Assembly: GCF_003334315.1 (NCBI RefSeq)
Contig: NZ_QOWR01000022.1
DNA from: Escherichia coli
Lineage (GTDB): Bacteria > Pseudomonadota > Gammaproteobacteria > Enterobacterales > Enterobacteriaceae
DNA length: 64,000 nt
Direction: 5' to 3' (one strand)
In this document: one piece after another, positions 1 to 64,000 of the stretch
Position numbering within the stretch: position 1 is the first letter of the stretch
How the letters are laid out: every line of letters starts with the position of its first letter
Notes under the pieces: model-generated
What the model saw: only the letters and a program-made list of their open reading frames with translations
Told to the model about the DNA's origin: nothing
Databases searched by the model: none
Translations under genes and position numbers: made by a program

Positions 1-149
1 GGTTGAGAAGCGGTGTAAGTGAACTGCAGTTGCCATGTTTTACGGCAGTGAGAGCAGAGATAGCGCTGATGTCCGGCGGTGCTTTTGCCGTTACGCACCA
101 CCCCGTCAGTAGCTGAACAGGAGGGACAGCTGATAGAAACAGAAGCCAC
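1..149 (-). CDS. insA: IS1 InsA, N-terminal fragment (GTG start at 149..147, runs off the window)
   Basis: Minus-strand translation from the GTG gives [49 protein letters not shown], matching InsA from memory. Confidence 0.7.
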
Positions 150-204
150 TGGAGCACCTCAAAAACACCATCATACACTAAATCAGTAAGTTGGCAGCAT
201 CACC
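1..204 (-). mobile_element. IS1 insertion sequence, partial (left terminal inverted repeat plus start of insA); the element continues beyond the window edge
   Basis: Reverse complement of 1..204 reads GGTGATGCTGCCAACTTACTGATTTAGTGTATGATGGTGTTTTTGAGGTGCTCCAGTGGCTTCTGTTTCTATCAGCTGTCC..., which I recognise as the IS1 left end. The psuK reading frame breaks exactly at 204/205. Confidence 0.85.
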
Positions 205-566
205 GTAATAGCGTTGCTAATATTCATGTCATTTATAGCAACCAGCATTTCACCGGTATTATCGAGTAATGATAAATAGCTCGACGTATTTTCTCCCGGC
301 ACAATCAGGCATTTATCGACATAAACGCCAGATTGATTGGTTTGCGTTAGCAGCGATTGGCCATAAAAATCACTGCCTACGGCGCTCAGTAGCCAGGCTT
401 TATTACCCAGCAACGCCAGGTTTTGTGCAATATTGCGCCCTACCCCACCAGGCGTAAATTTTATTTTACCTGGATTTGAATCCGCATAATTTAATGATTC
501 ATGTGAATATCCGGCGACATCAATATTCGCCGAGCCTATAATTACGACATAATCCTTTTCGCGCAT
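205..566 (-). pseudogene. psuK: Pseudouridine kinase psuK (yeiC), 5' part only (about 120 codons), truncated by the IS1 insertion
   Basis: ORF 183..566 (-) begins MREKDYVVIIGSANIDVAGYS... (PfkB-family sugar kinase N-terminus; full protein is about 313 aa). After ...NAIT the frame runs into IS1 and stops after 6 foreign codons. Confidence 0.8.
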
Positions 567-804
567 AGCACGTCCTCTGGTAAAAAATTACCAACCCTGT
601 CAATCCACAAGAATATAGATACTGCAAAGACAGTTTAAACATGTGTTCATATTTAAACATGTGCTCATAGTATGCATGTTTTACGTAAAGTAAATTGCCG
701 CCAGAGAGGCAAAGCGGGCAGATTTGAGCAGGCTCACAAAATGCGATTAAATGCCAGAATTACAAAAGCGAGGAATTTGTGACGGGATGCACAGAACATG
801 AACA

Positions 805-832
805 CTAAAAAAGGGCAGAAAAGAATCTGCCC
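805..832 (-). terminator. Rho-independent terminator downstream of fruA (end of fruBKA operon)
   Basis: GC-rich hairpin gggcagattcttttctgccc followed by a T-run on the minus strand. Confidence 0.6.
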
Positions 833-989
833 TTGAGGAAATAACCTTAGTGTTTGATGAACGTTTCAGGTTTCTACTGAAAGATAAAACCATTTAAATT
901 CATAAAATTACATTCACAAACCGGTCATTCTCTTTGCGCTCATCCAATGATACAGGGCAGTAAAATTCTGCCCTGTAACACACCTTTTA

Positions 990-2681
990 TTACGCGGCTT
1001 TCGCTACTGCGTCCACTTCCGGACGTTTCAGGAAGGCATAGGCCAAACCCGCCACCAGCGTACCGGCAATAATTGCTACCAGGTAACCCAGTACCGGCGT
1101 AATAGCGCCAGGGATCAGCAGAACAAACAGACCACCGTGCGGTGCCATCAGTTTCGCACCAATCGCCATTGAGATTGCGCCAGTCAGCGCCCCACCCACG
1201 ATACAGCACGGCAGCACACGCATCGGATCACGAGCAGCAAACGGAATTGCACCTTCCGAAATAAAGCACAGTCCCAGTACCAGAGCAGCTTTGCCACCTT
1301 CCTGCTGCGCTTTGTCGAATTTGCGACGCGCCACCATTGTTGCCAGACCCATTGCCAGCGGTGGCACCATACCTGCCGCCATAATCGCCGCCATCGGGCC
1401 ATAGGTTTGAGTACTCAGCAGACCCACACCGAATGCGTACGCTGCTTTATTTACCGGACCGCCCATGTCAGTACACATCATGCCACCGAGGATCGCCCCC
1501 AGCAGAACCGCATTCGCAGTCCCCATGGTCTGCAGCCAGTGAGTCAACCCTTCGAGAATGCCAGCAACCGGTTTACCGATCAGGTAGATCATCGCCAGAC
1601 CGACCACCAGACTGGAAATTAGCGGAATGATCAGGATCGGTTTCAGCGCCTCCATACTCTGTGGCAGTTTCAGTTGCGTACTGATTAACTTCGCAATGTA
1701 ACCAGCCAGGAAGCCCGCAATAATACCGCCAATGAAGCCAGAACCGGTGCTGACCGCCAGCATACCACCAATCAGACCCGGCGTGAGACCCGGTCGATCG
1801 GCAATGGAGAAGGCAATGTAACCTGCCAGTACCGGCACCATCAGCGCAAAGGCTGAACCACCACCAATCTGCATCAGCGCCGCTGCCAACGTACCCGGCT
1901 CTTTAAACGCTTCGATACCAAAAGCAAAAGAAAGCGCGATACACAGACCACCTGCAACGACCATCGGCAGCATGTAAGAGACACCCGTCAGCAAGTGACG
2001 GTATGCGCCTGCACTCTCTTTCTTACCTTCAGAGGTCGCCGTTTGAGCTTTGCCCGCCGGTTCATACGGCGTTGCTTCAGCAACCGCTTTATCCAGTTCC
2101 TGCGCGGTTTTCTTCAGCGCCAGACCGGTAGAGGTACGATACATCGGTTTACCAGCAAATTTCGCCAGATCCACTTCGATATCTGCCGCCACAATCACCA
2201 GATCCGCTGCGGCTACTTCTTCGGGAGTGATTGCATTACCCGCACCAACAGAACCACGGGTTTCAACTTTCACCCACCAGCCACGTTTTTTCGCTTCGGT
2301 TTCAATGGCTTCAGCCGCCATAAAGGTGTGTGCTACGCCAGTCGGGCAAGCAGTCACCGCAACTACGCGTTTCGGACCGCTGGCGGCAACCGGTGCTGTC
2401 GCAGCGACCGGCGCAGTGTAAGGTTTCGCATGGCCTTTGGCTTCACTCAGGAACAGCTCAGGGTGCGCAACTGCCCGGGAAATATCGCCCAGCCAGACAT
2501 TTTTACCGTTCAGCGCGCTGTCATTCGGGATGGAATCACCGAGAACAATCGCCATTTCTGCGTCGTTCGGATTGTCGATGATTTCCAGTTTTGCTTTTCG
2601 CGCCGCCGCGCCCAGCAGGGTCTTCGCCATATAGGCGCGTGCCTGACCGAGATTAGCGTCAATAATCAGCAGCGTTTTCAT
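990..2681 (-). CDS. fruA: PTS fructose-specific EIIB'BC component
   Basis: 563-aa ORF with a large polytopic membrane domain and IIB-type region; position downstream of fruK and fruB. Confidence 0.95.
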   Translation of the reverse strand: MKTLLIIDANLGQARAYMAKTLLGAAARKAKLEIIDNPNDAEMAIVLGDSIPNDSALNGKNVWLGDISRAVAHPELFLSEAKGHAKPYTAPVAATAPVAASGPKRVVAVTACPTGVAHTFMAAEAIETEAKKRGWWVKVETRGSVGAGNAITPEEVAAADLVIVAADIEVDLAKFAGKPMYRTSTGLALKKTAQELDKAVAEATPYEPAGKAQTATSEGKKESAGAYRHLLTGVSYMLPMVVAGGLCIALSFAFGIEAFKEPGTLAAALMQIGGGSAFALMVPVLAGYIAFSIADRPGLTPGLIGGMLAVSTGSGFIGGIIAGFLAGYIAKLISTQLKLPQSMEALKPILIIPLISSLVVGLAMIYLIGKPVAGILEGLTHWLQTMGTANAVLLGAILGGMMCTDMGGPVNKAAYAFGVGLLSTQTYGPMAAIMAAGMVPPLAMGLATMVARRKFDKAQQEGGKAALVLGLCFISEGAIPFAARDPMRVLPCCIVGGALTGAISMAIGAKLMAPHGGLFVLLIPGAITPVLGYLVAIIAGTLVAGLAYAFLKRPEVDAVAKAA

Positions 2682-2697
2682 TATGCCTCTCCTGCTG

Positions 2698-3636
2698 TCA
2701 GTTAAAAGGTTGTAAGTCGACGCGCGCCATCATTGCGGCCAACTGCGGACGATCGGTAATACCCACATTGCTTTGACTTACCGCCAGGGCTGCAACAGCA
2801 GTCGCCAGACGCAGTGTGTGTTCACTGGATTCACGCATTAGCAAGCCATAAATCAGGCCACCAACCATAGAATCCCCTGCGCCAACGGTGCTTACGACAT
2901 CGACTGACGGTGGTTTGGCGATCCATTCGCCGGAGGCATTAACCCAAAGCGCGCCTTCGGCACCCAGTGAAATAACGACATGCGCAATACCTTGTTCACG
3001 CAGCGCATGCGCAGCTTCAATCACATCTTTCATTTCAGGCAGTTTACGGCCTGCCCAGATTTCCAGCTCGCGGCGGTTAGGTTTCACCAGCCACGGTGCC
3101 GCTTTCAAACCTGCTACTAACGCTTCACGGCTACTATCAAAGATAATGCAAGGACACTGACTACGCAGGCGAGTCATCCAGTCGGTGAACGCTTCCGGGC
3201 TGACGCCTGACGGTAAGCTTCCGCTGACACAGACCATATCGAACTGACCGAGCCAGCTCAGAGAATCAGTCACAAAGCGTTCCCAGTCGGCGGGGGTGAC
3301 TTCAAAACCCGAGAAGTTGAAGTCGGTCACTTCGCCGTCTTTTTCCGTCAGCTTAACGTTAATTCGGGTGCGCCCCTGTACAACCTGGAAACGGTTGGCA
3401 ATGCCCAGCTCGCTGAACAGTTGCTGAAAACCATCCTGATTGTCTTTACCCAGGAAGCCGCCAACGGTGACATCAATTCCCAGGTCTTTTAATACTTTGG
3501 CCACGTTGATGCCTTTACCCGCCGCATGCAGACCGGTGGTTTTCACCAGGTTCACTTCGCCGCGTTCAATTTCCGGGCAGAAACCAACAAGGTCATAAGC
3601 CGGATTAAGGGTGATAGTAGCAACACGTCTGCTCAT
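2698..3636 (-). CDS. fruK: 1-phosphofructokinase
   Basis: 312-aa ORF, PfkB family ([15 protein letters not shown]...); start overlaps the fruB stop (TAATG). Confidence 0.95.
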   Translation of the reverse strand: MSRRVATITLNPAYDLVGFCPEIERGEVNLVKTTGLHAAGKGINVAKVLKDLGIDVTVGGFLGKDNQDGFQQLFSELGIANRFQVVQGRTRINVKLTEKDGEVTDFNFSGFEVTPADWERFVTDSLSWLGQFDMVCVSGSLPSGVSPEAFTDWMTRLRSQCPCIIFDSSREALVAGLKAAPWLVKPNRRELEIWAGRKLPEMKDVIEAAHALREQGIAHVVISLGAEGALWVNASGEWIAKPPSVDVVSTVGAGDSMVGGLIYGLLMRESSEHTLRLATAVAALAVSQSNVGITDRPQLAAMMARVDLQPFN

Positions 3637-4766
3637 TATGCGCCCTCCCCAAGACCAGCAGCGATAGCGTCGCCGATTGCTTTCAGCGCCTGTTCAGCAT
3701 CTGCACCCTGGGCGGTAAAGCGTAGGCGATGACCTTTCTTAACGCCAAGTGCCACAACTTTCATCAGACTACGTCCGTTTGCCGGTTTGCCGGTACCATC
3801 AAGGTTTGTCACGGTAATATCACTGTTAAATTGTTTAATGGTATTGACCAGCATGGTACCTGGACGAGCATGCAGGCCGTGTTCATTGCGCACCACAAAC
3901 TCCGCGCTTAACACGTCGTCGGTCGGCGCATCATCGCTGGTCAGCAGCGCCAGCAACGTTGCCGCATCCGCTTTCAGCAAGCGGTCAGCTTTATTGTCGA
4001 GCAATAAATCAGCGAGACGCTTAAGAACCGCGATGGGCTGATCGTCATTCATCGCCACACTCACCAGCATGGCTGCCGTTTCGCCGTCCACATCAAAAGC
4101 ATTTGCCGCACGGCTTACCGCAATCGCGCTACGCAGATTGCCTTCGGCGCTATCGCTCAGCCAGATACCCTGTCCGAGATTCAGCGGTTGTTCATTGATG
4201 GCTTTGGTGACGAAAGTGGCCTCAACTGCCCCCGCCTCTTTCAGACGCGCAGCGTTCAGCGCCTGAAGAGTCAGCAGATCGCTGGCGACGATATCCAGTG
4301 TCAGCATTTCGTTGTCGAGCTTCAGCTGCTCACTCTGCTTTTCGCCCATCAGTAATGCGCGAAGTTCTTCTGCTGTTGTTGCTGACTTCAGTTGTTCAGC
4401 AACGGAATCATCGCTCAGTACGTGGGTCAGCTGGCGTAGCAGGCCCAGATGTTCATCCGAGCTGGCAGCAATACCGATTGCCACGTACGCTACCTGACCG
4501 TCACCCCAGGTGACGCCTTCCGGGAACTGAAATACCTGAACGCCGGTTTTCAGCACCTGATCGCGGGTGTCGGTAGTGCCGTGTGGAATAGCAATACCAT
4601 TGCCGAGGAACGTTGAGGTTTGCTGTTCGCGCGCCAGCATGCCATTGACGTAGCCTTCTGCTACATTACCGGCCTGCACCAGCGCCGCAGCGACCTGGCG
4701 AATCGCCTCTTCTTTGTCTCCGGCCTTTTCGCCCGGATGGATGTCCTGTACGGATAACTGGAACAT
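3636..4766 (-). CDS. fruB: PTS fructose-specific multiphosphoryl transfer protein (IIA-M-FPr)
   Basis: 376-aa ORF; a C-terminal HPr-like domain is readable (...[19 protein letters not shown]...). Confidence 0.95.
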
Positions 4767-4780
4767 AGTTCTCCTCTCTT

Positions 4781-4866
4781 GCTGAATTGAAACGATTCAG
4801 CCTCTATGAGAAAAAAAGCGCCAACCTGGCTTAGGGTTAAAGACAAGATCGCGCTGAAACGTTTCA
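4781..4866. promoter_or_regulatory. fruBKA promoter region with two Cra (FruR) operator-like palindromes
   Basis: GCTGAATTGAAACGATTCAGC at 4781..4801 and GCTGAAACGTTTCA at 4853..4866, both matching the Cra consensus from memory, immediately upstream of the fruB start. Confidence 0.7.
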
Positions 4867-5133
4867 AGAAAGCATAATACTTCTGTTTCAGCACGCAAGG
4901 AAAGCCGTAAAGTTATGAGCAAAAGTTTGATGTGCTGCACAATTTTTTGCCATTTTTCCTAATTGCTGATGGGAAAATCCGTTATCAGCAATTTCATTTC
5001 AGCAGCGTCAGCAGCCAATCAGCAACAGTGAAATGGCATTTTGATTATTCGTGGCGCTTTTGATTTCGCTGTCTGTTTATTTTCTGACAAGCAGCGTAAA
5101 CTCCGCGTCTTCCTCTTCCAGTGATCGACCAGC

Positions 5134-6315
5134 ATGCATAACTCCCCCGCAGTCTCCAGCGCGAAATCGTTTGACCTGACCTCGACGGCGTTTTTAATCG
5201 TTGCCTTTCTCACCGGTATTGCGGGCGCTCTGCAAACCCCGACACTCAGTATTTTTCTTACCGATGAAGTACATGCCCGTCCGGCGATGGTGGGATTCTT
5301 CTTTACCGGCAGCGCTGTCATTGGGATTCTGGTAAGTCAGTTTCTCGCCGGGCGCTCTGATAAGCGCGGCGATCGCAAATCGCTGATTGTCTTTTGCTGC
5401 CTGTTAGGCGTGCTGGCCTGCACCCTTTTTGCCTGGAATCGCAACTACTTTGTTTTGCTATTCGTTGGCGTCTTTCTTAGCAGCTTTGGCTCGACCGCTA
5501 ACCCGCAAATGTTTGCCCTTGCCCGTGAACATGCCGACAAAACCGGACGTGAGGCGGTGATGTTCAGCTCTTTTTTACGCGCTCAGGTTTCACTGGCATG
5601 GGTCATTGGCCCACCGCTGGCTTATGCCTTAGCGATGGGTTTCAGCTTTACGGTAATGTATCTGAGCGCAGCGGTAGCGTTTATTGTTTGCGGTGTGATG
5701 GTGTGGCTGTTTTTACCGTCGATGCAAAAAGAGCTTCCGCTGGCGACCGGCACGATCGAAGCGCCGCGCCGTAACCGTCGCGATACGCTGCTGCTGTTTG
5801 TCATTTGTACATTGATGTGGGGCTCGAACAGCCTGTACATCATCAACATGCCGCTATTTATTATCAACGAACTGCATCTTCCCGAGAAACTGGCCGGTGT
5901 GATGATGGGGACCGCCGCCGGGCTGGAAATCCCGACGATGTTGATTGCCGGATATTTCGCCAAACGTCTGGGTAAGCGTTTCTTAATGCGCGTTGCTGCC
6001 GTGGGTGGCGTCTGTTTTTACGCAGGAATGCTGATGGCGCATTCACCTGTCATTCTGTTGGGCTTGCAGCTGCTAAATGCTATTTTTATTGGCATTCTGG
6101 GCGGCATCGGGATGCTCTATTTTCAGGATCTGATGCCCGGTCAGGCGGGTTCAGCCACCACGCTCTATACCAACACTTCGCGCGTGGGCTGGATCATCGC
6201 AGGATCAGTGGCGGGCATCGTCGCCGAGATCTGGAATTATCACGCTGTGTTCTGGTTTGCGATGGTGATGATTATCGCCACTCTGTTTTGCTTACTGCGG
6301 ATTAAAGATGTTTAA
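5134..6315 (+). CDS. setB: Sugar efflux transporter (MFS family)
   Basis: 393-aa polytopic membrane ORF; synteny next to fruB. Confidence 0.9.
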
Positions 6316-6566
6316 GGCGCGGTCAGCATTTCCAGATCGATAAGCCAGGTCATGGCCTGCTGACGCGAGTTACCGCACATTTCAGCGCTGGCTTGTAAGC
6401 CTGCACAGACTTTCGGTCGCAGTGGCGAGGTGAAAATTTTACAGCGTTGCTGTTCATCAAGCTGAATGCAGGGCGTATTGGCGGGCTTGCCATCTGGCAT
6501 ACCGGGAATAGGGCTGGAAATTGAAGGGGCAGTGCAACACGCCCCGCAACCCGGACGGCATTCCAT
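6312..6566 (-). CDS. yeiW: Small cysteine-rich protein YeiW (UPF0153 family)
   Basis: 84-aa product [45 protein letters not shown]...; internal start chosen from the 128-aa track ORF. Confidence 0.75.
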
Positions 6567-6720
6567 ACGTTGTTCTCTTAAGGTTAACCACCGGATTGAT
6601 GAGCGCGCACAGTACCACCTTTTTTGCACCAGCAAAAGTGCGAATACCACTTGCCCGAAAGGCCCGTCGCGAGTACTTTGTCGCGATATTTTTGACATTT
6701 TCGACTACAGGAATTTTTCG

Positions 6721-7293
6721 ATGCCAAGAGCGAACGAAATTAAAAAAGGTATGGTACTGAATTACAACGGCAAACTGCTGCTGGTTAAGGATATTGATAT
6801 TCAGTCGCCCACTGCCCGCGGTGCCGCTACGCTGTACAAAATGCGTTTTTCTGATGTCCGTACCGGGCTGAAAGTAGAAGAGCGTTTCAAAGGTGATGAT
6901 ATCGTTGACACCGTGACGCTGACCCGCCGTTACGTTGACTTCTCCTATGTCGATGGCAACGAATATGTCTTTATGGATAAAGAAGACTATACCCCGTATA
7001 CCTTCACCAAAGATCAGATTGAAGAAGAGTTGCTGTTTATGCCAGAGGGCGGCATGCCGGACATGCAGGTGCTGACCTGGGACGGTCAACTGCTGGCGCT
7101 TGAGCTGCCGCAGACCGTTGATCTGGAAATCGTTGAAACCGCACCAGGCATCAAAGGGGCATCTGCCAGCGCCCGTAACAAACCGGCGACATTGAGCACT
7201 GGTCTGGTGATTCAGGTACCAGAATACTTAAGCCCGGGCGAAAAAATTCGTATCCATATCGAAGAACGCCGTTATATGGGGCGTGCTGACTAA
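6721..7293 (+). CDS. yeiP: Elongation factor P-like protein (EfpL/YeiP)
   Basis: 190-aa product [43 protein letters not shown]..., an EF-P paralog fold; internal start chosen within the longer track ORF. Confidence 0.9.
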
Positions 7294-7515
7294 CTTCAGC
7301 CGCATGCAGAAAAGGGATAGCTCAGGCTGTCCCTTTTTTAATTTATTATACCAATCTTCTATTTTGCGCTTCCTGAACACCTTACGCCCTCAATTTTCAC
7401 TCGTTGATTGATCGCCCTCACACTTCATCGCATTAACAATCCAGACCAATTTCAATTGCTGTCATATAACTTTACACTGTCGTTGTTAATTAATCGTTAC
7501 TAAGACGTGACTCCT

Positions 7516-8982
7516 ATGAATACAATCGCCTCCGTTACGCTCCCGCATCATGTACACGCTCCACGCTATGATCGCCAGCAGTTGCAATCACGTATCGTTC
7601 ATTTTGGCTTTGGAGCCTTTCACCGCGCTCATCAGGCGTTACTGACCGATCGTGTGCTGAATGCCCAGGGCGGCGACTGGGGGATCTGTGAAATCAGCTT
7701 GTTCAGCGGTGATCAACTGATGAGCCAGCTCCGCGCACAGAACCATTTATATACCGTGCTGGAGAAAGGTGCGGACGGCAATCAGGTGATAATTGTCGGT
7801 GCCGTTCACGAATGCCTTAATGCAAAACTGGATTCCTTAGCGGCAATTATTGAGAAATTTTGCGAGCCACAGGTGGCAATTGTTTCCCTGACGATTACCG
7901 AAAAAGGCTATTGTATTGACCCGGCCACCGGTGCACTCGACACCAGTAATCCGCGGATTATTCACGATCTACAAACCCCTGAAGAACCTCACTCCGCACC
8001 GGGTATTCTCGTCGAAGCACTGAAACGCCGCCGTGAGCGCGGCCTTACACCGTTTACCGTGCTCTCCTGCGACAATATTCCCGACAATGGTCATGTGGTG
8101 AAAAACGCGGTGCTGGGAATGGCAGAAAAACGTTCGCCAGAACTCGCCGGGTGGATAAAAGAGCACGTCAGTTTTCCGGGAACCATGGTCGACCGCATTG
8201 TTCCGGCTGCAACCGACGAATCACTGGTGGAAATCAGCCAGCATCTGGGGGTGAATGATCCCTGCGCGATTAGCTGCGAACCGTTTATCCAGTGGGTGGT
8301 GGAAGATAACTTCGTCGCTGGGCGTCCTGCCTGGGAAGTCGCAGGTGTACAAATGGTGAATGATGTCCTGCCATGGGAAGAGATGAAACTGCGGATGCTT
8401 AATGGCAGCCACTCTTTTCTCGCTTATCTGGGTTACCTCTCAGGATTCGCCCATATCAGTGATTGCATGCAGGATCGCGCATTTCGCCATGCCGCCAGAA
8501 CATTAATGCTGGATGAGCAAGCGCCGACACTGCAAATTAAAGATGTCGATTTAACACAATATGCGGATAAGTTAATTGCACGTTTTGCTAATCCGGCGCT
8601 GAAACATAAGACCTGGCAAATCGCGATGGATGGCAGCCAGAAATTACCGCAACGCATGCTGGCAGGTATTCGCATACATCAGGGGCGCGAAACGGACTGG
8701 TCGTTGCTGGCATTAGGCGTTGCAGGCTGGATGCGTTACGTCAGCGGCGTTGATGATGCCGGAAATGCCATTGATGTTCGCGATCCGCTTAGCGATAAAA
8801 TTCGCGAACTTGTTGCGGGCAGCAGCAGTGAACAACGCGTAACCGCCCTGCTTTCCCTGCGTGAAGTTTTCGGTGATGATCTGCCAGATAACCCGCATTT
8901 TGTGCAGGCCATCGAACAAGCCTGGCAACAAATCGTACAATTCGGCGCACATCAGGCGCTATTAAACACCCTCAAAATTTAA
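7516..8982 (+). CDS. yeiQ: Mannitol-dehydrogenase-family oxidoreductase YeiQ
   Basis: About 488 aa; alternative start at 7507 gives 491 aa. Confidence 0.85.
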   Translation: MNTIASVTLPHHVHAPRYDRQQLQSRIVHFGFGAFHRAHQALLTDRVLNAQGGDWGICEISLFSGDQLMSQLRAQNHLYTVLEKGADGNQVIIVGAVHECLNAKLDSLAAIIEKFCEPQVAIVSLTITEKGYCIDPATGALDTSNPRIIHDLQTPEEPHSAPGILVEALKRRRERGLTPFTVLSCDNIPDNGHVVKNAVLGMAEKRSPELAGWIKEHVSFPGTMVDRIVPAATDESLVEISQHLGVNDPCAISCEPFIQWVVEDNFVAGRPAWEVAGVQMVNDVLPWEEMKLRMLNGSHSFLAYLGYLSGFAHISDCMQDRAFRHAARTLMLDEQAPTLQIKDVDLTQYADKLIARFANPALKHKTWQIAMDGSQKLPQRMLAGIRIHQGRETDWSLLALGVAGWMRYVSGVDDAGNAIDVRDPLSDKIRELVAGSSSEQRVTALLSLREVFGDDLPDNPHFVQAIEQAWQQIVQFGAHQALLNTLKI

Positions 8983-9099
8983 CGATTTCTGCGGTTAAAG
9001 CGGATGAAGCTCACCTTCGTCCGCTCTCCCCTTCTCTTTTCTGCCTTTTTTAGCCAGGATTAACGCTCAGTTAACTTACCAGAGTATTGCGGAGCCGTT

Positions 9100-10086
9100 G
9101 TGACCAGGACCAACCTCATCACCGGTTTTCTCGGCAGCGGGAAAACCACGTCGATTCTTCATCTGTTAGCCCATAAAGATCCCAACGAAAAATGGGCGGT
9201 ACTGGTTAATGAATTTGGGGAAGTCGGAATTGATGGTGCTTTGCTCGCCGATAGCGGCGCATTGCTGAAAGAGATCCCCGGCGGCTGCATGTGCTGCGTT
9301 AATGGTTTACCCATGCAGGTAGGGTTGAATACCTTACTGCGTCAGGGAAAACCAGACCGCTTGTTGATAGAGCCGACCGGGCTGGGCCATCCGAAACAGA
9401 TCCTCGATCTGTTAACCGCACCAGTCTATGAACCGTGGATAGATCTGCGCGCCACCTTGTGCATTCTCGATCCGCGCTTGCTGCTGGACGAAAAAAGCGC
9501 CAGCAATGAAAACTTCCGTGACCAGCTGGCTGCCGCAGACATCATTGTCGCCAATAAATCCGACCGTACGACGCCCGAAAGTGAGCAAGCGCTACAGCGT
9601 TGGTGGCAGCAAAATGGTGGCGATCGACAATTAATTCACAGTGAGCATGGGAAAGTTGACGGTCATCTTCTGGATTTGCCGCGTCGCAATTTAGCCGAGT
9701 TGCCCGCCAGCGCCGCGCATTCTCATCAGCATGTCGTGAAAAAAGGGTTAGCAGCGTTAAGCCTGCCAGAGCATCAACGCTGGCGTCGCAGTCTGAACAG
9801 CGGGCAAGGATATCAGGCCTGCGGCTGGATATTCGACGCTGATACGGTATTCGACACCATTGGCATTCTGGAATGGGCGCGACTTGCACCGGTGGAACGC
9901 GTCAAAGGCGTGCTGCGTATTCCCGAAGGGCTGGTGCGAATCAACCGTCAGGGCGATGACCTGCACATTGAAACGCAAAACGTTGCGCCACCGGACAGCC
10001 GTATTGAGCTGATTTCCAGCAGCGAAGCTGACTGGAATGCCTTGCAGAGCGCGCTGTTGAAGCTTCGTTTAGCGACTACCGCGTAA
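9100..10086 (+). CDS. yeiR: Zinc-binding GTPase YeiR (CobW/COG0523 family)
   Basis: 328-aa ORF with P-loop GFLGSGKTT, a GCMCC motif and a His-rich stretch; GTG start. Confidence 0.9.
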   Translation: MTRTNLITGFLGSGKTTSILHLLAHKDPNEKWAVLVNEFGEVGIDGALLADSGALLKEIPGGCMCCVNGLPMQVGLNTLLRQGKPDRLLIEPTGLGHPKQILDLLTAPVYEPWIDLRATLCILDPRLLLDEKSASNENFRDQLAAADIIVANKSDRTTPESEQALQRWWQQNGGDRQLIHSEHGKVDGHLLDLPRRNLAELPASAAHSHQHVVKKGLAALSLPEHQRWRRSLNSGQGYQACGWIFDADTVFDTIGILEWARLAPVERVKGVLRIPEGLVRINRQGDDLHIETQNVAPPDSRIELISSSEADWNALQSALLKLRLATTA

Positions 10087-10124
10087 GGTTGCCTGCGTTT
10101 TTCAGTAAGATAATTAGAGAAAAT

Positions 10125-10838
10125 ATGATTAAAAATTTGCCGCAAATAGTGTTGTTGAATATTGTCGGCCTCGCGCTGTTTCTTTCCTGGTATATCCCCG
10201 TTAATCATGGATTCTGGTTGCCGATTGATGCGGATATTTTTTATTTCTTTAATCAGAAACTGGTCGAAAGTAAGGCCTTTTTGTGGCTGGTTGCATTGAC
10301 CAACAATCGCGCCTTCGACGGTTGTTCACTGCTGGCGATGGGTATGTTGATGCTGAGTTTCTGGCTGAAAGAAAACGCCCCTGGCAGACGACGTATCGTG
10401 ATTATTGGTCTGGTCATGCTATTAACTGCAGTGGTATTAAACCAGCTGGGTCAGGCATTAATTCCTGTAAAACGGGCCAGCCCAACATTGACTTTTACCG
10501 ATATTAACCGCGTCAGCGAACTGCTCTCTGTTCCCACGAAAGATGCCTCACGAGATAGCTTTCCCGGCGATCACGGCATGATGCTGCTTATTTTTTCGGC
10601 ATTCATGTGGCGTTATTTCGGCAAAGTTGCAGGCCTTATCGCCCTTATTATTTTTGTGGTTTTTGCATTTCCCAGAGTAATGATTGGCGCACACTGGTTT
10701 ACTGACATCATTGTCGGTTCGATGACCGTGATATTGATCGGTTTGCCCTGGGTGTTGCTGACGCCATTAAGTGATCGATTAATCACCTTTTTTGACAAAT
10801 CACTACCAGGAAAAAACAAACATTTCCAAAACAAATAA
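10125..10838 (+). CDS. lpxT: Lipid A 1-diphosphate synthase (undecaprenyl-pyrophosphate phosphotransferase)
   Basis: 237-aa PAP2-family membrane protein starting MIKNLPQIVLLNIVGL... Confidence 0.85.
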   Translation: MIKNLPQIVLLNIVGLALFLSWYIPVNHGFWLPIDADIFYFFNQKLVESKAFLWLVALTNNRAFDGCSLLAMGMLMLSFWLKENAPGRRRIVIIGLVMLLTAVVLNQLGQALIPVKRASPTLTFTDINRVSELLSVPTKDASRDSFPGDHGMMLLIFSAFMWRYFGKVAGLIALIIFVVFAFPRVMIGAHWFTDIIVGSMTVILIGLPWVLLTPLSDRLITFFDKSLPGKNKHFQNK

Positions 10839-11249
10839 CTCACAGTAATTAACATCATCAGGGTTATTTTTATAGTGAGGATAATCCTGATGATGCGCAC
10901 CGTGCTTTCATCTATCGAACGCAAAAATCATTCTCTAAGTAAATGAATGGATTGCATGCGTTTCACTCAATTGTACTTTAATTGACCAACCCCGCTTATT
11001 AACTTTCTGTATCACTTTTTCTTATAAAAAATCATGTAAAACCGCTCGCCAAGACCGCACCAATCGGGTAATCTCGAACTCGTTTTGCCTCGGCGGTAGA
11101 TTATCCTCACAGCATATAATTTTGTGCGTTAGTCCACAGATTTGGCCTTAAGGAATTGTTTCAACATGCCCAGGTAATTAGTCTCGTGTCGCTTGGCATT
11201 TTTTTATAACGATATTTGTCGTTAAGGACTTCAAGGGAAAACAAACAAC

Positions 11250-11816
11250 ATGGTCAAATCTCAACCGATTTTGAGATATATCTTGCGCGGGATTCCCGCG
11301 ATTGCAGTAGCGGTTCTGCTTTCTGCATGTAGTGCAAATAACACCGCAAAGAATATGCATCCTGAGACACGTGCAGTGGGTAGTGAAACATCATCACTGC
11401 AAGCTTCTCAGGATGAATTTGAAAACCTGGTTCGTAATGTCGACGTAAAATCGCGAATTATGGATCAGTATGCTGACTGGAAAGGCGTACGTTATCGTCT
11501 GGGCGGCAGCACTAAAAAAGGTATCGATTGTTCTGGTTTCGTACAGCGTACATTCCGTGAGCAATTTGGCTTAGAACTTCCGCGTTCGACTTACGAACAG
11601 CAGGAAATGGGTAAATCTGTTTCCCGCAGTAATTTGCGTACGGGTGATTTAGTTCTGTTCCGTGCCGGTTCAACGGGACGCCATGTCGGTATTTATATCG
11701 GCAACAATCAGTTTGTCCATGCTTCCACCAGCAGTGGTGTTATTATTTCCAGCATGAATGAACCGTACTGGAAGAAGCGTTACAACGAAGCACGCCGGGT
11801 TCTCAGCCGCAGCTAA
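11250..11816 (+). CDS. mepS: Peptidoglycan DD-endopeptidase/LD-carboxypeptidase (NlpC/P60 lipoprotein)
   Basis: 188-aa ORF with a lipoprotein signal (LLSAC) and the NlpC/P60 motif (DCSGFVQ...H). Confidence 0.93.
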
Positions 11817-11863
11817 TAAACCGTTTGGATGCAATCCCTTGGCTATCCTGACGAGTTAACTGA

Positions 11864-11892
11864 AAGCACTGCTTAGGCAGTGCTTTTTTGTT
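11864..11892 (+). terminator. Rho-independent terminator after mepS
   Basis: Hairpin aaagcactgc-ttag-gcagtgcttt followed by a T-run. Confidence 0.65.
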
Positions 11893-11996
11893 TTCATTCA
11901 TCAGAGAAAATGATGTTTCCGCGTCTTGATCCAGGCTATAGTCCGGTCATTGTTATCTTTTAAATGTTGTCGTAATTTCAGGAAATTAACGGAATC

Positions 11997-13553
11997 ATGT
12001 TCATACGCGCTCCCAATTTTGGACGTAAGCTCCTGCTTACCTGCATTGTTGCAGGCGTAATGATTGCGATACTGGTGAGTTGCCTTCAGTTTTTAGTGGC
12101 CTGGCATAAGCACGAAGTCAAATACGACACACTGATTACCGACGTACAAAAGTATCTCGATACCTATTTTGCCGACCTGAAATCCACTACTGACCGGCTC
12201 CAGCCGCTGACCTTAGATACCTGCCAGCAAGCTAACCCCGAACTGACCGCCCGCGCAGCGTTTAGCATGAATGTCCGAACGTTTGTGCTGGTGAAAGATA
12301 AAAAAACATTCTGTTCATCTGCGACCGGTGAGATGGACATTCCACTCAATGAATTGATTCCGGCGCTCGACATTAATAAAAACGTCGATATGGCGATCTT
12401 ACCCGGCACGCCGATGGTGCCGAACAAACCCGCAATCGTCATCTGGTATCGCAACCCTTTGCTGAAAAATAGCGGCGTCTTTGCCGCTCTGAATCTCAAC
12501 CTGACGCCTTCACTCTTTTATAGTTCACGGCAGGAAGATTACGATGGCGTCGCCCTCATTATTGGCAATACTGCGCTATCTACCTTTTCTTCACGTTTGA
12601 TGAACGTTAACGAATTAACCGACATGCCAGTCCGTGAAACTAAAATTGCGGGCATTCCTCTGACCGTTCGGCTTTATGCAGATGACTGGACATGGAACGA
12701 TGTGTGGTACGCATTTTTACTGGGCGGCATGAGTGGAACTGTCGTTGGCCTGCTCTGCTATTACCTGATGAGCGTACGTATGCGCCCCGGCAGAGAAATC
12801 ATGACCGCCATCAAGCGCGAACAATTTTACGTGGCGTATCAACCGGTGGTGGATACACAAGCTTTGCGAGTAACGGGCCTGGAAGTACTGCTACGCTGGC
12901 GGCATCCTGTCGCGGGAGAAATTCCCCCGGATGCCTTCATTAACTTTGCCGAATCGCAAAAGATGATTGTGCCGCTGACTCAGCACCTGTTTGAGTTAAT
13001 TGCCCGCGATGCCGCAGAATTAGAAAAAGTGCTGCCGGTAGGCGTCAAATTTGGTATTAACATTGCGCCGGACCATCTGCACAGCGAAAGCTTTAAAGCA
13101 GATATCCAGAAACTGCTCACTTCCCTGCCCGCACACCATTTCCAGATTGTGCTGGAAATTACCGAGCGCGATATGTTGAAAGAGCAAGAAGCCACACAAC
13201 TCTTCGCCTGGCTGCACTCGGTCGGCGTAGAAATTGCTATTGATGACTTCGGCACCGGGCACAGCGCGCTTATCTATCTTGAGCGTTTTACGCTCGATTA
13301 TCTGAAAATTGACCGTGGATTTATCAACGCCATCGGTACGGAAACGATCACTTCCCCCGTACTTGACGCGGTGCTGACGCTGGCGAAACGCCTCAATATG
13401 CTGACGGTTGCTGAAGGGGTCGAAACGCCGGAACAGGCGCGATGGCTAAGCGAACGCGGCGTTAATTTCATGCAAGGCTACTGGATTAGCCGCCCGTTAC
13501 CGCTGGACGATTTTGTTCGCTGGCTAAAGAAACCGTATACGCCGCAGTGGTAA
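11997..13553 (+). CDS. pdeN: c-di-GMP phosphodiesterase (CSS periplasmic domain + EAL domain)
   Basis: 518-aa ORF with N-terminal TM/periplasmic region and a C-terminal EAL domain (..EVLLRW.. ..DDFGTG..); formerly rtn. Confidence 0.88.
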   Translation: MFIRAPNFGRKLLLTCIVAGVMIAILVSCLQFLVAWHKHEVKYDTLITDVQKYLDTYFADLKSTTDRLQPLTLDTCQQANPELTARAAFSMNVRTFVLVKDKKTFCSSATGEMDIPLNELIPALDINKNVDMAILPGTPMVPNKPAIVIWYRNPLLKNSGVFAALNLNLTPSLFYSSRQEDYDGVALIIGNTALSTFSSRLMNVNELTDMPVRETKIAGIPLTVRLYADDWTWNDVWYAFLLGGMSGTVVGLLCYYLMSVRMRPGREIMTAIKREQFYVAYQPVVDTQALRVTGLEVLLRWRHPVAGEIPPDAFINFAESQKMIVPLTQHLFELIARDAAELEKVLPVGVKFGINIAPDHLHSESFKADIQKLLTSLPAHHFQIVLEITERDMLKEQEATQLFAWLHSVGVEIAIDDFGTGHSALIYLERFTLDYLKIDRGFINAIGTETITSPVLDAVLTLAKRLNMLTVAEGVETPEQARWLSERGVNFMQGYWISRPLPLDDFVRWLKKPYTPQW

Positions 13554-13628
13554 GGTGTGCTTACGTCCCTTATTATTCATAGTGAAAGCATGCCGGATTG
13601 CGGCTAATGATGAGTAAAAGGAAATCCG

Positions 13629-15449
13629 TTGCAGATGATTGTGCGCATACTGCTGCTGTTTATCGCTCTGTTCACCTTTGGTGTGCAGGCGCAGGCTATC
13701 AAGGAAAGCTATGCCTTTGCCGTGCTGGGCGAACCCCGGTACGCGTTTAATTTCAACCATTTTGATTATGTGAACCCCGCCGCGCCAAAAGGTGGGCAGA
13801 TAACGTTGTCAGCCCTCGGCACCTTCGATAATTTCAACCGCTATGCACTGCGCGGCAACCCGGGCGCACGCACCGAGCAGCTGTACGACACGCTATTTAC
13901 GACTTCCGATGACGAACCAGGCAGTTATTACCCGCTGATTGCTGAAAGCGCACGCTATGCTGACGATTATTCCTGGGTGGAGGTCGCTATTAATCCGCGC
14001 GCCCGTTTTCATGATGGTTCGCCCATTACTGCCCGCGATGTAGAGTTTACTTTTCAAAAATTTATGACCGAAGGCGTGCCGCAATTTCGTCTGGTCTACA
14101 AAGGCACCACCGTCAAAGCCATTGCACCGTTAACCGTGCGCATTGAGTTAGCTAAACCCGGCAAAGAAGATATGCTGAGTCTGTTTTCGCTGCCGGTATT
14201 TCCAGAAAAGTACTGGAAGGATCACAAACTTAGCGACCCGCTCGCCACGCCTCCGCTTGCCAGTGGTCCGTACCGCGTTACGTCCTGGAAAATGGGGCAA
14301 AATATTGTCTATTCCCGTGTGAAAGATTACTGGGCAGCAAACTTACCGGTAAACCGTGGACGCTGGAATTTCGACACCATTCGCTACGATTATTACCTCG
14401 ATGATAATGTCGCCTTTGAAGCGTTTAAAGCAGGTGCCTTTGATTTGCGTATGGAAAACGACGCCAAAAACTGGGCCACGCGTTATACCGGTAAAAATTT
14501 CGATAAAAAATACATCATCAAAGATGAGCAAAAGAACGAATCAGCCCAGGATACGCGTTGGCTGGCGTTTAATATCCAACGTCCGGTATTCAGCGATCGC
14601 CGGGTCCGGGAAGCTATCACTCTCGCCTTTGACTTTGAATGGATGAACAAGGCGTTGTTTTACAATGCCTGGAGTCGCACGAACAGTTATTTTCAGAATA
14701 CCGAATACGCGGCCAGAAATTACCCCGACGCCGCGGAGCTGGTGCTTCTGGCACCAATGAAAAAAGATCTACCGTCAGAAGTCTTCACACAAATCTACCA
14801 GCCGCCGGTATCCAAAGGCGATGGCTACGATCGTGACAACCTGTTAAAAGCCGACAAACTTCTCAACGAAGCGGGCTGGGTGCTGAAGGGTCAGCAACGC
14901 GTTAATGCCACAACGGGTCAGCCACTCAGCTTTGAATTATTGCTTCCCGCAAGCAGCAATAGTCAGTGGGTATTGCCGTTCCAGCACAGCCTGCAACGGC
15001 TGGGTATCAACATGGACATTCGCAAGGTGGATAACTCGCAAATCACTAACCGCATGCGCAGTCGCGACTATGACATGATGCCGCGCGTATGGCGGGCGAT
15101 GCCGTGGCCCAGTTCCGATTTACAGATTTCCTGGTCATCGGAATATATCAATTCCACTTATAATGCCCCCGGCGTGCAAAGCCCGGTTATCGACTCGCTG
15201 ATCAACCAAATTATTGCCGCGCAGGGAAATAAAGAAAAATTACTGCCGTTGGGGCGAGCACTGGATCGCGTATTAACGTGGAATTATTACATGCTGCCAA
15301 TGTGGTACATGGCGGAAGACCGTCTCGCCTGGTGGGATAAATTCTCCCAGCCGGCCGTGCGCCCCATCTATAGCCTCGGTATCGATACCTGGTGGTATGA
15401 CGTCAATAAAGCGGCCAAACTGCCGTCCGCCAGCAAACAGGGAGAGTAG
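13629..15449 (+). CDS. yejA: Periplasmic oligopeptide-binding protein of the YejABEF ABC importer
   Basis: About 604–606 aa with signal peptide; family-5 solute-binding protein. Start could be 13629 or 13635. Confidence 0.9.
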
Positions 15450-16544
15450 ATGGGCGCTTACCTGATTCGCCGTCTGTTGCTGGTGATCCCAACATTATGG
15501 GCGATTATCACCATCAACTTTTTCATCGTGCAAATTGCGCCTGGCGGTCCGGTCGACCAGGCCATCGCCGCCATTGAGTTTGGTAATGCCGGAGTATTAC
15601 CCGGCGCAGGCGGTGAAGGTGTTCGTGCCAGCCATGCGCAAACGGGTGTCGGCAATATCAGCGACAGTAATTACCGTGGCGGACGCGGATTAGATCCAGA
15701 AGTGATCGCTGAGATCACTCATCGCTACGGTTTTGATAAGCCGATCCACGAACGTTACTTCAAAATGCTCTGGGACTACATCCGCTTTGATTTTGGCGAT
15801 AGCCTGTTTCGCAGCGCCTCGGTGCTGACGCTGATTAAAGACAGTCTGCCGGTTTCCATCACCCTCGGATTGTGGAGCACGCTGATTATCTATCTGGTGT
15901 CGATTCCGTTAGGCATTCGCAAAGCTGTTTATAATGGGAGCCGCTTTGACGTCTGGAGTAGCGCATTTATCATCATCGGCTACGCCATTCCGGCCTTTTT
16001 GTTTGCCATCCTGCTGATTGTCTTCTTCGCGGGCGGCAGCTATTTCGACCTGTTCCCTCTACGCGGCCTGGTTTCCGCTAACTTTGATTCGCTGCCGTGG
16101 TATCAGAAAATCACCGATTATCTGTGGCATATCACGCTGCCGGTGCTGGCGACAGTGATTGGTGGCTTTGCGGCGCTGACCATGCTGACAAAAAACTCAT
16201 TCCTTGATGAAGTGCGCAAGCAATACGTGGTGACCGCGCGTGCGAAAGGGGTAAGTGAAAAAAATATTCTCTGGAAACATGTGTTCCGCAACGCCATGCT
16301 GCTGGTGATTGCCGGTTTTCCGGCGACGTTTATCAGCATGTTTTTTACCGGCTCGCTGCTGATTGAGGTGATGTTTTCACTCAATGGTCTGGGCTTACTG
16401 GGCTACGAAGCGACCGTCTCGCGCGATTATCCTGTAATGTTTGGTACCTTGTATATTTTCACCCTGATTGGCCTGCTGCTGAATATTGTCAGTGATATCA
16501 GCTATACGCTGGTTGATCCGCGTATTGATTTTGAGGGACGTTAA
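15450..16544 (+). CDS. yejB: ABC transporter permease YejB
   Basis: 364-aa membrane ORF immediately following yejA. Confidence 0.9.
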
Positions 16545-17569
16545 TGTCGCGACTCAGCCCCGTCAATCAGGCCCGTTGGGCGCGTTTTCGTCATAACCGT
16601 CGCGGCTACTGGTCGTTATGGATTTTCCTCGTCTTGTTTGGTTTGAGTTTGTGTTCTGAACTTATCGCCAACGATAAACCGTTGCTGGTGCGTTATGACG
16701 GCAGTTGGTATTTCCCGTTATTGAAAAACTACAGCGAAAGCGATTTTGGCGGCCCGCTGGCAAGTCAGGCTGATTATCAGGACCCGTGGCTGAAACAACG
16801 GCTGGAAAATAACGGCTGGGTACTGTGGGCACCGATTCGCTTTGGTGCTACCAGTATCAACTTTGCTACCGATAAGCCCTTCCCTTCTCCACCCTCCCGG
16901 CAAAACTGGCTGGGAACGGATGCCAACGGCGGCGATGTGCTGGCACGCATTCTCTATGGCACGCGGATCTCGGTTCTGTTTGGCCTGATGCTGACTCTCT
17001 GTTCCAGCGTGATGGGCGTGCTGGCGGGGGCGCTACAAGGCTATTACGGCGGTAAAGTCGATCTCTGGGGACAACGCTTTATTGAAGTATGGTCGGGGAT
17101 GCCGACGCTGTTTTTGATTATTTTACTTTCCAGCGTCGTACAGCCTAACTTCTGGTGGCTGCTGGCAATTACTGTCTTGTTTGGCTGGATGAGTCTGGTC
17201 GGCGTGGTGCGGGCGGAGTTTTTACGTACTCGTAATTTCGACTACATTCGTGCGGCACAGGCGCTTGGCGTCAGCGATCGCAGTATCATCCTGCGTCATA
17301 TGTTGCCTAATGCCATGGTCGCGACCCTCACCTTTTTACCGTTTATTTTATGTAGTTCGATAACCACCCTGACCTCGCTCGATTTCCTCGGCTTCGGTCT
17401 ACCGCTCGGTTCACCGTCACTCGGTGAACTGCTGTTACAAGGGAAAAATAACCTTCAGGCCCCGTGGCTTGGGATCACCGCCTTCTTGTCGGTGGCGATA
17501 TTATTGTCTTTGCTGATCTTTATTGGTGAAGCCGTCCGCGACGCATTTGATCCTAATAAGGCGGTGTAG
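16544..17569 (+). CDS. yejE: ABC transporter permease YejE
   Basis: 341-aa membrane ORF; start overlaps the yejB stop (ATGA-type coupling). Confidence 0.9.
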   Translation: MSRLSPVNQARWARFRHNRRGYWSLWIFLVLFGLSLCSELIANDKPLLVRYDGSWYFPLLKNYSESDFGGPLASQADYQDPWLKQRLENNGWVLWAPIRFGATSINFATDKPFPSPPSRQNWLGTDANGGDVLARILYGTRISVLFGLMLTLCSSVMGVLAGALQGYYGGKVDLWGQRFIEVWSGMPTLFLIILLSSVVQPNFWWLLAITVLFGWMSLVGVVRAEFLRTRNFDYIRAAQALGVSDRSIILRHMLPNAMVATLTFLPFILCSSITTLTSLDFLGFGLPLGSPSLGELLLQGKNNLQAPWLGITAFLSVAILLSLLIFIGEAVRDAFDPNKAV

Positions 17570-17570
17570 C

Positions 17571-19160
17571 ATGACGCAAACTCTGTTAGCGATTGAAAAT
17601 TTGTCGGTGGGTTTTCGCCATCAGCAAACCGTACGTACAGTAGTCAATGATGTTTCACTACAGATTGAGGCTGGCGAAACGCTGGCGCTGGTGGGTGAGT
17701 CAGGTTCAGGCAAAAGCGTTACCGCGCTGTCAATTTTACGCCTGCTCCCTTCCCCGCCGGTTGAATATCTCTCCGGCGATATTCGTTTTCATGGCGAATC
17801 GCTGCTTCACGCCAGCGATCAAACGTTGCGCGGTGTACGCGGTAATAAGATCGCCATGATTTTTCAGGAACCGATGGTGTCGTTAAATCCATTGCATACC
17901 CTGGAAAAACAGCTTTATGAAGTGCTTTCACTCCACCGCGGGATGCGTCGGGAAGCGGCTCGTGGCGAAATTCTTAACTGCCTTGATCGCGTTGGTATCC
18001 GCCAGGCGGCAAAACGGCTGACAGATTATCCGCATCAGCTCTCCGGCGGCGAACGGCAGCGGGTGATGATTGCGATGGCGCTGTTAACGCGACCGGAATT
18101 ATTAATTGCCGATGAACCGACCACCGCACTGGACGTCTCTGTCCAGGCGCAGATTTTACAGCTGTTGCGCGAACTGCAAGGCGAGCTGAATATGGGCATG
18201 CTGTTTATTACTCATAACCTCAGCATTGTCAGAAAACTGGCCCACCGCGTGGCGGTAATGCAAAACGGTCGCTGTGTCGAGCAAAATTACGCCGCTACGC
18301 TATTTGCATCACCCACTCATCCTTACACACAAAAGCTACTCAACAGTGAACCGTCAGGCGATCCAGTGCCGTTGCCAGAACCTGCCTCAACGTTGCTGGA
18401 TGTTGAACAGCTTCAGGTTGCCTTCCCCATTCGCAAAGGGATTTTGAAGCGCATTGTGGATCATAATGTGGTGGTGAAAAACATCAGTTTTACGCTACGA
18501 GCGGGTGAAACACTGGGTTTAGTGGGCGAGTCCGGTTCCGGGAAAAGTACGACGGGACTGGCGCTGCTGCGACTGATTAATTCTCAGGGCAGCATCATCT
18601 TTGACGGTCAGCCACTGCAAAATTTAAATCGCCGCCAGCTGTTACCTATTCGTCATCGCATTCAGGTGGTATTTCAGGATCCAAACTCCTCGCTCAACCC
18701 ACGACTCAACGTTTTGCAGATTATTGAGGAAGGCTTACGGGTTCACCAGCCGACGCTTTCTGCCGCACAACGCGAACAACAAGTGATAGCCGTGATGCAT
18801 GAAGTGGGATTAGATCCTGAAACACGCCACCGTTATCCGGCGGAGTTCTCTGGTGGTCAGCGACAACGTATTGCGATTGCCAGGGCATTAATTCTTAAGC
18901 CCTCGCTGATCATACTTGATGAACCGACATCATCACTCGACAAAACGGTACAGGCGCAAATATTGACGCTATTGAAATCATTGCAACAAAAGCATCAACT
19001 GGCCTATTTGTTTATCAGCCACGATTTGCACGTTGTCCGCGCGTTATGTCATCAGGTTATCATACTGCGACAAGGGGAAGTAGTGGAACAAGGACCGTGC
19101 GCGCGCGTGTTTGCCACACCGCAGCAGGAGTATACGCGTCAGCTACTGGCGTTGAGCTGA
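17571..19160 (+). CDS. yejF: ABC transporter ATP-binding protein YejF (two fused ATPase domains)
   Basis: Two Walker A motifs (GESGSGKS twice) and two LSGG signature motifs; start set at MTQTLLAIENL (529 aa) rather than the upstream ATG of the track ORF. Confidence 0.9.
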   Translation: MTQTLLAIENLSVGFRHQQTVRTVVNDVSLQIEAGETLALVGESGSGKSVTALSILRLLPSPPVEYLSGDIRFHGESLLHASDQTLRGVRGNKIAMIFQEPMVSLNPLHTLEKQLYEVLSLHRGMRREAARGEILNCLDRVGIRQAAKRLTDYPHQLSGGERQRVMIAMALLTRPELLIADEPTTALDVSVQAQILQLLRELQGELNMGMLFITHNLSIVRKLAHRVAVMQNGRCVEQNYAATLFASPTHPYTQKLLNSEPSGDPVPLPEPASTLLDVEQLQVAFPIRKGILKRIVDHNVVVKNISFTLRAGETLGLVGESGSGKSTTGLALLRLINSQGSIIFDGQPLQNLNRRQLLPIRHRIQVVFQDPNSSLNPRLNVLQIIEEGLRVHQPTLSAAQREQQVIAVMHEVGLDPETRHRYPAEFSGGQRQRIAIARALILKPSLIILDEPTSSLDKTVQAQILTLLKSLQQKHQLAYLFISHDLHVVRALCHQVIILRQGEVVEQGPCARVFATPQQEYTRQLLALS

Positions 19161-19163
19161 CGC

Positions 19164-19508
19164 TTAAAAAGGATTGTAGTTTGAAAAGGGTTCGGCAATT
19201 GCCACACCAAAATTTTTCAATCGGCATGTTGCAGCAAACTCGTCCTGGCGATTTACAAACAGGCACGGCTCACCTTCACACTCCAGCACCGAACATGGAA
19301 CTTCGATGTCGCTTAACGCCTGGCTTAGTTTATACATCACCGACCATGCATTATCACCATCCGGGCTAAGCAATTTAAGCGCCACCAGGCTGTTGTCACC
19401 GCACGGTCCATTTTGCGGAATCGGTTCAACCTTCGAACCTGCGAAACCAGCAGACCAGCGATAGTTCTGCGGCAGTCGATGGACGATTGAGAGTTGTAAT
19501 GAAGTCAC
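19164..19508 (-). CDS. yejG: Uncharacterized protein YejG
   Basis: 114-aa ORF in the conserved position convergent with yejF. Confidence 0.8.
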
Positions 19509-19840
19509 TTATTTTCCCCGGAAGCACATTCACTTCACAATTTGTTTACATCAATTTTAACACATCATCAACAATCCGTCTTTATACAGATCGTAAAGAT
19601 TGATGCCTCGCCTGCGTGGCCTCTATGGCTCTGATTTAAGTAATATCTGCGGGCGTGGTCACGTTTGCGGGGCTATATGTACCCGTTTCTGCGATCTAAC
19701 TCAACCTTTTTAACTACAATGATGTGACTTTTTACATAAATTGATTTTACATAAAATAAACATATATCGGGGGAATGATAGATTTGTGGTTGACATGCAT
19801 CAACAAAGGAAGCCTTTTAGCTTCCTCGTTGTGCAATAGA

Positions 19841-21031
19841 TCACCGTTTTTTCGGCCGACTGGCGTACAGACAGAAGAGAATGGAGCTGGTTGCGCAGAA
19901 TGCAATTGACCAAATCATCGGCCATGCAGAGTTAAAGGTCGCAAGAGAAAGCAATGCGCCAACAATTGCCCCTATGCCAAAACGGAAGGTTCCTGCCAGC
20001 GAAGATGCCGTTCCCGCCATATGGGGAAACTCATCAAGAATGACCGCCATCGCATTGGATGACACCATCGACACGCAGCCCACAAACGCCGCAACGCCAA
20101 CCACCAGCGACCAAAATCCCAGCCCCAGCAGCGCACTGATGACCATCCACGCTGCCATAATAAATTGTATCCACAACCCCGAGCGGAACATATTTAACGC
20201 GCCAATGCGGCGGACGAAGCGGCTGTTAAAGATGGTCATCACGAACAGAAAAACAATGTTTAGCGCAAAGTAATAACCAAAGTTTTCCGGCGCGACGTGG
20301 TTAATTTCAATATAAACAAACGGTCCGGCGCTTAAGAATGAGAACATCCCGGCAAAGCTGAAACCACTGGCAAGCATGTAGCTCAGGACACGTTTATGGC
20401 GGAACAGCGCCGCAAAGTTACCAATAGTGGTACGAATGTGAAATGGCTGACGACGCTCCGGTGGTAAGGTTTCTTTAATCAGGAAGAAAATCATTGCCGA
20501 AGCCAGAATCGCCGCTAATGCCAGGATCCAGAAGATGTAATGCCAGCTCAGCCACACCAGCACCCAGCCGCCAACTATCGGTGCCATCAGCGGTGCAATG
20601 GTTGTCACCAGCATGACAAACGACATCATCCGCGAGAACTCTTCTTTCGGGTAAATATCGCGCATCAGGGCGTTAATGACCACGCTGGCCGCAGCCGCAG
20701 CCAGCCCGTGGAAGAAACGCATCACAATCAGCTGATCGATGGTGTTTGCCAACGCACACGCCACCGCGGCGGCGGCAAACACCAGCGTACCGCCGAGCAC
20801 CACCGGCTTACGCCCGAAGCTGTCTGCCATCGGCCCGTAGATTAACTGCCCCAACGCAAAGCCCAGAATATAAGTACTGAGGGTCATCTGCGTACTGCCC
20901 GCCGGTACGCCAAACTGCGCTGAAATTACCGGTAGCGCGGGCAGATACATATCAATCGACAGCGGCATCAACATGGCCAGCAGGCCAAGGATAAAAACAA
21001 TAGCAAACGACGAATGCTGTCGGGTGGTCAC
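19841..21031 (-). CDS. bcr: MFS multidrug efflux transporter Bcr (bicyclomycin/sulfonamide resistance)
   Basis: 396-aa 12-TM MFS ORF. Confidence 0.9.
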
Positions 21032-21058
21032 AACGGGCTCCTGAAAGTCATTGAAAAG

Positions 21059-21754
21059 TTAGACGACGCTGGCAATTTCTTCTTCAGTTAACGGACGATA
21101 TTCACCGGGGGCTAAATCAGCATCCAGCGTAATACCGCCAATACGTTCACGATGCAGCTCAACCACGTGGTTACCCACGGCGGCGAACATGCGTTTCACC
21201 TGATGATAACGCCCTTCGCTGATGGTCAGACGAACCTGCGTTGGGGTAATCACTTCCAGCACCGCAGGCTTAGTGAGATCTTTTTCGTTATGCAGCTGCA
21301 CGCCTTTAGCAAATTGCTCTGCCGTATCGTCAGCTACAGGTGATTCCAGTGTCACCAGATAGGTCTTCTCGCAATGATGGCGCGGAGAAGTAATGCGGTG
21401 CGACCACTGACCATCATCAGTCATCAGCACCAGACCGGTGGTATCAATATCCAACCGCCCCGCCGCATGCAGTTTCCACGCTACCGGTTCATCAAGAAAA
21501 TAGAGCACCGTTGGGTGATCAGGGTCGTCCGTGGAGCAAACATAGCCCTGAGGCTTATTGAGCATGAAGTAACGTGGACCGTGTTGCTGCGCCAGCGGGT
21601 TGCCATCGTAAGCGACATCATGTTCAGGAAGCAGTTTGAACGCTGCATTACGGACGATTTCGCCATCGACGGTGACACGATTGCCGCGGATTTCACGCCC
21701 GGCAATAGCACGGCTAACGCCGAGTTGCTGTGCGATAAATTTATCAAGTCGCAT
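21059..21754 (-). CDS. rsuA: 16S rRNA pseudouridine(516) synthase
   Basis: 231-aa ORF with an N-terminal S4 domain and RsuA-family catalytic core. Confidence 0.92.
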
Positions 21755-21902
21755 GTGTGTGATTTTGCCTGTAAAAACGGAGGTCGGGCATTGACCCGAA
21801 AATCTGAACTGTTGTCTGCCCAGTATAGCGGTCTAATAACATCCCTCAAGGGAAAAAGATCCATGGCATACTATTAGCAGAATAATCTACCTACGCGAGA
21901 CC

Positions 21903-33035: not shown

Positions 33036-34975
33036 ACGGCCTCCGGCGCAGTTTTTTGCGGACTCACGCGCTTACGATAGCGAGGATCAAACAGACACAG
33101 CAGTCCGCCCAACGCCATCATCAGCCCGCCCGCCCAAATCCAGCGAACAAATGGTTTGTAGTAAAGACGCACGGCCCACGCGCCGTTTTCCAGCTCTTCA
33201 CCGAGGGCCGCGTACAGGTCACGCGTGATGCCGCCGTCAATTGCCGCTTCGGTCATCATCGACCCGGCAGTGTTGTAATAACGTTTTTCCGCATACAGCA
33301 CCGTTTCCGGCTTGCCATCGCGCGTTACGCCGATAGTCGCCACACCGCCACGCCAGTTCGGGCCAGTCACCTCTTTGACATCACGGAAGGTGAAGCGATA
33401 TTCATGAATATCGACGCTATCGCCGGACTTCATGCGCACATCACGCTCAACGCTATAGTTCTGGCTAAAGGCAATGCCAACAATTGTCACTGCCAGCCCA
33501 AGGTGAGCCGCCACCATCCCCCAATAACTGAAGGTGGTTTTCGTGCCGCGTGAAATACGTAGCGCAGCTTCCGCAATTGCCAGCACCGCAATCCAGCAGG
33601 CCATTGCCAGGCCGAGCACCGTCATCGCCACAACTTTGCTTTCGAACAGCCACGGCAACAGCAGCGACAGCACCAGCGTAGAGATGAAGGCGATAATCAA
33701 TAAATTGCGGATCTTACGCGGGCGATCCCGCCCCCAGCGCACCAGAGGACCGACACCAAGCAGTAGCGCAAACGGCACCATCAGCCAGGTAAACATGGTG
33801 TTGAAGAACGGTTCGCCAATCGAAATACTGCCCAGTCCCAGTTGCTTATGCACCAACGGCAGCAGCGTCCCCAGCAACACCACCAGCATCGCAGCGACCA
33901 GCAAAACATTGTTCGCTAACAGCAAAGATTCCCGCGACCACAGCGCATTGTTTACGCGTGAGCGAACTTTGTGTCCACGCGCGGCAAACAGCAGCAGCGA
34001 ACCGCCAATCACCAGCACCATAAAGGCGAGGATAAACATACCGCGCGCCGGATCAGACGCAAACGCGTGTACCGATACCAGCACGCCGGAACGCACGAGG
34101 AAAGTCCCCAACAGACACAACGAGAAGGCACTGATTGCCAGCAGTAATGTCCACGCTTTGAAGCTGGCGCGTTGTTCAGTGACCGCCAGTGAGTGCATCA
34201 GCGCAGTCCCCACCAGCCACGGCATAAACGAGGCGTTTTCTACCGGATCCCAGAACCACCAGCCACCCCAGCCGAGTTCGTAATAGGCCCATGCGGAACC
34301 GAGCACGATGCCGAGCGTCAGGAAGATCCACGCTGCCAGCGTCCACGGACGAGTAAAACGCGCATAAGTGCTGTCCAGACGCCCGCTCAGCAAAGAAGCA
34401 ATGGCAAAAGCAAACGCCACCGAGAAACCCACGTACCCCATATAAAGCAGAGGCGGATGGAAGATCAGCCCCGGATCCTGCAATAGCGGGTTAAGATCGC
34501 GACCTTCAATCGGGAAGTTCGGCAACGTGCGAGAGAACGGGTTAGAGGTAAAGAGAATGAACAGCAAAAAGCCGACACTGACCATCCCCATTATCGCCAG
34601 TACACGGGCCACAATATCCAGCGGAATACGCTGACTAAAAATCGCCACCGCAAAGGTCCAGCCGCTCATCAGCAGCACCCACAGCAGTAGCGAGCCTTCA
34701 TGCGCGCCCCAGGTAGCCGCCACGCGATACCACACCGGAAGCTGGGTATTGGAGTTGCTGGCAACATAGGTGACGGTGAAGTCGTTGACCACGAAAGCAT
34801 TGACCAGCACCAGAAATGCGCCAGCCACAGACATAAACAGCAGCCAGGCAAACAAGCGGGAAGACGCCATCATGCGCGCATCTCCGCGCGCCACGCCCCA
34901 TAGCGGATACACGGACAGCAGCAGCGCAATTCCCAGCGCCAGGCACAGCAGTCCGTTACCAATTTCTGGCATCAT
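33032..34975 (-). CDS. ccmF: Cytochrome c-type biogenesis haem lyase subunit CcmF
   Basis: 647-aa polytopic membrane ORF in the ccm operon. Confidence 0.95.
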
Positions 34976-35451
34976 GATGCTGGGTCCTTATAAACACTCG
35001 CCGGGCGACGGTGGTTAGCTTCCATCGCTTTCTCAACTTCTGGCGGCGTATAGTTTTCATCGTGTTTCGCCAGCACTTCTTTCGCGAGGATATGATTGCC
35101 TTTTTCTAGTTCGCCCTGCACCACAACGCCCTGCCCTTCACGGAACAGATCCGGCAAAATGCCTTCGTAAGAGACATCCACTGAGCCTTCAGCATCGTAA
35201 ATGGTGAAGGTCACTTTCAGCGAATTGGGATCGCGCTGCACACTACCCGGCATCACCATCCCGCCAACGCGCAGACGCTGACCGACTTCCGGCATTTGCT
35301 GAGTTTCACGCTTGCCGTAGAGAATTTCCCCCGGCGTATAAAAGAGATCGATATTCGAGCGCAGCGCATATAGCACCAGACCGATAGTCAGCGCCAGCCC
35401 TGCCAACACGGCACAGGCAATCCACAAGCGGTTTTTACGGCGAATATTCAT
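34972..35451 (-). CDS. ccmE: Haem chaperone CcmE
   Basis: 159-aa [21 protein letters not shown]... Confidence 0.95.
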
Positions 35452-35657
35452 GCAGCCTCCTGCTGTTGCGCAGCACGTAAACGCGCCTCACGCGCCCGCT
35501 GTTGCGCCACGCCACGCAGAATTGCGCGATGTTGCATCACCGAGTGCACGACCAAAACCACCAGCGGAATAACGGTCATCACCACCGCCAGCCAGACAAA
35601 AAAGGCGTAACCGCCCATTGCGAAAAATTCATTCCAGGAAGCAAATGCAGGGGTCAT
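35448..35657 (-). CDS. ccmD: Haem exporter protein CcmD
   Basis: 69-aa single-TM ORF. Confidence 0.9.
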
Positions 35658-36391
35658 TTACGGCCTCTTTTCAGTATCAGTTCACTCACCCACGGACGGC
35701 GTTTTTCCATCAGCAAAATCAAATTACGCATCCGCATCAGCGTCAGCGTGGCAGACAGGAGCAGGAAGCCAAAAATCGACCAGCGCAGCGGCGAACGCAT
35801 CGCCGGATCGATACTTTGCTGCATCCGCGTTGATCCCTGATGCAGGGTGTTCCACCACTCCACGGAGTAATGAATAATCGGCAGATTCACCACGCCAATC
35901 AGCACCAGGATACCTGCCGCACGGCCCGCCAGACGGCGGTCGTCGAAGGCGTGCCACAGGGCAATCACACCCACATACAAAAACAGCAGCACCAGTTCAG
36001 AAGTCAGACGTGCATCCCATACCCACCAGGTGCCCCACATCGGTTTTCCCCATGCAGAGCCGGTAACCAGGGCAATAAAGGTAAACACGGCACCAATGGG
36101 GGCCATCGCCGCCACCGCCAGGTTGGCCATTTTCATCTGCCAGACAAGGCCAATAAACGCTGCCACTGCCATTGATGCATAAATGCCCATCGACCAGATC
36201 GCCGCAGGCACATGCAGGTAGATAATGCGGTAGCTATTTCCCTGCTGATAATCAGCCGGAGCAAAGCCGAATCCCCAGATCCAGCCGACGGTAAGCACGA
36301 CCACACTGGCAATTGCCAGCCACGGTATAAACCAGCCACAGATTTGATACAGCCGTGGTGGGATCGCCAGTTGATGCAGTGTTTTCCACAT
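35654..36391 (-). CDS. ccmC: Haem exporter protein CcmC
   Basis: 245-aa product starting MWKTLHQLAIPPRLYQ...; WGxxWxWD tryptophan-rich motif present. Confidence 0.93.
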   Translation of the reverse strand: MWKTLHQLAIPPRLYQICGWFIPWLAIASVVVLTVGWIWGFGFAPADYQQGNSYRIIYLHVPAAIWSMGIYASMAVAAFIGLVWQMKMANLAVAAMAPIGAVFTFIALVTGSAWGKPMWGTWWVWDARLTSELVLLFLYVGVIALWHAFDDRRLAGRAAGILVLIGVVNLPIIHYSVEWWNTLHQGSTRMQQSIDPAMRSPLRWSIFGFLLLSATLTLMRMRNLILLMEKRRPWVSELILKRGRK

Positions 36392-36432
36392 AGTTTCGAT
36401 ACCAGACTCGAACAAAAATCAGTAATCCAGCG

Positions 36433-37095
36433 TTATTGAATGCTGATTCGTAACGCTGCCGCCGTCGCAAAAGGACTTAAAGTCGCGGTGCCTGCCAGCA
36501 ACGCGCCTAAAATTGCCAGATACCCGTCAACGGGCAAATGCATAGAAGCCGCGTCCATCGCGGCGGTGGCAAAGATGAGTAATGGGATAGTCAGCGGTAA
36601 CACCAGTATGCTGAGCAGCACACCACCGCGCTTAAGTCCCACTGTCAACGCCACACCCGGTGCACCGAGAAAGCCAAGCGTAGGCGTTCCCAGCAGCAGC
36701 GTCAGCGCCATCACTTGCCAGCCATAAACATCCATTCCCAGTAGCATTGCTACCAGTGGCGAAAGGATGAGTAACGGCAGACCGGTTACCATCCAGTGCG
36801 CCATCACCTTCGCCAGCACAACGGCGGGCAAGGGTAACGGCAACAACATCAATTGTTCAAGACTGCCGTCCTGCAAATCGTCACGGAACAGTCGTTCCAG
36901 CGCCAGCAAGGATGAAAGCAGCGCAGCAACCCAGATAATGCCCGGTGCAATACGCGCCAGCAGTTGCGGCTCCGGACCGATACTGAGCGGAAAAAGGGTA
37001 ATTACAATCAGGAAGAACCACAGCGGGTTGGCGATTTCGGCGCTATGGCGAAACGCTACACGCAGCTCAAGACGGAAAATGCGCCAGAACATCAT
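36433..37095 (-). CDS. ccmB: Haem exporter permease CcmB
   Basis: 220-aa membrane ORF. Confidence 0.93.
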
Positions 37096-37715
37096 GCGGC
37101 CCTCGTTTGCGTCAGTGAAATGCGGCGAATTTTACTTTCAGCAACGTTGAGCGGCTGGTGGGTAGTCAGAATCACAATCCCCCCCTGCTCCGTATGCTGC
37201 GCCATACGCTGGGTCAGACGATCGACGCCGTTAACGTCAATCGCGGTAAAAGGCTCGTCGAGGATCCATAACGTGGCACGGGTCAGCCACAGACGCGCTA
37301 AAGCGACGCGGCGTTGTTGCCCGGCCGAGAGCTGATTTACAGGAATATCTTCGAATCCGGCAAGCCCGGCCTGCGCCAAGGCTTCCAGACATTGTGCGGT
37401 ATCGCCATCGCGATGATAAAAGTGCAGATTTTCTAACGCCGTCAGCCGGGTTTTGATCCCCGGCTGATGGCCTATCCATAACAGGTTTTGATGGTAGCTG
37501 TCGCGTACCTGATGCAAGGGCTGCCCTTGCCAGAGAACCTCGCCTGCGTCAGGGCGAGACAACCCCGTCAGCAAACGGAGAAGCGTTGTCTTCCCCGCGC
37601 CGTTGCTACCGGTGATTTGTACCCACTCTCCTGCGTTCAGCGTAAATGACAAGCCACTAAATAAGGTTCGTTCATCCCGCTCACAAAGTAACTCTCTGGC
37701 TTCAAGCATACCCAC
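37092..37715 (-). CDS. ccmA: Haem exporter ATP-binding protein CcmA
   Basis: 207-aa ABC ATPase with Walker [10 protein letters not shown]. Confidence 0.93.
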
Positions 37716-37727
37716 GCAATAACCCTG

Positions 37728-38330
37728 TTAAAAACCTGGCTCGACTTCACGCATATCGGGCAGCTTGTGCGCTATCCCTTTATGGCAATCAATACAGGTT
37801 TGCCCATCTTTCACCGCCTGGTCATGCATCTTCGCGGCAACCGATTTCTGGGCGGTTGTATCCATATACTCGAAGTTGTGACAGTTACGGCACTCCTGCG
37901 AGTTATTGTCCTTCATGCGCCGCCACTCATTCTGTGCCATCGTCAGACGATGAGCTTCAAATTTCTGCGGCGTGTCAATAACGCCAAAAATTTTACCATA
38001 CAGCTCTTTACTTGCTTTGAGCTTGCGTATCATCTTCGGCACAAACTCGTGCGGAACGTGACAATCCGGACAGGTCGCACGGACGCCGCTACGGTTGTTG
38101 TAGTGCACGGAATCCATGTATTCCTGATACACCGTGTTGCGCATTTCGTGGCAGCTAATGCAGAACTCTTCGGTATTGGCTTTTTCCATCCCGGTGTTAA
38201 AGCCACCCCAGAAGACGATGCCGCCAACAAAACCGATCAACAGCAGCGTCCCCAGCGCCAGACGGCTGGGGGTACGCCACCATTTCCACAGGCGCTTAAT
38301 CAGACCAGGCTTACGGTCAGAATTTCCCAT
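37728..38330 (-). CDS. napC: Periplasmic nitrate reductase membrane tetrahaem cytochrome c NapC
   Basis: 200-aa ORF with four CxxCH motifs. Confidence 0.95.
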   Translation of the reverse strand: MGNSDRKPGLIKRLWKWWRTPSRLALGTLLLIGFVGGIVFWGGFNTGMEKANTEEFCISCHEMRNTVYQEYMDSVHYNNRSGVRATCPDCHVPHEFVPKMIRKLKASKELYGKIFGVIDTPQKFEAHRLTMAQNEWRRMKDNNSQECRNCHNFEYMDTTAQKSVAAKMHDQAVKDGQTCIDCHKGIAHKLPDMREVEPGF

Positions 38331-38339
38331 AATAACCTC

Positions 38340-38789
38340 TTATTTCCCGTAACCTTTTGATGGGGTAAAGGTATTCCCCACGATTGGCGCGGTATCGGCC
38401 TGCGGTACGTGACATTGCAGACAGAAATAACGACGCGGAGCCACTTCCGCGCCCACTTTGCCGTCGCTGTCCATAAAGTGAGTAGGACTGATACGCGGCG
38501 CGCCAGTGGTGCGATAGCTTTCGACACCGTGGCACTGCAAGCAGCGGTTGGTATTGGTCGTTACCTGATAACCTTCAACGCTATGCGGGATCATTGGCGG
38601 CTGATTCACATAGTTCAGCGGCATCCGTTCCTGCTCTTTTGGCATCCGAATGGCCCCTTCCTGTGTCCCGGATACTTCCGGCGACTGGCTAAAATCGACG
38701 CCATTAGCCGCCCAAACCGCGCCGCTTACCACCAGGGCCAGCATCGCCGTCCATTGACACAGCGCTTTCTTCAGGTCATGGCTTTTCAT
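38340..38789 (-). CDS. napB: Periplasmic nitrate reductase dihaem cytochrome c subunit NapB
   Basis: 149-aa product starting [12 protein letters not shown]...; two CxxCH motifs. Confidence 0.93.
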   Translation of the reverse strand: MKSHDLKKALCQWTAMLALVVSGAVWAANGVDFSQSPEVSGTQEGAIRMPKEQERMPLNYVNQPPMIPHSVEGYQVTTNTNRCLQCHGVESYRTTGAPRISPTHFMDSDGKVGAEVAPRRYFCLQCHVPQADTAPIVGNTFTPSKGYGK

Positions 38790-39649
38790 GATTTCGCTCC
38801 CGAACTCCATCGTGTAGTTATTGTAAATACATCCTCAGAACAGACATCCACGCAGCGACCGCACGTCATGCAATCGCGGCTGGTGACCTGCACCGGGCTT
38901 TGTTCATCCAGCACCGGGGCACGTAGCACATGCGGTTCCGGGCAAACATGAAAACAATCCATACAGCGGTTACATTTCTGCCGATCGGTGGCCGCAACGG
39001 TAATCACACCTTTGCTACCCAGCACGCCATACAGCGCGCCAACCGGACAAATGTGCCCGCACCAGCCGTGTTCAACGACCAGTAGATCAAATAAAAACAG
39101 CGCGAGAATAAGCAGCGCGCCGCTGCCGAAGCCCATTACCAGGCTACGCCCCATCAGAGAAACGGGGTTGATCCATTCCCAAATGAGCGTGCCAGTTAAG
39201 GCCGATCCCACCAGAATGACCACCAACAGCACGTAGCGAATGTGGCGAGGGATCGTCGCAGACTGATTGAGGTCAAAGCGCCTGCGTAACCAGTTCGCTA
39301 AGTCGGTAATCGGGTTCAGCGGGCAGACCCAGCTGCAAAATAATCGCTTTCCCGCCAGGGCGTAGAGCACGGTGATAATCACCGCACCGGTCAACGCCAC
39401 CGTGGCAGGCAGATGACCACTGGCAAGACTTTGCAGCGTCATCAGCGGATCGGTCAGCGGAACGGTGTCGAATAACAGGCTACTGCTGTAGTTGCCGTGC
39501 AAGATCCACACACCAAACCATGGACCGCTCAAAAACATCCCCAGCACGAAGAACTGACAAAGGCGACGTAACACCAGCCAACGGTGACTGCGCCACCAGC
39601 CTTTTTTCTCCAGCGCCTCGCGCCCGGCGTCACGTTTACGATTTGCCAT
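38786..39649 (-). CDS. napH: Ferredoxin-type membrane protein NapH
   Basis: 287-aa ORF with TM helices and Cys clusters; overlaps napB and napG ends. Confidence 0.93.
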
Positions 39650-40331
39650 TGTTCCCCTCCAGCCAGCCGAAGCGGTAATGGTGACCTAACTCCCCTTTCG
39701 CCAGTGACAGCGGTAACACCTTGATTGCCGGTTGTTCCAGCACGCATACTTTTTCGCACTTACCGCAACCGGTACAGGCGTCGCTGTGAACCGTCGGCAG
39801 AAAGCGGGCGTGCTTACCGGTACGCGTGTTGCGCTCCAGCTCCAGGGTGATGGCCTCATCAATTTTCGGGCATTCGCGATAACAAACATCGCAGCGCAGC
39901 CCCTGAAAGTTGAGACAGTTTTCCTGGTCCACCAGTACCGCCAGCCCCATCCGCGCGTCGTCGATCGATTCGATCTCACGATCCAGCGCACCGCTCGGGC
40001 ACACTTTGGCGCACGGAATGTCCTCACACATTTCGCAAGGAATATCCCGTGCGACAAAATATGGCGTGCCCGCCGACAGACCAGAGGCCAGCGTCGCCAG
40101 TTTTAAGGTGTCGTAAGGGCAAGCCTGAACACACTGACCGCAACGCACACAGGCACTGGCAAAGGCGTTCTCGTTTATGGCTCCGGGCGGGCGCAACCGC
40201 ACGCCAGATGCGCGTGCGGTTTGCTGTTGTAACCCCAGCGCCACACCCACGGCAGCCAGCCCGCCTGCTGTGCGAACAACATCGCGCAGAAAGCGGCGGC
40301 GACCATTTTGAGGTTTCGCTGACCGGGACAT
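39636..40331 (-). CDS. napG: Ferredoxin-type protein NapG (Tat signal, four [4Fe-4S] motifs)
   Basis: 231-aa ORF with RRRFLR twin-arginine motif and CxxCxxCxxxCP clusters. Confidence 0.93.
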
Positions 40332-40337
40332 AATGGC

Positions 40338-42824
40338 TTACACCTTCTCCAGTTTGACCGCGCACTTCTTGAAGTCCGTCTCTTTCGAGAGCGGATCGGT
40401 CGCATCCAGCGTCAGTTTGTTAACCAGCTGTGCGGCGTCGAAGAACGGCATGTACACCAGGCCCTGTGGCGGACGGTTACGACCGCGCGTTTCAACAATC
40501 GAGATCACTTCGCCACGGCGAGAAACCACTTTCACTTTGTCGCCACGGCGCAGATCGCGCGCTTTCGCATCCAGCGGGTGAATAAACAGGACCGCTTCCG
40601 GGAAGGCGCGGTGCAGTTCCGGCACACGGCGAGTCATACTGCCGGTGTGCCAGTGCTCCAGGACGCGTCCGGTAGAGAGCCACAGGTCGTACTCTTCATC
40701 CGGTGCTTCCGCCGCCGGTTCGAACGGCAGCGCGAAGATCACCGCTTTGCCATCCGGTTTACCGTAGAACTTGTAGCCTTCGCCCGCTTTCACGTACGGG
40801 TCGTTACCTTCGCTGTAACGCCACTGCGTTTCTTTACCGTTCACCACCGGCCAGCGCAGACCGCGCGCTTTGTGGTAGTCATCGAACGGTGCCAGATCGT
40901 GACCGTGACCGCGACCAAACCATGCGTACTCTTCGAACAGCCCTTTTTGCAGATAGAAGCCCAGCTCGCGGGATTCATCGTTCAGCTGATCTTCCGCCAG
41001 TTCGGATACCGGGAATTTGCTCACTTCGGGGGTGGCATACAGAACTTCGTACAGCGTTTTGCCACGCAGTTCCGGTTTCTTCGCCAGCAGCTCTTCCGGC
41101 CATACTTCTTCAGTTTTGAAGCGGCGGGAGAACTGGACTAACTGCCAGAGATCCGATTTCGCTTCGCCCGGTGCCTGTACCTGCTGACGCCAGAACTGAG
41201 TACGGCGTTCGGCGTTACCGTAAGCGCCCTCTTTCTCTACCCACATTGCGGTCGGCAGGATCAAGTCGGCGGCCAGCGCACTGACTGTCGGATACGGATC
41301 GGAGACGATGATGAAGTTGCGCGGATCGCGCCAGCCCGGCATACGCTCTTCATTGATGTTCGGCCCGGCCTGCATGTTGTTGGTACACATGGTCCAGTAA
41401 ACATTCAGCTTGCCGTCTTTCAGCGCACGGTCTTGTGCTACCGCATGCAGACCGATTTTCGCCGGAATGGTGCCGCTCGGGATATTCCACTTCTTCTCGC
41501 AGATATCACGATGTTTCTCGTTAGTCACCACCATGTCCGCAGGCAGACGGTGAGCAAAGGTGCCCACTTCACGCGCAGTACCACACGCGGAAGGCTGCCC
41601 GGTCAGGGAGAACGGACCGCAACCCGGCTGGGAAATTTTGCCGGTCAGCAGGTGCAGGTTGTAGACCAGGTTGTTGGCCCACACGCCACGAGTATGCTGG
41701 TTGAAGCCCATCGTCCAGTAGGAGATGACTTTCTTGTTCGGATCGGCATACAGCTGCGCCAGTTGTTCTAACTGGTCTTTCGGCACGCCGGTCATTTCGG
41801 CAGTTTTTTCCAGCGTATACTCGGCAACGAAGGCTTTGTAATCTTCAAAGCTCATCGGTTCGGAGGCGTCAGAACCCGGATTCTTCGCTGCTTTTTCCAG
41901 CGGATGGGTCGGACGTAAACCGTAGCCGATGTCCGTCGCCCCTTTGCGCAGGTTAACGTGCTTGCTGAAGAAGTCCTGATTTATCGCATTGTTTTGAATG
42001 ATATAGTTGGCGATGTAGTTCAGGATCACCAGGTCAGATTGCGGCGTAAAGATGATGCCGTTATCCGCCAGCTCGAAGCTACGATGCTGGTAGGTAGAAA
42101 GCACCGCCACGGTGACGTTCTGGTTAGAGAGACGACGGTTAGTGATGCGTGACCAGAGGATCGGGTGCATTTCCGCCATGTTAGCGCCCCACAGCACAAA
42201 CGCGTCAGCCTGCTCGATGTCGTCATAGCAGCCCATCGGCTCATCCATACCAAAGGTACGCATAAAGCCAACTACTGCCGACGCCATACAGTGACGTGCG
42301 TTCGGGTCGATGTTGTTCGAACGGAAGCCCGCTTTGAACAGCTTGGACGCGGCATAACCTTCCCAGATAGTCCACTGACCAGAACCGAACATACCGATCG
42401 ATTCCGGTCCTTTTTCTTTCAGGGCGGTTTTGAATTTCTCTTCCATCACATCGAAGGCCTGATCCCAGGTGATTGGGGTAAATTCGCCTTCTTTGTCATA
42501 TTTACCGTTTTTCATACGCAGCAGCGGCTGCGTCAAACGGTCTTTACCGTACATGATCTTGGGCAGGAAATAGCCCTTAATGCAGTTCAGGCCACGGTTA
42601 ACCGGTGCGTCCGGGTCGCCCTGACAGGCCACCACACGCCCCTGCTGCGTTCCGACCAGAACGCCGCAACCAGTACCGCAGAAACGGCACGGCGCTTTAT
42701 CCCATTTAATGGCTTCCTGCTGACCAACAACGGCGCGGGCAACGCCCGGCACGCTGAGACCGGCAGCCGCCGCAGCGGCCGCAACGGCGTTAGCTTTCAT
42801 AAAGCTACGACGACTGAGTTTCAT
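40338..42824 (-). CDS. napA: Periplasmic nitrate reductase catalytic subunit NapA (molybdopterin)
   Basis: 828-aa ORF with Tat signal (SRRSFMK) and N-terminal Cys cluster CRFCGTGC. Confidence 0.96.
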
Positions 42825-43084
42825 GGTGTTTCCTCACCTTGCTCTTCCTGCTGGTGATAAACCAGCGACACCGCCAGCACGCCCTCTACGTTGCGTACTG
42901 ACTCAATGGTTTGGATCAGCGTTTCGCTGTCTTCTGCTTCCACCACCACAATCAACTGACCGCTCGGCGCGTCGCTGACAGCAACTTCACAGCCGGGAAA
43001 GGCGTTCAGTTGGGTGCTGATGTCTGAAATTCGTTCGCTTTTGGCCTGCACGACCAGGCTGCAAACTTGCCAGTTAGTGTGCAT
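42821..43084 (-). CDS. napD: NapA chaperone NapD
   Basis: 87-aa ORF overlapping the napA start. Confidence 0.9.
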
Positions 43085-43568
43085 GGAGATACTCCGCAGT
43101 TATGGCTGATACCGGACAGCTGGCTGCACATGCTCCACATCCGTTGCAAAGTTGGCTATTAAGTTGCGGCTGGTAGATCCCGGAGAGCGTCGGGCGAAAG
43201 ATAATTGCCATTGGCTCACAGCTATCCTGACAGCGGCGGCATTCAACAGACTGATACGCCAGGCACGCGTCCCCAATGGTGAACTGCAAATCCCAGGCCC
43301 TGGTGTGGCGCGGAGAAAATAGCGATTCGGGGCAAGCCTGCGCGCAGGCGTAACAGAAGCTGCACTCGTTATTTTTGAAATTAACGCTCGGATAGCCGCC
43401 CGCGCCGCGTTGCAGAATGTTGTTTTCACAAGCATTAATACAGGCGTCGCAGCGGGTGCAATGGGTCAGAAAATGAGATTCATCACCGGACCAGGGCGGA
43501 CGGATACCGTTACTGGCTTTGCGCCAGCGACCAGTGAGTATGCCCCGACGGGATGCATCAATCTTCAC
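43074..43568 (-). CDS. napF: Ferredoxin-type protein NapF
   Basis: 164-aa ORF with multiple CxxCxxCxxxC motifs. Confidence 0.92.
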   Translation of the reverse strand: MKIDASRRGILTGRWRKASNGIRPPWSGDESHFLTHCTRCDACINACENNILQRGAGGYPSVNFKNNECSFCYACAQACPESLFSPRHTRAWDLQFTIGDACLAYQSVECRRCQDSCEPMAIIFRPTLSGIYQPQLNSQLCNGCGACAASCPVSAITAEYLHAH

Positions 43569-43681
43569 ATTGACCTTCCATCATTAACGCGCTCTGAAAA
43601 TTGAGAGCGACCAAATAAACCGCATAATTAATAAGCCATTTTTATAGCCGCTAAGATATTAAAGGATGTGTCAAAGATGCA

Positions 43682-43697
43682 TACCCCGATCGGGGTA
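43682..43697. promoter_or_regulatory. NarL/NarP 7-2-7 heptamer pair in the napF promoter
   Basis: Perfect palindrome TACCCCG-AT-CGGGGTA about 115 bp upstream of the napF start codon. Confidence 0.7.
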
Positions 43698-43975
43698 AAA
43701 CCTGTAGCAGGATCAAAAGAGTGGCGGGAAGCGTGGCAAAAACGGGCTTTTGCTCACATTTCAAATGGTTATAAATATATTTATATAGCGATTAATTCAC
43801 CAGAGATATTTCTGCTGGTTTGCTCTCTCATTAGAATTTAACACTAAAAGAGCAGGTAAAATTGTCTGAATGTTCTTTAAGTTATTCATAAAGCAAATTA
43901 ATAAATCTGATGAATATGTTAACCTTCAGCGACATCATCGGTGAAAACCTATAAATGAAGAAGGAAAGCAAAAAA

Positions 43976-44464
43976 ATGAAGACCATTCTACCTGCAGTAT
44001 TGTTTGCCGCTTTCGCTACCACTTCCGCCTGGGCGGCAGAAAGCGTCCAGCCACTGGAAAAAATCGCGCCTTATCCACAAGCTGAAAAAGGGATGAAGCG
44101 TCAGGTGATTCAGTTAACCCCGCAAGAAGATGAATCTACCCTGAAAGTAGAACTGTTAATCGGTCAGACGCTGGAAGTCGATTGCAATTTGCATCGTCTC
44201 GGCGGGAAGCTGGAAAACAAAACGCTGGAAGGCTGGGGCTATGATTATTATGTCTTTGATAAAGTCAGTTCCCCGGTTTCAACGATGATGGCCTGCCCGG
44301 ATGGCAAGAAAGAGAAGAAATTTGTCACCGCGTATCTGGGCGATGCTGGAATGCTGCGTTACAACAGCAAGCTGCCGATCGTGGTGTATACGCCAGACAA
44401 TGTAGATGTGAAGTACCGCGTCTGGAAGGCGGAAGAGAAAATTGACAACGCGGTAGTTCGCTAA
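43976..44464 (+). CDS. eco: Ecotin (periplasmic serine protease inhibitor)
   Basis: 162-aa product starting [23 protein letters not shown]... Confidence 0.93.
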
Positions 44465-44470
44465 ACTGCC

Positions 44471-44948
44471 GTGAAGTGCGGCACCCCGTAGGTCAGACAA
44501 GGCGGTCACGCCGCATCCGACATCCAACGCCCGAGTCGGTTGCCTGATGCGACGCTGGCGCGTCTTATCAGGCCTACACCGCTGTGAAGTGCTCCACCCC
44601 GTAGGTCGGATAAGGCGGTTACGCCGCATCCGACATCTAACGCCCAAGCCGGTTGCCTGATGCGACGCTGGCGCGTCTTATCAGGCCTACACCGCTGTGA
44701 AGTGCTCCACCCCGTAGGTCGGATAAGGCGGTTACGCCGCATCCGACATCTAACGCCCAAGCCGGTTGCCTGATGCGACGCTGGCGCGTCTTATCAGGCC
44801 TACACCGCTGTGAAGTGCTCCACCCCGTAGATTGGATAAGGCGGTTACGCCGCATCCGACATCTAACGCCCGAGCCGGTTGCCTGATAAGACGCTGGCGC
44901 GTCTTATCAGCATACGCCACATCCCCGGCATACCATGCCGGATGTGGC
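44471..44948. repeat. Tandem BIME/REP array: about 4 copies of a 113-bp unit, each carrying REP palindromes
   Basis: Units begin at about 44471, 44584, 44697 and 44810; each contains ccgcatccgacatc and gcctgatgcgacgctggcgcgtcttatcaggcctacaccgct. Confidence 0.85.
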
Positions 44949-44954
44949 ACATCA

Positions 44955-46613
<1,659 letters not shown>

Positions 46614-46818
46614 TTACTTTTAGTCGCTTTATTGCAGGTGAGATTTGCGCGGCATCAACGGTAACACTTAAGTAACAACATTTAAATAATGTTTATAAAT
46701 TATATTCTAATTTTAGAAACATTATAATTTCGTTGATTAATTATAGGGTTATTAGAAATGAAGGGATTTTTAGCATATTGACCTGGCGGCAGCAGTCCGC
46801 CAGGTCAGCGTCGTAATA

Positions 46819-48462
46819 TTATGCCGTCCGGGCAACGGCATCACGCGAAGCGGCATCGCGCTCTTCGCCCGTCAGCTCGCTAAGCTGCCCATTGCGCATT
46901 TCCAGCAGGCGGTCGGCGTGGATAAAGTAATGATCATCATGACTGATGGCGAAAATAGTTTTACCCATCTCCTGCATCAGCGGCAGCAACACCTGATAAA
47001 ACTCACGACGGAAGTGTGGATCCTGATCCGCCGCCCATTCATCCAGCAGGATAATATCGCGTTCTTCTGCCAGCGCCAGCAACAGCGCCACGCGTTTTTT
47101 CTGCCCTTTTGATAACTTCAGGTTAACAATACGCCCGTTGCTTAACTCAAGCTTATGAGCCATTTTCAGCTGCGCCAGCCACTTCTCAACCAGTTGCGGG
47201 TTAGCGGGTTTACCCTCCGGCCCCAGCAGTTGATCAAACAGCCAGACATCGGTAAACACTGCCGAAAACAGTTTGCGATAATCTTCCGGTTGTTCGCCGC
47301 TGACAGGTTTGCCATCCAGCAAGATTTCGCCGCTTTGTGGCTGATACAAGCCCGTCAACAACATCGCCAGCGTCGATTTTCCGCTACCGTTGCCGCCAAT
47401 CAGAAACAGCAGCTCGCCACGTTTGATAGTGAGATTAATCGGACCAACGGAAAACGCGTTATCCTGATAAGCAAACGTCACGTTACGCAGCTCCAGCGTT
47501 TGCCAGTTGGGAAACGCCTGCGGGCGCGGAAACTCTGCTTTGAAAGGCGCGAGCGCGAATTTGTTCAGCTTGTTAAACGCCACCTGCGCCGTCAGCAGCG
47601 TCGGCAATGCGCCAACCGCCGAAAGCAGCGGCGTACGCAGGAATAAAAGCGTCAACGAATAGGTCGCGGCAACGTTGGTATCAGCCCAACCGAGGCTGTT
47701 CGCCATCCAGAACACCAGGCCGATTGCGCCCAGCATCATGATGTTTGACCAGTTCACGGCACTAAGATGGAAGGTGTCTGCGCGAATAATATGGTGGCGA
47801 TACTCTTGCGCATCAGGAATGTAGAGGTTGTTAAACACATACTCGGCGCGTTCCCGGTTCAGAGTCAGCTCTTTGCGCCCTTCAAGTACAGTTTGAAAAT
47901 CCGTGTACAGCTTGTCTTCGGTTTCACGCAGGGTCGCCATATGTTTGTACACCCGCGCCACCAGCACAAAACCGCCCCAGATGGTGATCGCCATCCAGAT
48001 AGCCGTTACCAGCAACATTTTGCCCGACAGCATCCACAGATACGCCGCTGAACCGATAGTGAGAATGATCCCCTGCACCAGTTCCGGCAGACGCACAAAA
48101 GCAATGGTGATATTGCGCACATCGCTGGTTAACCCCGCCAGCAACGAGGCGCTACCGAGTTGTTCAATGCGCTCGACGTGAGTATCCAGAATCCGCTTGA
48201 TAAATTCACTACGCAGTCGGTAAACGAAGTGATGCCCCAAAGTGGTGAGCGCCAGTTGCGATCCGAGAGTGACTGCCATCAACAGCAGCAATAATCCCAG
48301 AAACTCCGGCAACACCAGCAGACTGGTATCCGCCGTTTCGATAAGGCGCTGATTGATAAAAGCAATTAAGCCAATGCCTAATGCCGCACTGGCGAGGCTT
48401 AGCGCCATCACACTGATAAATGGCCAGCGATACTGCCGCCAGACAAGTACAAGAAGTTCCAT
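46819..48462 (-). CDS. yojI: ABC exporter YojI (permease–ATPase fusion; microcin J25 efflux)
   Basis: 547-aa ORF with N-terminal TM domain and C-terminal Walker [10 protein letters not shown]. Confidence 0.9.
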
Positions 48463-48537
48463 GCAGAAAACCCGGACAATGAATTACAGCCCGCAGTTTA
48501 AACATCTTCGCGCGCACAGCAATAATAATTCTTATTT

Positions 48538-49188
48538 TTATTCTTTTTTACCTGCCTGACGGAATGTCAGGTTGTAGCGGCAGTCGATAGTGAGTGGATG
48601 AAACCCCGCTTTCAACGGTTGAATACCGTGATAAAACAGCCGCGATTCACCGCCCCATACCACCACATCGCCATGTTCCAACAACAAACGTTTGAGCGGA
48701 TCATTTCGTTTCAGGCCGCCAAATTGAAAAATCGCGGGTAAGCCCAGAGAAACAGAAACAATTGGCGCGCGCAGATCCGGTTCGTCTTTATCCTGATGCA
48801 GCGACAGTTTCGCGCCAGGAGCGTAGCGGTTGATAAGACAAGCATCTGGCTGGAAATCTGGATAGCCCGCCGCCGTAGCCGCACGTTGACATAAATTATG
48901 AAAACTCTGTGGCATGGCGGGCCACGGTTTATTTGTTTGCGGATCAATGGGCGAATAGAGATAACCTTGCCGATGGGTCGTCCAGCCCAGATGCCCACAG
49001 TTGGTCATCGCCACCGACATGGTATATCCCCCGGGGGTGACCATCTGGCGAAACGGCGACTGGCTGGCAACGTCATTAATATCGCGGATCAGTTGCTCCG
49101 CAGCGTTAAAAGCAAAACGCCGTAAAATTACCGCACCAGCCGCCAGTGGCTCTTGCCACGGTTCAGCATCGGCAAACAGATCCAACAT
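48538..49188 (-). CDS. alkB: Fe(II)/2-oxoglutarate-dependent DNA/RNA demethylase AlkB
   Basis: 216-aa ORF; start overlaps the ada stop. Confidence 0.95.
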   Translation of the reverse strand: MLDLFADAEPWQEPLAAGAVILRRFAFNAAEQLIRDINDVASQSPFRQMVTPGGYTMSVAMTNCGHLGWTTHRQGYLYSPIDPQTNKPWPAMPQSFHNLCQRAATAAGYPDFQPDACLINRYAPGAKLSLHQDKDEPDLRAPIVSVSLGLPAIFQFGGLKRNDPLKRLLLEHGDVVVWGGESRLFYHGIQPLKAGFHPLTIDCRYNLTFRQAGKKE

Positions 49189-50252
49189 TACCTCTCCTCA
49201 TTTTCAGCTTCGCGGCGCAGCAGTTGCGCTTTACGCGACACGCCCCAGCGGTAACCGGAAAGTGTGCCATCACCACGGACCACCCGATGACAGGGTATTA
49301 TGATAGCCAGCTTGTTGGCGGCACAGGCGCTGGCAACGGCCCGTACCGCTTTCGGTTTGCCGATGGCGTTAGCCAGTTGCTGATAACTGACGGTTTCACC
49401 GCAAGGTATCGTGCGCAGTGCCTGCCAGACTTGTTGCTGAAAAGCAGTGCCGCGAATGTCCAGCGGTAACGTCAGCGGCGTATCGCGTTGATTGAGGCTG
49501 GCGATCACTTCACGCACATGTTGCTGAAACATCAGATCGGCAGGCGCGTTGTCGGCAGCGGGAAACATCTGCTGCAACTCGCTGATTAGTGTCGCGTCAT
49601 CATCGCCCAGCAATATCGCGCAAATCCCCCGCTCGCTTTCTGCCACCAGGCAACGACCCAGCTCACAATCAGCCAGCGCGTAACGCACCGCCAGATTTTC
49701 GCCACCGTGACGGAATTGTTTAGCCGTCATGCCCAGCGTTTCGTCAGCTTTGCGATAGTAACTGCTGCTGTCGGGGAATCCGGCGTTAAAAATAGACGTC
49801 GTCACGCTCTCCCCTTTCGCCAGCGATTCGCGCAAACGGCGAGCGCGCCAGGCCTGTTGCCAGGCTTTAGGCGTCATTCCGGTAGTCGCTTTAAACAACC
49901 GATGTAGATGAAATGGACTCATCGCCACCTGGTCGGCTAAGGCTTCCAGCGTTACAGGCGTTTCCTGTTCCAGCAGTCGACACGCGTGGGTGATTTTATC
50001 CAACCGATGTTGCTGGGCATTGGCTTTTTCTGGCTGACAACGTTTGCAGGGGCGAAAGCCAGCGGCGAGTGCCTCGCTGGCATTTGCGTAGAAGGAGACG
50101 TTTTCCCGCAAAGCATGTCTGGCGCGGCAAGACGGACGGCAAAAGATGCCTGTGGTACGCACGGCGAAAACGAATTCGCCGTCGGCATTCGGGTCGCGGG
50201 CTAAGACAGATTGCCAGCGTTGATCGTCAGTTAAGCATGTGGCTTTTTTCAT
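49188..50252 (-). CDS. ada: Bifunctional Ada: transcriptional regulator / O6-methylguanine-DNA methyltransferase
   Basis: 354-aa ORF with N-terminal Cys cluster and C-terminal PCHRV active-site motif. Confidence 0.95.
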   Translation of the reverse strand: MKKATCLTDDQRWQSVLARDPNADGEFVFAVRTTGIFCRPSCRARHALRENVSFYANASEALAAGFRPCKRCQPEKANAQQHRLDKITHACRLLEQETPVTLEALADQVAMSPFHLHRLFKATTGMTPKAWQQAWRARRLRESLAKGESVTTSIFNAGFPDSSSYYRKADETLGMTAKQFRHGGENLAVRYALADCELGRCLVAESERGICAILLGDDDATLISELQQMFPAADNAPADLMFQQHVREVIASLNQRDTPLTLPLDIRGTAFQQQVWQALRTIPCGETVSYQQLANAIGKPKAVRAVASACAANKLAIIIPCHRVVRGDGTLSGYRWGVSRKAQLLRREAENEER

Positions 50253-50325
50253 AATCAGCTCCCTGGTTAAGGATAGCCTTTAGGCTGCCCGGTCACCATC
50301 ACGCAAAAACCAACAATCTTGCGCT

Positions 50326-51381
50326 TTAATTTTTTTCGCTGACAAGGAAGCTTTTAAACTGTGGTGACATCCAGGTTTTAAAGCTATCGCCTTCTTTGGT
50401 GATCATATAAACCGCCAGCCCTTCCCGGCGAACAACCTCTTTAGCTTTCTCCGGCCCGAGTACCATCAAGCCAGTATCCCAGGCATCGGCTTCCAGCGCC
50501 GTCGGAGCAATCACCGTCACGGATACCAGATTGTGTTCGATGGGACGCCCGGTTTGCGGATCGATAACATGGGAAAGACGTTTGCCGTCCAGTTCGTAAT
50601 AGTTACGGTAGCTGCCAGAGGTGCTAATCCCATGACCGTTGATATCCACCACAGCCTGAACCGCGTTTTCTTTATCGGTTGGTTTTTGAATCGCTACCCG
50701 CCACGGCAGGCCTTCACCGTTCATACCACGGCTGTTCAGCGCGCCGCCCACCGACACCAGATAGCGGGAAATCCCTTCCTGCTCCATCAAGCGTGCCAAA
50801 TGATCGGCCGCATAGCCTTCGCCGACGGTGGAGAGATCGACATATAAATCCGGCAGGTCTTTTTGCAGATATTGCTGATGCGACTGATTGATGACCGTCA
50901 GGTGCTGTAAGCCGGTTTTGGCTTTCATCGCATCGATCTGTTCCTGGCTCGGAATTTGAACCGGCTGTTGTTCCGGGCCAAAGCCCCACAGATTCACCAG
51001 CGGCCCGACGGTTATATCCATCGCGCCATCGGTCTTCGCGCCAATGCGCAGCGAGGTGGTGACGATATCGGCCATCGCTTCACTTACCGGCCACGGCGAT
51101 AAACTTTGCGAGTCGTTAAAGCGCATCAGCGCGGAATCTTTTTTATAGGTCGAAAGCAGCTGATCGTCGGCGTCCAGTTGGGTCTGAATCTTTTCTTTAA
51201 GTTCGGCGCTGCGTTTGGCGTCAATGCCCGGGATGCTGGCACGCCAGAAGGTACCCATAGTTTTGCCTTCAAGAACGGTAACTTCAGTAGCGTGGGTTTT
51301 GGCGGGTTGTGGTTTTTGATCGCAACCAACAAAGAAGAGCGCGGCAGCCAGCAGTGCCACGCGGGTAAAGCTTATTTCCAT
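50326..51381 (-). CDS. apbE: FAD:protein FMN transferase ApbE (lipoprotein)
   Basis: 351-aa ORF with lipoprotein signal (FFVGC). Confidence 0.92.
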   Translation of the reverse strand: MEISFTRVALLAAALFFVGCDQKPQPAKTHATEVTVLEGKTMGTFWRASIPGIDAKRSAELKEKIQTQLDADDQLLSTYKKDSALMRFNDSQSLSPWPVSEAMADIVTTSLRIGAKTDGAMDITVGPLVNLWGFGPEQQPVQIPSQEQIDAMKAKTGLQHLTVINQSHQQYLQKDLPDLYVDLSTVGEGYAADHLARLMEQEGISRYLVSVGGALNSRGMNGEGLPWRVAIQKPTDKENAVQAVVDINGHGISTSGSYRNYYELDGKRLSHVIDPQTGRPIEHNLVSVTVIAPTALEADAWDTGLMVLGPEKAKEVVRREGLAVYMITKEGDSFKTWMSPQFKSFLVSEKN

Positions 51382-51451
51382 ACGTGATTATCCTCATGCG
51401 AACGGTCGCAAGAGTACACCAAAAAACTGAGTTTGTACGCTGAAAACAATG

Positions 51452-51478
51452 AAAAAAGGGCCCGCAGGCCCTTTGTTC
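51452..51478 (-). terminator. Rho-independent terminator downstream of ompC
   Basis: Hairpin agggcc-tgc-gggccct followed by TTTTTT on the minus strand. Confidence 0.75.
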
Positions 51479-51492
51479 GATATCAATCGAGA

Positions 51493-52638
<1,146 letters not shown>

Positions 52639-52754
52639 TTATATGCCTTTATTTGCTTTTTTATGCCACTGCATACTGATTAACCCTCATTAATCAGTCG
52701 GCAAGTCCATTCTCCCCAAAAATGCAGAATAATCCAACACGAATATGATACTAA

Positions 52755-52810
52755 AACTTTTAAGATGTTTCATTTATCGCTATAGATGTTTCAAAATGTA
52801 AATGCAAGGG
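52755..52810. promoter_or_regulatory. OmpR-binding boxes in the ompC/micF divergent control region
   Basis: Reverse complement of 52782..52804 is GCATTTACATTTTGAAACATCTA (OmpR C-box-like); a second similar box lies at 52761..52780. Confidence 0.65.
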
Positions 52811-52957
52811 AACTTTTTAAGATTATTGCGGAATGGCGAAATAAGCACCTAACATCAAGCAATAATAATTCAAGGTTAAAATCAATAACTTATTCTTAAG
52901 TATTTGACAGCACTGAATGTCAAAACAAAACCTTCACTCGCAACTAGAATAACTCCC

Positions 52958-53050
52958 GCTATCATCATTAACTTTATTTATTACCGTCATTCATTTCTGA
53001 ATGTCTGTTTACCCCTATTTCAACCGGATGCCTCGCATTCGGTTTTTTTT
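52958..53050 (+). ncRNA. micF: MicF small antisense RNA (regulator of ompF mRNA)
   Basis: GCTATCATCATTAACTTTATTTATTACCGTCATTCATTTCTGAATGTCTGTTTACCCCTATTTCAACCGGATGCCTCGCATTCGGTTTTTTTT matches micF as recalled; it ends in its own intrinsic terminator and lies divergent from ompC. Confidence 0.9.
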
Positions 53051-53361
53051 ACCCTTCTTTACACACTTTTCATTATTCTGTGCTACCACATAAAAACTAT
53101 AACGCTTGTTAACTATTTCACAAATAATTAACATCAGCATAATTTCCAGCAATCTTTGTTTATTTGCAATTATTTTCGCTGGGCTTTTTGTAGGTTATTT
53201 GTACAGCAAAATGGCGCTTGTACATCTATTTCCCCCAATGCAGGATGATAAATATCACGGGAGAATAGAGAATCATCAATCAGGTAAGAGTCTGGAATTT
53301 CACACTGTACCCTTTATACTGCCCTATCACTTCGCGAAGTTTTAACAGGTCATAAACACGA

Positions 53362-56034
53362 ATGCGTCAGAAAGAGACAACGGCCACGACCCGCTTTTCA
53401 CTCCTACCGGGGAGCATTACCCGCTTCTTTTTACTGTTGATCATTGTGTTACTGGTGACGATGGGTGTAATGGTACAAAGCGCCGTTAACGCCTGGCTGA
53501 AAGATAAAAGTTACCAGATTGTCGACATTACCCATGCTATCCAAAAGCGCGTCGATAACTGGCGTTACGTGACCTGGCAGATCTACGACAACATTGCCGC
53601 GACGACCTCCCCCTCCTCCGGCGAAGGTTTACAAGAGACGCGCCTGAAACAGGATGTCTACTATCTGGAGAAACCACGCCGCAAAACGGAAGCGTTAATC
53701 TTTGGCTCTCACGACAACTCAACGCTTGAGATGACTCAGCGGATGTCCACTTATCTGGATACATTGTGGGGCGCAGAAAATGTACCGTGGTCGATGTATT
53801 ACCTGAATGGTCAGGATAACAGTCTGGTGCTGATCTCAACCCTACCCCTTAAAGATCTCACCTCCGGATTTAAAGAATCGACCGTCAGCGACATTGTTGA
53901 TTCACGTCGTGCAGAGATGTTGCAACAGGCCAACGCCCTCGATGAACGCGAAAGCTTTTCTAACATGCGCCGCCTGGCCTGGCAGAACGGTCATTACTTT
54001 ACATTGCGTACTACCTTTAACCAGCCAGGACATCTGGCAACGGTCGTGGCTTTTGATCTGCCGATTAATGATTTGATCCCACCGGGTATGCCGCTGGACA
54101 GTTTCCGCCTTGAGCCAGACGCGACGGCAACGGGAAACAATGATAATGAGAAAGAAGGGACGGATAGCGTCAGTATCCACTTTAACAGTACGAAGATTGA
54201 AATCTCCTCGGCACTCAACTCTACCGATATGCGCCTGGTCTGGCAGGTTCCTTATGGCACCTTATTGCTGGATACGTTGCAAAACATTCTGCTGCCACTG
54301 CTGCTGAACATCGGTTTGCTGGCGCTGGCGTTATTTGGCTATACCACATTCCGCCATTTCTCCAGCCGCAGTACAGAAAACGTCCCCAGCACGGCGGTCA
54401 ATAACGAATTGCGCATTTTACGGGCAATCAATGAAGAGATAGTCTCACTGCTGCCGCTCGGCCTGCTGGTTCACGATCAGGAATCGAACCGCACTGTCAT
54501 AAGTAACAAAATTGCCGATCATTTGCTGCCGCATTTGAATCTGCAAAACATCACCACCATGGCGGAACAGCATCAGGGGATTATTCAGGCGACGATCAAT
54601 AACGAGCTGTATGAGATCCGCATGTTCCGCAGCCAGGTCGCGCCGCGCACACAAATTTTCATTATTCGCGATCAGGATCGCGAAGTGCTGGTAAACAAGA
54701 AACTCAAGCAGGCGCAGCGTCTGTATGAGAAAAACCAGCAGGGGCGGATGATCTTTATGAAAAACATTGGCGATGCGCTGAAAGAACCCGCACAGTCCCT
54801 GGCGGAGAGCGCGGCTAAACTCAACGCCCCGGAAAGCAAACAACTGGCGAATCAGGCAGATGTGCTGGTGCGGCTGGTTGATGAAATACAGTTAGCGAAC
54901 ATGCTTGCGGATGATAGCTGGAAAAGTGAGACGGTGCTGTTCTCCGTGCAGGATTTAATTGATGAAGTTGTGCCTTCAGTGTTGCCTGCCATCAAGCGTA
55001 AAGGTCTGCAACTGCTGATTAACAATCATCTGAAAGCACACGATATGCGCCGCGGCGATCGCGATGCCTTACGACGTATTTTGCTGCTACTGATGCAATA
55101 TGCCGTGACCTCAACGCAATTGGGAAAAATCACCCTTGAGGTTGATCAGGATGAGTCCTCCGAAGACCGCCTGACGTTCCGCATTCTGGACACGGGAGAA
55201 GGCGTAAGTATTCATGAAATGGATAATTTGCACTTCCCGTTTATCAACCAGACCCAAAACGATCGCTATGGCAAGGCGGACCCGCTGGCATTCTGGCTGA
55301 GCGATCAACTGGCACGTAAACTGGGCGGTCATTTAAACATCAAAACGCGGGATGGGCTTGGTACACGCTACTCTGTGCATATCAAAATGCTCGCAGCTGA
55401 CCCGGAAGTTGAAGAGGAAGAAGAGCGTTTACTGGATGATGTCTGCGTAATGGTGGATGTTACTTCGGCAGAAATTCGGAATATTGTCACTCGCCAGTTA
55501 GAAAATTGGGGTGCAACCTGTATCACACCCGATGAAAGATTAATTAGTCAAGATTATGATATCTTTTTAACGGATAATCCGTCTAATCTTACTGCCTCTG
55601 GCTTGCTTTTAAGCGATGATGAGTCTGGCGTACGGGAAATTGGGCCTGGTCAATTGTGCGTCAACTTCAATATGAGCAACGCTATGCAGGAAGCGGTCTT
55701 ACAATTAATTGAAGTGCAACTGGCGCAGGAAGAGGTGACAGAATCGCCTCTGGGCGGAGATGAAAATGCGCAACTCCATGCCAGCGGCTATTATGCGCTC
55801 TTTGTAGACACAGTACCGGATGATGTTAAGAGGCTGTATACTGAAGCAGCAACCAGTGACTTTGCTGCGTTAGCCCAAACGGCTCATCGTCTTAAAGGCG
55901 TATTTGCCATGCTAAATCTGGTACCCGGCAAGCAGTTATGTGAAACGCTGGAACATCTGATTCGTGAGAAGGATGTTCCAGGAATAGAAAAATACATCAG
56001 CGACATTGACAGTTATGTCAAGAGCTTGCTGTAG
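53362..56034 (+). CDS. rcsD: Rcs phosphorelay phosphotransfer protein RcsD (YojN)
   Basis: 890-aa ORF with N-terminal TM/periplasmic region, degenerate kinase-like domain and C-terminal HPt domain. Confidence 0.93.
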   Translation: MRQKETTATTRFSLLPGSITRFFLLLIIVLLVTMGVMVQSAVNAWLKDKSYQIVDITHAIQKRVDNWRYVTWQIYDNIAATTSPSSGEGLQETRLKQDVYYLEKPRRKTEALIFGSHDNSTLEMTQRMSTYLDTLWGAENVPWSMYYLNGQDNSLVLISTLPLKDLTSGFKESTVSDIVDSRRAEMLQQANALDERESFSNMRRLAWQNGHYFTLRTTFNQPGHLATVVAFDLPINDLIPPGMPLDSFRLEPDATATGNNDNEKEGTDSVSIHFNSTKIEISSALNSTDMRLVWQVPYGTLLLDTLQNILLPLLLNIGLLALALFGYTTFRHFSSRSTENVPSTAVNNELRILRAINEEIVSLLPLGLLVHDQESNRTVISNKIADHLLPHLNLQNITTMAEQHQGIIQATINNELYEIRMFRSQVAPRTQIFIIRDQDREVLVNKKLKQAQRLYEKNQQGRMIFMKNIGDALKEPAQSLAESAAKLNAPESKQLANQADVLVRLVDEIQLANMLADDSWKSETVLFSVQDLIDEVVPSVLPAIKRKGLQLLINNHLKAHDMRRGDRDALRRILLLLMQYAVTSTQLGKITLEVDQDESSEDRLTFRILDTGEGVSIHEMDNLHFPFINQTQNDRYGKADPLAFWLSDQLARKLGGHLNIKTRDGLGTRYSVHIKMLAADPEVEEEEERLLDDVCVMVDVTSAEIRNIVTRQLENWGATCITPDERLISQDYDIFLTDNPSNLTASGLLLSDDESGVREIGPGQLCVNFNMSNAMQEAVLQLIEVQLAQEEVTESPLGGDENAQLHASGYYALFVDTVPDDVKRLYTEAATSDFAALAQTAHRLKGVFAMLNLVPGKQLCETLEHLIREKDVPGIEKYISDIDSYVKSLL

Positions 56035-56050
56035 CAAGGTAGCCTATTAC

Positions 56051-56701
56051 ATGAACAATATGAACGTAATTATTGCCGATGACCATCCGATAGTCTTGTT
56101 CGGTATTCGCAAATCACTTGAGCAAATTGAGTGGGTGAATGTTGTCGGCGAATTTGAAGACTCTACAGCACTGATCAACAACCTGCCGAAACTGGATGCG
56201 CATGTGTTGATTACCGATCTCTCCATGCCTGGCGATAAGTACGGCGATGGCATTACCTTAATCAAGTACATCAAGCGCCATTTCCCAAGCCTGTCGATCA
56301 TTGTTCTGACTATGAACAACAACCCGGCGATTCTTAGTGCGGTATTGGATCTGGATATCGAAGGGATCGTGCTGAAACAAGGTGCACCGACCGATCTGCC
56401 GAAAGCTCTCGCCGCGCTGCAGAAAGGGAAGAAATTTACCCCGGAAAGCGTTTCTCGCCTGTTGGAAAAAATCAGTGCTGGTGGTTACGGTGACAAGCGT
56501 CTCTCGCCAAAAGAGAGTGAAGTTCTGCGCCTGTTTGCGGAAGGCTTCCTGGTGACCGAGATCGCTAAAAAGCTGAACCGCAGTATTAAAACCATCAGTA
56601 GCCAGAAGAAATCTGCGATGATGAAGCTGGGTGTCGAGAACGATATCGCCCTGCTGAATTATCTCTCTTCAGTGACCTTAAGTCCGGCAGATAAAGACTA
56701 A
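56051..56701 (+). CDS. rcsB: Rcs response regulator RcsB
   Basis: 216-aa product starting MNNMNVIIADDHPIVLFGIRKSLEQ... Confidence 0.95.
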   Translation: MNNMNVIIADDHPIVLFGIRKSLEQIEWVNVVGEFEDSTALINNLPKLDAHVLITDLSMPGDKYGDGITLIKYIKRHFPSLSIIVLTMNNNPAILSAVLDLDIEGIVLKQGAPTDLPKALAALQKGKKFTPESVSRLLEKISAGGYGDKRLSPKESEVLRLFAEGFLVTEIAKKLNRSIKTISSQKKSAMMKLGVENDIALLNYLSSVTLSPADKD

Positions 56702-56704
56702 TCA

Positions 56705-56900
<196 letters not shown>

Positions 56901-59750
56901 CTACGAATCCCGCGATTTCCTGACCCTCTCGGCATATAACGTCAGCGTCTGTTTTATCACATCCAGCATTACCGGCTTCGACAGGCAGCTGTCCATACCG
57001 GACTCCAGACACCGCTGCTTCTCTTCAGCCAACGCATTAGCAGTTACTCCGATTACCGGCAACGTCAGTCCCAACTGACGAATGCGTTGCGTCAAGCGGT
57101 AACCATCCATATTTGGCATGTTGACGTCGCTAAGCACGATATCAATATGATTCTTGCTAAGTACATTAAGCGCATCGACGCCATCATTCGCGGTTTTACA
57201 TTGATAGCCCAACGATCCCAACTGATCTGCCAGCAAACGCCGGTTAATCGGATGATCATCCACGACAAGAATCATCATATCGTCATTATCGCTGACCGCT
57301 TTGTCCGTTGACGGCAGAGCGTTAGCAGGATCGTCGCTCTCCATCTCGATCAAATAAATACGCGCCAACAATGCCGGTAGCTCATGCGGAGCAGCCACAC
57401 TGTGTACCCACTCCCCTGGCGCTTTCTCCAGCGGAATACCAATATGGCGACGACAGAAGGTCACTACCGCTCTGCCCTGCCATTTTTTACTCACTACCTC
57501 GTCAGTGATCAACACATCTTCGGGAGTCGGTTCCTGCCCTTCGTATGTTGTAACGACGATGCCGCTGCGCTGCAAACTGGTTTCCAGGAACTGACAGAGC
57601 GACGCATTGCGGACCGCCAGCCAGCAGCGTTTACCACTCAACCCTTCCACGCCTTTTTTCTGCGGGTACTGAGCGCCGTACAACGGAATACGCACGGTAA
57701 ACTGGCTGCCCATTCCCGGTTCTGAATCTACCGAGATATCGCCGTCCATCATGCTGATCAGTTTTTCACAAATCGCCAGACCCAGACCGGTCCCCTGGAA
57801 ATTACGCTGTACGCCCGTTCCGACCTGGAAGAAGGGATCAAACAAGCGCACCACTTCTTTCGCCGGTATCCCCACGCCGGTATCGCGAACACGGATAGAG
57901 AGATAATCGCCATCCGCGCGAACATGCAAAACTATACAGCCGGTATCGGTGAATTTTATGGCGTTACTCAACAGGTTGGAGATGACCTGCTGTAAACGCA
58001 TCGGGTCGCCATTTAAGGCCACTGGCACATCCGGTTCAATAAAGCAGTACAAGCCTAACTGCTTGCGTACCACCAGCGGTAAATAGTTGGCGGTGATGTG
58101 GTTCATCACTTCACGCGGTGAAAACTCACGCGGTTCGATCTTCAACTGTTCCGATTCAATCTTCGAGAAATCGAGAATATCGCTGATAATTTTCAACAAC
58201 AGGCTGGAAGAGTTGTTCATTGCCGTCACCAGCCGATCGACGCCTTTCGGTAACTCTTTGGTTTGCAACAGATCCAGGTTACCGATAATGCCATACAGCG
58301 GCGTTCGCAGCTCATGACTGACGGTGGCAAGGAACATCGATTTTGACTGGCTCGCCTGTTCCGCTGCTTGTGCCATCTCCTGCAACGACTCTTCCATCTT
58401 CACGCGCGAAGAAACATCCACCAGCACACAAATGGCCACGTTTTCATTACGATAGCGCGAATGGACGAAGCTGATTTGCAGATTGGTATTGTTGCTGGTC
58501 AGGACATCAACAAAATTGACCTGCTGCCCACAGATAATTTGCGTCAGTCGTTGGCGGTCCTCATGCGTAAGCATATTGAGATAGGTATGCGCCAGTTCGT
58601 TACTTAAAATATTGACGCCATCAGCGGTACGCAAAATGCAGATACCCACTGGCGCGGAGGCGACAATCTTGCGATTGAACTGCTCATGTTCTTCCAGTCG
58701 CAGGGCGTCGCTTTCCGCCGGAATGAAAATACGTCGCTCGTACATCCGTGCGAGAGTAAACAATGCAGCTCCGGCAAGCACATTCAGCAAAATTGCGTTA
58801 AGGATCAACATGCGAATGCGTTCCAGCACCTTATCAACCGGCACCGAATACACGATGCTTAGCGATGAGGGTGGCAGATTTTTCTTCAGCACCAGCTCCC
58901 GGAACCCTTCCGTATAGCCAAACCAGGAGCGTTCCTGCATCCAGCGAGGATCGCCCTTAATTTTACTTTCTGGTCCGGTAAGCGAAATCAGGGTATGACC
59001 ATTTTCATCAAGAATGGTAACCCCCATCGGCAACGTACCCGGTAAGAAAAAGTTTTCCATCCGGATGGTCTGCTCGACACCCAAAAGCGCCTGCAACCGG
59101 TTCGCCAGATAAACTGGCGTCAACGCGTAAAAATACCCGACGCCAGGGCGCGGACCTTCGCTGATCCAGTAGAGGTTACTGCCGCTATCATCTTGTGGTG
59201 CATTTCGATATTTATTGATGCGTTCATGCAAAGCTTTCAACGCGGTATCGCGTTCCACTGGCATATCACGCAGACCGAAATTGGCCATGCAGAGGTTATC
59301 ACTGCCGATTAAAAATACCCGGTTGAGATCGTAAGCCGCAGAAAAATTATCGCGCCAGTAGCGCATAAACCACGCCAATGACTCCAGAGAACCTCGCCAG
59401 GTGTTACTCATCGCGGAACAATCGGAGTCGGCAAACAGCGGTTCAAACGCAGGCACATCCGCCTGCGTTTCTCGTCCACGCGGGGAAAGCACACCGTTCT
59501 CTGCCGATAAGCGATTTTCGGCGATGTACTTCAGCTCTTTCATCACATCAGAGGTGCGTTGAATAAAGCGCTGAGCCTGATCGGAACTCAGATTAAATTC
59601 CTGACGAATTTCCGATTCTCGCTGATGTAACGCATTAACGATGTAAAAAACGGATGAAAAAGCAATCAACAGCCAGAGCACTAACGCCAATGCTCTGAAC
59701 ATGTAGCGCGAGGCTTTCAGGGTTGTACGAAAAGAAGCAAGGTATTTCAA
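56901..59750 (-). CDS. rcsC: Rcs hybrid sensor histidine kinase RcsC
   Basis: 949-aa ORF with TM/periplasmic domain, HisKA (H-box SHELRTP), HATPase and C-terminal receiver domain. Confidence 0.95.
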   Translation of the reverse strand: MKYLASFRTTLKASRYMFRALALVLWLLIAFSSVFYIVNALHQRESEIRQEFNLSSDQAQRFIQRTSDVMKELKYIAENRLSAENGVLSPRGRETQADVPAFEPLFADSDCSAMSNTWRGSLESLAWFMRYWRDNFSAAYDLNRVFLIGSDNLCMANFGLRDMPVERDTALKALHERINKYRNAPQDDSGSNLYWISEGPRPGVGYFYALTPVYLANRLQALLGVEQTIRMENFFLPGTLPMGVTILDENGHTLISLTGPESKIKGDPRWMQERSWFGYTEGFRELVLKKNLPPSSLSIVYSVPVDKVLERIRMLILNAILLNVLAGAALFTLARMYERRIFIPAESDALRLEEHEQFNRKIVASAPVGICILRTADGVNILSNELAHTYLNMLTHEDRQRLTQIICGQQVNFVDVLTSNNTNLQISFVHSRYRNENVAICVLVDVSSRVKMEESLQEMAQAAEQASQSKSMFLATVSHELRTPLYGIIGNLDLLQTKELPKGVDRLVTAMNNSSSLLLKIISDILDFSKIESEQLKIEPREFSPREVMNHITANYLPLVVRKQLGLYCFIEPDVPVALNGDPMRLQQVISNLLSNAIKFTDTGCIVLHVRADGDYLSIRVRDTGVGIPAKEVVRLFDPFFQVGTGVQRNFQGTGLGLAICEKLISMMDGDISVDSEPGMGSQFTVRIPLYGAQYPQKKGVEGLSGKRCWLAVRNASLCQFLETSLQRSGIVVTTYEGQEPTPEDVLITDEVVSKKWQGRAVVTFCRRHIGIPLEKAPGEWVHSVAAPHELPALLARIYLIEMESDDPANALPSTDKAVSDNDDMMILVVDDHPINRRLLADQLGSLGYQCKTANDGVDALNVLSKNHIDIVLSDVNMPNMDGYRLTQRIRQLGLTLPVIGVTANALAEEKQRCLESGMDSCLSKPVMLDVIKQTLTLYAERVRKSRDS

Positions 59751-59916
59751 AGGGGCGAAGCTCCGCCTCAGGTGACCGATGGAGTGTGGTTAAGGTAGCG
59801 GTAAAAGCGTGTTACCGCAATGTTCTCTCTTCTCTGGAATATGATACACCGCCGAGAAATCATCACCTTAACCTCTGATAATCGTCATATACCGGACAAG
59901 ACTAGTGGATTTCAGC

Positions 59917-61743
59917 ATGCATTATATGAAGTGGATTTATCCACGCCGCTTACGCAATCAAATGATCCTGATGGCAATCCTGATGGTCATTGTCCCAACG
60001 CTTACTATTGGTTATATCGTAGAAACGGAAGGACGTTCAGCAGTCTTATCTGAAAAAGAGAAAAAACTTTCTGCCGTGGTCAACCTGCTTAATCAGGCGC
60101 TAGGCAATCGCTACGATCTCTACATCGACTTACCGCGTGAGGAGCGTATCCGCGCATTAAATGCAGAACTTGCCCCCATTACCGAAAATATCACTCACGC
60201 CTTCCCTGGCATCGGCGCTGGTTATTACAACAAAACGCTGGATGCGATAATCACCTACGCGCCTTCAGCGCTATATCAGAATAATGTCGGCGTTACCATT
60301 GCCGCAGATCACCCTGGTCGCGAAGTCATGCGTACAAATACCCCTTTGGTTTATTCAGGCAGGCAGGTGCGCGGCGATATTTTGAATTCAATGATCCCCA
60401 TTGAGCGTAATGGTGAAATCCTCGGCTATATCTGGGCCAATGAATTAACCGAAGATATTCGCCGCCAGGCCTGGAAAATGGATGTGAGGATTATCATTGT
60501 GCTCACCGCCGGTTTGCTGATAAGCCTGCTGTTGATTGTCCTTTTCTCCCGTCGCCTGAGCGCCAATATTGATATCATCACCGATGGCCTCTCGACTCTG
60601 GCACAAAATATTCCCACTCGATTACCACAATTGCCCGGTGAAATGGGGCAAATCAGTCAGAGTGTTAATAACCTCGCCCAGGCACTGCGTGAAACGCGGA
60701 CACTTAACGATCTGATTATTGAAAACGCTGCCGATGGCGTCATTGCCATTGACCGCCAGGGTGATGTAACCACCATGAACCCGGCAGCAGAAGTTATCAC
60801 TGGCTATCAACGCCATGAACTGGTAGGGCAGCCTTACTCCATGTTGTTCGACAATACTCAGTTCTACAGTCCAGTACTGGATACGCTGGAACATGGCACC
60901 GAACATGTGGCGCTGGAGATCAGTTTTCCAGGTCGTGACCGCACCATTGAACTCAGTGTCACTACCAGTCGTATTCATAACACGCACGGTGAAATGATAG
61001 GTGCTTTGGTGATTTTCTCTGATTTAACTGCCCGCAAAGAAACCCAGCGCCGCATGGCGCAAGCAGAACGCCTCGCCACACTGGGTGAGCTGATGGCTGG
61101 CGTCGCGCATGAAGTACGTAATCCGTTAACGGCTATTCGTGGTTATGTACAGATCTTGCGCCAACAAACCAGTGACCCAATACATCAGGAATATCTGTCC
61201 GTAGTACTCAAAGAAATCGATTCAATTAACAAAGTTATTCAGCAATTGCTCGAATTTTCACGTCCACGCCACAGTCAATGGCAACAAGTCAGCCTCAATG
61301 CATTGGTTGAAGAAACTCTGGTACTGGTACAAACCGCCGGCGTACAAGCGCGGGTCGACTTCATAAGCGAACTGGATAATGAATTAAGCCCGATTAACGC
61401 CGATCGTGAACTGCTCAAACAGGTACTACTGAATATCCTGATCAATGCCGTCCAGGCTATCAGCGCACGAGGGAAAATTCGCATTCAAACCTGGCAATAC
61501 AGCGACTCACAACAGGCCATTTCGATAGAGGACAACGGCTATGGCATTGATCTCTCGCTGCAAAAAAAGATCTTCGATCCCTTTTTCACCACCAAAGCCT
61601 CAGGAACCGGGCTTGGTCTGGCGTTAAGTCAACGCATCATTAATGCCCATCAGGGTGATATTCGCGTCGCCAGTTTGCCGGGCTACGGCGCAACCTTCAC
61701 GCTTATTTTACCGATCAACCCGCAGGGAAATCAGACTGTATGA
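59917..61743 (+). CDS. atoS: Sensor histidine kinase AtoS
   Basis: 608-aa product starting MHYMKWIYPRRLRN...; HAMP, PAS and HisKA (AHEVRNPL) domains. Confidence 0.93.
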   Translation: MHYMKWIYPRRLRNQMILMAILMVIVPTLTIGYIVETEGRSAVLSEKEKKLSAVVNLLNQALGNRYDLYIDLPREERIRALNAELAPITENITHAFPGIGAGYYNKTLDAIITYAPSALYQNNVGVTIAADHPGREVMRTNTPLVYSGRQVRGDILNSMIPIERNGEILGYIWANELTEDIRRQAWKMDVRIIIVLTAGLLISLLLIVLFSRRLSANIDIITDGLSTLAQNIPTRLPQLPGEMGQISQSVNNLAQALRETRTLNDLIIENAADGVIAIDRQGDVTTMNPAAEVITGYQRHELVGQPYSMLFDNTQFYSPVLDTLEHGTEHVALEISFPGRDRTIELSVTTSRIHNTHGEMIGALVIFSDLTARKETQRRMAQAERLATLGELMAGVAHEVRNPLTAIRGYVQILRQQTSDPIHQEYLSVVLKEIDSINKVIQQLLEFSRPRHSQWQQVSLNALVEETLVLVQTAGVQARVDFISELDNELSPINADRELLKQVLLNILINAVQAISARGKIRIQTWQYSDSQQAISIEDNGYGIDLSLQKKIFDPFFTTKASGTGLGLALSQRIINAHQGDIRVASLPGYGATFTLILPINPQGNQTV

Positions 61744-63125
61744 CTGCTATTAATCGCATCCTTATTGTGGATGATGAAGATAATGTTCGCCGTATGCTGA
61801 GCACCGCTTTTGCACTACAAGGATTCGAAACACATTGTGCGAACAACGGACGCACAGCATTACACCTGTTTGCCGATATTCACCCTGATGTGGTGTTGAT
61901 GGATATCCGCATGCCAGAGATGGACGGCATCAAGGCACTAAAGGAGATGCGCAGCCATGAGACCCGGACACCCGTTATTCTGATGACGGCCTATGCGGAA
62001 GTGGAAACCGCCGTCGAAGCGCTACGCTGCGGAGCCTTCGACTATGTTATTAAACCGTTTGATCTCGATGAGTTGAATTTAATCGTTCAGCGCGCTTTAC
62101 AACTCCAGTCAATGAAAAAAGAGATCCGTCATCTGCACCAGGCACTGAGCACCAGCTGGCAATGGGGGCACATTCTCACCAACAGCCCGGCGATGATGGA
62201 CATCTGCAAAGACACCGCCAAAATTGCCCTTTCTCAGGCCAGCGTCTTGATTAGCGGTGAAAGCGGCACCGGGAAAGAGTTGATTGCCAGAGCGATTCAC
62301 TACAATTCGCGGCGGGTAAAGGGGCCGTTCATTAAAGTCAACTGCGCGGCGCTGCCGGAATCGTTGCTCGAAAGTGAACTGTTTGGTCATGAAAAAGGTG
62401 CATTTACTGGTGCACAAACCTTGCGTCAGGGATTATTTGAACGAGCCAACGAAGGTACTCTGCTCCTCGACGAAATTGGCGAAATGCCGCTGGTACTACA
62501 AGCCAAATTACTACGCATTCTACAGGAACGGGAATTTGAACGGATTGGCGGCCATCAGACCATAAAAGTTGATATCCGCATCATTGCTGCCACCAACCGC
62601 GACTTGCAGGCAATGGTAAAAGAAGGCACCTTCCGTGAAGATCTCTTTTATCGCCTTAACGTTATTCATTTAATACTGCCGCCTCTGCGCGATCGCCGGG
62701 AAGATATTTCCCTGTTAGCTAATCACTTTTTGCAAAAATTCAGTAGTGAGAATCAGCGCGATATTATCGACATCGATCCGATGGCAATGTCACTGCTTAC
62801 CGCCTGGTCATGGCCGGGAAATATTCGAGAGCTTTCCAACGTTATTGAACGCGCCGTCGTGATGAATTCAGGCCCGATCATTTTTTCTGAGGATCTTCCG
62901 CCACAGATTCGTCAGCCAGTCTGTAATGCTGGCGAGGTAAAAACAGCCCCTGTCGGTGAGCGTAATTTAAAAGAGGAAATTAAACGCGTCGAAAAACGCA
63001 TCATTATGGAAGTGCTGGAACAACAAGAAGGAAACCGAACCCGCACTGCTTTAATGCTGGGCATCAGTCGCCGTGCATTGATGTATAAACTCCAGGAATA
63101 CGGTATCGATCCGGCGGATGTATAA
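61740..63125 (+). CDS. atoC: Sigma-54-dependent response regulator AtoC (NtrC family)
   Basis: 461-aa ORF with receiver domain, AAA+ domain (GESGTGKE, GAFTGA) and C-terminal HTH. Confidence 0.95.
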   Translation: MTAINRILIVDDEDNVRRMLSTAFALQGFETHCANNGRTALHLFADIHPDVVLMDIRMPEMDGIKALKEMRSHETRTPVILMTAYAEVETAVEALRCGAFDYVIKPFDLDELNLIVQRALQLQSMKKEIRHLHQALSTSWQWGHILTNSPAMMDICKDTAKIALSQASVLISGESGTGKELIARAIHYNSRRVKGPFIKVNCAALPESLLESELFGHEKGAFTGAQTLRQGLFERANEGTLLLDEIGEMPLVLQAKLLRILQEREFERIGGHQTIKVDIRIIAATNRDLQAMVKEGTFREDLFYRLNVIHLILPPLRDRREDISLLANHFLQKFSSENQRDIIDIDPMAMSLLTAWSWPGNIRELSNVIERAVVMNSGPIIFSEDLPPQIRQPVCNAGEVKTAPVGERNLKEEIKRVEKRIIMEVLEQQEGNRTRTALMLGISRRALMYKLQEYGIDPADV

Positions 63126-63136
63126 CACCAAAACTT

Positions 63137-63177
63137 GCTATGCAGAAATTTGCACAGTGCGCAATTTTCTGCATAGC
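63137..63177. promoter_or_regulatory. AtoC upstream activator site (near-perfect 20-bp inverted repeat)
   Basis: GCTATGCAGAAATTTGCACA | GTGCGCAATTTTCTGCATAGC, upstream of the sigma-54 promoter. Confidence 0.7.
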
Positions 63178-63259
63178 CGCTCATTCTCCTTATAACCCCC
63201 CATCCAATTTATCCCTTCATATTCAATTAGTTAAATAACTAAATCCAATAATCTCATTC

Positions 63260-63275
63260 TGGCACTCCCCTTGCT
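63260..63275 (+). promoter_or_regulatory. Sigma-54 (-24/-12) promoter of atoDAEB
   Basis: TGGCAC-N5-TTGCT (tggcactccccttgct) about 45 bp upstream of the atoD start. Confidence 0.75.
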
Positions 63276-63320
63276 ATTGCCTGACTGTACCCACAACGGT
63301 GTATGCAAGAGGGATAAAAA

Positions 63321-63983
63321 ATGAAAACAAAATTGATGACATTACAAGACGCCACCGGCTTCTTTCGTGACGGCATGACCATCATGGTGGGCGGATTTAT
63401 GGGGATTGGCACTCCATCCCGCCTGGTTGAAGCATTACTGGAATCTGGTGTTCGCGACCTGACATTGATAGCCAATGATACCGCGTTTGTTGATACCGGC
63501 ATCGGTCCGCTCATCGTCAATGGTCGAGTCCGCAAAGTGATTGCTTCACATATCGGCACCAACCCGGAAACAGGTCGGCGCATGATATCTGGTGAGATGG
63601 ACGTCGTTCTGGTGCCGCAAGGTACGCTAATCGAGCAAATTCGCTGTGGTGGAGCTGGACTTGGTGGTTTTCTCACCCCAACGGGTGTCGGCACCGTCGT
63701 AGAGGAAGGCAAACAGACACTGACACTCGACGGTAAAACCTGGCTGCTCGAACGCCCACTGCGCGCCGACCTGGCGCTAATTCGCGCTCATCGTTGCGAC
63801 ACACTTGGCAACCTGACCTATCAACTTAGCGCCCGCAACTTTAACCCCCTGATAGCCCTTGCAGCTGATATCACGCTGGTAGAGCCAGATGAACTGGTCG
63901 AAACCGGCGAGCTGCAACCTGACCATATTGTCACCCCTGGTGCCGTTATCGACCACATCATCGTTTCACAGGAGAGCAAATAA
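63321..63983 (+). CDS. atoD: Acetate CoA-transferase subunit alpha
   Basis: 220-aa [35 protein letters not shown]... Confidence 0.95.
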
Positions 63984-64000
63984 TGGATGCGAAACAACGT
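63984..64000 (+). CDS. atoA: Acetate CoA-transferase subunit beta, first 5 codons only (runs off the window)
   Basis: ATGGATGCGAAACAACGT immediately after the atoD stop; expected by synteny. Confidence 0.6.

Follow-up and report, generated by a model that had tools for sequence, protein, structure and literature searches.

The pseudouridine kinase gene psuK was very probably knocked out by IS1 in a simple insertion at the nonamer CGCTATTAC, an event that appears to be recent in the lineage. The window (the whole stretch of Escherichia coli DNA analysed here, 64 kb in length) opens within the element and passes directly from a single IS1 end into the 5' part of psuK; it displayed a single IS1 end, was collinear with commensal and clinical E. 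coli such as B379 and was 99.4-100% identical to them, and on these grounds an origin from an IS-rich Shigella was rejected. Such pseudogenisation by a familiar element is routine, and the allele is already present in public genomes.

The IS1 end and the truncated gene

Positions 1-204 (minus strand) constituted the left end of IS1, cut by the edge of the window; read on the plus strand they corresponded to IS1 positions 565-768, equivalent to positions 1-204 on the minus strand. When the full 768-bp IS1 of the PCP06171 genome was compared to the window by BLAST, this segment was the sole match and was 100% identical over 204 nt, well above the threshold of about 90% set in the preliminary description. 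It was also free of mismatches to IS1 copies from six complete genomes of E. coli, of which five copies are labelled 'IS1-like element IS1A family' (L001, L002, L011, L012 and L013) and one 'IS1 family' (L009); the remaining IS1 variants differed from window 1-204 at 1-19 positions. This is no chance match: the segment reproduces a known element letter for letter, and its breakpoint coincides exactly with the IS1 terminus. The terminal inverted repeat IRL, GGTGATGCTGCCAACTTACTGAT (~23 bp; 182-204, minus strand), was encountered as an exact motif match and as the only copy in the 64-kb window. The boundary of the element was located at 204 and psuK resumed at 205 (junction 204|205).

The first 49 codons of insA occupied 3-149 (minus strand), with a GTG start at window position 149, i.e. 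IS1 position 56. The initial reading of 1-204 as the reverse complement of the IS1 left end, InsA start included, was hence accurate. On contigs displaying an identical junction, the insA ORF was recorded with the domain PF03811 (Zn_ribbon_InsA). Its reading direction is that of psuK (IS1 is co-directional). A consensus scan retrieved a promoter-like site inside IRL (CTGCCA-16-TATGAT; 170-197, minus strand), at what we take to be the place of the known insA promoter pIRL. The element shared its terminal repeat, its insA start at position 56 and 204 fully identical nt with the IS1A-type IS1 of K-12 and relatives, and nothing differed in the visible part, which represents 204 of 768 nt. The IS1 copies occupying the same site in relatives are 768 bp long, are flanked by a 9-bp target duplication and carry the frameshifted transposase gene insAB'.

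The psuK fragment (205-566, minus strand) started with the ATG at 566 and comprised 362 nt, i.e. codons 1-120 plus two nt, 100% identical to the intact psuK of CP53. Codon 121 was split by the junction, AC being contributed by psuK and G by IS1, and its Thr was retained. The resulting chimeric ORF (183-566, minus strand) encoded 127 aa: residues 1-121, all identical to the intact 313-aa PsuK of CP53 (WP_001208138.1-type), followed by VMLPTY. These six residues and the subsequent TGA represent read-through into the terminal repeat, the stop codon lying inside IRL. The preliminary description had estimated about 120 psuK codons followed by six foreign ones, in good agreement with this count; every detail of that description open to checking proved accurate. 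No reference PsuK ends naturally with ...NAITVMLPTY, the protein being 313 aa long. Among known structures, the fragment matched residues 1-122 of the pseudouridine kinase in PDB entry 7VKP (E = 2.8e-76) and six further 313-aa entries, including 7VTD. In the proposed scenario IS1 transposed into psuK at CGCTATTAC, which covers codons 118-121; the chimeric frame halts six codons into the terminal repeat. One copy of the target nonamer (GTAATAGCG on the window, CGCTATTAC in psuK sense) was found at 205-213, where it flanks IRL as expected for one half of a 9-bp duplication whose second copy lies outside the window.

In the structure of E. coli PsuK, most of the residues contacting the nucleoside are located in the N-terminal half, the ATP-binding loops include 244-253 and 285-308, and Asn143, Val166, the putative metal ligands Asp164, Asn187 and Glu190 and the catalytic Asp256 are named (PMC9247573). 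The product of the truncated gene reaches only about one third of the length of PsuK. Its residues 1-121 are identical or near-identical to those of PsuK/YeiC (7VKP, 7VTD; PfkB), and it keeps the ribose- and base-binding residues Asn14, Asp16, Ser30, Gly41, Asn45, Tyr97 and Met114. In contrast to PsuK, it is deprived of residues 122-313 and with them of Asn143, Asp164, Val166, Asn187, Glu190, the large and small ATP-binding loops and Asp256. The complete PfkB fold with its ATP-binding loops and catalytic Asp256 (GAGD motif) is absent, the ORF ending at 127 aa. The product would retain part of the nucleoside-binding N-terminal half. With neither catalytic Asp256 nor the two ATP-binding loops, the kinase is predicted to be dead; the truncated PsuK should be devoid of kinase activity and unable to phosphorylate pseudouridine. 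The 127-aa product is a gene remnant, a pseudogene fragment, and should be no functional member of the PsuK family.

Distribution of the allele and probable recurrence at the site

In K-12 MG1655, psuK is an uninterrupted gene of 942 nt, as had been stated in the preliminary description. Window positions 205-25000 were 100.0% identical to B379 and to many other A/B1-type isolates, all of which possess a full-length psuK; B379, the nearest complete relative, was collinear with the window through 64000. CP53 differed from the window at two of 4,796 positions and its psuK was likewise intact. Given that psuK is whole in strains whose flanks are identical, IS1 is considered to have entered the gene recently in this lineage. 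The inactivation had been proposed to be strain-specific. This holds insofar as it is absent from K-12, B379 and CP53, but the allele is not unique, being shared by PCP06171, 23AR1101 and 35 contigs.

Two further observations concern psuK in other genomes. The full-length psuK of B379 (L004:27037-27978) encodes the substitution G253E, situated within the conserved GAGD motif and three residues ahead of catalytic Asp256, which may represent an alternative way of losing PsuK. Besides, about 1,190 of the 5,426 complete genomes (e.g. APEC IMT5155) displayed a psuT-psuG-psuK allele 86-87% identical to the common one (query L003:1100-4790), and in these carriers megablast gave no hit for the psuK-fruA intergenic region. 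An identity of 86-87% represents a divergence that looks well above expectation for E. coli core genes, which suggests an old allelic replacement at the locus.

An IS1 end in the same orientation within ~1 kb was detected in 26 of 5,426 complete E. coli genomes. In two of these 26, PCP06171 (NZ_CM129872.1) and 23AR1101 (NZ_CM132250.1), the junction of the window was matched as a single unbroken alignment. Both harbor a full 768-bp IS1 at the same nucleotide of psuK, in the same orientation and with the same target nonamer; the 9-bp duplication GTAATAGCG is found on both sides and is followed by distal psuK, psuG and psuT. Their flanks are of haplotypes unlike that of the window (51 and 56 differing sites in 3 kb, respectively), and the IS1 of 23AR1101 is a divergent variant (97.5% identical) whose IRL starts with GGTAATGGTGCC. 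PGAP annotates psuK::IS1 in both genomes as two partial 'PfkB family carbohydrate kinase' fragments. The exact 127-residue product was retrieved from 52 blocks of the public assembly collection, where it was seen on the 35 contigs mentioned above, and is represented in NCBI by EOW22486.1 (E. coli KTE107) and TFA80582.1. The same broken allele is thus already known from databases, as a split pseudogene in complete genomes; a literature search combining IS1 with psuK or yeiC returned no report of a psuK::IS1 allele.

Carriers of the junction were distributed over at least four flank haplotypes, separated by 29-57 differing sites per 3 kb (1-2%). Haplotype A included the window, L018 and L022 and was identical to B379; haplotype B included PCP06171, KTE107 and others; haplotype C included 23AR1101 and others; and haplotype D was represented by L023. 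Once reconstructed, the empty site of haplotype B was 100% identical to ATCC 8739, E. coli C and BL21-type strains, and that of haplotype C to K-12, with an intact psuK in either case. The haplotype-specific SNPs nearest to IS1 were situated 75-78 nt away on the proximal side and 32-64 nt away on the distal side.

Because the carriers fall into at least four haplotypes 1-2% apart, it is very probable that IS1 entered psuK independently in several lineages, each time at this nucleotide and in this orientation, which would make the site a recurrent hot spot. A single ancient insertion whose allele was spread by descent or by homologous recombination is regarded as rather doubtful. The 204-nt IS1 end is identical between the window and PCP06171, E. 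coli recombines frequently, and gene conversion in place alters IS1 (L006 and L024 share their flank and differ in their IS1 ends), all of which would suit a common origin. It is nevertheless difficult to reconcile with flanks that are 1-2% apart and whose haplotype-specific SNPs start 32-78 nt away from IS1 on either side, or with the existence of 100%-identical empty-site relatives of the carrier haplotypes, and it would need crossovers less than 80 nt away on both sides, several times. The IS1 variants themselves were considered as markers of independent events and were not decisive, because the identical flanks and different IS1 ends of L006 and L024 reveal in-place conversion or assembly effects. 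The far-reaching version of recurrent insertion, in which CGCTATTAC (codons 118-121) is a true site-specific IS1 hot spot hit independently in at least three to four lineages and in which loss or rewiring of psuKGT is repeatedly selected in gut populations, was judged unlikely. The idea of repeated selection parallels the psuK-promoter mutation that recurs in mouse-gut and long-term stationary-phase evolution experiments (PMC9509342, PMC7518454, PMC7858067).

A preference of IS1 for A+T-rich DNA and the existence of IS1 hot spots are known (Meyer, Iida and Arber 1980, quoted in PMC10999674). The target region has a GC content of 0.38-0.39, compared to 0.47 for the psuK gene, and the 40-nt segment round the target (GC 0.375) ranks at the 15th percentile within psuK. 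AT-richness fits the preference of IS1 but, at only the 15th percentile, leaves the exact site unexplained as a cause of recurrence.

Other insertions were encountered around psuK. The psuK-fruA intergenic region displayed at least seven IS1 sites (window-equivalent positions 673-856; L002 and L010-L015), each with its own 9-bp duplication and all located upstream of the promoter-like site of psuK. Other genomes harbored IS1 near the 3' end of psuK, IS1 in psuG, an oppositely oriented IS1 near codon 135 of psuK, or ISKpn26 in psuK. An A-to-C change in the psuK promoter recurs in mouse-gut evolution (PMC9509342, PMC7518454, PMC6731689) and in long-term stationary phase (PMC7858067).

For comparison, the same IS1 end was joined to 796 nt from four other AT-rich or intergenic regions of the window and used as control queries. 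The psuK query (GC 0.40) detected IS1 in 26 genomes; the controls detected it in 23 (narP-yejO, GC 0.41), five (mepS-lpxT, GC 0.41), five (rcsD-ompC, GC 0.35) and no (bcr-yejG, GC 0.46) genomes. Overall IS1 density also predicts a count of the order of 26. The psuK count was high but was equalled by that of the dispensable narP-yejO region; special selection for IS1 at psuK is not claimed, because narP-yejO gathers about as many insertions. The only wider point concerns population genetics: IS elements repeatedly enter the psuK locus in natural E. coli, with divergent lineages interrupted at an identical position. That the exact site recurs is no more than a modest curiosity.

Layout beyond the window edge

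A public contig, NKEV01000022.1 (GCA_002462895.1; 71,380 nt), matched the window without a difference across the 6,566 nt compared and ended inside IS1, at position 440; between IS1 positions 205 and 440 it displayed three differences to the PCP06171 copy. The window sequence evidently derives from a short-read draft broken at the IS1 repeat, and its psuK::IS1 edge flags an assembly of this kind. Nine contigs from other assemblies start in the IS1 IRR and continue with CGCTATTAC and distal psuK, psuG and psuT in the haplotype of the window; the two NCBI ones among them had two to three mismatches to CP53 in 2.9 kb. These same-haplotype contigs with the other junction, along with the complete relatives, point to a simple insertion in the genome of the window.

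An IS1-associated deletion or inversion, with distal psuK and possibly psuG and psuT missing or relocated, was estimated to be quite improbable. In its favour, the window contains a single IS1 end, the matching draft contig breaks off within the element, and deletions next to IS1 do occur at the locus. In the metagenome contig L017 (6363-7789, ENA) the identical junction is found with IS1 leading directly to yeiL, distal psuK, psuG and psuT being deleted, and EC05 (L007) exhibits an IS1-flanked deletion from psuG to rihB without target duplication. On the other hand, both complete genomes with the junction of the window contain simple insertions with a 9-bp duplication, the nine contigs combine IRR, duplication and distal psuK in the very haplotype of the window, and one accession series (TFA80582.1 and TFA72271.1) includes both the 127-aa and a 200-aa fragment. 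Distal psuK, psuG, psuT and a second IS1 were looked for across the 64-kb window and none was found. A local inversion is excluded, because no distal psuK, psuG or second IS1 occurs within these 64 kb. An assembly artefact, i.e. an IS1 misjoined to psuK at the end of a contig while the real gene is intact, is hardly credible. Short-read assemblies typically break at repeats, as the public contig does within IS1, but the join to psuK falls exactly at the IS1 terminus and a chimeric join would not reproduce the geometry of transposition. Moreover, this site is occupied by a genuine insertion with target duplication in two genomes closed independently of each other, the junction is found in many independent assemblies from different sources (product in 52 blocks), and complementary IRR-psuK contigs exist.

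In EC05, an intact psuK is followed by IS1 and a truncated rihB.

Expected consequences and neighbouring regions

The first step in the breakdown of pseudouridine to uracil and ribose-5-phosphate would be lost in the presence of the IS1 insertion, because the truncated product could not phosphorylate pseudouridine. Pseudouridine phosphorylation, and with it pseudouridine catabolism, is predicted to fail in the strain; the salvage pathway is non-essential and the practical effect would be small. All annotated relatives show a 13-nt overlap between the psuK stop and the psuG start, with psuT next in line, an arrangement suggestive of a single transcription unit for psuK, psuG and psuT. For psuK, a promoter-like site was located at 639-612 (minus strand), ~46 nt upstream of the ATG, and psuG and psuT are probably dependent on the psuK promoter. 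IS1 insertions are classically polar, and the 768-bp element would be expected to lower the expression of both genes; by analogy, psuG and psuT expression is probably reduced through polarity. As in the classical polar insertions in the gal and lac operons, IS1 resides in the first gene of a small operon whose downstream genes need read-through; polarity on psuG and psuT is a prediction. IS1 ends can form outward hybrid promoters, through which psuG and psuT might still be expressed.

The genes fruA, fruK and fruB were present and collinear in the window, and psuG and psuT would fall past its edge. According to the ORF list and to the collinear genome annotation, fruA (990-2681, minus strand) is intact, encodes 563 aa, is situated upstream of psuK and is transcribed toward it. 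The psuK-fruA intergenic region (567-989, minus strand) was intact as well, and identical to that of strains with an intact psuK; it includes a strong terminator-like hairpin for fruA (834-811, minus strand). It had been suggested that IS1, by its position next to this region, could affect neighbouring expression. For fruA this is improbable because the gene is upstream, reads toward psuK and ends in the terminator-like hairpin, and because the intergenic region is intact. The genes at risk would be downstream psuG and psuT rather than fruA.

Repeats of other types were also found in the window. The mqo-eco intergenic region contained a tandem array of a 113-bp unit of REP/BIME-like palindromes (44471-44910; 3.9 copies, 96% match), the copy number of which appears to differ by one unit from that of B379. 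Between rcsC and rcsB, two REP-type direct repeats of 90 bp (56708-56797 and 56822-56911, ~91% alike) represented ordinary BIME elements.

Follow-up and report, generated by a model that had tools for sequence, protein, structure and literature searches.

Tandem 18-bp repeat upstream of psuK in Escherichia coli: a probable dual operator of the pseudouridine operon with YeiI as candidate repressor

The psuK gene lies on the minus strand of the window (the whole 64,000-nt stretch of E. coli DNA that was analysed), with its ATG at 566, and is separated from fruA (stop codon at 990) by a 423-nt spacer. Within this spacer TTTAAACATGTGTTCATA (634-651) directly abuts TTTAAACATGTGCTCATA (652-669), the two units being identical in 17 of 18 bases. 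The preliminary description had reported an adjacent 18-bp direct repeat located 70–100 bp from the psuK start and accompanied by a third, CATG-containing motif. The repeat was recovered by TRF (period 18, 2.0 copies, score 65) and spans 68-103 nt 5' of the ATG, and the third motif is present at 670-683. By our own estimate the per-position probability of an adjacent 17/18 match is around 1e-9, and the repeat exceeds chance. Across the 64 kb three tandem arrays scored at least 50 in TRF, the other two having 113-114-bp units; these arrays (44471-44910 and 56708-56919) are REP/BIME-like by sequence. The psuK repeat does not behave as a dispersed element (REP/BIME, MITE or IS end): it occurs at a median of one and a maximum of two places per genome, and it has no Rfam match. 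A scan of 1-3000 against Rfam at E ≤ 1 returned nothing relevant. The features of the region are listed in Table 1.

Table 1. Features of the psuK upstream region and related sites in other psu operons (window coordinates unless stated otherwise)
Feature	Location	Strand	Evidence or remarks
End of IS1 copy inserted in psuK	1..204		IS1-family transposase annotation in matching genomes; terminal sequence
psuK remnant, first ~120 codons, IS1-interrupted	205..566	-	sequence, matching genomes
5'-UTR hairpin TGGTAAttttTTACCA, 6 bp	578..593	-	directly upstream of psuK Shine-Dalgarno; in minimum-free-energy fold
18-bp tandem repeat, two units 17/18 identical	634..669		sequence, TRF
Putative operator site 2, TGAACAcaTGTTTA	636..649, centre 642.5	-	18 bp downstream of site 1; cross-genus alignment
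Putative operator site 1, TGAGCAcaTGTTTA	654..667, centre 660.5	-	half-site columns (nearly) invariant, 12 promoters
Predicted -10 TACTAT, 4/6	667..672	-	TAyyAT in 12/12 promoters; 16 nt from -35
Spacer block AAAACATGC, contains one AAACA half-site	674..682	-	columns A79-A84, G86, C87 (nearly) invariant
Predicted -35 TTTACT	689..694	-	base 692 is adaptive SNP site; published SNP, alignment A2
CRP-like site TTTTGTGAgcctgcTCAAATCT	720..741, centre 730.5	-	conserved in 12/12 promoters
CRP-like block TTGTGA-N6-TCAwATCT	741-720	psuK strand	alignment A2
-35 block TTTACT	694-689	psuK strand	alignment A2
Spacer block AAAACAyGC	682-674	psuK strand	alignment A2
-10 block TAyyAT	672-667	psuK strand	alignment A2
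Two palindromes RAACAnnTGTTY	667-654 and 649-636	psuK strand	alignment A2
Pasteurella sites AAACAAAAGTTG, AAACAGGTGTTG	-33, -15 from start codon		spacing 18 bp
Shewanella sites AAACAAAAGTTT, GCAAACATATGTTTGC	-58, -39 from start codon		spacing 19 bp
Aliivibrio sites AAACAATAGTTA, GAACATATGTTT	-47, -28 from start codon		spacing 19 bp
Burkholderiaceae genome CAACACTTGTTT	-14 from start codon		weak partner ~19 bp upstream
Enterobacter sites CAAACAGATGTTTG, AAACATAAGCTC			spacing 18 bp
Salmonella isolate AAACATATGTTT and degraded partner			spacing 18 bp
Yersinia, Serratia, Xenorhabdus single sites, e.g. CCAAACACTTGTTTGG	~ -250 to -285 from called start

The IS1 copy extends beyond the start of the window, and psuK is a pseudogene here with its promoter and operator region intact; the psuK/IS1 junction is common to few complete E. 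coli genomes only. On the fruA side of the spacer two terminator-like hairpins are found on the minus strand, one just past fruA (975-953) and one with a T-run (834-807). The approximately 120 nt between them is conserved in E. coli and carries a 48-aa hypothetical ORF in some RefSeq records; Rfam gave no match for 807-975. The hairpin preceding the psuK Shine-Dalgarno sequence has T-A as its fourth pair in E. coli; this pair is T.G in E. albertii and C-G in Citrobacter, Buttiauxella and Enterobacter, and the stem has wobble pairs at other positions. These pairs were read by eye, MAFFT having shifted one arm and RNAalifold having returned no structure. The pair-preserving changes suggest a conserved RNA stem.

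On the psuK strand the two units read TATGAGCACATGTTTAAA TATGAACACATGTTTAAA, and each contains a 14-bp near-palindrome, TGARCAnnTGTTTA, the centres being 18 bp apart. A PsuK scan with one genome per species yielded 11 loci from Escherichia (three non-coli lineages and E. albertii), Citrobacter, Buttiauxella and a Raoultella MAG. The window and the 11 loci were combined in an alignment (A2) of 12 promoters from four genera, which is gap-free from column 19 to approximately column 133, from the CRP-like site through site 2. Five conserved blocks were seen: the CRP-like site, the -35, the spacer block, the -10 and the two palindromes. The half-site columns show no or almost no variation in the 12 promoters; variation is seen in the central dinucleotide and in the six bases separating the 12-mers. 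Dyad symmetry is present in each site, 93% of the intra-site half-site cells being complementary in the 12 sequences. The palindrome has the form GAAC-N4-GTTC and no CTGT-N8-ACAG occurs in 630-700, so that the sites differ from a LexA SOS box; they resemble the Gram-positive Cheo box rather than the box of E. coli LexA. The spacer block at 674-682 coincides with the third motif of the preliminary description; it is strikingly conserved across genera and may be a third, partial binding site.

The 18-bp register of the two sites is kept ungapped in Escherichia, Citrobacter, Buttiauxella, Raoultella and Enterobacter while the flanks diverge, and the sites are also conserved in a further enterobacterial contig and, with one partner degraded, in one Salmonella isolate. 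A near-perfect direct repeat is common to E. coli, two divergent Escherichia lineages and E. whittamii. Beyond E. coli and its closest relatives the units are alike in 10-13 of 18 positions and still stand 18 bp apart. Since these diverged units keep the 18-bp register, the near-perfect repeat is attributed to homogenisation of an older two-operator array, and it is the palindrome RAACAnnTGTTY within each unit, rather than the direct repeat itself, that is predicted to be functional. The 18-bp spacing places the two sites on different faces of the helix, and cooperative binding is not obviously favoured. Conservation in orthologous psuK promoters, which the preliminary description had named as a check, was thus found in at least five genera with diverging flanks, and its idea of a tandem operator or promoter element for the psu operon gained support from the conserved register, from the adjoining -35 and -10 and from the occurrence of the palindrome in seven distant genera. 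We think it very probable, from this pattern of conservation, that 634-669 is a conserved protein-binding dual operator.

Within E. coli, 4,213 of 5,426 complete genomes carry the 63-nt stretch 634-696, each at a single place, and 3,719 of the 4,213 have it with 100% identity. At least 80% of this two-unit stretch was matched in 4,207 of the 4,213 genomes. Seven sampled variants represented three alleles: T650C in the 4-nt gap between the sites (four variants), C675T in the -35/-10 spacer (two variants) and G645A in a half-site of site 2 (one variant). In the laboratory mutant UC4316 (NZ_CM168047.1), which is recorded as a mutant of UC4224, one 18-bp unit is deleted exactly and a single site is left; the allele resembles a natural operator deletion. 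Because this was the only single-copy case found and the stretch is otherwise near-uniform, the array does not qualify as a variable-number repeat. Approximately 4,200 of the 5,426 genomes contain the psuK 5' end and its upstream region. In the remaining approximately 1,200 genomes neither the psuK 5' end nor the promoter is matched, indicating that the psu locus is variably present in E. coli. Strain ER1709 has a psuK-fruB junction, which suggests a deletion.

The position of the psuK promoter was deduced with the help of a published mutation. An A->C substitution at NC_000913.2:2257444, in the psuK/fruA spacer, was selected repeatedly during evolution in the mouse gut (PMC7518454, PMC6731689, PMC10340439) and is also described in PMC9509342. 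Three populations kept in long-term stationary phase acquired an A->C change designated psuKp (PMC7858067), which is presumably identical with the gut SNP. The offset between NC_000913.2 and NC_000913.3 is exactly 1,978, as calibrated on four srlR amino-acid changes, and an lrhA insertion was consistent with this value. The gut SNP thus corresponds to NC_000913.3:2259422 and to window position 692, 126 nt upstream of the ATG, where it turns TTTACT into TTGACT on the psuK strand. The same allele is already present in the K-12 strains ER1821R, ER2683, S17-1 and ST18 and in one pigeon isolate.

The hexamer hit by the SNP, which is invariant in A2 except for TTTACA in E. albertii, is followed 16 nt downstream by the conserved TACTAT, and from this pair we infer a transcription start near 660. 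The wild-type hexamers match the consensus in 8 of 12 positions, which fits a weak, activator-dependent promoter. The putative CRP site (TGTGA-N6-TCAAA, a conserved consensus match only) is located at approximately -70.5 from the predicted start and is absent from the CRP table of PMC12871828; the psuK promoter is probably CRP-assisted. In class I CRP-dependent promoters, sites of the TGTGA-N6-TCACA type have their centres near -61.5, -71.5 or -82.5. Relative to the predicted start, site 1 occupies approximately -7 to +7, overlapping the last base of the -10, and site 2 occupies approximately +12 to +25. The spacer between the predicted -35 and -10 holds the CATG-containing motif. Alternatively, the SNP at 692 could generate a promoter of its own instead of strengthening the native one.

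The motif RAACAnnTGTTY also precedes the psu operons of seven more distant genera, often as a pair 18-19 bp apart (Table 1). When at most one mismatch was allowed, 31 matches were found in 5.8 kb of psu-upstream windows versus 24 in the remaining 158 kb of the loci. In the upstream regions of Yersinia, Serratia and Xenorhabdus no second site was found, and the single site lies far (approximately 250-285 nt) from the called start, which counts against the model proposed below; single matches with two mismatches are expected by chance, by our own estimate, approximately 0.1-0.3 times per 300 nt. In Aliivibrio and in the Burkholderiaceae genome the first site begins 2 nt past the only predicted -10. 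The second site of Pasteurella and the site of the Burkholderiaceae genome lie so near the start codon (14-15 nt) that there is no room for a promoter downstream of them, and sites abutting the start codon cannot be upstream activator sites. A perfect match at window position 16275 lies inside a 364-aa ORF and was taken as chance. In the K-12 yei cluster the motif is absent from the other intergenic regions, including the rihB-yeiL spacer and the region upstream of nfo-yeiI; the latter gives no sign of autoregulation of yeiI in E. coli.

No regulator assignment for the psu operon was found in the searchable literature. A gene coding for a winged helix fused to a PfkB domain (wHTH-PfkB) was found in, or adjoining, every psu locus examined. 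In E. coli this protein is YeiI (b2160), whose winged helix (HTH_24, E 2e-10) spans residues 1-48 and whose PfkB domain spans 58-348. Among solved structures E. coli PsuK is the closest to it (E 1e-66), and the winged helix is covered by no solved chain. YeiI has been described as uncharacterised (PMC9061257, PMC12506659) or listed merely as a hypothetical transcription factor (PMC6055005). Homologues having both domains are widespread. In Yersinia, Serratia, Xenorhabdus, Pasteurella, Shewanella, Aliivibrio and the Burkholderiaceae genome the wHTH-PfkB orthologue of YeiI is the first gene of the operon, directly 5' of psuG and usually of a nucleoside transporter gene. In Citrobacter werkmanii psuK-psuG-psuT is followed by a convergent 362-aa gene, the yeiI orthologue, and then by nfo; Buttiauxella has the same ORF pattern. 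The order is also that of C. werkmanii in Enterobacter and in a further enterobacterial metagenome contig, where yeiI comes directly after psuT, and in K-12 only nupX-rihB-yeiL stands between psuT and yeiI. In the Salmonella enterica isolate GCA_010633625.1 yeiI and psuT-psuG-psuK are together beside a relBE-type toxin-antitoxin pair and not near nfo or fruA, as though the four moved as a unit.

When E. coli YeiI was compared with six distant orthologues, the winged helix was 57-70% identical and the PfkB domain 38-48%; the conservation of the winged helix matches that of the DNA half-site. The two groups of orthologues differ in their kinase motifs. The operon-first proteins have the canonical KPN..E and GAGD in every case, and members of the enterobacterial YeiI clade, which coexist with a separate PsuK, have KPT..E and GADD wherever the motifs were found. 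With TxxE and GADD in place of NXXE and GAGD, enterobacterial YeiI departs from the PfkB kinase motifs, the catalytic Asp being kept; PsuK has NxxE and GAGD. YeiI also retains the PsuK residues S30, N143 and K170, which have been tied to pseudouridine affinity and to the substrate-induced conformational change (PMC9061257).

From these observations YeiI appears to be the most likely binder of the palindromes, and we infer that it would repress psuKGT with pseudouridine as the inducer. According to the model, a weak sigma-70 promoter (TTTACT-16-TACTAT), probably CRP-assisted, would drive psuK-psuG-psuT, and its start and early transcribed region would be covered by the two imperfect palindromes RAACA-nn-TGTTY. 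A YeiI dimer bound to each palindrome would block RNA polymerase, and pseudouridine, or its 5'-phosphate, would release YeiI by occupying the PfkB domain. We assign a probability of roughly 60% to this model as a whole, which was derived by sequence comparison.

Among the alternatives, the one that survives best accepts a genuine operator and ascribes it to another factor, which could be the CRP/FNR-family protein YeiL, a regulator of nucleoside genes (DeoR or CytR, for instance) or a factor encoded elsewhere. We consider it unlikely, though to be taken seriously. YeiL is encoded between rihB and psuT in K-12, and of its regulon a single target is given in RegulonDB (PMC9308461). However, the psu neighbourhoods of Citrobacter, Buttiauxella and Enterobacter lack yeiL, as do those of the seven distant genera in which the motif is present, and the motif does not occur in the rihB-yeiL spacer, as described above. 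For DeoR, the junction between the two sites, TGTTTAAATATGAACA, agrees in 11 of 16 positions with the DeoR operator, TGTTAGAATTCTAACA. This match is limited to the outer four bases on each side, and the stand-alone sites of Yersinia, Xenorhabdus, Shewanella and Enterobacter have the arrangement AACA-nn-TGTT and not TGTT-N8-AACA. Repeats of the TGCAA type, the CytR half-site, are absent from the region.

A second alternative would make the repeat a set of activator sites. In E. coli a downstream promoter-like pair, TTTAAA (639-634) and TATATT (617-612) separated by 16 nt, would put the repeat at the -35 and upstream of it, so that a bound protein could recruit RNA polymerase. This pair was flagged with 9/12 matches by the consensus scan, and the neighbouring regulator YeiL is annotated as an activator in RefSeq. 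Nevertheless, in that scan promoter-like sites were no commoner than in shuffled sequence, and the downstream hexamers are not conserved beyond E. coli and its closest relatives, whereas TTTACT-16-TACTAT is; the downstream match was rejected as the main psuK promoter on this ground. The adaptive SNP improves the upstream -35 and not the downstream hexamer, and the sites of Pasteurella and of the Burkholderiaceae genome abut the start codon. Taken together, activation through the repeat is improbable.

We give a similarly low, marginally smaller chance to an RNA element, in which transcription starting near 660 would place both units in the leader, where they would pair as a 9-12 bp hairpin affecting mRNA stability or translation. 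Such an inter-site hairpin was predicted in all eight species tested (-5 to -15 kcal/mol, well below shuffles), but complementarity is inherent in any two copies of one palindrome. The helix showed no covariation in 12 sequences: 88.2% of the cells were paired versus 91.8% in shuffles, one pair had changed on both sides versus 3.3 in shuffles, and 500 of 500 shuffles reached the observed score. Moreover, the helix predicted for E. coli has a register different from that of the other species, single sites without a partner exist, and it is the sequence and not pairing alone that is conserved from Burkholderiaceae to E. coli, which is the signature of a protein-DNA site.

Finally, a neutral, recent 18-bp tandem duplication without function, which the near-identity of the units in E. 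coli and the precise loss of one unit in UC4316, as by slipped-strand events, would fit, is highly improbable, as the cross-genus alignment shows a two-site layout older than the genus Escherichia and the stretch is near-uniform among the E. coli genomes carrying it.

The proposed repressor has parallels in known systems. NagC and Mlc, two ROK proteins of E. coli, consist of an N-terminal winged helix and a sugar-kinase fold that senses a metabolite and has no kinase activity, and their operators are palindromic and belong to catabolic promoters at which CRP also acts. YeiI, a putative DNA-binding and ligand-responsive protein, likewise joins a winged helix to a sugar-kinase fold. In contrast to the ROK/ASKHA fold of NagC and Mlc, the fold of YeiI is PfkB/ribokinase-like, and the operators of NagC and Mlc are longer (~23 bp) than the psu palindromes and unrelated to them in sequence. 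The psuK system would thus represent a catabolic repressor built on a kinase fold, PfkB instead of ROK.

The wHTH-PfkB proteins can also be compared with BirA and NadR, which join a winged helix or HTH to an enzyme of the pathway under their control. The operon-first proteins of Yersinia, Pasteurella and Shewanella keep NXXE and GAGD and are the sole kinase of their operon, and would therefore combine enzyme and regulator in a single protein. E. coli and its enterobacterial relatives appear to divide these functions between PsuK and YeiI with its altered kinase motifs; we know of no such split of kinase and regulator for BirA or NadR.

With the CRP-dependent promoters controlled by CytR and DeoR (deo, udp, cdd, nupG) the psuK promoter would share its role in nucleoside catabolism, the weakness of the core promoter, a CRP-like site upstream of it and control by a specific repressor. 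It differs from them in operator sequence and layout, having no CytR octamers and, as mentioned, a DeoR-like match in the outer bases only. Adjacent palindromes over the core promoter or the early transcribed region, acting by occlusion, are found in the two 18-bp ARG boxes and in the two MarR sites of marO, an arrangement that is predicted for the psuK sites as well. The ARG boxes are 18-bp palindromes with a TGAAT/ATTCA core and stand 21 bp apart, whereas the psuK sites are 12-14 bp palindromes with an AACA/TGTT core and stand 18 bp apart.

In the wider interpretation, YeiI would be the pseudouridine-responsive repressor of psuKGT and the founding member of a class of regulators with PfkB fold, the 18-bp repeat being its dual operator. 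The ancestral form would be a bifunctional kinase-autorepressor at the head of the operon, as in Yersinia, Pasteurella, Shewanella and Aliivibrio, and in E. coli and its enterobacterial relatives these roles would have been separated through a duplication, leaving PsuK as a kinase without HTH and YeiI as a protein with HTH and degenerate kinase motifs that serves as a sensor only. We regard the chances of this evolutionary scheme as about even.

Few modified nucleosides are as abundant as pseudouridine, and no regulator is assigned to the bacterial operon for its catabolism in the searchable literature. An operator together with a named candidate would give a function to the uncharacterised yeiI. 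If the model is true, the recurrence of the psuK/fruA SNP in the mouse gut and in long-term stationary phase would have a molecular explanation, the mutation improving the -35 of a promoter that is weak and repressed, and the system would offer a candidate pseudouridine-responsive switch for strains engineered to make pseudouridine.

Follow-up and report, generated by a model that had tools for sequence, protein, structure and literature searches.

The inverted repeat located between lpxT and mepS of Escherichia coli is most probably the 3'-terminal stem-loop of the lpxT mRNA, a stem-loop lacking a U-tract, with a Rho-dependent end of transcription located downstream, trimming by exonucleases, and protection of the mRNA by the hairpin. 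A probability of about 0.7 is assigned to this reading. Direct support comes from the hairpin itself and its position after the stop codon, from a mapped plus-strand RNA 3' end, from the selection for pairing, and from orthologous hairpins that are followed by T-runs. From these observations we infer the Rho-dependent termination further downstream, the formation of the end by trimming, and the stabilization of the lpxT mRNA.

The analyzed window comprises 64,000 nucleotides of E. coli DNA. Its lpxT–mepS region (10671-12071, 1401 bases) is identical to that of strain MG1655, and the window represents E. coli K-12 sequence. Positions in NC_000913.3 are obtained by adding 2,258,729 to the window positions. 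The following genes and signals frame the region:

10125-10838, plus strand: lpxT (RefSeq NC_000913.3 2268854-2269567)
10836-10838, plus strand: lpxT stop codon TAA, from the open reading frame and the RefSeq annotation
11250-11816, plus strand: mepS (RefSeq NC_000913.3 2269979-2270545)
11862-11887: canonical mepS terminator, flagged by the consensus terminator scan, with a Term-seq 3' end at 2270620

In the list of open reading frames, the start of lpxT was called at 10089 or 10125 and its end at 10838. The spacer between the two genes is 411 nt long (10839-11249), and no annotated feature was found in it in any of the E. coli records listed.

A repeat search revealed two arms of 15 nt each, located at 10853-10867 (CATCATCAGGGTTAT) and 10881-10895 (ATAATCCTGATGATG). 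These arms are complementary at 14 of 15 positions (93%) and separated by 13 AT-rich nucleotides (10868-10880). The inverted repeat described in the initial annotation is thus real, being longer than described there and displaced by about 1-2 nt. The exact inverted repeat of 10+10 nt has a single occurrence in the 64-kb window, and 100 shuffles yielded none. In the predicted plus-strand RNA, G.U pairs extend the arms to an unbroken stem of 20 bp, with the following parts:

10853-10872, plus strand: 5' arm of the RNA hairpin (arm at the DNA level, 10853-10867)
10873-10875, plus strand: apical loop UAG of the predicted RNA fold
10876-10895, plus strand: 3' arm of the RNA hairpin (arm at the DNA level, 10881-10895)

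The stem contains 5 G-C, 11 A-U, and 4 G.U pairs. Its energy is -24.8 kcal/mol (z = -5.49), none of 200 dinucleotide shuffles was as stable, and the fold was kept in a 101-nt context. The hairpin begins 15 nt 3' of the lpxT stop codon and lies on the lpxT coding strand. Comparison with Rfam 15 gave only chance-level matches in the window and none at the gathering threshold in six orthologous loci. The sequence AATTAAC is located just 5' of the hairpin, at 10846-10852. A motif ATTAAY was found at the same position in 46 of 79 loci, being kept in Escherichia, Citrobacter, Salmonella, Enterobacter, Trabulsiella, Yokenella, and Klebsiella despite the variability of the adjoining stem.

A plus-strand RNA 3' end was mapped by Term-seq at the foot of this hairpin, at NC_000913.3 2269627 (Adams et al., 2021; PMC7815308, Supplementary file 1):

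10898, plus strand: mapped steady-state RNA 3' end (Term-seq 2269627), 3 nt past the last paired base

The sequence around this position reads CCTGATGATGCGC up to the end and ACCGTGCTTT after it (PMC7815308). In the published list this end is labeled "orphan", and the "primary" class is limited to 50 nt past a gene (PMC7815308). The label is due solely to the distance of 60 nt from the lpxT stop codon, which is above this cut-off. The end has a score of 1323 and is listed for a single condition out of three, presumably LB at OD 0.4 to judge from where it stands in the file (PMC7815308); with this score at its 3' end, lpxT is weakly expressed. No other 3' end was found in the Term-seq list on either strand in 2269550-2269599 or in 22697xx (PMC7815308), and the TERMITe tables contain no entry for this 3' end.

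The known transcription starts of mepS are located far downstream of the hairpin. A start at -169 was reported for spr, the old name of mepS, with a -35 element CGCTCGCCA, a -10 element GGTAATCT, and a spacer of 17 (Mendoza-Vargas et al., 2009). Two promoters, P2 and P1, were described later, giving mRNAs that differ by 109 nt (Elgrably-Weiss et al., 2024; PMC10798246). These promoters are located as follows:

11046-11081, plus strand: mepS promoter P2 (-35 TCGCCA at 11046-11051, -10 TAATCT at 11069-11074, start at 11081; Mendoza-Vargas et al., 2009), in a highly conserved block and taken as the beginning of the mepS transcription unit
11156-11190, plus strand: mepS promoter P1 (start at about 11190, that is, about -60; PMC10798246), in a conserved block

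The P1 start was derived from the difference of 109 nt between the long and short mRNAs. The register of P2 is confirmed by the OxyS site G146-G156, which corresponds to GGACTTCAAGG at 11226-11236 and has G at both ends. Relative to the mepS ATG, the hairpin extends from -397 to -355, that is, 186-228 nt upstream of the P2 start, the most distal one mapped. Since transcription of mepS starts at 11081 and at about 11190, the hairpin is upstream of both mapped starts and does not belong to the known mepS leaders. An untranslated region of 410 bp before mepS had been proposed initially; its length agrees with the 411 nt found here, but it is not a 5' UTR in this extent, the mapped starts being at -169 and about -60.

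For the comparative analysis, 80 loci belonging to different species of Enterobacteriaceae were retrieved with a MepS query. The lpxT gene is located directly upstream of mepS in 79 of them. In 77 of 79 loci, a single stable hairpin was found at the same position, its center being about 381 nt before the mepS ATG. With the stop codons as called initially, the 80 nt that follow them gave z-scores below -2 in 69 of 80 sequences. The stop codons of some loci were mis-called and were corrected by inspection; about eight species with short spacers were affected at first. The apparent absence of the hairpin in these species was rejected for L033, L039, L044, L057, and L070, where it is present once the stop codon is corrected. 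Among the remaining short-spacer loci, L064 carries another hairpin, and only weak hairpins are present in L041 and L047. The length of the lpxT–mepS spacer is nearly constant, about 410-425 nt in most loci, despite the poor conservation of its upstream part.

The sequence of the stem differs between genera. In Escherichia, the stem is formed by CATCATCAGG and CCTGATGATG with a large apical insertion, which is lineage-specific. The Citrobacter stem is formed by CATCATCAGGGAT and ATTCCCTGATGATG, and the stem ATCAGGGATCG-TTTT-CGATCCCTGAT was found in Enterobacter, Kosakonia, Phytobacter, and Franconibacter. Salmonella, Kluyvera, Siccibacter, and Atlantibacter have unrelated stem sequences in which pairing is kept. 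The length of the hairpin loop varies from 3 to 13 nt across the loci. In most genera other than Escherichia, the stem has the form GGGATCG...CGATCCC, which contains two symmetric GATC (Dam) sites (for instance, at about 2107-2134 in L007, L008, L034, and L054). No GATC sites are present in the E. coli hairpin.

In an alignment of 42 species, changes on both sides were found in all 15 of the 15 pairs of the helix. The number of compensatory cells was 76, versus 26.9 +/- 3.9 in column shuffles (none of 500 reached 76) and 21-34 when the partners were slid by 1-3 columns. Paired cells made up 82.8% of this alignment, versus 30-48% with slid partners. The same helix was predicted independently by RNAalifold. 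Judging from the covariation and from the excess of paired cells over the slid and shuffled controls, the pairing is under selection across more than 40 species. For the window hairpin, the plus strand is more stable than the minus strand (-24.8 vs. -18.1), but this asymmetry was dropped as evidence for a plus-strand RNA, because the minus strand is slightly more stable across the 80 sequences (33 for plus vs. 47 for minus). A test of plus-strand pairing based on G.U pairs was likewise uninformative across species, with the minus strand folding slightly better overall.

Of the 80 sequences compared (79 loci and the window itself), about 21, or approximately a quarter, have a T-run after the hairpin. 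They come, among others, from Kluyvera, Klebsiella, Cedecea, Siccibacter, and Dryocola and from some representatives of Leclercia and Lelliottia. This count missed Atlantibacter and Buttiauxella, where a T-run is located within the 3' side of the stem. No T-run follows the hairpin in Escherichia, Citrobacter, Salmonella, or most Enterobacter. In the species that have it, the hairpin with its T-run is predicted to be a textbook intrinsic terminator of lpxT. The presence of T-runs at orthologous hairpins thus points to a transcript-end site throughout the family.

Within E. coli, the hairpin was found in all 5426 of 5426 complete genomes as a single copy (median of one place per genome). A common variant, G10863T, affects the one position of the G.U pair. 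In one natural strain, 20A24 (NZ_CP147044.1, 4341398-4341518), an IS1A element is inserted inside the 3' arm, after GGATAATC, and the stem is destroyed. The hairpin is therefore dispensable for viability, at least in this isolate.

The E. coli hairpin shares only some features with canonical intrinsic terminators. It is a stem-loop located shortly after the stop codon on the coding strand; it has neither a U-tract of 7-8 nt nor a GC-rich stem. The 10 nt located 3' of the stem, CGCACCGTGC, contain one T, which is among the first 8 nt. The consensus terminator scan detected the mepS terminator at 11862-11887 and did not flag the hairpin. The initial view that the repeat, having no T-run, is unlikely to be a simple terminator is therefore upheld. 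The hairpin agrees with another class of 3' ends, characterized by a stable stem-loop directly 5' of the steady-state end, no uridine tract, and a mild excess of C over G downstream (Dar and Sorek, 2018; PMC6061677). Such ends arise when diffuse termination further 3' is followed by trimming through PNPase and RNase II (Dar and Sorek, 2018; PMC6061677). At lpxT, the mapped end is likewise located directly past the stem-loop, and the sequence downstream of it has no enrichment in U and more C than G.

The proposed sequence of events is as follows. RNA polymerase would read through the lpxT stop codon and the hairpin, where, without a U-tract, most polymerases would probably not be released. Termination would take place further 3', most likely via Rho, in an untranslated, C-rich and G-poor stretch of about 150 nt before the mepS promoters:

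10896-11045, plus strand: candidate zone of Rho loading and termination, with C prevailing over G and untranslated

The tail would then be trimmed by the 3'-to-5' exonucleases PNPase and RNase II until they are blocked by the stable hairpin. This trimming would leave an end 3 nt past the stem and shield the lpxT mRNA from further decay. The hairpin would also mark the boundary of the two transcription units, lpxT and mepS. The C/G ratio is 1.73 in 10896-10995 and 2.00 in 10946-11045, versus 0.94 in the lpxT coding sequence and 0.87 in that of mepS. In two 78-nt windows, those that begin at 10959 and 10979, the G content is as low as 8-9%.

Several observations count against parts of this reading. 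Supplementary file 2 of Adams et al. (PMC7815308) contains no Rho termination region in 22696xx-22699xx, which counts against the Rho step; the authors of that list call its Rho sites under-called (PMC7815308). The weakness of the 3' end and its presence in one of three condition lists likewise count against this step. The reading as a whole is weakened by the AU-rich stem (5 G-C pairs of 20), by the uninformative strand test, and by the natural strain with the IS1-disrupted hairpin.

The main rival is a decayed, still partly active intrinsic terminator. On this explanation, which we regard as unlikely, the hairpin would act as a weak non-canonical terminator, perhaps aided by NusA or NusG, and 10898 would be the true release point for a fraction of the polymerases. 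The canonical orthologous hairpins of other genera are consistent with such a decay in E. coli, as are the precision of the 3' end, the lack of a called Rho region at the locus, and the transition states discussed by Dar and Sorek (PMC6061677). It is opposed by the presence of just one T among the 8 nt 3' of the stem, by the negative terminator scan, by the location of the end 3 nt past the stem without a U-tract to fall in, and by the small number of G-C pairs (5 of 20). A palindromic DNA operator for a dimeric regulator of mepS or lpxT is much less probable still. The near-perfect palindrome at the DNA level would suit it, together with the core ATCAGGGATC...GATCCCTGAT, conserved in sequence in many genera, and the about equal fold energies on both strands. 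However, the element lies downstream of lpxT and 186-228 nt upstream of mepS P2, a large number of distinct compensatory variants exist, and the stems of Salmonella, Kluyvera, Siccibacter, and Atlantibacter are wholly different with pairing kept. The variation in loop length (3 to 13 nt) and the RNA 3' end at the foot of the hairpin also stand against an operator; conserved pairing together with T-runs in a quarter of species is the behavior of a transcript 3'-end or terminator hairpin rather than of an operator. The earlier proposal that mepS expression could be affected here by a regulatory hairpin or a bound protein is thus not supported: the element is adjacent to lpxT, has an RNA 3' end at its foot, is outside the mepS leaders, and is conserved in pairing over sequence. 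The region proved to be both conserved and covered by a transcript, namely that of lpxT.

A promoter-like sequence overlaps the hairpin, with its -10 element at the apex, spanning the loop:

10849-10876, plus strand: promoter-like site (TTAACA at 10849-10854, 16-nt spacer, TATAGT at 10871-10876), sigma-70, 10 of 12 consensus positions

A hidden third mepS promoter at this site would start near 10883 and give a leader of about 367 nt. The match is the sole promoter-like one in 10000-12100, but chance matches are common in AT-rich DNA, with 4.2 expected in the same interval. Moreover, a promoter-like site was found near the hairpin in only 3 of 79 other loci, and the arrangement of TTAACA with the -10 element in only one of them (Escherichia sp. 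L005). Published work gives two mepS promoters only (PMC10798246), and the table of Mendoza-Vargas et al. (2009) gives only the start at -169. The site is probably fortuitous, and a promoter here is very unlikely. A small open reading frame, MMRTVLSSIERKNHSLSK (10890-10946, 18 codons), preceded by a Shine-Dalgarno sequence GAGGA at 10877-10881, was rejected as its frame is not conserved: a 1-nt indel shifts it in Escherichia sp. L005, and it has only 9 codons in Citrobacter. Its start and the GAGGA sequence are both sequestered in the 3' arm of the hairpin. A further explanation concerns the apical insertion of Escherichia, which contains the promoter-like sequence (TTAACA-16-TATAGT) and a segment of 12 nt, GTGAGGATAATC (10875-10886, 3' side of the hairpin), perfectly complementary to GATTATCCTCAC (11099-11110, positions +19 to +30 of the P2 mepS mRNA). 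A stable lpxT 3' fragment or a read-through RNA could pair with the mepS leader through this segment. By a rough estimate, 0.01-0.03 such complementarities are expected by chance in 700 nt. The complementarity is specific to E. coli proper, is partial in other Escherichia, and is probably due to chance; we consider this explanation improbable. If true, pairing with the mepS leader would couple lipid A phosphorylation to the expression of a peptidoglycan hydrolase. The least credible explanation is a chance palindrome or a functionless remnant of a mobile repeat (REP, ERIC, or MITE). Nothing speaks for it beyond the status of an intergenic palindrome, and it is already contradicted by the conserved position and covariation across the family, by the single copy in 5426 complete E. 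coli genomes, and by the lack of an Rfam match. An origin from a repeat family or mobile element was ruled out by the single copy, REP and ERIC elements being multi-copy.

The rest of the spacer contains further conserved elements. A Pho-box-like direct repeat, CTGTCAT-N4-CTGTCAY, faces mepS and is located about 15-45 nt downstream of the hairpin. At least 12 of 14 positions are matched in 40 of 79 species, with a fixed location at -341 to -347 from the mepS ATG; eight of the repeats are perfect. Its carriers include L009, L011, L013, L021, L027, L034, L035, and L042, and the controls (minus strand and shuffled sequences) reached at most 10-11 of 14. The repeat is decayed in E. coli (9 of 14; CTTTCATCTATCGAACGC, 10905-10922) and has 10 of 14 matches in Salmonella. 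Binding of PhoB to this site in E. coli was rejected, as neither mepS nor lpxT is mentioned in the E. coli PhoB ChIP-seq paper, a silence that fits the decayed box. No literature on a Pho-box-like repeat upstream of mepS was found. On sequence grounds, the repeat suggests a PhoB-dependent upstream mepS promoter, or a separate transcript, in many genera. Most other Enterobacteriaceae may express mepS from a PhoB-dependent third promoter located just 3' of the hairpin and lost in Escherichia. This repeat is a lead on other genera and not on the hairpin.

Apart from the position of the hairpin and two motifs, one of which is the Pho-box-like repeat, the upstream part of the spacer is poorly conserved in sequence. 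Family-wide conservation is very strong in the downstream part, which extends from about 10997 to 11249 and comprises P2 and P1, a conserved block 5' of P2, a small conserved hairpin, and the OxyS site. The block CACTTTCTGTATCAC-TTTTTCTTATAAAAAA (10997-11031, about -84 to -50 from the P2 start) is conserved family-wide, with hardly any variation in its T/A-rich 3' part (TTTCTTATAAAAAA). This block resembles a UP element combined with an upstream factor site for mepS P2. The conserved small hairpin (TAACGATATTTGTCGTTA, 11207-11224) immediately precedes the OxyS site of the short mepS leader. Two further Term-seq 3' ends are present at 11244 and 11246 (2269973 and 2269975), 4-6 nt upstream of the mepS start codon; their published scores are 0.63 for Rho and 1.3 for an intrinsic terminator (Adams et al.; PMC7815308). 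Together with the small hairpin, these ends could reflect an RNA of about 55 nt that originates from P1 and is either processed or derived from the 5' UTR.

With the lpxT stem-loop reading, an unannotated palindrome and an "orphan" Term-seq end are now assigned to the lpxT transcript. The upstream part of the lpxT–mepS spacer becomes the 3' end of lpxT and is not part of the known mepS leaders; little new biology is involved. In any engineering or deletion of this spacer, the first approximately 60 nt should be treated as belonging to the lpxT 3' end. The modest value of the result is that of a clear comparative case: depending on the genus, one and the same orthologous site is either a canonical terminator with a T-run or a hairpin without U's. 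This is the kind of switch suggested by Dar and Sorek, who proposed that the terminator class could change in evolution by uridine content alone (Dar and Sorek, 2018; PMC6061677).

The lpxT hairpin is an ordinary case of a U-less transcript 3' stem-loop that had not been annotated before. It resembles the protective stem-loops of Dar and Sorek in its position directly 5' of the end and shortly after the stop codon of a weakly expressed gene, in the lack of a uridine tract, and in the excess of C over G. It differs from them in a longer and more AU-rich stem than is typical (20 bp, 5 G-C pairs), and at lpxT the action of Rho and of trimming exonucleases is putative. With canonical intrinsic terminators it shares the location just past the stop codon and the T-runs of its orthologues in Kluyvera, Klebsiella, Cedecea, and Siccibacter; unlike them, it has no U-tract and no GC-rich stem, and its end is located 3 nt past the stem. 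Like the REP elements that stabilize mRNA 3' ends, it is an extragenic palindrome between co-directional genes that would be able to block 3' exonucleases. Protective 3' stem-loops were reportedly proposed earlier by Peters et al., for REP elements. In contrast to REP elements, the lpxT hairpin is non-repetitive, being present in one copy per genome and having no resemblance to this family.

Follow-up and report, generated by a model that had tools for sequence, protein, structure and literature searches.

The yejABEF peptide importer operon and the convergent gene yejG in an Escherichia coli chromosomal contig

The stretch described here was identified, with near certainty, as the chromosomal E. 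coli operon yejABEF, with yejG lying convergently behind it as an independent gene. Identity, intactness, domains and motifs, operon architecture and species-wide conservation were all observed at the locus, and the sequence offers nothing against the yejABEF assignment. The four genes were placed in series at 13635–19160 (+ strand) of the window (the whole 64,000-nt stretch of DNA that was analysed) by the open reading frame (ORF) list and the RefSeq annotation. Names for yejA, yejB, yejE, yejF and yejG were taken from RefSeq, as annotated in a strain with 100% identity and in K-12 MG1655, and pdeN and bcr were annotated by RefSeq as the flanking genes (Table 1). The yejABEF operon with yejG is an already well described, ordinary E. 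coli locus; an earlier note on this DNA had likewise called it not novel.

Table 1. Features of the yejABEF-yejG locus in window coordinates
Feature	Coordinates	Strand	Remarks
pdeN-yejA spacer, 81 nt	13554..13634	+	holds the yejA ribosome-binding site AAGGA; identical to K-12
yejA, 604 aa, periplasmic family-5 (cluster C) peptide-binding protein	13635..15449	+	DNA identical to K-12 b2177
yejB, permease subunit, 364 aa	15450..16544	+	DNA identical to K-12; NF011712
yejE, second permease subunit, 341 aa	16544..17569	+	NF011596; one base different from K-12
yejF, two nucleotide-binding domains in one polypeptide, 529 aa	17571..19160	+	identical to K-12; NF011713
inverted repeat over the yejF and yejG stops	19133..19166		12-nt arms, 10-nt loop
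yejG, 114 aa, YejG family PF13989	19164..19508	-	identical to K-12 b2181; NF008811
yejG sigma-70 promoter, TTGATG-17-TATCAT	19775..19803	-	consensus scan and genomic SELEX list (PMC3946193)

All five frames (yejA, yejB, yejE, yejF and yejG) were open, without an internal stop, and equal in length to those of K-12. Disrupting mutations in yejA/B/E/F, on which the earlier note had let its reading stand or fall, were sought and none was found. The yejA/yejB junction had a 0-nt gap, with the yejB ATG directly abutting the yejA stop (TAGATG); yejB and yejE overlapped by 1 nt, start upon stop (TAATG), and yejE and yejF were 1 nt apart. The operon was predicted from this arrangement, with the A-B-E-F order on one strand and the frames open. 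Chance was ruled out as the source of the ORFs by four long, translationally coupled frames scoring 781–1100 bits against curated family models. The convergent orientation of yejG, which the note had described, was seen in the ORFs and in the RefSeq annotation, and 3 nt separated the stop codons of yejF and yejG. ORF positions given in the note held except at the yejA start, where ATG 13635 is accepted in place of TTG 13629, in frame and two codons upstream. Mature YejA is unaffected by the choice because both starts lie within the cleaved signal peptide. The mechanically called yejF ORF begins at TTG 17523, upstream of the accepted start at 17571. The yejABEF locus was found in every complete E. 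coli genome searched (5426/5426), and the order pdeN-yejABEF-yejG-bcr was also found in Salmonella, Kosakonia and Mangrovibacter, with yejA-yejG-bcr on another, shorter contig.

YejA was assigned to Pfam SBP_bac_5 (E 5.5e-65), and its residues 20–604 matched the solved E. coli YejA chains 7z6f, 8fsr and 7atr at ~1360 bits; no NCBIfam model reached its cut-off with YejA in the NCBIfam search. Ala19 is the last residue of the cleaved signal peptide (VQA/QAIKE), and the N-terminal extension contains the 11-residue self-binding segment defined in PMC10924461. The remaining proteins were matched over their full length by NF011712 ('microcin C ABC transporter permease YejB'; 793 bits, cut-off 445), NF011596 (YejE; 781 bits, cut-off 439), NF011713 (YejF; 1100 bits, cut-off 834) and NF008811 (YejG; 205 bits, cut-off 119). 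The locus thus holds the complete four-gene oligopeptide-type ABC importer that the earlier note had recognized, with an SBP_bac_5 YejA and with YejB, YejE and YejF above model cut-offs. The parts of an Opp/Dpp-type importer, namely a family-5 binding protein, a pair of BPD_transp_1 permeases and Opp-type ATPase domains, were found partly through the precomputed Pfam assignments of YejABEF orthologues, in which BPD_transp_1 and ABC_tran each occur twice and oligo_HPY gives a faint match. YejF carried two each of the Walker A (residues 42 and 319), signature (LSGGE 157 and FSGGQ 426), Walker B (177 and 446) and H-loop (215 and 484) motifs; with both motif sets complete it is a fused double ATPase, as had been proposed. 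Its nearest solved relatives were Rv1281c and DppD, the fused ATPases of the mycobacterial Opp/Dpp importers, and no PDB chain identical to YejB, YejE or YejF was found. The architecture of YejABEF is shared by E. coli OppBCDF and DppBCDF and by M. tuberculosis OppABCD (Rv1281c) and DppABCD, the mycobacterial systems also having both ATPase domains fused in one chain, as in YejF. The Opp, Dpp, Nik and Gsi NCBIfam models showed similarity to the locus proteins but all fell below cut-off, and these are separate families. An N-terminal extension of 35 residues, unique to YejA, and a larger cavity set it apart from the Opp/Dpp binding proteins (PMC10924461).

Sequence comparison to K-12 yejABEF, proposed earlier as a check, was run against K-12 MG1655 yejABEF-yejG (b2177–b2181). 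The two loci agreed in gene order, in the strand and length of each gene, in start and stop codons and in both spacers examined. Over all five genes together with these two flanking spacers, a single base differed: codon 110 of yejE (16871–16873) was GAT (Asp) here and AAT (Asn) in K-12. The DNA of yejA, yejB, yejF, yejG, pdeN and bcr was identical to K-12. Elsewhere in the window there were differences from K-12, with an IS1 in psuK, a yejO without IS5 and a divergent ompC in the window strain. The genetics of microcin C uptake were done in K-12 (YejE Asn110), and the window strain has Asp110; we know of no specific test of the Asp110 allele.

YejABEF is an ABC importer of the peptide/opine/nickel family. 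YejA, secreted via the Sec pathway, would bind periplasmic peptides and dock on the heterodimeric YejB-YejE permease, and YejF, with both ATP-binding domains in one chain, would power inward translocation through ATP hydrolysis. The peptide range given for YejA in the literature is ~7–13 residues and takes in the formylated heptapeptide that serves as the microcin C carrier. Because this carrier would be accepted, a cell with an intact operon would be permeable to microcin C, a Trojan-horse inhibitor of aspartyl-tRNA synthetase that would enter by this route, and loss of any of the four yej genes would confer resistance. That this is a known microcin C uptake route, as had been stated, is established by the requirement for YejABEF in K-12 (Novikova et al. 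2007, as cited in PMC10924461 and PMC3985669); insertions in yejABEF were recovered in a microcin C screen (PMC10924461). The operon of this strain is expected, from its sequence, to work like that of K-12. Given normal outer-membrane entry and intracellular processing, intact yejABEF predicts uptake of microcin C-type peptide–nucleotide antibiotics and of synthetic Trojan-horse peptide conjugates; here its importance is little beyond bookkeeping. The intact yojI reported elsewhere in the window was located at 46822–48462 (- strand) by tblastn, with 547/547 residues identical to K-12 YojI, a microcin J25 efflux ABC transporter. The proposal that these genes set the microcin susceptibility profile of the strain stands as to the intactness of yejABEF and yojI, but they define that profile only in part. 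Besides these genes, OmpF and peptidases A/B/N are needed for microcin C, and FhuA, TonB and SbmA for microcin J25; presumably none of the corresponding genes lies inside the stretch.

An operon that looks intact might nevertheless be functionally altered through the YejE Asn110Asp difference, the sole coding difference from K-12, at a residue of the N-terminal region, shortly ahead of the conserved part of YejE that can be aligned with OppC and DppC. This is scarcely credible, for Asp110 is the majority allele: its 63-mer was found exactly in 3958 of 4884 matching genomes and the Asn110 63-mer in 355, the Asn110 carriers among the matches listed being mostly K-12 laboratory strains. Asp110 is the common, species-typical E. 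coli allele, and Asn110 appears to occur mainly in K-12 laboratory strains; with Asp110 in the majority, if one YejE allele is odd it is that of K-12. For users of K-12 as a reference the point is a modest one, that Asn110 in K-12 YejE is lineage-specific and that most E. coli, the window strain among them, have Asp110. The main job of the system could be something other than nutrient peptide uptake, either defence against host cationic antimicrobial peptides, imported for breakdown in the cytoplasm, or the sensing of envelope stress, and microcin C entry would then be a side effect. Such a role, which leaves the molecular identity unaffected and is compatible with the main explanation, is considered rather unlikely. 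Cells rely on the orthologous transporters (YejABEF of Salmonella, Brucella and Sinorhizobium, YejBEF-YepA of Agrobacterium) for uptake of the peptide antibiotic phazolicin, and their sensitivity or resistance to host peptides hinges on these systems. In Brucella, which has YejA1/A2 as additional or alternative binding proteins (PMC10924461), polymyxin B sensitivity rose when yejE, or the entire operon, was deleted (PMC10924461 and PMC4994006), but the remaining single-gene deletions are given as without effect (PMC10924461). Purified E. coli YejA bound only peptides from its own N-terminal extension, a self-peptide binding that the authors of the structure suggested may serve periplasmic or membrane stress sensing; the antimicrobial peptides tested were not bound, and thermal-shift assays gave no sign of such binding (PMC10924461). 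The window itself holds nothing that bears on role. Recycling of cell-wall muropeptides, by analogy with YejBEF of Agrobacterium tumefaciens, which imports them, is a highly improbable function here. Import there is tied to another binding protein, YepA, exclusive to Alphaproteobacteria; this function occurs in lineages mostly without AmpG, and yejA deletion gave no such phenotype (PMC9790009). E. coli has AmpG, and its ampG was used for complementation in the same study (PMC9790009); in the present locus YejA itself fills that place, by its match to solved E. coli YejA.

YejG might belong to the Yej system as a functional fifth part or as its regulator, acting for instance in the cytoplasm on imported peptides or translation inhibitors, although we regard this as very unlikely. 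The 3 nt between yejG and yejF, the convergent arrangement kept in Salmonella, Kosakonia, Mangrovibacter and one further relative, the 12-nt overlap of the yejF and yejG 3' ends in Mangrovibacter and the inverted repeat covering both stop codons would all fit such a link. The neighbouring gene order, however, was also conserved, from mepS to lapC in three long contigs, so the adjacency weighs little, and synteny was set aside as uninformative on this question. Against a link stand also the position of yejG on the other strand with its own promoter and a family of only 282 clusters, all homologues carrying PF13989; the named YejG clusters were all from Enterobacteriaceae except one labelled Vagococcus, so that almost no named homologues lie outside that family. 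The microcin C screen gave insertions in yejABEF, and yejG goes unmentioned in PMC10924461. The function of YejG was given as unknown in 2024 (PMC10942610), and its PDB match, 6bi6, is titled 'Uncharacterized protein YejG'. Beyond adjacency, nothing here connects YejG with the transporter, and functional coupling to the importer that it faces across the 3-nt gap is a slimmer chance still. We take the solved YejG structure to resemble domain III of elongation factor G. If coupled, YejG could modulate or protect translation when Yej imports peptide-linked translation inhibitors, and the stop-spanning inverted repeat could join the 3' ends of both convergent transcripts.

YejG is best treated as an independent gene, and its flanks and those of the operon were scanned for regulatory elements. 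RydC, a trans-encoded sRNA, is reported to target the yejABEF mRNA (PMC3985669). Rfam at gathering thresholds gave no match in the locus when the whole window was scanned, and at E<=1 over 13400–19900 no RNA element was found, the sole match, to a human lncRNA model, being rated as chance (21.7 bits, gathering score 80). The yejG leader (~260 nt) was not more stably folded than its shuffled versions (z -0.51) and had no Rfam match, and small ORFs in the yejG-bcr spacer showed nothing notable. Overall counts from the promoter and terminator scans were not above shuffle expectation, so these scans are of little weight. No terminator was found on either strand from 17855 to 20000, and no sigma-70-like site was found by consensus scan in the pdeN-yejA spacer. 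The inverted repeat, with 11 of 12 arm positions complementary, is not a canonical intrinsic terminator because it is without a T-run; as a putative element it could fold into a hairpin at the 3' end of each of the convergent transcripts. The consensus scan placed the yejG promoter ~260 nt ahead of the start of the gene, and genomic SELEX lists the same hexamer pair, in the yejG-bcr spacer, among constitutive RpoD promoters and assigns it to yejG (PMC3946193).

Open reading frames (ORFs) across the yej locus were listed mechanically, and gene coordinates were taken from the RefSeq annotations of K-12 MG1655 and of a strain with 100% identity and converted to window positions (table below). The list held four successive long ORFs on the + strand and a single ORF on the - strand, in agreement with an earlier note that had placed the four-gene peptide ABC importer yejABEF and the convergent gene yejG here from sequence alone. 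The position of the locus stood, and the start assigned to yejA was corrected: the accepted ATG lies at 13635, and 13629 is a TTG in the same frame, two codons before it, a shift without consequence because the affected codons fall in the cleaved signal peptide. The locus is the already-described E. coli yejABEF-yejG, and nothing unusual was found in its coding sequences, spacers or RNA scans. When window 13000-20500 was compared by megablast with every complete E. coli genome, the stretch was present in 5426 of 5426, chromosomal every time, with at least 80% of the query covered in 5423.

Coordinates of features at the yej locus and elsewhere in the window (residue numbers for YejF motifs)
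Feature	Position	Strand	Mechanical ORF	Source
IS1 element (part)	1-204			
pdeN	11997-13553	+		RefSeq annotation
yejA	13635-15449	+	13629-15449	RefSeq annotation
yejB	15450-16544	+	15450-16544	RefSeq annotation
yejE	16544-17569	+	16544-17569	RefSeq annotation
yejE codon 110	16871-16873	+		comparison with MG1655
yejF	17571-19160	+	17523-19160	RefSeq annotation
YejF Walker A (GESGSGKS)	residues 42, 319			
YejF signatures	LSGGE 157, FSGGQ 426			
YejF Walker B	residues 177, 446			
YejF H-loops	residues 215, 484			
Inverted repeat, 12 nt	19133-19144/19155-19166			
yejG	19164-19508	-	19164-19508	RefSeq annotation
yejG leader with promoter	19509-19803	-		
Promoter-like site	19803..19775	-		scan
Hairpin	~19807-19826	-		by eye
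bcr	19841-21031	-		RefSeq annotation
L25 ribosomal-protein leader	23741-23766	+		Rfam
tRNA	27482-27555	+		Rfam
yejO	27660-30251	-		
IS5K insertion point of K-12 yejO	~30185-30188			
Register-shifted matches	44461-44910			blast vs K-12
naRNA4, three copies	44491-44800	+		
yojI	46822-48462	-		
ompC region	~51000-53000			
micF	52957-53050			
naRNA4, two copies	56711-56901	-		

Base-by-base comparison found pdeN, yejA, yejB, yejF, yejG, bcr and two spacers identical to MG1655, with no internal stops or length changes in pdeN, yejABEF, yejG or bcr. The sole change in the operon was one base in yejE, where codon 110 is GAT (Asp) in the window and AAT (Asn) in K-12; the operon, which the earlier note had proposed to check against K-12, thus carries no disrupting mutation. 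Alleles were surveyed by counting exact matches to an Asp and an Asn version of a 63-nt probe with this codon at its centre. Exact matches to the Asp110 probe came from 3958 genomes out of 4884 that matched, and those to the Asn110 probe from 355; therefore Asp110 is the species-typical YejE allele and Asn110 of K-12 the unusual, minority one for this subunit of the microcin C transporter. Among the matches listed, Asn110 carriers were mostly K-12 derivatives (e.g., MG1655, C600, J53, ER1709).

The genes meet at TAGATG (yejA/yejB), an overlapping TAATG (yejB/yejE) and TAGCATG (yejE/yejF), junctions typical of a translationally coupled operon. NCBIfam models were applied with curated cut-offs and matched YejB (793 bits, cut-off 445), YejE (781, cut-off 439) and YejF (1100, cut-off 834) at full length; no NCBIfam model reached its cut-off for YejA. 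YejA carries the Pfam SBP_bac_5 domain, and its residues 20-604 align to solved E. coli YejA chains (7z6f, 8fsr, 7atr) at ~1360 bits. The match starts at residue 20, in agreement with signal-peptide cleavage after VQA; mature YejA starts at Gln in the structural paper (PMC10924461). YejF has a complete ATPase motif set in each half. In the PDB copy searched, neither YejE nor YejF had an identical chain; their nearest solved relatives were subunits of mycobacterial and E. coli Opp/Dpp importers. All testable membership features were present, and yejABEF encodes an ABC importer of the peptide/opine/nickel family that depends on a binding protein.

Given the near-identity, the transporter of the window's strain would be expected to behave as in K-12. 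Competition assays (Novikova 2007 and Vondenhoff et al., relayed in PMC10924461) suggest that YejABEF accepts peptides of ~7-13 residues, and yejABEF mRNA is under control of the sRNA RydC (PMC3985669). Peptides co-purifying with purified YejA derive from its own N-terminal extension (core LGEPRYAFN), and no binding of the purified protein to the tested antimicrobial peptides was seen (PMC10924461). The self-peptide segment with this core is found in the window's YejA.

The presence of an intact yojI was confirmed: its protein is 100% identical to K-12 YojI, annotated there as microcin J25 efflux protein. That the yej and yojI genes define part of the strain's microcin susceptibility profile is fair, but for a part only, because outer-membrane uptake and intracellular processing of microcins need genes outside this stretch.

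YejG (205 bits, cut-off 119, full-length NCBIfam match) corresponds to PDB 6bi6, 'Uncharacterized protein YejG', and its function was unknown as of 2024 (PMC10942610). Upstream of yejG, a scan found the promoter-like site TTGATG-17-TATCAT, the same hexamer pair as in the constitutive RpoD promoter assigned to yejG by genomic SELEX (PMC3946193). This position gives a yejG leader of ~260 nt, in which no significant structure was predicted (z -0.51) and no Rfam match was found. Just upstream, after the bcr stop, a hairpin AGGAAGC-loop-GCTTCCT was seen by eye; the scan did not report it. The convergent yejF and yejG have stop codons 3 nt apart, straddled by the inverted repeat (11/12 complementary, loop 10 nt). 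It has no T-run on either strand, and the scan found no canonical terminator between or within the two gene ends.

The YejG family is small (282 clusters), the named ones all from Enterobacteriaceae but one. The yejF/yejG arrangement is retained in Salmonella, Kosakonia, Mangrovibacter and a fourth contig, and the neighbouring gene order from mepS to lapC is also retained in the three long contigs among these. Since the neighbours are conserved too, synteny is no argument for a functional link; YejG could conceivably be functionally coupled to the Yej system, adjacency being the sole evidence found.

Elsewhere, the first 204 nt of the window lie inside an IS1 element and match IS1A/IS1B copies with 100% identity; the median number of places with such copies in an E. 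coli genome is 10. As collinearity with K-12 begins at base 205, within psuK, this gene appears to be interrupted by IS1 at junction 204/205. The adhesin-like autotransporter gene yejO is an unbroken 863-aa ORF here and a pseudogene split by IS5K in K-12. At the first cluster of naRNA4 (REP/BIME-type) repeats, the register-shifted matches indicate a differing repeat copy number. The ompC region, which includes micF, has about 100 K-12 differences within 2 kb versus a single one in the yej region; judged by these differences, ompC is a divergent allele inside an otherwise K-12-like segment. The L25 leader upstream of rplY and the tRNA at the position of K-12 proL (tRNA-Pro) are unremarkable and located as expected.

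Follow-up and report, generated by a model that had tools for sequence, protein, structure and literature searches.

In an Escherichia coli genome, most of the intergenic region that separates the convergent genes eco and mqo was found to be filled by a tandem array of four 113-bp units, each built around REP palindromes. The DNA analysed was a stretch of 64,000 nucleotides (contig NZ_QOWR01000022.1), here called the window, and positions refer to it unless another source is named. We are confident that the array is the BIME-2 element known as REP161 in K-12, present in a four-unit allele, and that it would be a periodic target of gyrase and constitute a 3' UTR shared by the two genes. It is a long-known, catalogued element at an already studied locus and as such nothing new. 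The name REP161 was taken from the supplement of Harris et al. 2026, because the RefSeq record of MG1655 contains no repeat_region features.

Location and extent of the array

The ecotin gene eco occupies 43955-44464 on the + strand and mqo, encoding malate:quinone oxidoreductase, occupies 44955-46601 on the - strand. Both coding sequences were assigned from the list of open reading frames and from the RefSeq annotation of near-identical loci. RefSeq records disagree on the start of eco: some place it at 43955, for a product of 169 aa, and others at the ATG at 43976, for one of 162 aa. The genes are convergent and the array lies between their stop codons, i.e. it is extragenic at the 3' ends of both, where it takes up approx. 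90% of a gap of 490 bp.

Tandem Repeats Finder reported a single array at 44471-44910 with a period of 113, 3.9 copies, 96% matches, no indels and a score of 789. With a gapless repeat finder three copies of 224 nt were detected at 44461, 44574 and 44687, spaced by exactly 113 and 113 bp and with identities of 95% and 93%. This diagonal ladder at 113 bp is far beyond chance. When the sequence was laid out in rows of 113 bp four near-identical units appeared, and units 2 and 3 were the same in sequence. The initial annotation had described about four tandem 113-bp units between eco and mqo and had proposed a dot-plot as the check; both programs confirmed the units, and the expected ladder of repeats was present at that spacing. 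Of the extent of 44471-44948 given there, the array itself takes up the part to about 44910-44912. The remainder (44911-44948) lies outside the repeat and contains a separate, non-repeat hairpin at 44916-44948.

Unit structure and REP class

Within a unit of 113 bp, a Y REP (35 nt) and a 19-nt linker are followed by a Z2 REP (36 nt), inverted relative to Y, and by a second linker of 23 nt. Unit 1 (44471-44583), an edge unit that we designated type A, contains the most diverged Y palindrome. Units 2 (44584-44696) and 3 (44697-44809) are both type B and identical to units 3 and 5 of K-12. The terminal unit 4 (44810-44912, type C) is truncated, with a Z2 palindrome that lacks the CCTAC foot and is now a perfect 12-bp palindrome, CTGATAAGACGC/GCGTCTTATCAG.

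The consensus sequences of Y, Z2 and Z1 were used as quoted in Durrant et al. 2024. Y REPs were located at 44488-44522, 44601-44635, 44714-44748 and 44827-44861, with GTAG at the 5' end on the + strand, and differed from the published consensus at 6, 3, 3 and 5 of 35 positions in units 1 to 4. Z2 REPs were located at 44542-44577, 44655-44690 and 44768-44803, where CTAC ends the + strand copy, and in degenerate form at 44881-44912. The three complete Z2 copies matched the consensus at 36 of 36 bases, and the lone mismatch of the 37-nt comparison fell on the base that follows. Matches to the Y consensus were on the - strand and those to Z2 on the + strand, so the two types alternate in inverted orientation, and the GTAG/CTAC foot was retained in seven of the eight REPs, the exception being the last Z2. 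No Z1-type match was found across 44455-44960 when up to 8 mismatches were allowed.

The Y and Z2 palindromes form imperfect hairpins on either strand, as seen by covariance-model alignment and by RNA and DNA folds, the RNA folds covering single units as well, and RNA folding of the whole region gave z = -7.2 and -5.7 for the two strands. The REP palindromes that had been noticed in each unit are thus present both as consensus matches and as hairpins, the last Z2 being degenerate.

Two classes of such elements have been described (Ton-Hoang et al. 2012). BIME-1 consists of Z1 and Y around a long L linker, often with an IHF site, and BIME-2 of tandem Y and Z2 palindromes with short linkers and a copy number that varies between strains. 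In the eco-mqo array we found the Y and Z2 make-up, the inverted alternation, the tandem copies with short linkers, the extragenic location and the variation in copy number that define BIME-2. The Replication Risk Sequence, a 222-bp element flanking the Ter macrodomain, was also considered as an identity and rejected, since these elements map to dusC and lysO.

Gyrase and IHF

Gyrase activity at the K-12 copy of the array has been documented. In Table DS3 of Sutormin et al. 2019 a BIME-2 interval at K-12 positions 2308874-2309528 (654 bp) appears under the label 'eco>-<mqo', with 11 gyrase cleavage sites for ciprofloxacin, 7 for rifampicin plus ciprofloxacin, 2 for microcin and 5 for oxolinic acid in the eco-mqo region. 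The raw cleavage coordinates of that study (2308988, 2309101, 2309214/5 and 2309327/8) are 113 bp apart, one per unit. The same table notes 6 cuts in the eco-mqo array from Espeli and Boccard 1997, and this number, as given there, agrees with the six units of K-12. Gyrase was reported to favour Y over Z2, and the signal at BIME-2 elements went up when transcription was blocked (Sutormin et al. 2019).

Since units 2 and 3 of the window are identical to K-12 units, about four gyrase sites would be expected in the window array. Each of the four units would supply one site, and the array as a whole would act as a local gyrase-loading point.

The initial annotation had assigned to arrays of this kind binding of both gyrase and IHF. 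The gyrase part was borne out by the K-12 data. The IHF part was not supported: the IHF consensus WATCAANNNNTTR had 4 matches in the window and none of them fell within the array. As the array contains neither an IHF site nor a Z1 unit, the remark on IHF does not apply here; IHF binding belongs to BIME-1 with its Z1 and long L linker.

The hairpin beside mqo and the 3' ends of the transcripts

The separate hairpin at 44916-44948 lies 6 nt from the mqo stop codon and folds with -22.6 kcal/mol (z = -5.0). Its counterpart in K-12, at MG1655 2305063-2305108, has an 18-bp stem with -33.4 to -34.4 kcal/mol; the window hairpin is weaker owing to a 2-nt insertion (CC) and changes at the foot of the stem in its lineage. 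In the supplement of Harris et al. 2026 the K-12 eco:mqo hairpin is given as a bidirectional terminator associated with 'REP161' and marked 'Convergent'. The window hairpin has a stable stem and no U-tract on either strand. A promoter and terminator scan of 43800-45300 returned no promoter-like site and no terminator within the intergenic gap.

Transcripts arriving from either side would run into the REP hairpins and the terminator-type hairpin beside them, which would then form a common 3' UTR of eco and mqo. Hairpins in such a position would be expected to attenuate read-through and to block 3'-to-5' exonucleases. Stabilisation of the upstream mRNA, a general property of REPs that had been ascribed to arrays of this kind, is plausible at eco-mqo. 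A 2026 preprint on REP325 associates REPs located between convergent genes with higher expression of the two, and describes REP325 as a partly Rho-dependent terminator as well as a stabiliser of upstream mRNA. Against a stabilising role, the mRNA half-life of REP-terminated genes did not differ genome-wide in that preprint. As to the origin of the palindromes, they may first have been seeded by a REP-associated Y1 transposase.

Copy number among strains and species

Copy number was determined as the distance between the unique flanks of the array, using flank-only queries against all 5,426 complete E. coli genomes, and its distribution was taken from two systematic samples of 60 rows each (n = 120). 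One unit was present in 73 of the sampled genomes, 2 units in 3, 3 in 6, 4 in 5, 5 in 6, 6 in 21 and 7 in 4, and the array was interrupted in the remaining 2. A single unit is thus the commonest state (approx. 61%), and four units are rare (approx. 4%). The strain-to-strain variation in copy number that had been predicted was therefore observed, from 1 to 7 units. All these alleles were in exact 113-bp register and variation was confined to the internal units; the first and last units retained their own distinctive variants across alleles. Whole-unit steps between fixed edges are the pattern expected of in-register unequal recombination or replication slippage. In 9 genomes the flanks were 800-1500 bp apart, possibly corresponding to 8-13 units or to a small insertion.

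Genomes whose 600-bp flanks were 100% identical to those of the window (n = 60) carried mostly 7 units (47 genomes), less often 6 (8 genomes), and in a few cases 5 (1 genome), 4 (2 genomes) or 1 (2 genomes). Because the flanks were identical and the counts differed, copy number evolves faster than the flanks acquire substitutions. The order of units is A-B-B-C in the window and A-B-B-E-I-I-C in a 7-unit relative. Judged from this order, the window allele is the 7-copy relative minus three internal units, a clean in-register deletion. The K-12 reference reads D-D-B-E-B-F (6 units) and strain A23 D-G-B-H (4 units). In NZ_CP097882.1, a derivative of K-12 MG1655, the order was D-D-B-F, two units below the reference, which would be either a loss in the laboratory lineage or an assembly collapse. 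As three different four-unit compositions exist, four-unit alleles arose independently at least three times, and some four-unit counts may be assembly collapses.

The array was also found outside E. coli. When one genome per species was scanned with a linker pattern of 18 bases, 12 loci were returned, among them eco-mqo arrays in E. albertii (about 7 units), E. whittamii (about 2.5 units) and Escherichia sp. E1V33 (3 units). The other 9 of the 12 loci came from unrelated phyla, in a number near that expected by chance for the length of the pattern, and were set aside. The palindromes were far better conserved than the linkers, and the stems were nearly invariant among 26 distinct units. Linker changes were species-specific and common to the units within one array, a pattern that fits ongoing turnover within arrays.

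It is possible, if on balance unlikely, that the array has no selected function at eco-mqo and is neutral repeat DNA, in which units beyond the first are gained and lost by slippage or unequal recombination. The prevalence of the single-copy state (73 of 120), the range of 1 to 7 copies among strains with identical flanks, the independent origins of the three four-copy compositions and the two units missing from the assembly of the MG1655 derivative are all consistent with it. Retention of at least one Y-Z2 pair in all alleles examined, both of E. coli and of the three other Escherichia species, argues against neutrality, as do the much better conservation of palindromes than of linkers and the action of gyrase on the array in vivo in K-12. 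We prefer the BIME-2 reading with its gyrase and 3' UTR roles. Besides the half-life data, the lack of a U-tract in the hairpin beside mqo and the absence of a predicted terminator in the gap, the number of units counts against it: since approx. 61% of genomes carry a single unit and counts differ at identical flanks, unit number is not tightly constrained and the extra units may be neutral.

We consider it rather doubtful that unit number is instead a fast-evolving dial, with the expansions in the closest relatives (K-12, HS and similar strains) selected and not neutral. If so, each Y-Z2 unit would contribute one more gyrase site together with two RNA hairpins, and alleles of 1 to 7 units would differ measurably in local supercoiling insulation and in the read-through and stability of eco and mqo mRNA. 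The natural series of 1 to 7 units lends itself to tests of BIME-2 dosage, with gyrase loading and convergent-gene expression as readouts.

An assembly artefact, in which the four units of the window would be a collapsed form of a longer array of e.g. seven units, was judged unlikely. The internal units are identical and would collapse easily, and the four-unit allele is rare at window-identical flanks (2 of 60 genomes, compared with 47 of 60 for seven units). Complete assemblies with window-identical flanks (at least two, CP53 and 2018-11-3CC) nevertheless have an eco-mqo span of four-copy length, four-copy alleles of other composition occur in unrelated strains, and the A-B-B-C order is what a clean in-register deletion would leave.

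IS621 target sites

The foot of each complete Z2 contains the sequence ATCAGGCCTAC on the + strand (44567-44577, 44680-44690 and 44793-44803), which matches the published target, the sequence that the IS621 bridge recombinase naturally uses (Durrant et al. 2024). In strain 2017-02-2CC IS621 is inserted in the eco-mqo gap at ATCAGGCCT^AC in a Z2 foot, flanked by the CT core (positions 3301-5068 of locus L010). IS621 was present within the array in 16 of 5,426 genomes, in unit 1 in 2 of them and in unit 2 in 14, and these insertions were therefore independent events. In about 47 genomes the flanks were more than 1.5 kb apart, and IS621 accounts for only 16 of them. A further REP pair was observed elsewhere in the window, at 31290-31369, with an extra ATCAGGCCTAC site (31290-31300) as well as a Y-type unit (31340-31369).

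Relation to naRNA4 and to open reading frames

The units could also be read as genes for small RNAs similar to naRNA4. Two-hairpin RNAs processed from the eco 3' UTR would then bind the nucleoid protein HU, bridge DNA cruciforms and condense the chromosome. naRNA4 was defined from REP325, an array of six Y-linker-Z2 units, and a role in nucleoid condensation together with HU was proposed for it. On the + strand, the sense strand of eco, units 1 to 3 matched the Rfam family RF02564 (naRNA4) with 62.2, 76 and 76 bits, above the gathering threshold of 59.5 bits, and unit 4 scored 51.8, below it. The RF02564 model amounts to a Y hairpin followed by a Z2 hairpin, and any BIME-2 unit matches it, as does a second BIME-2 at 56711-56901. 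In the eco-mqo units the linker is 7 nt longer than in RF02564 and different in sequence, so that the match is carried by the Y and Z2 hairpins. The original HU and nucleoid-condensation model, developed for REP325, is itself disputed. The 2026 preprint, which has an author in common with the earlier naRNA4 work, reported no measurable compaction effect: nucleoid volume was unchanged upon deletion or overexpression of REP325/naRNA, and neither a stable HU-DNA-naRNA4 complex nor long-range contacts between REPs were found. Since the match depends on the Y and Z2 hairpins and the role of REP325 is disputed, we concluded that the Rfam hit says 'BIME-2 unit' and not 'gene for an HU-binding RNA', and we regard the small RNA reading as very improbable.

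The second BIME-2 at 56711-56901, on the - strand, contains two Y-Z2 pairs with an AT-rich spacer and scored 80.4 and 77.5 bits with naRNA4. Other Rfam matches at gathering level in the window were MicF RNA (52957-53050), a tRNA (27482-27555) and the L25 ribosomal protein leader (23741-23766), all expected in the region.

Several open reading frames overlap the array, as had been described. On the - strand an ORF starting MGVRCRMRRNRLIRPTGW was found at 44279-44647 and again at 44506-44760, and the + strand contains three ORFs of 37 aa. That they encode real small proteins is hardly conceivable: ORFs of 37-122 aa do occur on both strands, and in strain UMNK88 RefSeq lists a 'hypothetical protein', WP_148277499.1, that lies wholly within the array (positions 822-1004 of locus L003), but the period of 113 bp is not divisible by three, so that the frame shifts at every unit, the ORFs vary with copy number and are absent from most single-unit strains, one of them runs antisense into the eco coding sequence, and the conserved REP palindromes fully explain the sequence. 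The ladder of overlapping ORFs was accordingly judged spurious, as first proposed, and WP_148277499.1 of UMNK88 is a spurious ORF that is now in the databases. For annotation, the appropriate label is REP/BIME-2 repeat region, with no genes called inside, and the copy number in assemblies should be treated with caution.

Comparison with known systems

The closest known system is REP161 of K-12, which shares with the window array the locus, the 113-bp unit and the Y and Z2 palindromes, two of its units (3 and 5) being identical to window units 2 and 3. It differs in having six units in the order D-D-B-E-B-F instead of the four of the window, A-B-B-C, and in its stronger adjacent terminator hairpin (-34.4 compared with -22.6 kcal/mol), a difference due to the 2-nt insertion and the base changes in the window.

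REP325/naRNA4 (yjdM-yjdN, RF02564) is likewise a tandem BIME-2, with six Y-linker-Z2 units and a constant spacer. It is located within an operon between tandem genes, whereas the window array lies between convergent genes. The internal linker of the window units exceeds that of REP325 by 7 nt and has no sequence in common with it, and the spacers are different as well.

Elements of the BIME-1/RIP/RIB type also consist of inverted REP pairs in extragenic 3' regions. They are single-copy and combine Z1 and Y around a long L linker with an IHF site, in contrast to the window array, which is tandem and has neither Z1 nor an IHF consensus.

Follow-up and report, generated by a model that had tools for sequence, protein, structure and literature searches.

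The DNA analysed here (the window) is a 64,000 nt stretch of an Escherichia coli genome, and its last part carries atoS, atoC, atoD and the beginning of atoA. The annotated gene order in E. coli K-12 MG1655 is rcsC, then atoS-atoC, then atoD-atoA-atoE-atoB, with atoA beginning at the final base of atoD. The genes and regulatory features of this part of the window are listed below, numbered from its first base.

59917–61743, + strand: atoS, sensor histidine kinase, 608 aa (K-12 identity, NCBIfam NF008468).
61740–63125, + strand: atoC, sigma-54-dependent response regulator (bEBP), 461 aa (NCBIfam NF008469, Pfam).
63137–63156, + strand: left arm of the AtoC enhancer, GCTATGCAGAAATTTGCACA (repeat finder; identical to the verified site of Pilalis 2011).
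63151–63163, no strand assigned: invariant enhancer core TGCACA-G-TGCGCA, consensus TGCRCA-N-TGYGCA (cross-genus alignment).
63158–63177, − strand: right arm of the AtoC enhancer, GCTATGCAGAAAATTGCGCA on the minus strand and TGCGCAATTTTCTGCATAGC on the plus strand (repeat finder; identical to the verified site of Pilalis 2011).
63221–63233, + strand: candidate IHF bending site ATTCAATTAGTTA, predicted from a match with one mismatch (12/13) to WATCAANNNNTTR.
63259–63275, + strand: sigma-54 promoter CTGGCACTCCCCTTGCT, with the −24 GG at 63261–63262 and the −12 GC at 63273–63274 (motif match; ChIP-seq site OS21).
63286, + strand: predicted transcription start, placed approximately 12 nt past the −12 GC, for a leader of 35 nt (sigma-54 promoter geometry).
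63309–63313, + strand: Shine-Dalgarno sequence GAGGG, 7 nt before the atoD ATG (direct read; retained in Serratia and Morganella).
63321–63983, + strand: atoD, acetate CoA-transferase subunit alpha, 220 aa, first gene of atoDAEB (NCBIfam NF007394).
63983–64000, + strand: start of atoA, its ATG overlapping the atoD stop codon as TAATG; the window ends inside this gene (sequence and K-12 annotation).

The spacer between the atoC stop codon (63123–63125) and the atoD ATG (63321) is 195 bp long and differs from that of K-12 MG1655 only at 63196–63197, where CC is found in place of AT, within a stretch that is also variable among other E. coli lineages. The CC creates a run of six C residues. The palindrome, the −24/−12 element, the leader and atoD are base-for-base the same as in K-12 and lie at the same offsets from the ATG. 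Of 5,426 complete E. coli genomes, 3,926 have a match to a 501 bp segment around the element, and the genes at the matching positions are annotated as atoC and atoD everywhere.

Several other elements were recorded in the remainder of the window. Two strong palindromes, at 27397–27429 and 27567–27599, flank a tRNA-Pro(GGG) gene (27482–27558). The upstream one, CGCTAACTGATTAATTATAAATCAGTTAGCG, is AT-rich and has no T-run, and the downstream one, AAAAAAAACCAACCATTACGGTTGGTTTTTTT, is a canonical terminator. Arrays of REP-type repeats (Rfam naRNA4) are found at 44491–44800 (three copies) and at 56711–56901, just downstream of rcsC (two copies). Rfam also identifies the MicF sRNA (52957–53050; 114 bits) and a ribosomal protein L25 leader (23741–23766), which are ordinary for this region.

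AtoS, AtoC and AtoD are full length, and all three score above their NCBIfam equivalog cutoffs (AtoS, NF008468, 994.6 bits against a cutoff of 646; AtoC, NF008469, 1001.6 bits against 714; AtoD, NF007394). AtoD is identical to the K-12 protein over 220/220 residues, AtoC matches at 460/461 residues (A193V), and AtoS at 604/608 (D64N, M107T, L160I and C542Y). The Pfam domains of AtoC are Response_reg (7–115), Sigma54_activat (145–311; 6.7e-75), AAA_lid_14 and HTH_8 (415–454), and D55, the Walker A sequence GESGTGKE and the GAFTGA motif at 220–225 are all present. None of the five substitutions falls at D55, Walker A, GAFTGA or the HTH. A193V corresponds to window position 62317, and C542Y (window position 61541) occupies the variable x of the AtoS kinase motif DNGxGID. 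A bEBP of the GAFTGA AAA+ type is thus encoded immediately upstream of the sigma-54 promoter.

The palindrome in the atoC–atoD spacer consists of two 20-nt arms, GCTATGCAGAAATTTGCACA and TGCGCAATTTTCTGCATAGC, which are complementary at 18/20 positions (90%) around G63157 and together form a 41-bp element. In a scan of the 64-kb window for inverted repeats with 20-nt arms, at most two mismatches and a loop of 0–3 nt, it was the sole repeat of this quality, and no repeat of this grade was found in 30 dinucleotide-preserving shuffles; the estimated chance expectation is approximately 4e-4 per window. The core TGCRCA-N-TGYGCA likewise has a single match in the window, with 0.05 expected. The first-pass annotation had reported a near-perfect 41-bp inverted repeat at this position, and the repeat is real, with its coordinates and sequences exact.

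The same element has been characterised in K-12. Table 5 of Pilalis 2011 [PMC3118216] lists two experimentally verified AtoC sites, GCTATGCAGAAATTTGCACA on the + strand at −184 to −165 and GCTATGCAGAAAATTGCGCA on the − strand at −163 to −144 from the atoD start. With the ATG at 63321, these offsets correspond exactly to 63137–63156 and 63158–63177 and the letters are identical, so that the published AtoC site lies in the same place and not elsewhere. The text of that study calls the arms identical, but its own Table 5 carries the same two differences that are seen here. For this 40-bp palindrome, as the authors describe it, verified DNA binding, acetoacetate-inducible ChIP and sigma-54 dependence were reported [PMC3118216].

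A TGGCAC-N5-TTGC element, TGGCACTCCCCTTGC, is located at 63260–63274 on the + strand and is the single exact match in the window. Extended by one base (63260–63275, TGGCACTCCCCTTGCT), it agrees with TGGCAC-N5-TTGCW at 10/10 core positions and at the W, and the GG and GC are exactly 10 bp apart. By itself the motif is weak evidence: 0.28 matches to the −24/−12 core are expected per window by chance, and at least one was found in 26 of 100 shuffles. Allowing one mismatch in the core added no discrimination in the window, and an extended Barrios-type consensus, MRNRYTGGCACGRNNNTTGCWNNW, gave 4 matches at 3 mismatches with 3.97 expected. As this unweighted extended consensus is non-discriminating, the score from a published PSSM was used instead. 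The weight of the motif comes from its position, which is intergenic, on the correct strand and near atoD (47–61 nt upstream of the ATG), and from its conservation. A promoter scan detected no sigma-70-like promoter in 62900–63500.

In the ChIP-seq study of Bonocora 2015 [PMC4591121], the intergenic sigma-54 site OS21 (atoD) has the motif CTGGCACTCCCCTTGCT with a PSSM score of 9.39, its centre lies 54 bp before atoD, and it is marked as experimentally confirmed in EcoCyc. The canonical sigma-54 element that had been noted upstream of atoD is therefore OS21, and the published sigma-54 matrix does score the site. The entry for OS21 and atoD also gives a "distance 35" [PMC4591121], with which the predicted leader of 35 nt agrees. 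In addition, Shimada 2021 [PMC8743547] reported a gSELEX peak for the RpoN holoenzyme within the atoC–atoD spacer. Binding of the sigma-54 holoenzyme to the sequence described here follows from its identity to K-12 together with these ChIP-seq [PMC4591121] and gSELEX [PMC8743547] data.

The leader (63276–63320) is near-invariant within E. coli and is strongly retained in Serratia and Symbiopectobacterium (GTACCCAC..CGG.GTAT.CAA.AGGGA). This conservation exceeds what the Shine-Dalgarno sequence alone would need, and no obvious hairpin was found in the leader by eye.

The end of the palindrome and the TGGCAC are separated by 82 nt, slightly less than the figure of about 85 bp given in the first-pass annotation, and the centre-to-centre distance is 110 nt. 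The dyad (63157) precedes the T of TGGCAC by 103 bp and lies at approximately −129 from the predicted start, which places a dyad-symmetric site in the range of ~80–150 bp upstream of a −24/−12 element used to recognise bEBP enhancers. The abstract of Matta 2007 is said to place the AtoC site at −146 to −107 from a mapped start and to report that IHF is required; a start at ~63286 would put the palindrome within about 3 nt of that position. Among five divergent E. coli lineages, one base is variable in the palindrome and none in the promoter CTGGCACTCCCCTTGCT, with the variable positions clustering between them.

The candidate IHF site ATTCAATTAGTTA lies in this intervening DNA. IHF matches with one mismatch occur approximately once per 0.9 kb in the window and the probability of one within the spacer by chance is ~0.07, so the match is statistically weak. 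It aligns with a perfect consensus sequence, AATCAACTCGTTG, in Serratia. Literature searches on IHF at atoDAEB returned nothing usable.

For comparison across genera, loci were collected using the DNA encoding the AtoD peptide GGFMGIGTP as a query that is independent of the cis elements. Taking one genome per species, 38 loci were recovered, and tblastn was used to separate those in which atoC immediately precedes atoD from those in which it does not. The atoC-linked form was found in Escherichia, Serratia, two Symbiopectobacterium, two Morganella, Photorhabdus, a Holophagaceae MAG and a Firmicutes MAG, and the form in which atoC is not adjacent in Pasteurellaceae, Snodgrassella, Yersinia and others. 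A −24/−12 element is located 56–64 nt before the atoD ATG in all 10 intact atoC-linked loci from other taxa. No such promoter was found in the 26 atoD loci that have no adjacent atoC, with two exceptions: a weak 8/10 match at −54 in one Snodgrassella locus, and Photorhabdus bodei, where the promoter and enhancer core are retained though atoC is deleted.

Sigma-54-like strings 150–204 nt upstream of atoD in loci that lack atoC (Snodgrassella, Yersinia and others) were rejected as promoters, since they lie inside a conserved upstream ORF. The recurring string, TGGCxCxxGAxATGCATGG, was seen in nine loci. The ORF that holds it is at least 105–146 aa long, may represent the C-terminal portion of a longer gene, and includes the peptide ...GGGVTRSLAxDMHGKGLS.... 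This coding string is a false-positive trap for motif scans.

In an alignment of the spacer from seven genera, the invariant columns fall almost entirely into two islands, the palindrome core (63149–63172) and the −24/−12 element (63260–63264 and 63271–63275). The core columns are invariant across Escherichia, Serratia, Symbiopectobacterium, Morganella and Photorhabdus, and TGCRCA-N(1-2)-TGYGCA is present in 10 of 10 Enterobacterales spacers examined. The recognition helix of AtoC, GISRRALMYKLQEY, is invariant across the same genera. The outer parts of the palindrome are more variable, with 17–19/20 positions complementary in Escherichia, 17/20 in Serratia/Symbiopectobacterium and 10–11/20 in Morganella and Photorhabdus. 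Judging from this alignment, the base-specific target of AtoC is probably the inner TGCRCA-N-TGYGCA core, which fits the invariant helix. Distances from the dyad to TGGCA fall into four groups (102–103, 116–118, 135–136 and 138.5 bp), and no helical phasing between enhancer and promoter was found across genera, as expected for an enhancer that acts by looping.

Decay of the regulatory genes was seen in two genera. In Photorhabdus, atoC is lost in steps while the neighbouring atoD stays intact. The atoC of P. cinerea lacks the receiver and has stop codons upstream of it, in P. heterorhabditis a fragment of atoC adjoins atoD, and in P. bodei atoC is gone from the locus, leaving an orphan enhancer core (TGCACACCTGTGCA, at −200) and promoter (TGGCATACCTATTGC, at −66). 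In Candidatus Symbiopectobacterium endolongispinus, atoS, atoC and atoD each appear in two tblastn segments beside an intact palindrome and sigma-54 promoter, and the three genes are likely to be frameshifted pseudogenes in a genome-reducing symbiont. Outside the Enterobacterales, the Holophagaceae MAG (Acidobacteriota; 6593–10634) has atoS-atoC-atoD synteny, with TGGCACCATTCCTGC located 64 nt ahead of atoD and, upstream, an inverted TGCGCAA-N25-TTGCGCA.

Two other readings of the motifs were considered. The frequency of the −24/−12 core in shuffled windows (26%) would allow the promoter match to be a chance occurrence, but the palindrome never appeared in the 30 shuffles, both motifs persist across genera in an otherwise diverging spacer, and binding data are published for both [PMC3118216, PMC4591121]. 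The conservation, together with the published ChIP and binding data, refutes a reading of the two as chance matches lacking function, which retains only a negligible probability. The palindrome could also, or instead, form a hairpin in the RNA at the 3′-end of atoSC, serving as a terminator, insulator or stabiliser between constitutive atoSC and inducible atoDAEB. It begins 12 nt past the atoC stop codon and would therefore be transcribed, and its RNA fold has a predicted energy of −23 to −25 kcal/mol (z = −5.0). Between Escherichia and Serratia, 8 of the 20 arm pairs have changed on both sides and are still complementary, and across genera 77.5% of cells are paired compared with 26–57% in slid controls. 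However, after the AT-rich stem comes CGCTCATTCTCC, which has no T-run, and a terminator scan found nothing at 63137–63190; an intrinsic (rho-independent) terminator, which needs a GC-rich stem and a T-run, is thus rejected. In Morganella a separate canonical terminator hairpin with a T-run lies upstream of the AtoC site, and the outer arms are complementary at only 10/20 positions. Furthermore, the core is kept in sequence and not merely in pairing, symmetric changes would equally be expected in the binding site of a symmetric protein, and AtoC is known by experiment to bind the palindrome as DNA [PMC3118216]. The hairpin reading is accordingly unlikely, and a second role for the palindrome at the 3′-end of atoSC, though possible, is unsupported.

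The symmetric drift of the outer arms is a minor unexplained point. Comparison of Escherichia (GCTATGCAGAAAT...) with Serratia/Symbiopectobacterium (TGAGAAGGAAT...) shows four positions in the outer arms at which both arms have changed together, while the recognition helix is identical. The long arms might have a second, structure-based role, either as an RNA hairpin that ends or insulates atoSC or as outer arms read by a surface of AtoC beyond the recognition helix, and this is considered improbable.

Taking the palindrome and the −24/−12 element as AtoC enhancer and sigma-54 promoter, the atoC–atoD spacer is almost certainly the region through which atoDAEB, an operon for short-chain fatty acids, is placed under enhancer-dependent control. 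Activation of atoDAEB by AtoC had been proposed in the first-pass annotation and is supported, as both elements are the published K-12 sites and are the sole conserved islands in other genera; none of the observations speaks against it. AtoS would sense acetoacetate and phosphorylate AtoC, and phosphorylated AtoC would bind the 41-bp palindrome via its C-terminal Fis-type HTH and assemble into an AAA+ oligomer of presumed stoichiometry. Sigma-54 RNA polymerase would form a closed complex on TGGCAC-N5-TTGC (63260–63274), and the AT-rich DNA between enhancer and promoter would be looped, probably aided by a predicted IHF bend near 63221–63233. The GAFTGA loop of AtoC would then contact sigma-54, and ATP hydrolysis would open the promoter, with transcription expected from ~63286. 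In K-12, AtoC binds both 20-mers [PMC3118216] and sigma-54 binds the promoter motif [PMC4591121] in sequence identical to that described here. Activity in this strain is a prediction, as are the IHF site, the position of the transcription start and the stoichiometry of the oligomer.

Whether the module is active in this strain depends in part on genes beyond the window, which stops 18 nt into atoA; atoA, atoE, atoB, rpoN and ihfAB all lie outside. The suggestion that the module is probably functional stands insofar as the cis elements, atoS, atoC and atoD are intact, and over-reaches with respect to those other genes. An inactive module behind intact cis elements would require a defect in atoA, atoE, atoB, rpoN or ihf, or an effect of the substitutions in AtoS (D64N, M107T, L160I and C542Y) or AtoC (A193V), and in other E. 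coli the ato locus is missing or interrupted by IS elements. Over its final 7,101 nt (56900–64000), however, the window is 100% identical to E. coli RCAD0514, a strain with an intact annotated atoDAEB in which the same AtoS and AtoC alleles occur with RefSeq protein accessions. By inference from this identity, atoDAEB is likely to be intact here also. Most ato-positive complete genomes (3,899 of 3,932) hold at least 80% of atoS–atoB in one piece, and the substitutions spare D55, Walker A, GAFTGA and the HTH. An inactive module is therefore very unlikely.

Loss or disruption of the ato genes in some lineages, also mentioned in the first-pass annotation, was confirmed. The atoS–atoB region has no match in 1,494 of 5,426 complete E. 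coli genomes (~28%), and in strain 600055 an IS1-linked deletion extends from the 3′-end of atoC through atoDAEB and neighbouring genes to a fragment of a DUF2138 gene beside gyrA.

The locus is the same as the K-12 atoDAEB promoter region studied previously (Matta 2007, Pilalis 2011, Bonocora 2015), from which it differs only in two spacer bases, A193V in AtoC and the four AtoS substitutions. The palindrome and promoter finding is correct and was already known by experiment; the elements match the AtoC site and the sigma-54 promoter published for atoDAEB exactly, and the view of this as known biology holds.

The arrangement resembles other bEBP systems. The archetype of activation by a bEBP, in which the DNA is looped and ATP is hydrolysed, is NtrC/glnAp2. 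Like AtoC, NtrC is a response-regulator bEBP with the same three-domain layout, and TIGR01818 (ntrC) is the second-best NCBIfam match for AtoC (475 bits, below its cutoff). In both systems TGCA-containing dyad sites are located more than 100 bp upstream of a −24/−12 promoter. They differ in that the signal for AtoC is acetoacetate via AtoS and that for NtrC is nitrogen via NtrB, and in that the atoD enhancer is one continuous 41-bp palindrome whereas NtrC has two separated 17-bp sites. In ZraR/zraP and PrpR/prpBCDE of E. coli, the regulator is encoded beside its target operon, as for AtoC. ZraS is the second-best NCBIfam match for AtoS and ZraR the fourth-best for AtoC; both are below the curated cutoffs, and AtoC therefore falls outside those equivalogs. 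The prpB promoter, GTGGCACACCCCTTGCT, is very similar to that of atoD, CTGGCACTCCCCTTGCT, but the atoD enhancer sequences and signals differ from those of both systems.

The AtoSC switch that responds to acetoacetate, and the promoter that it targets, are kept by this strain in the same form as in K-12, at a locus that has been lost from ~28% of complete E. coli genomes. The finding has little import beyond annotation. The comparison across genera adds a modest refinement in delimiting the conserved core of the enhancer, and the layout in the Holophagaceae MAG suggests that the regulatory arrangement may far predate the Enterobacterales.
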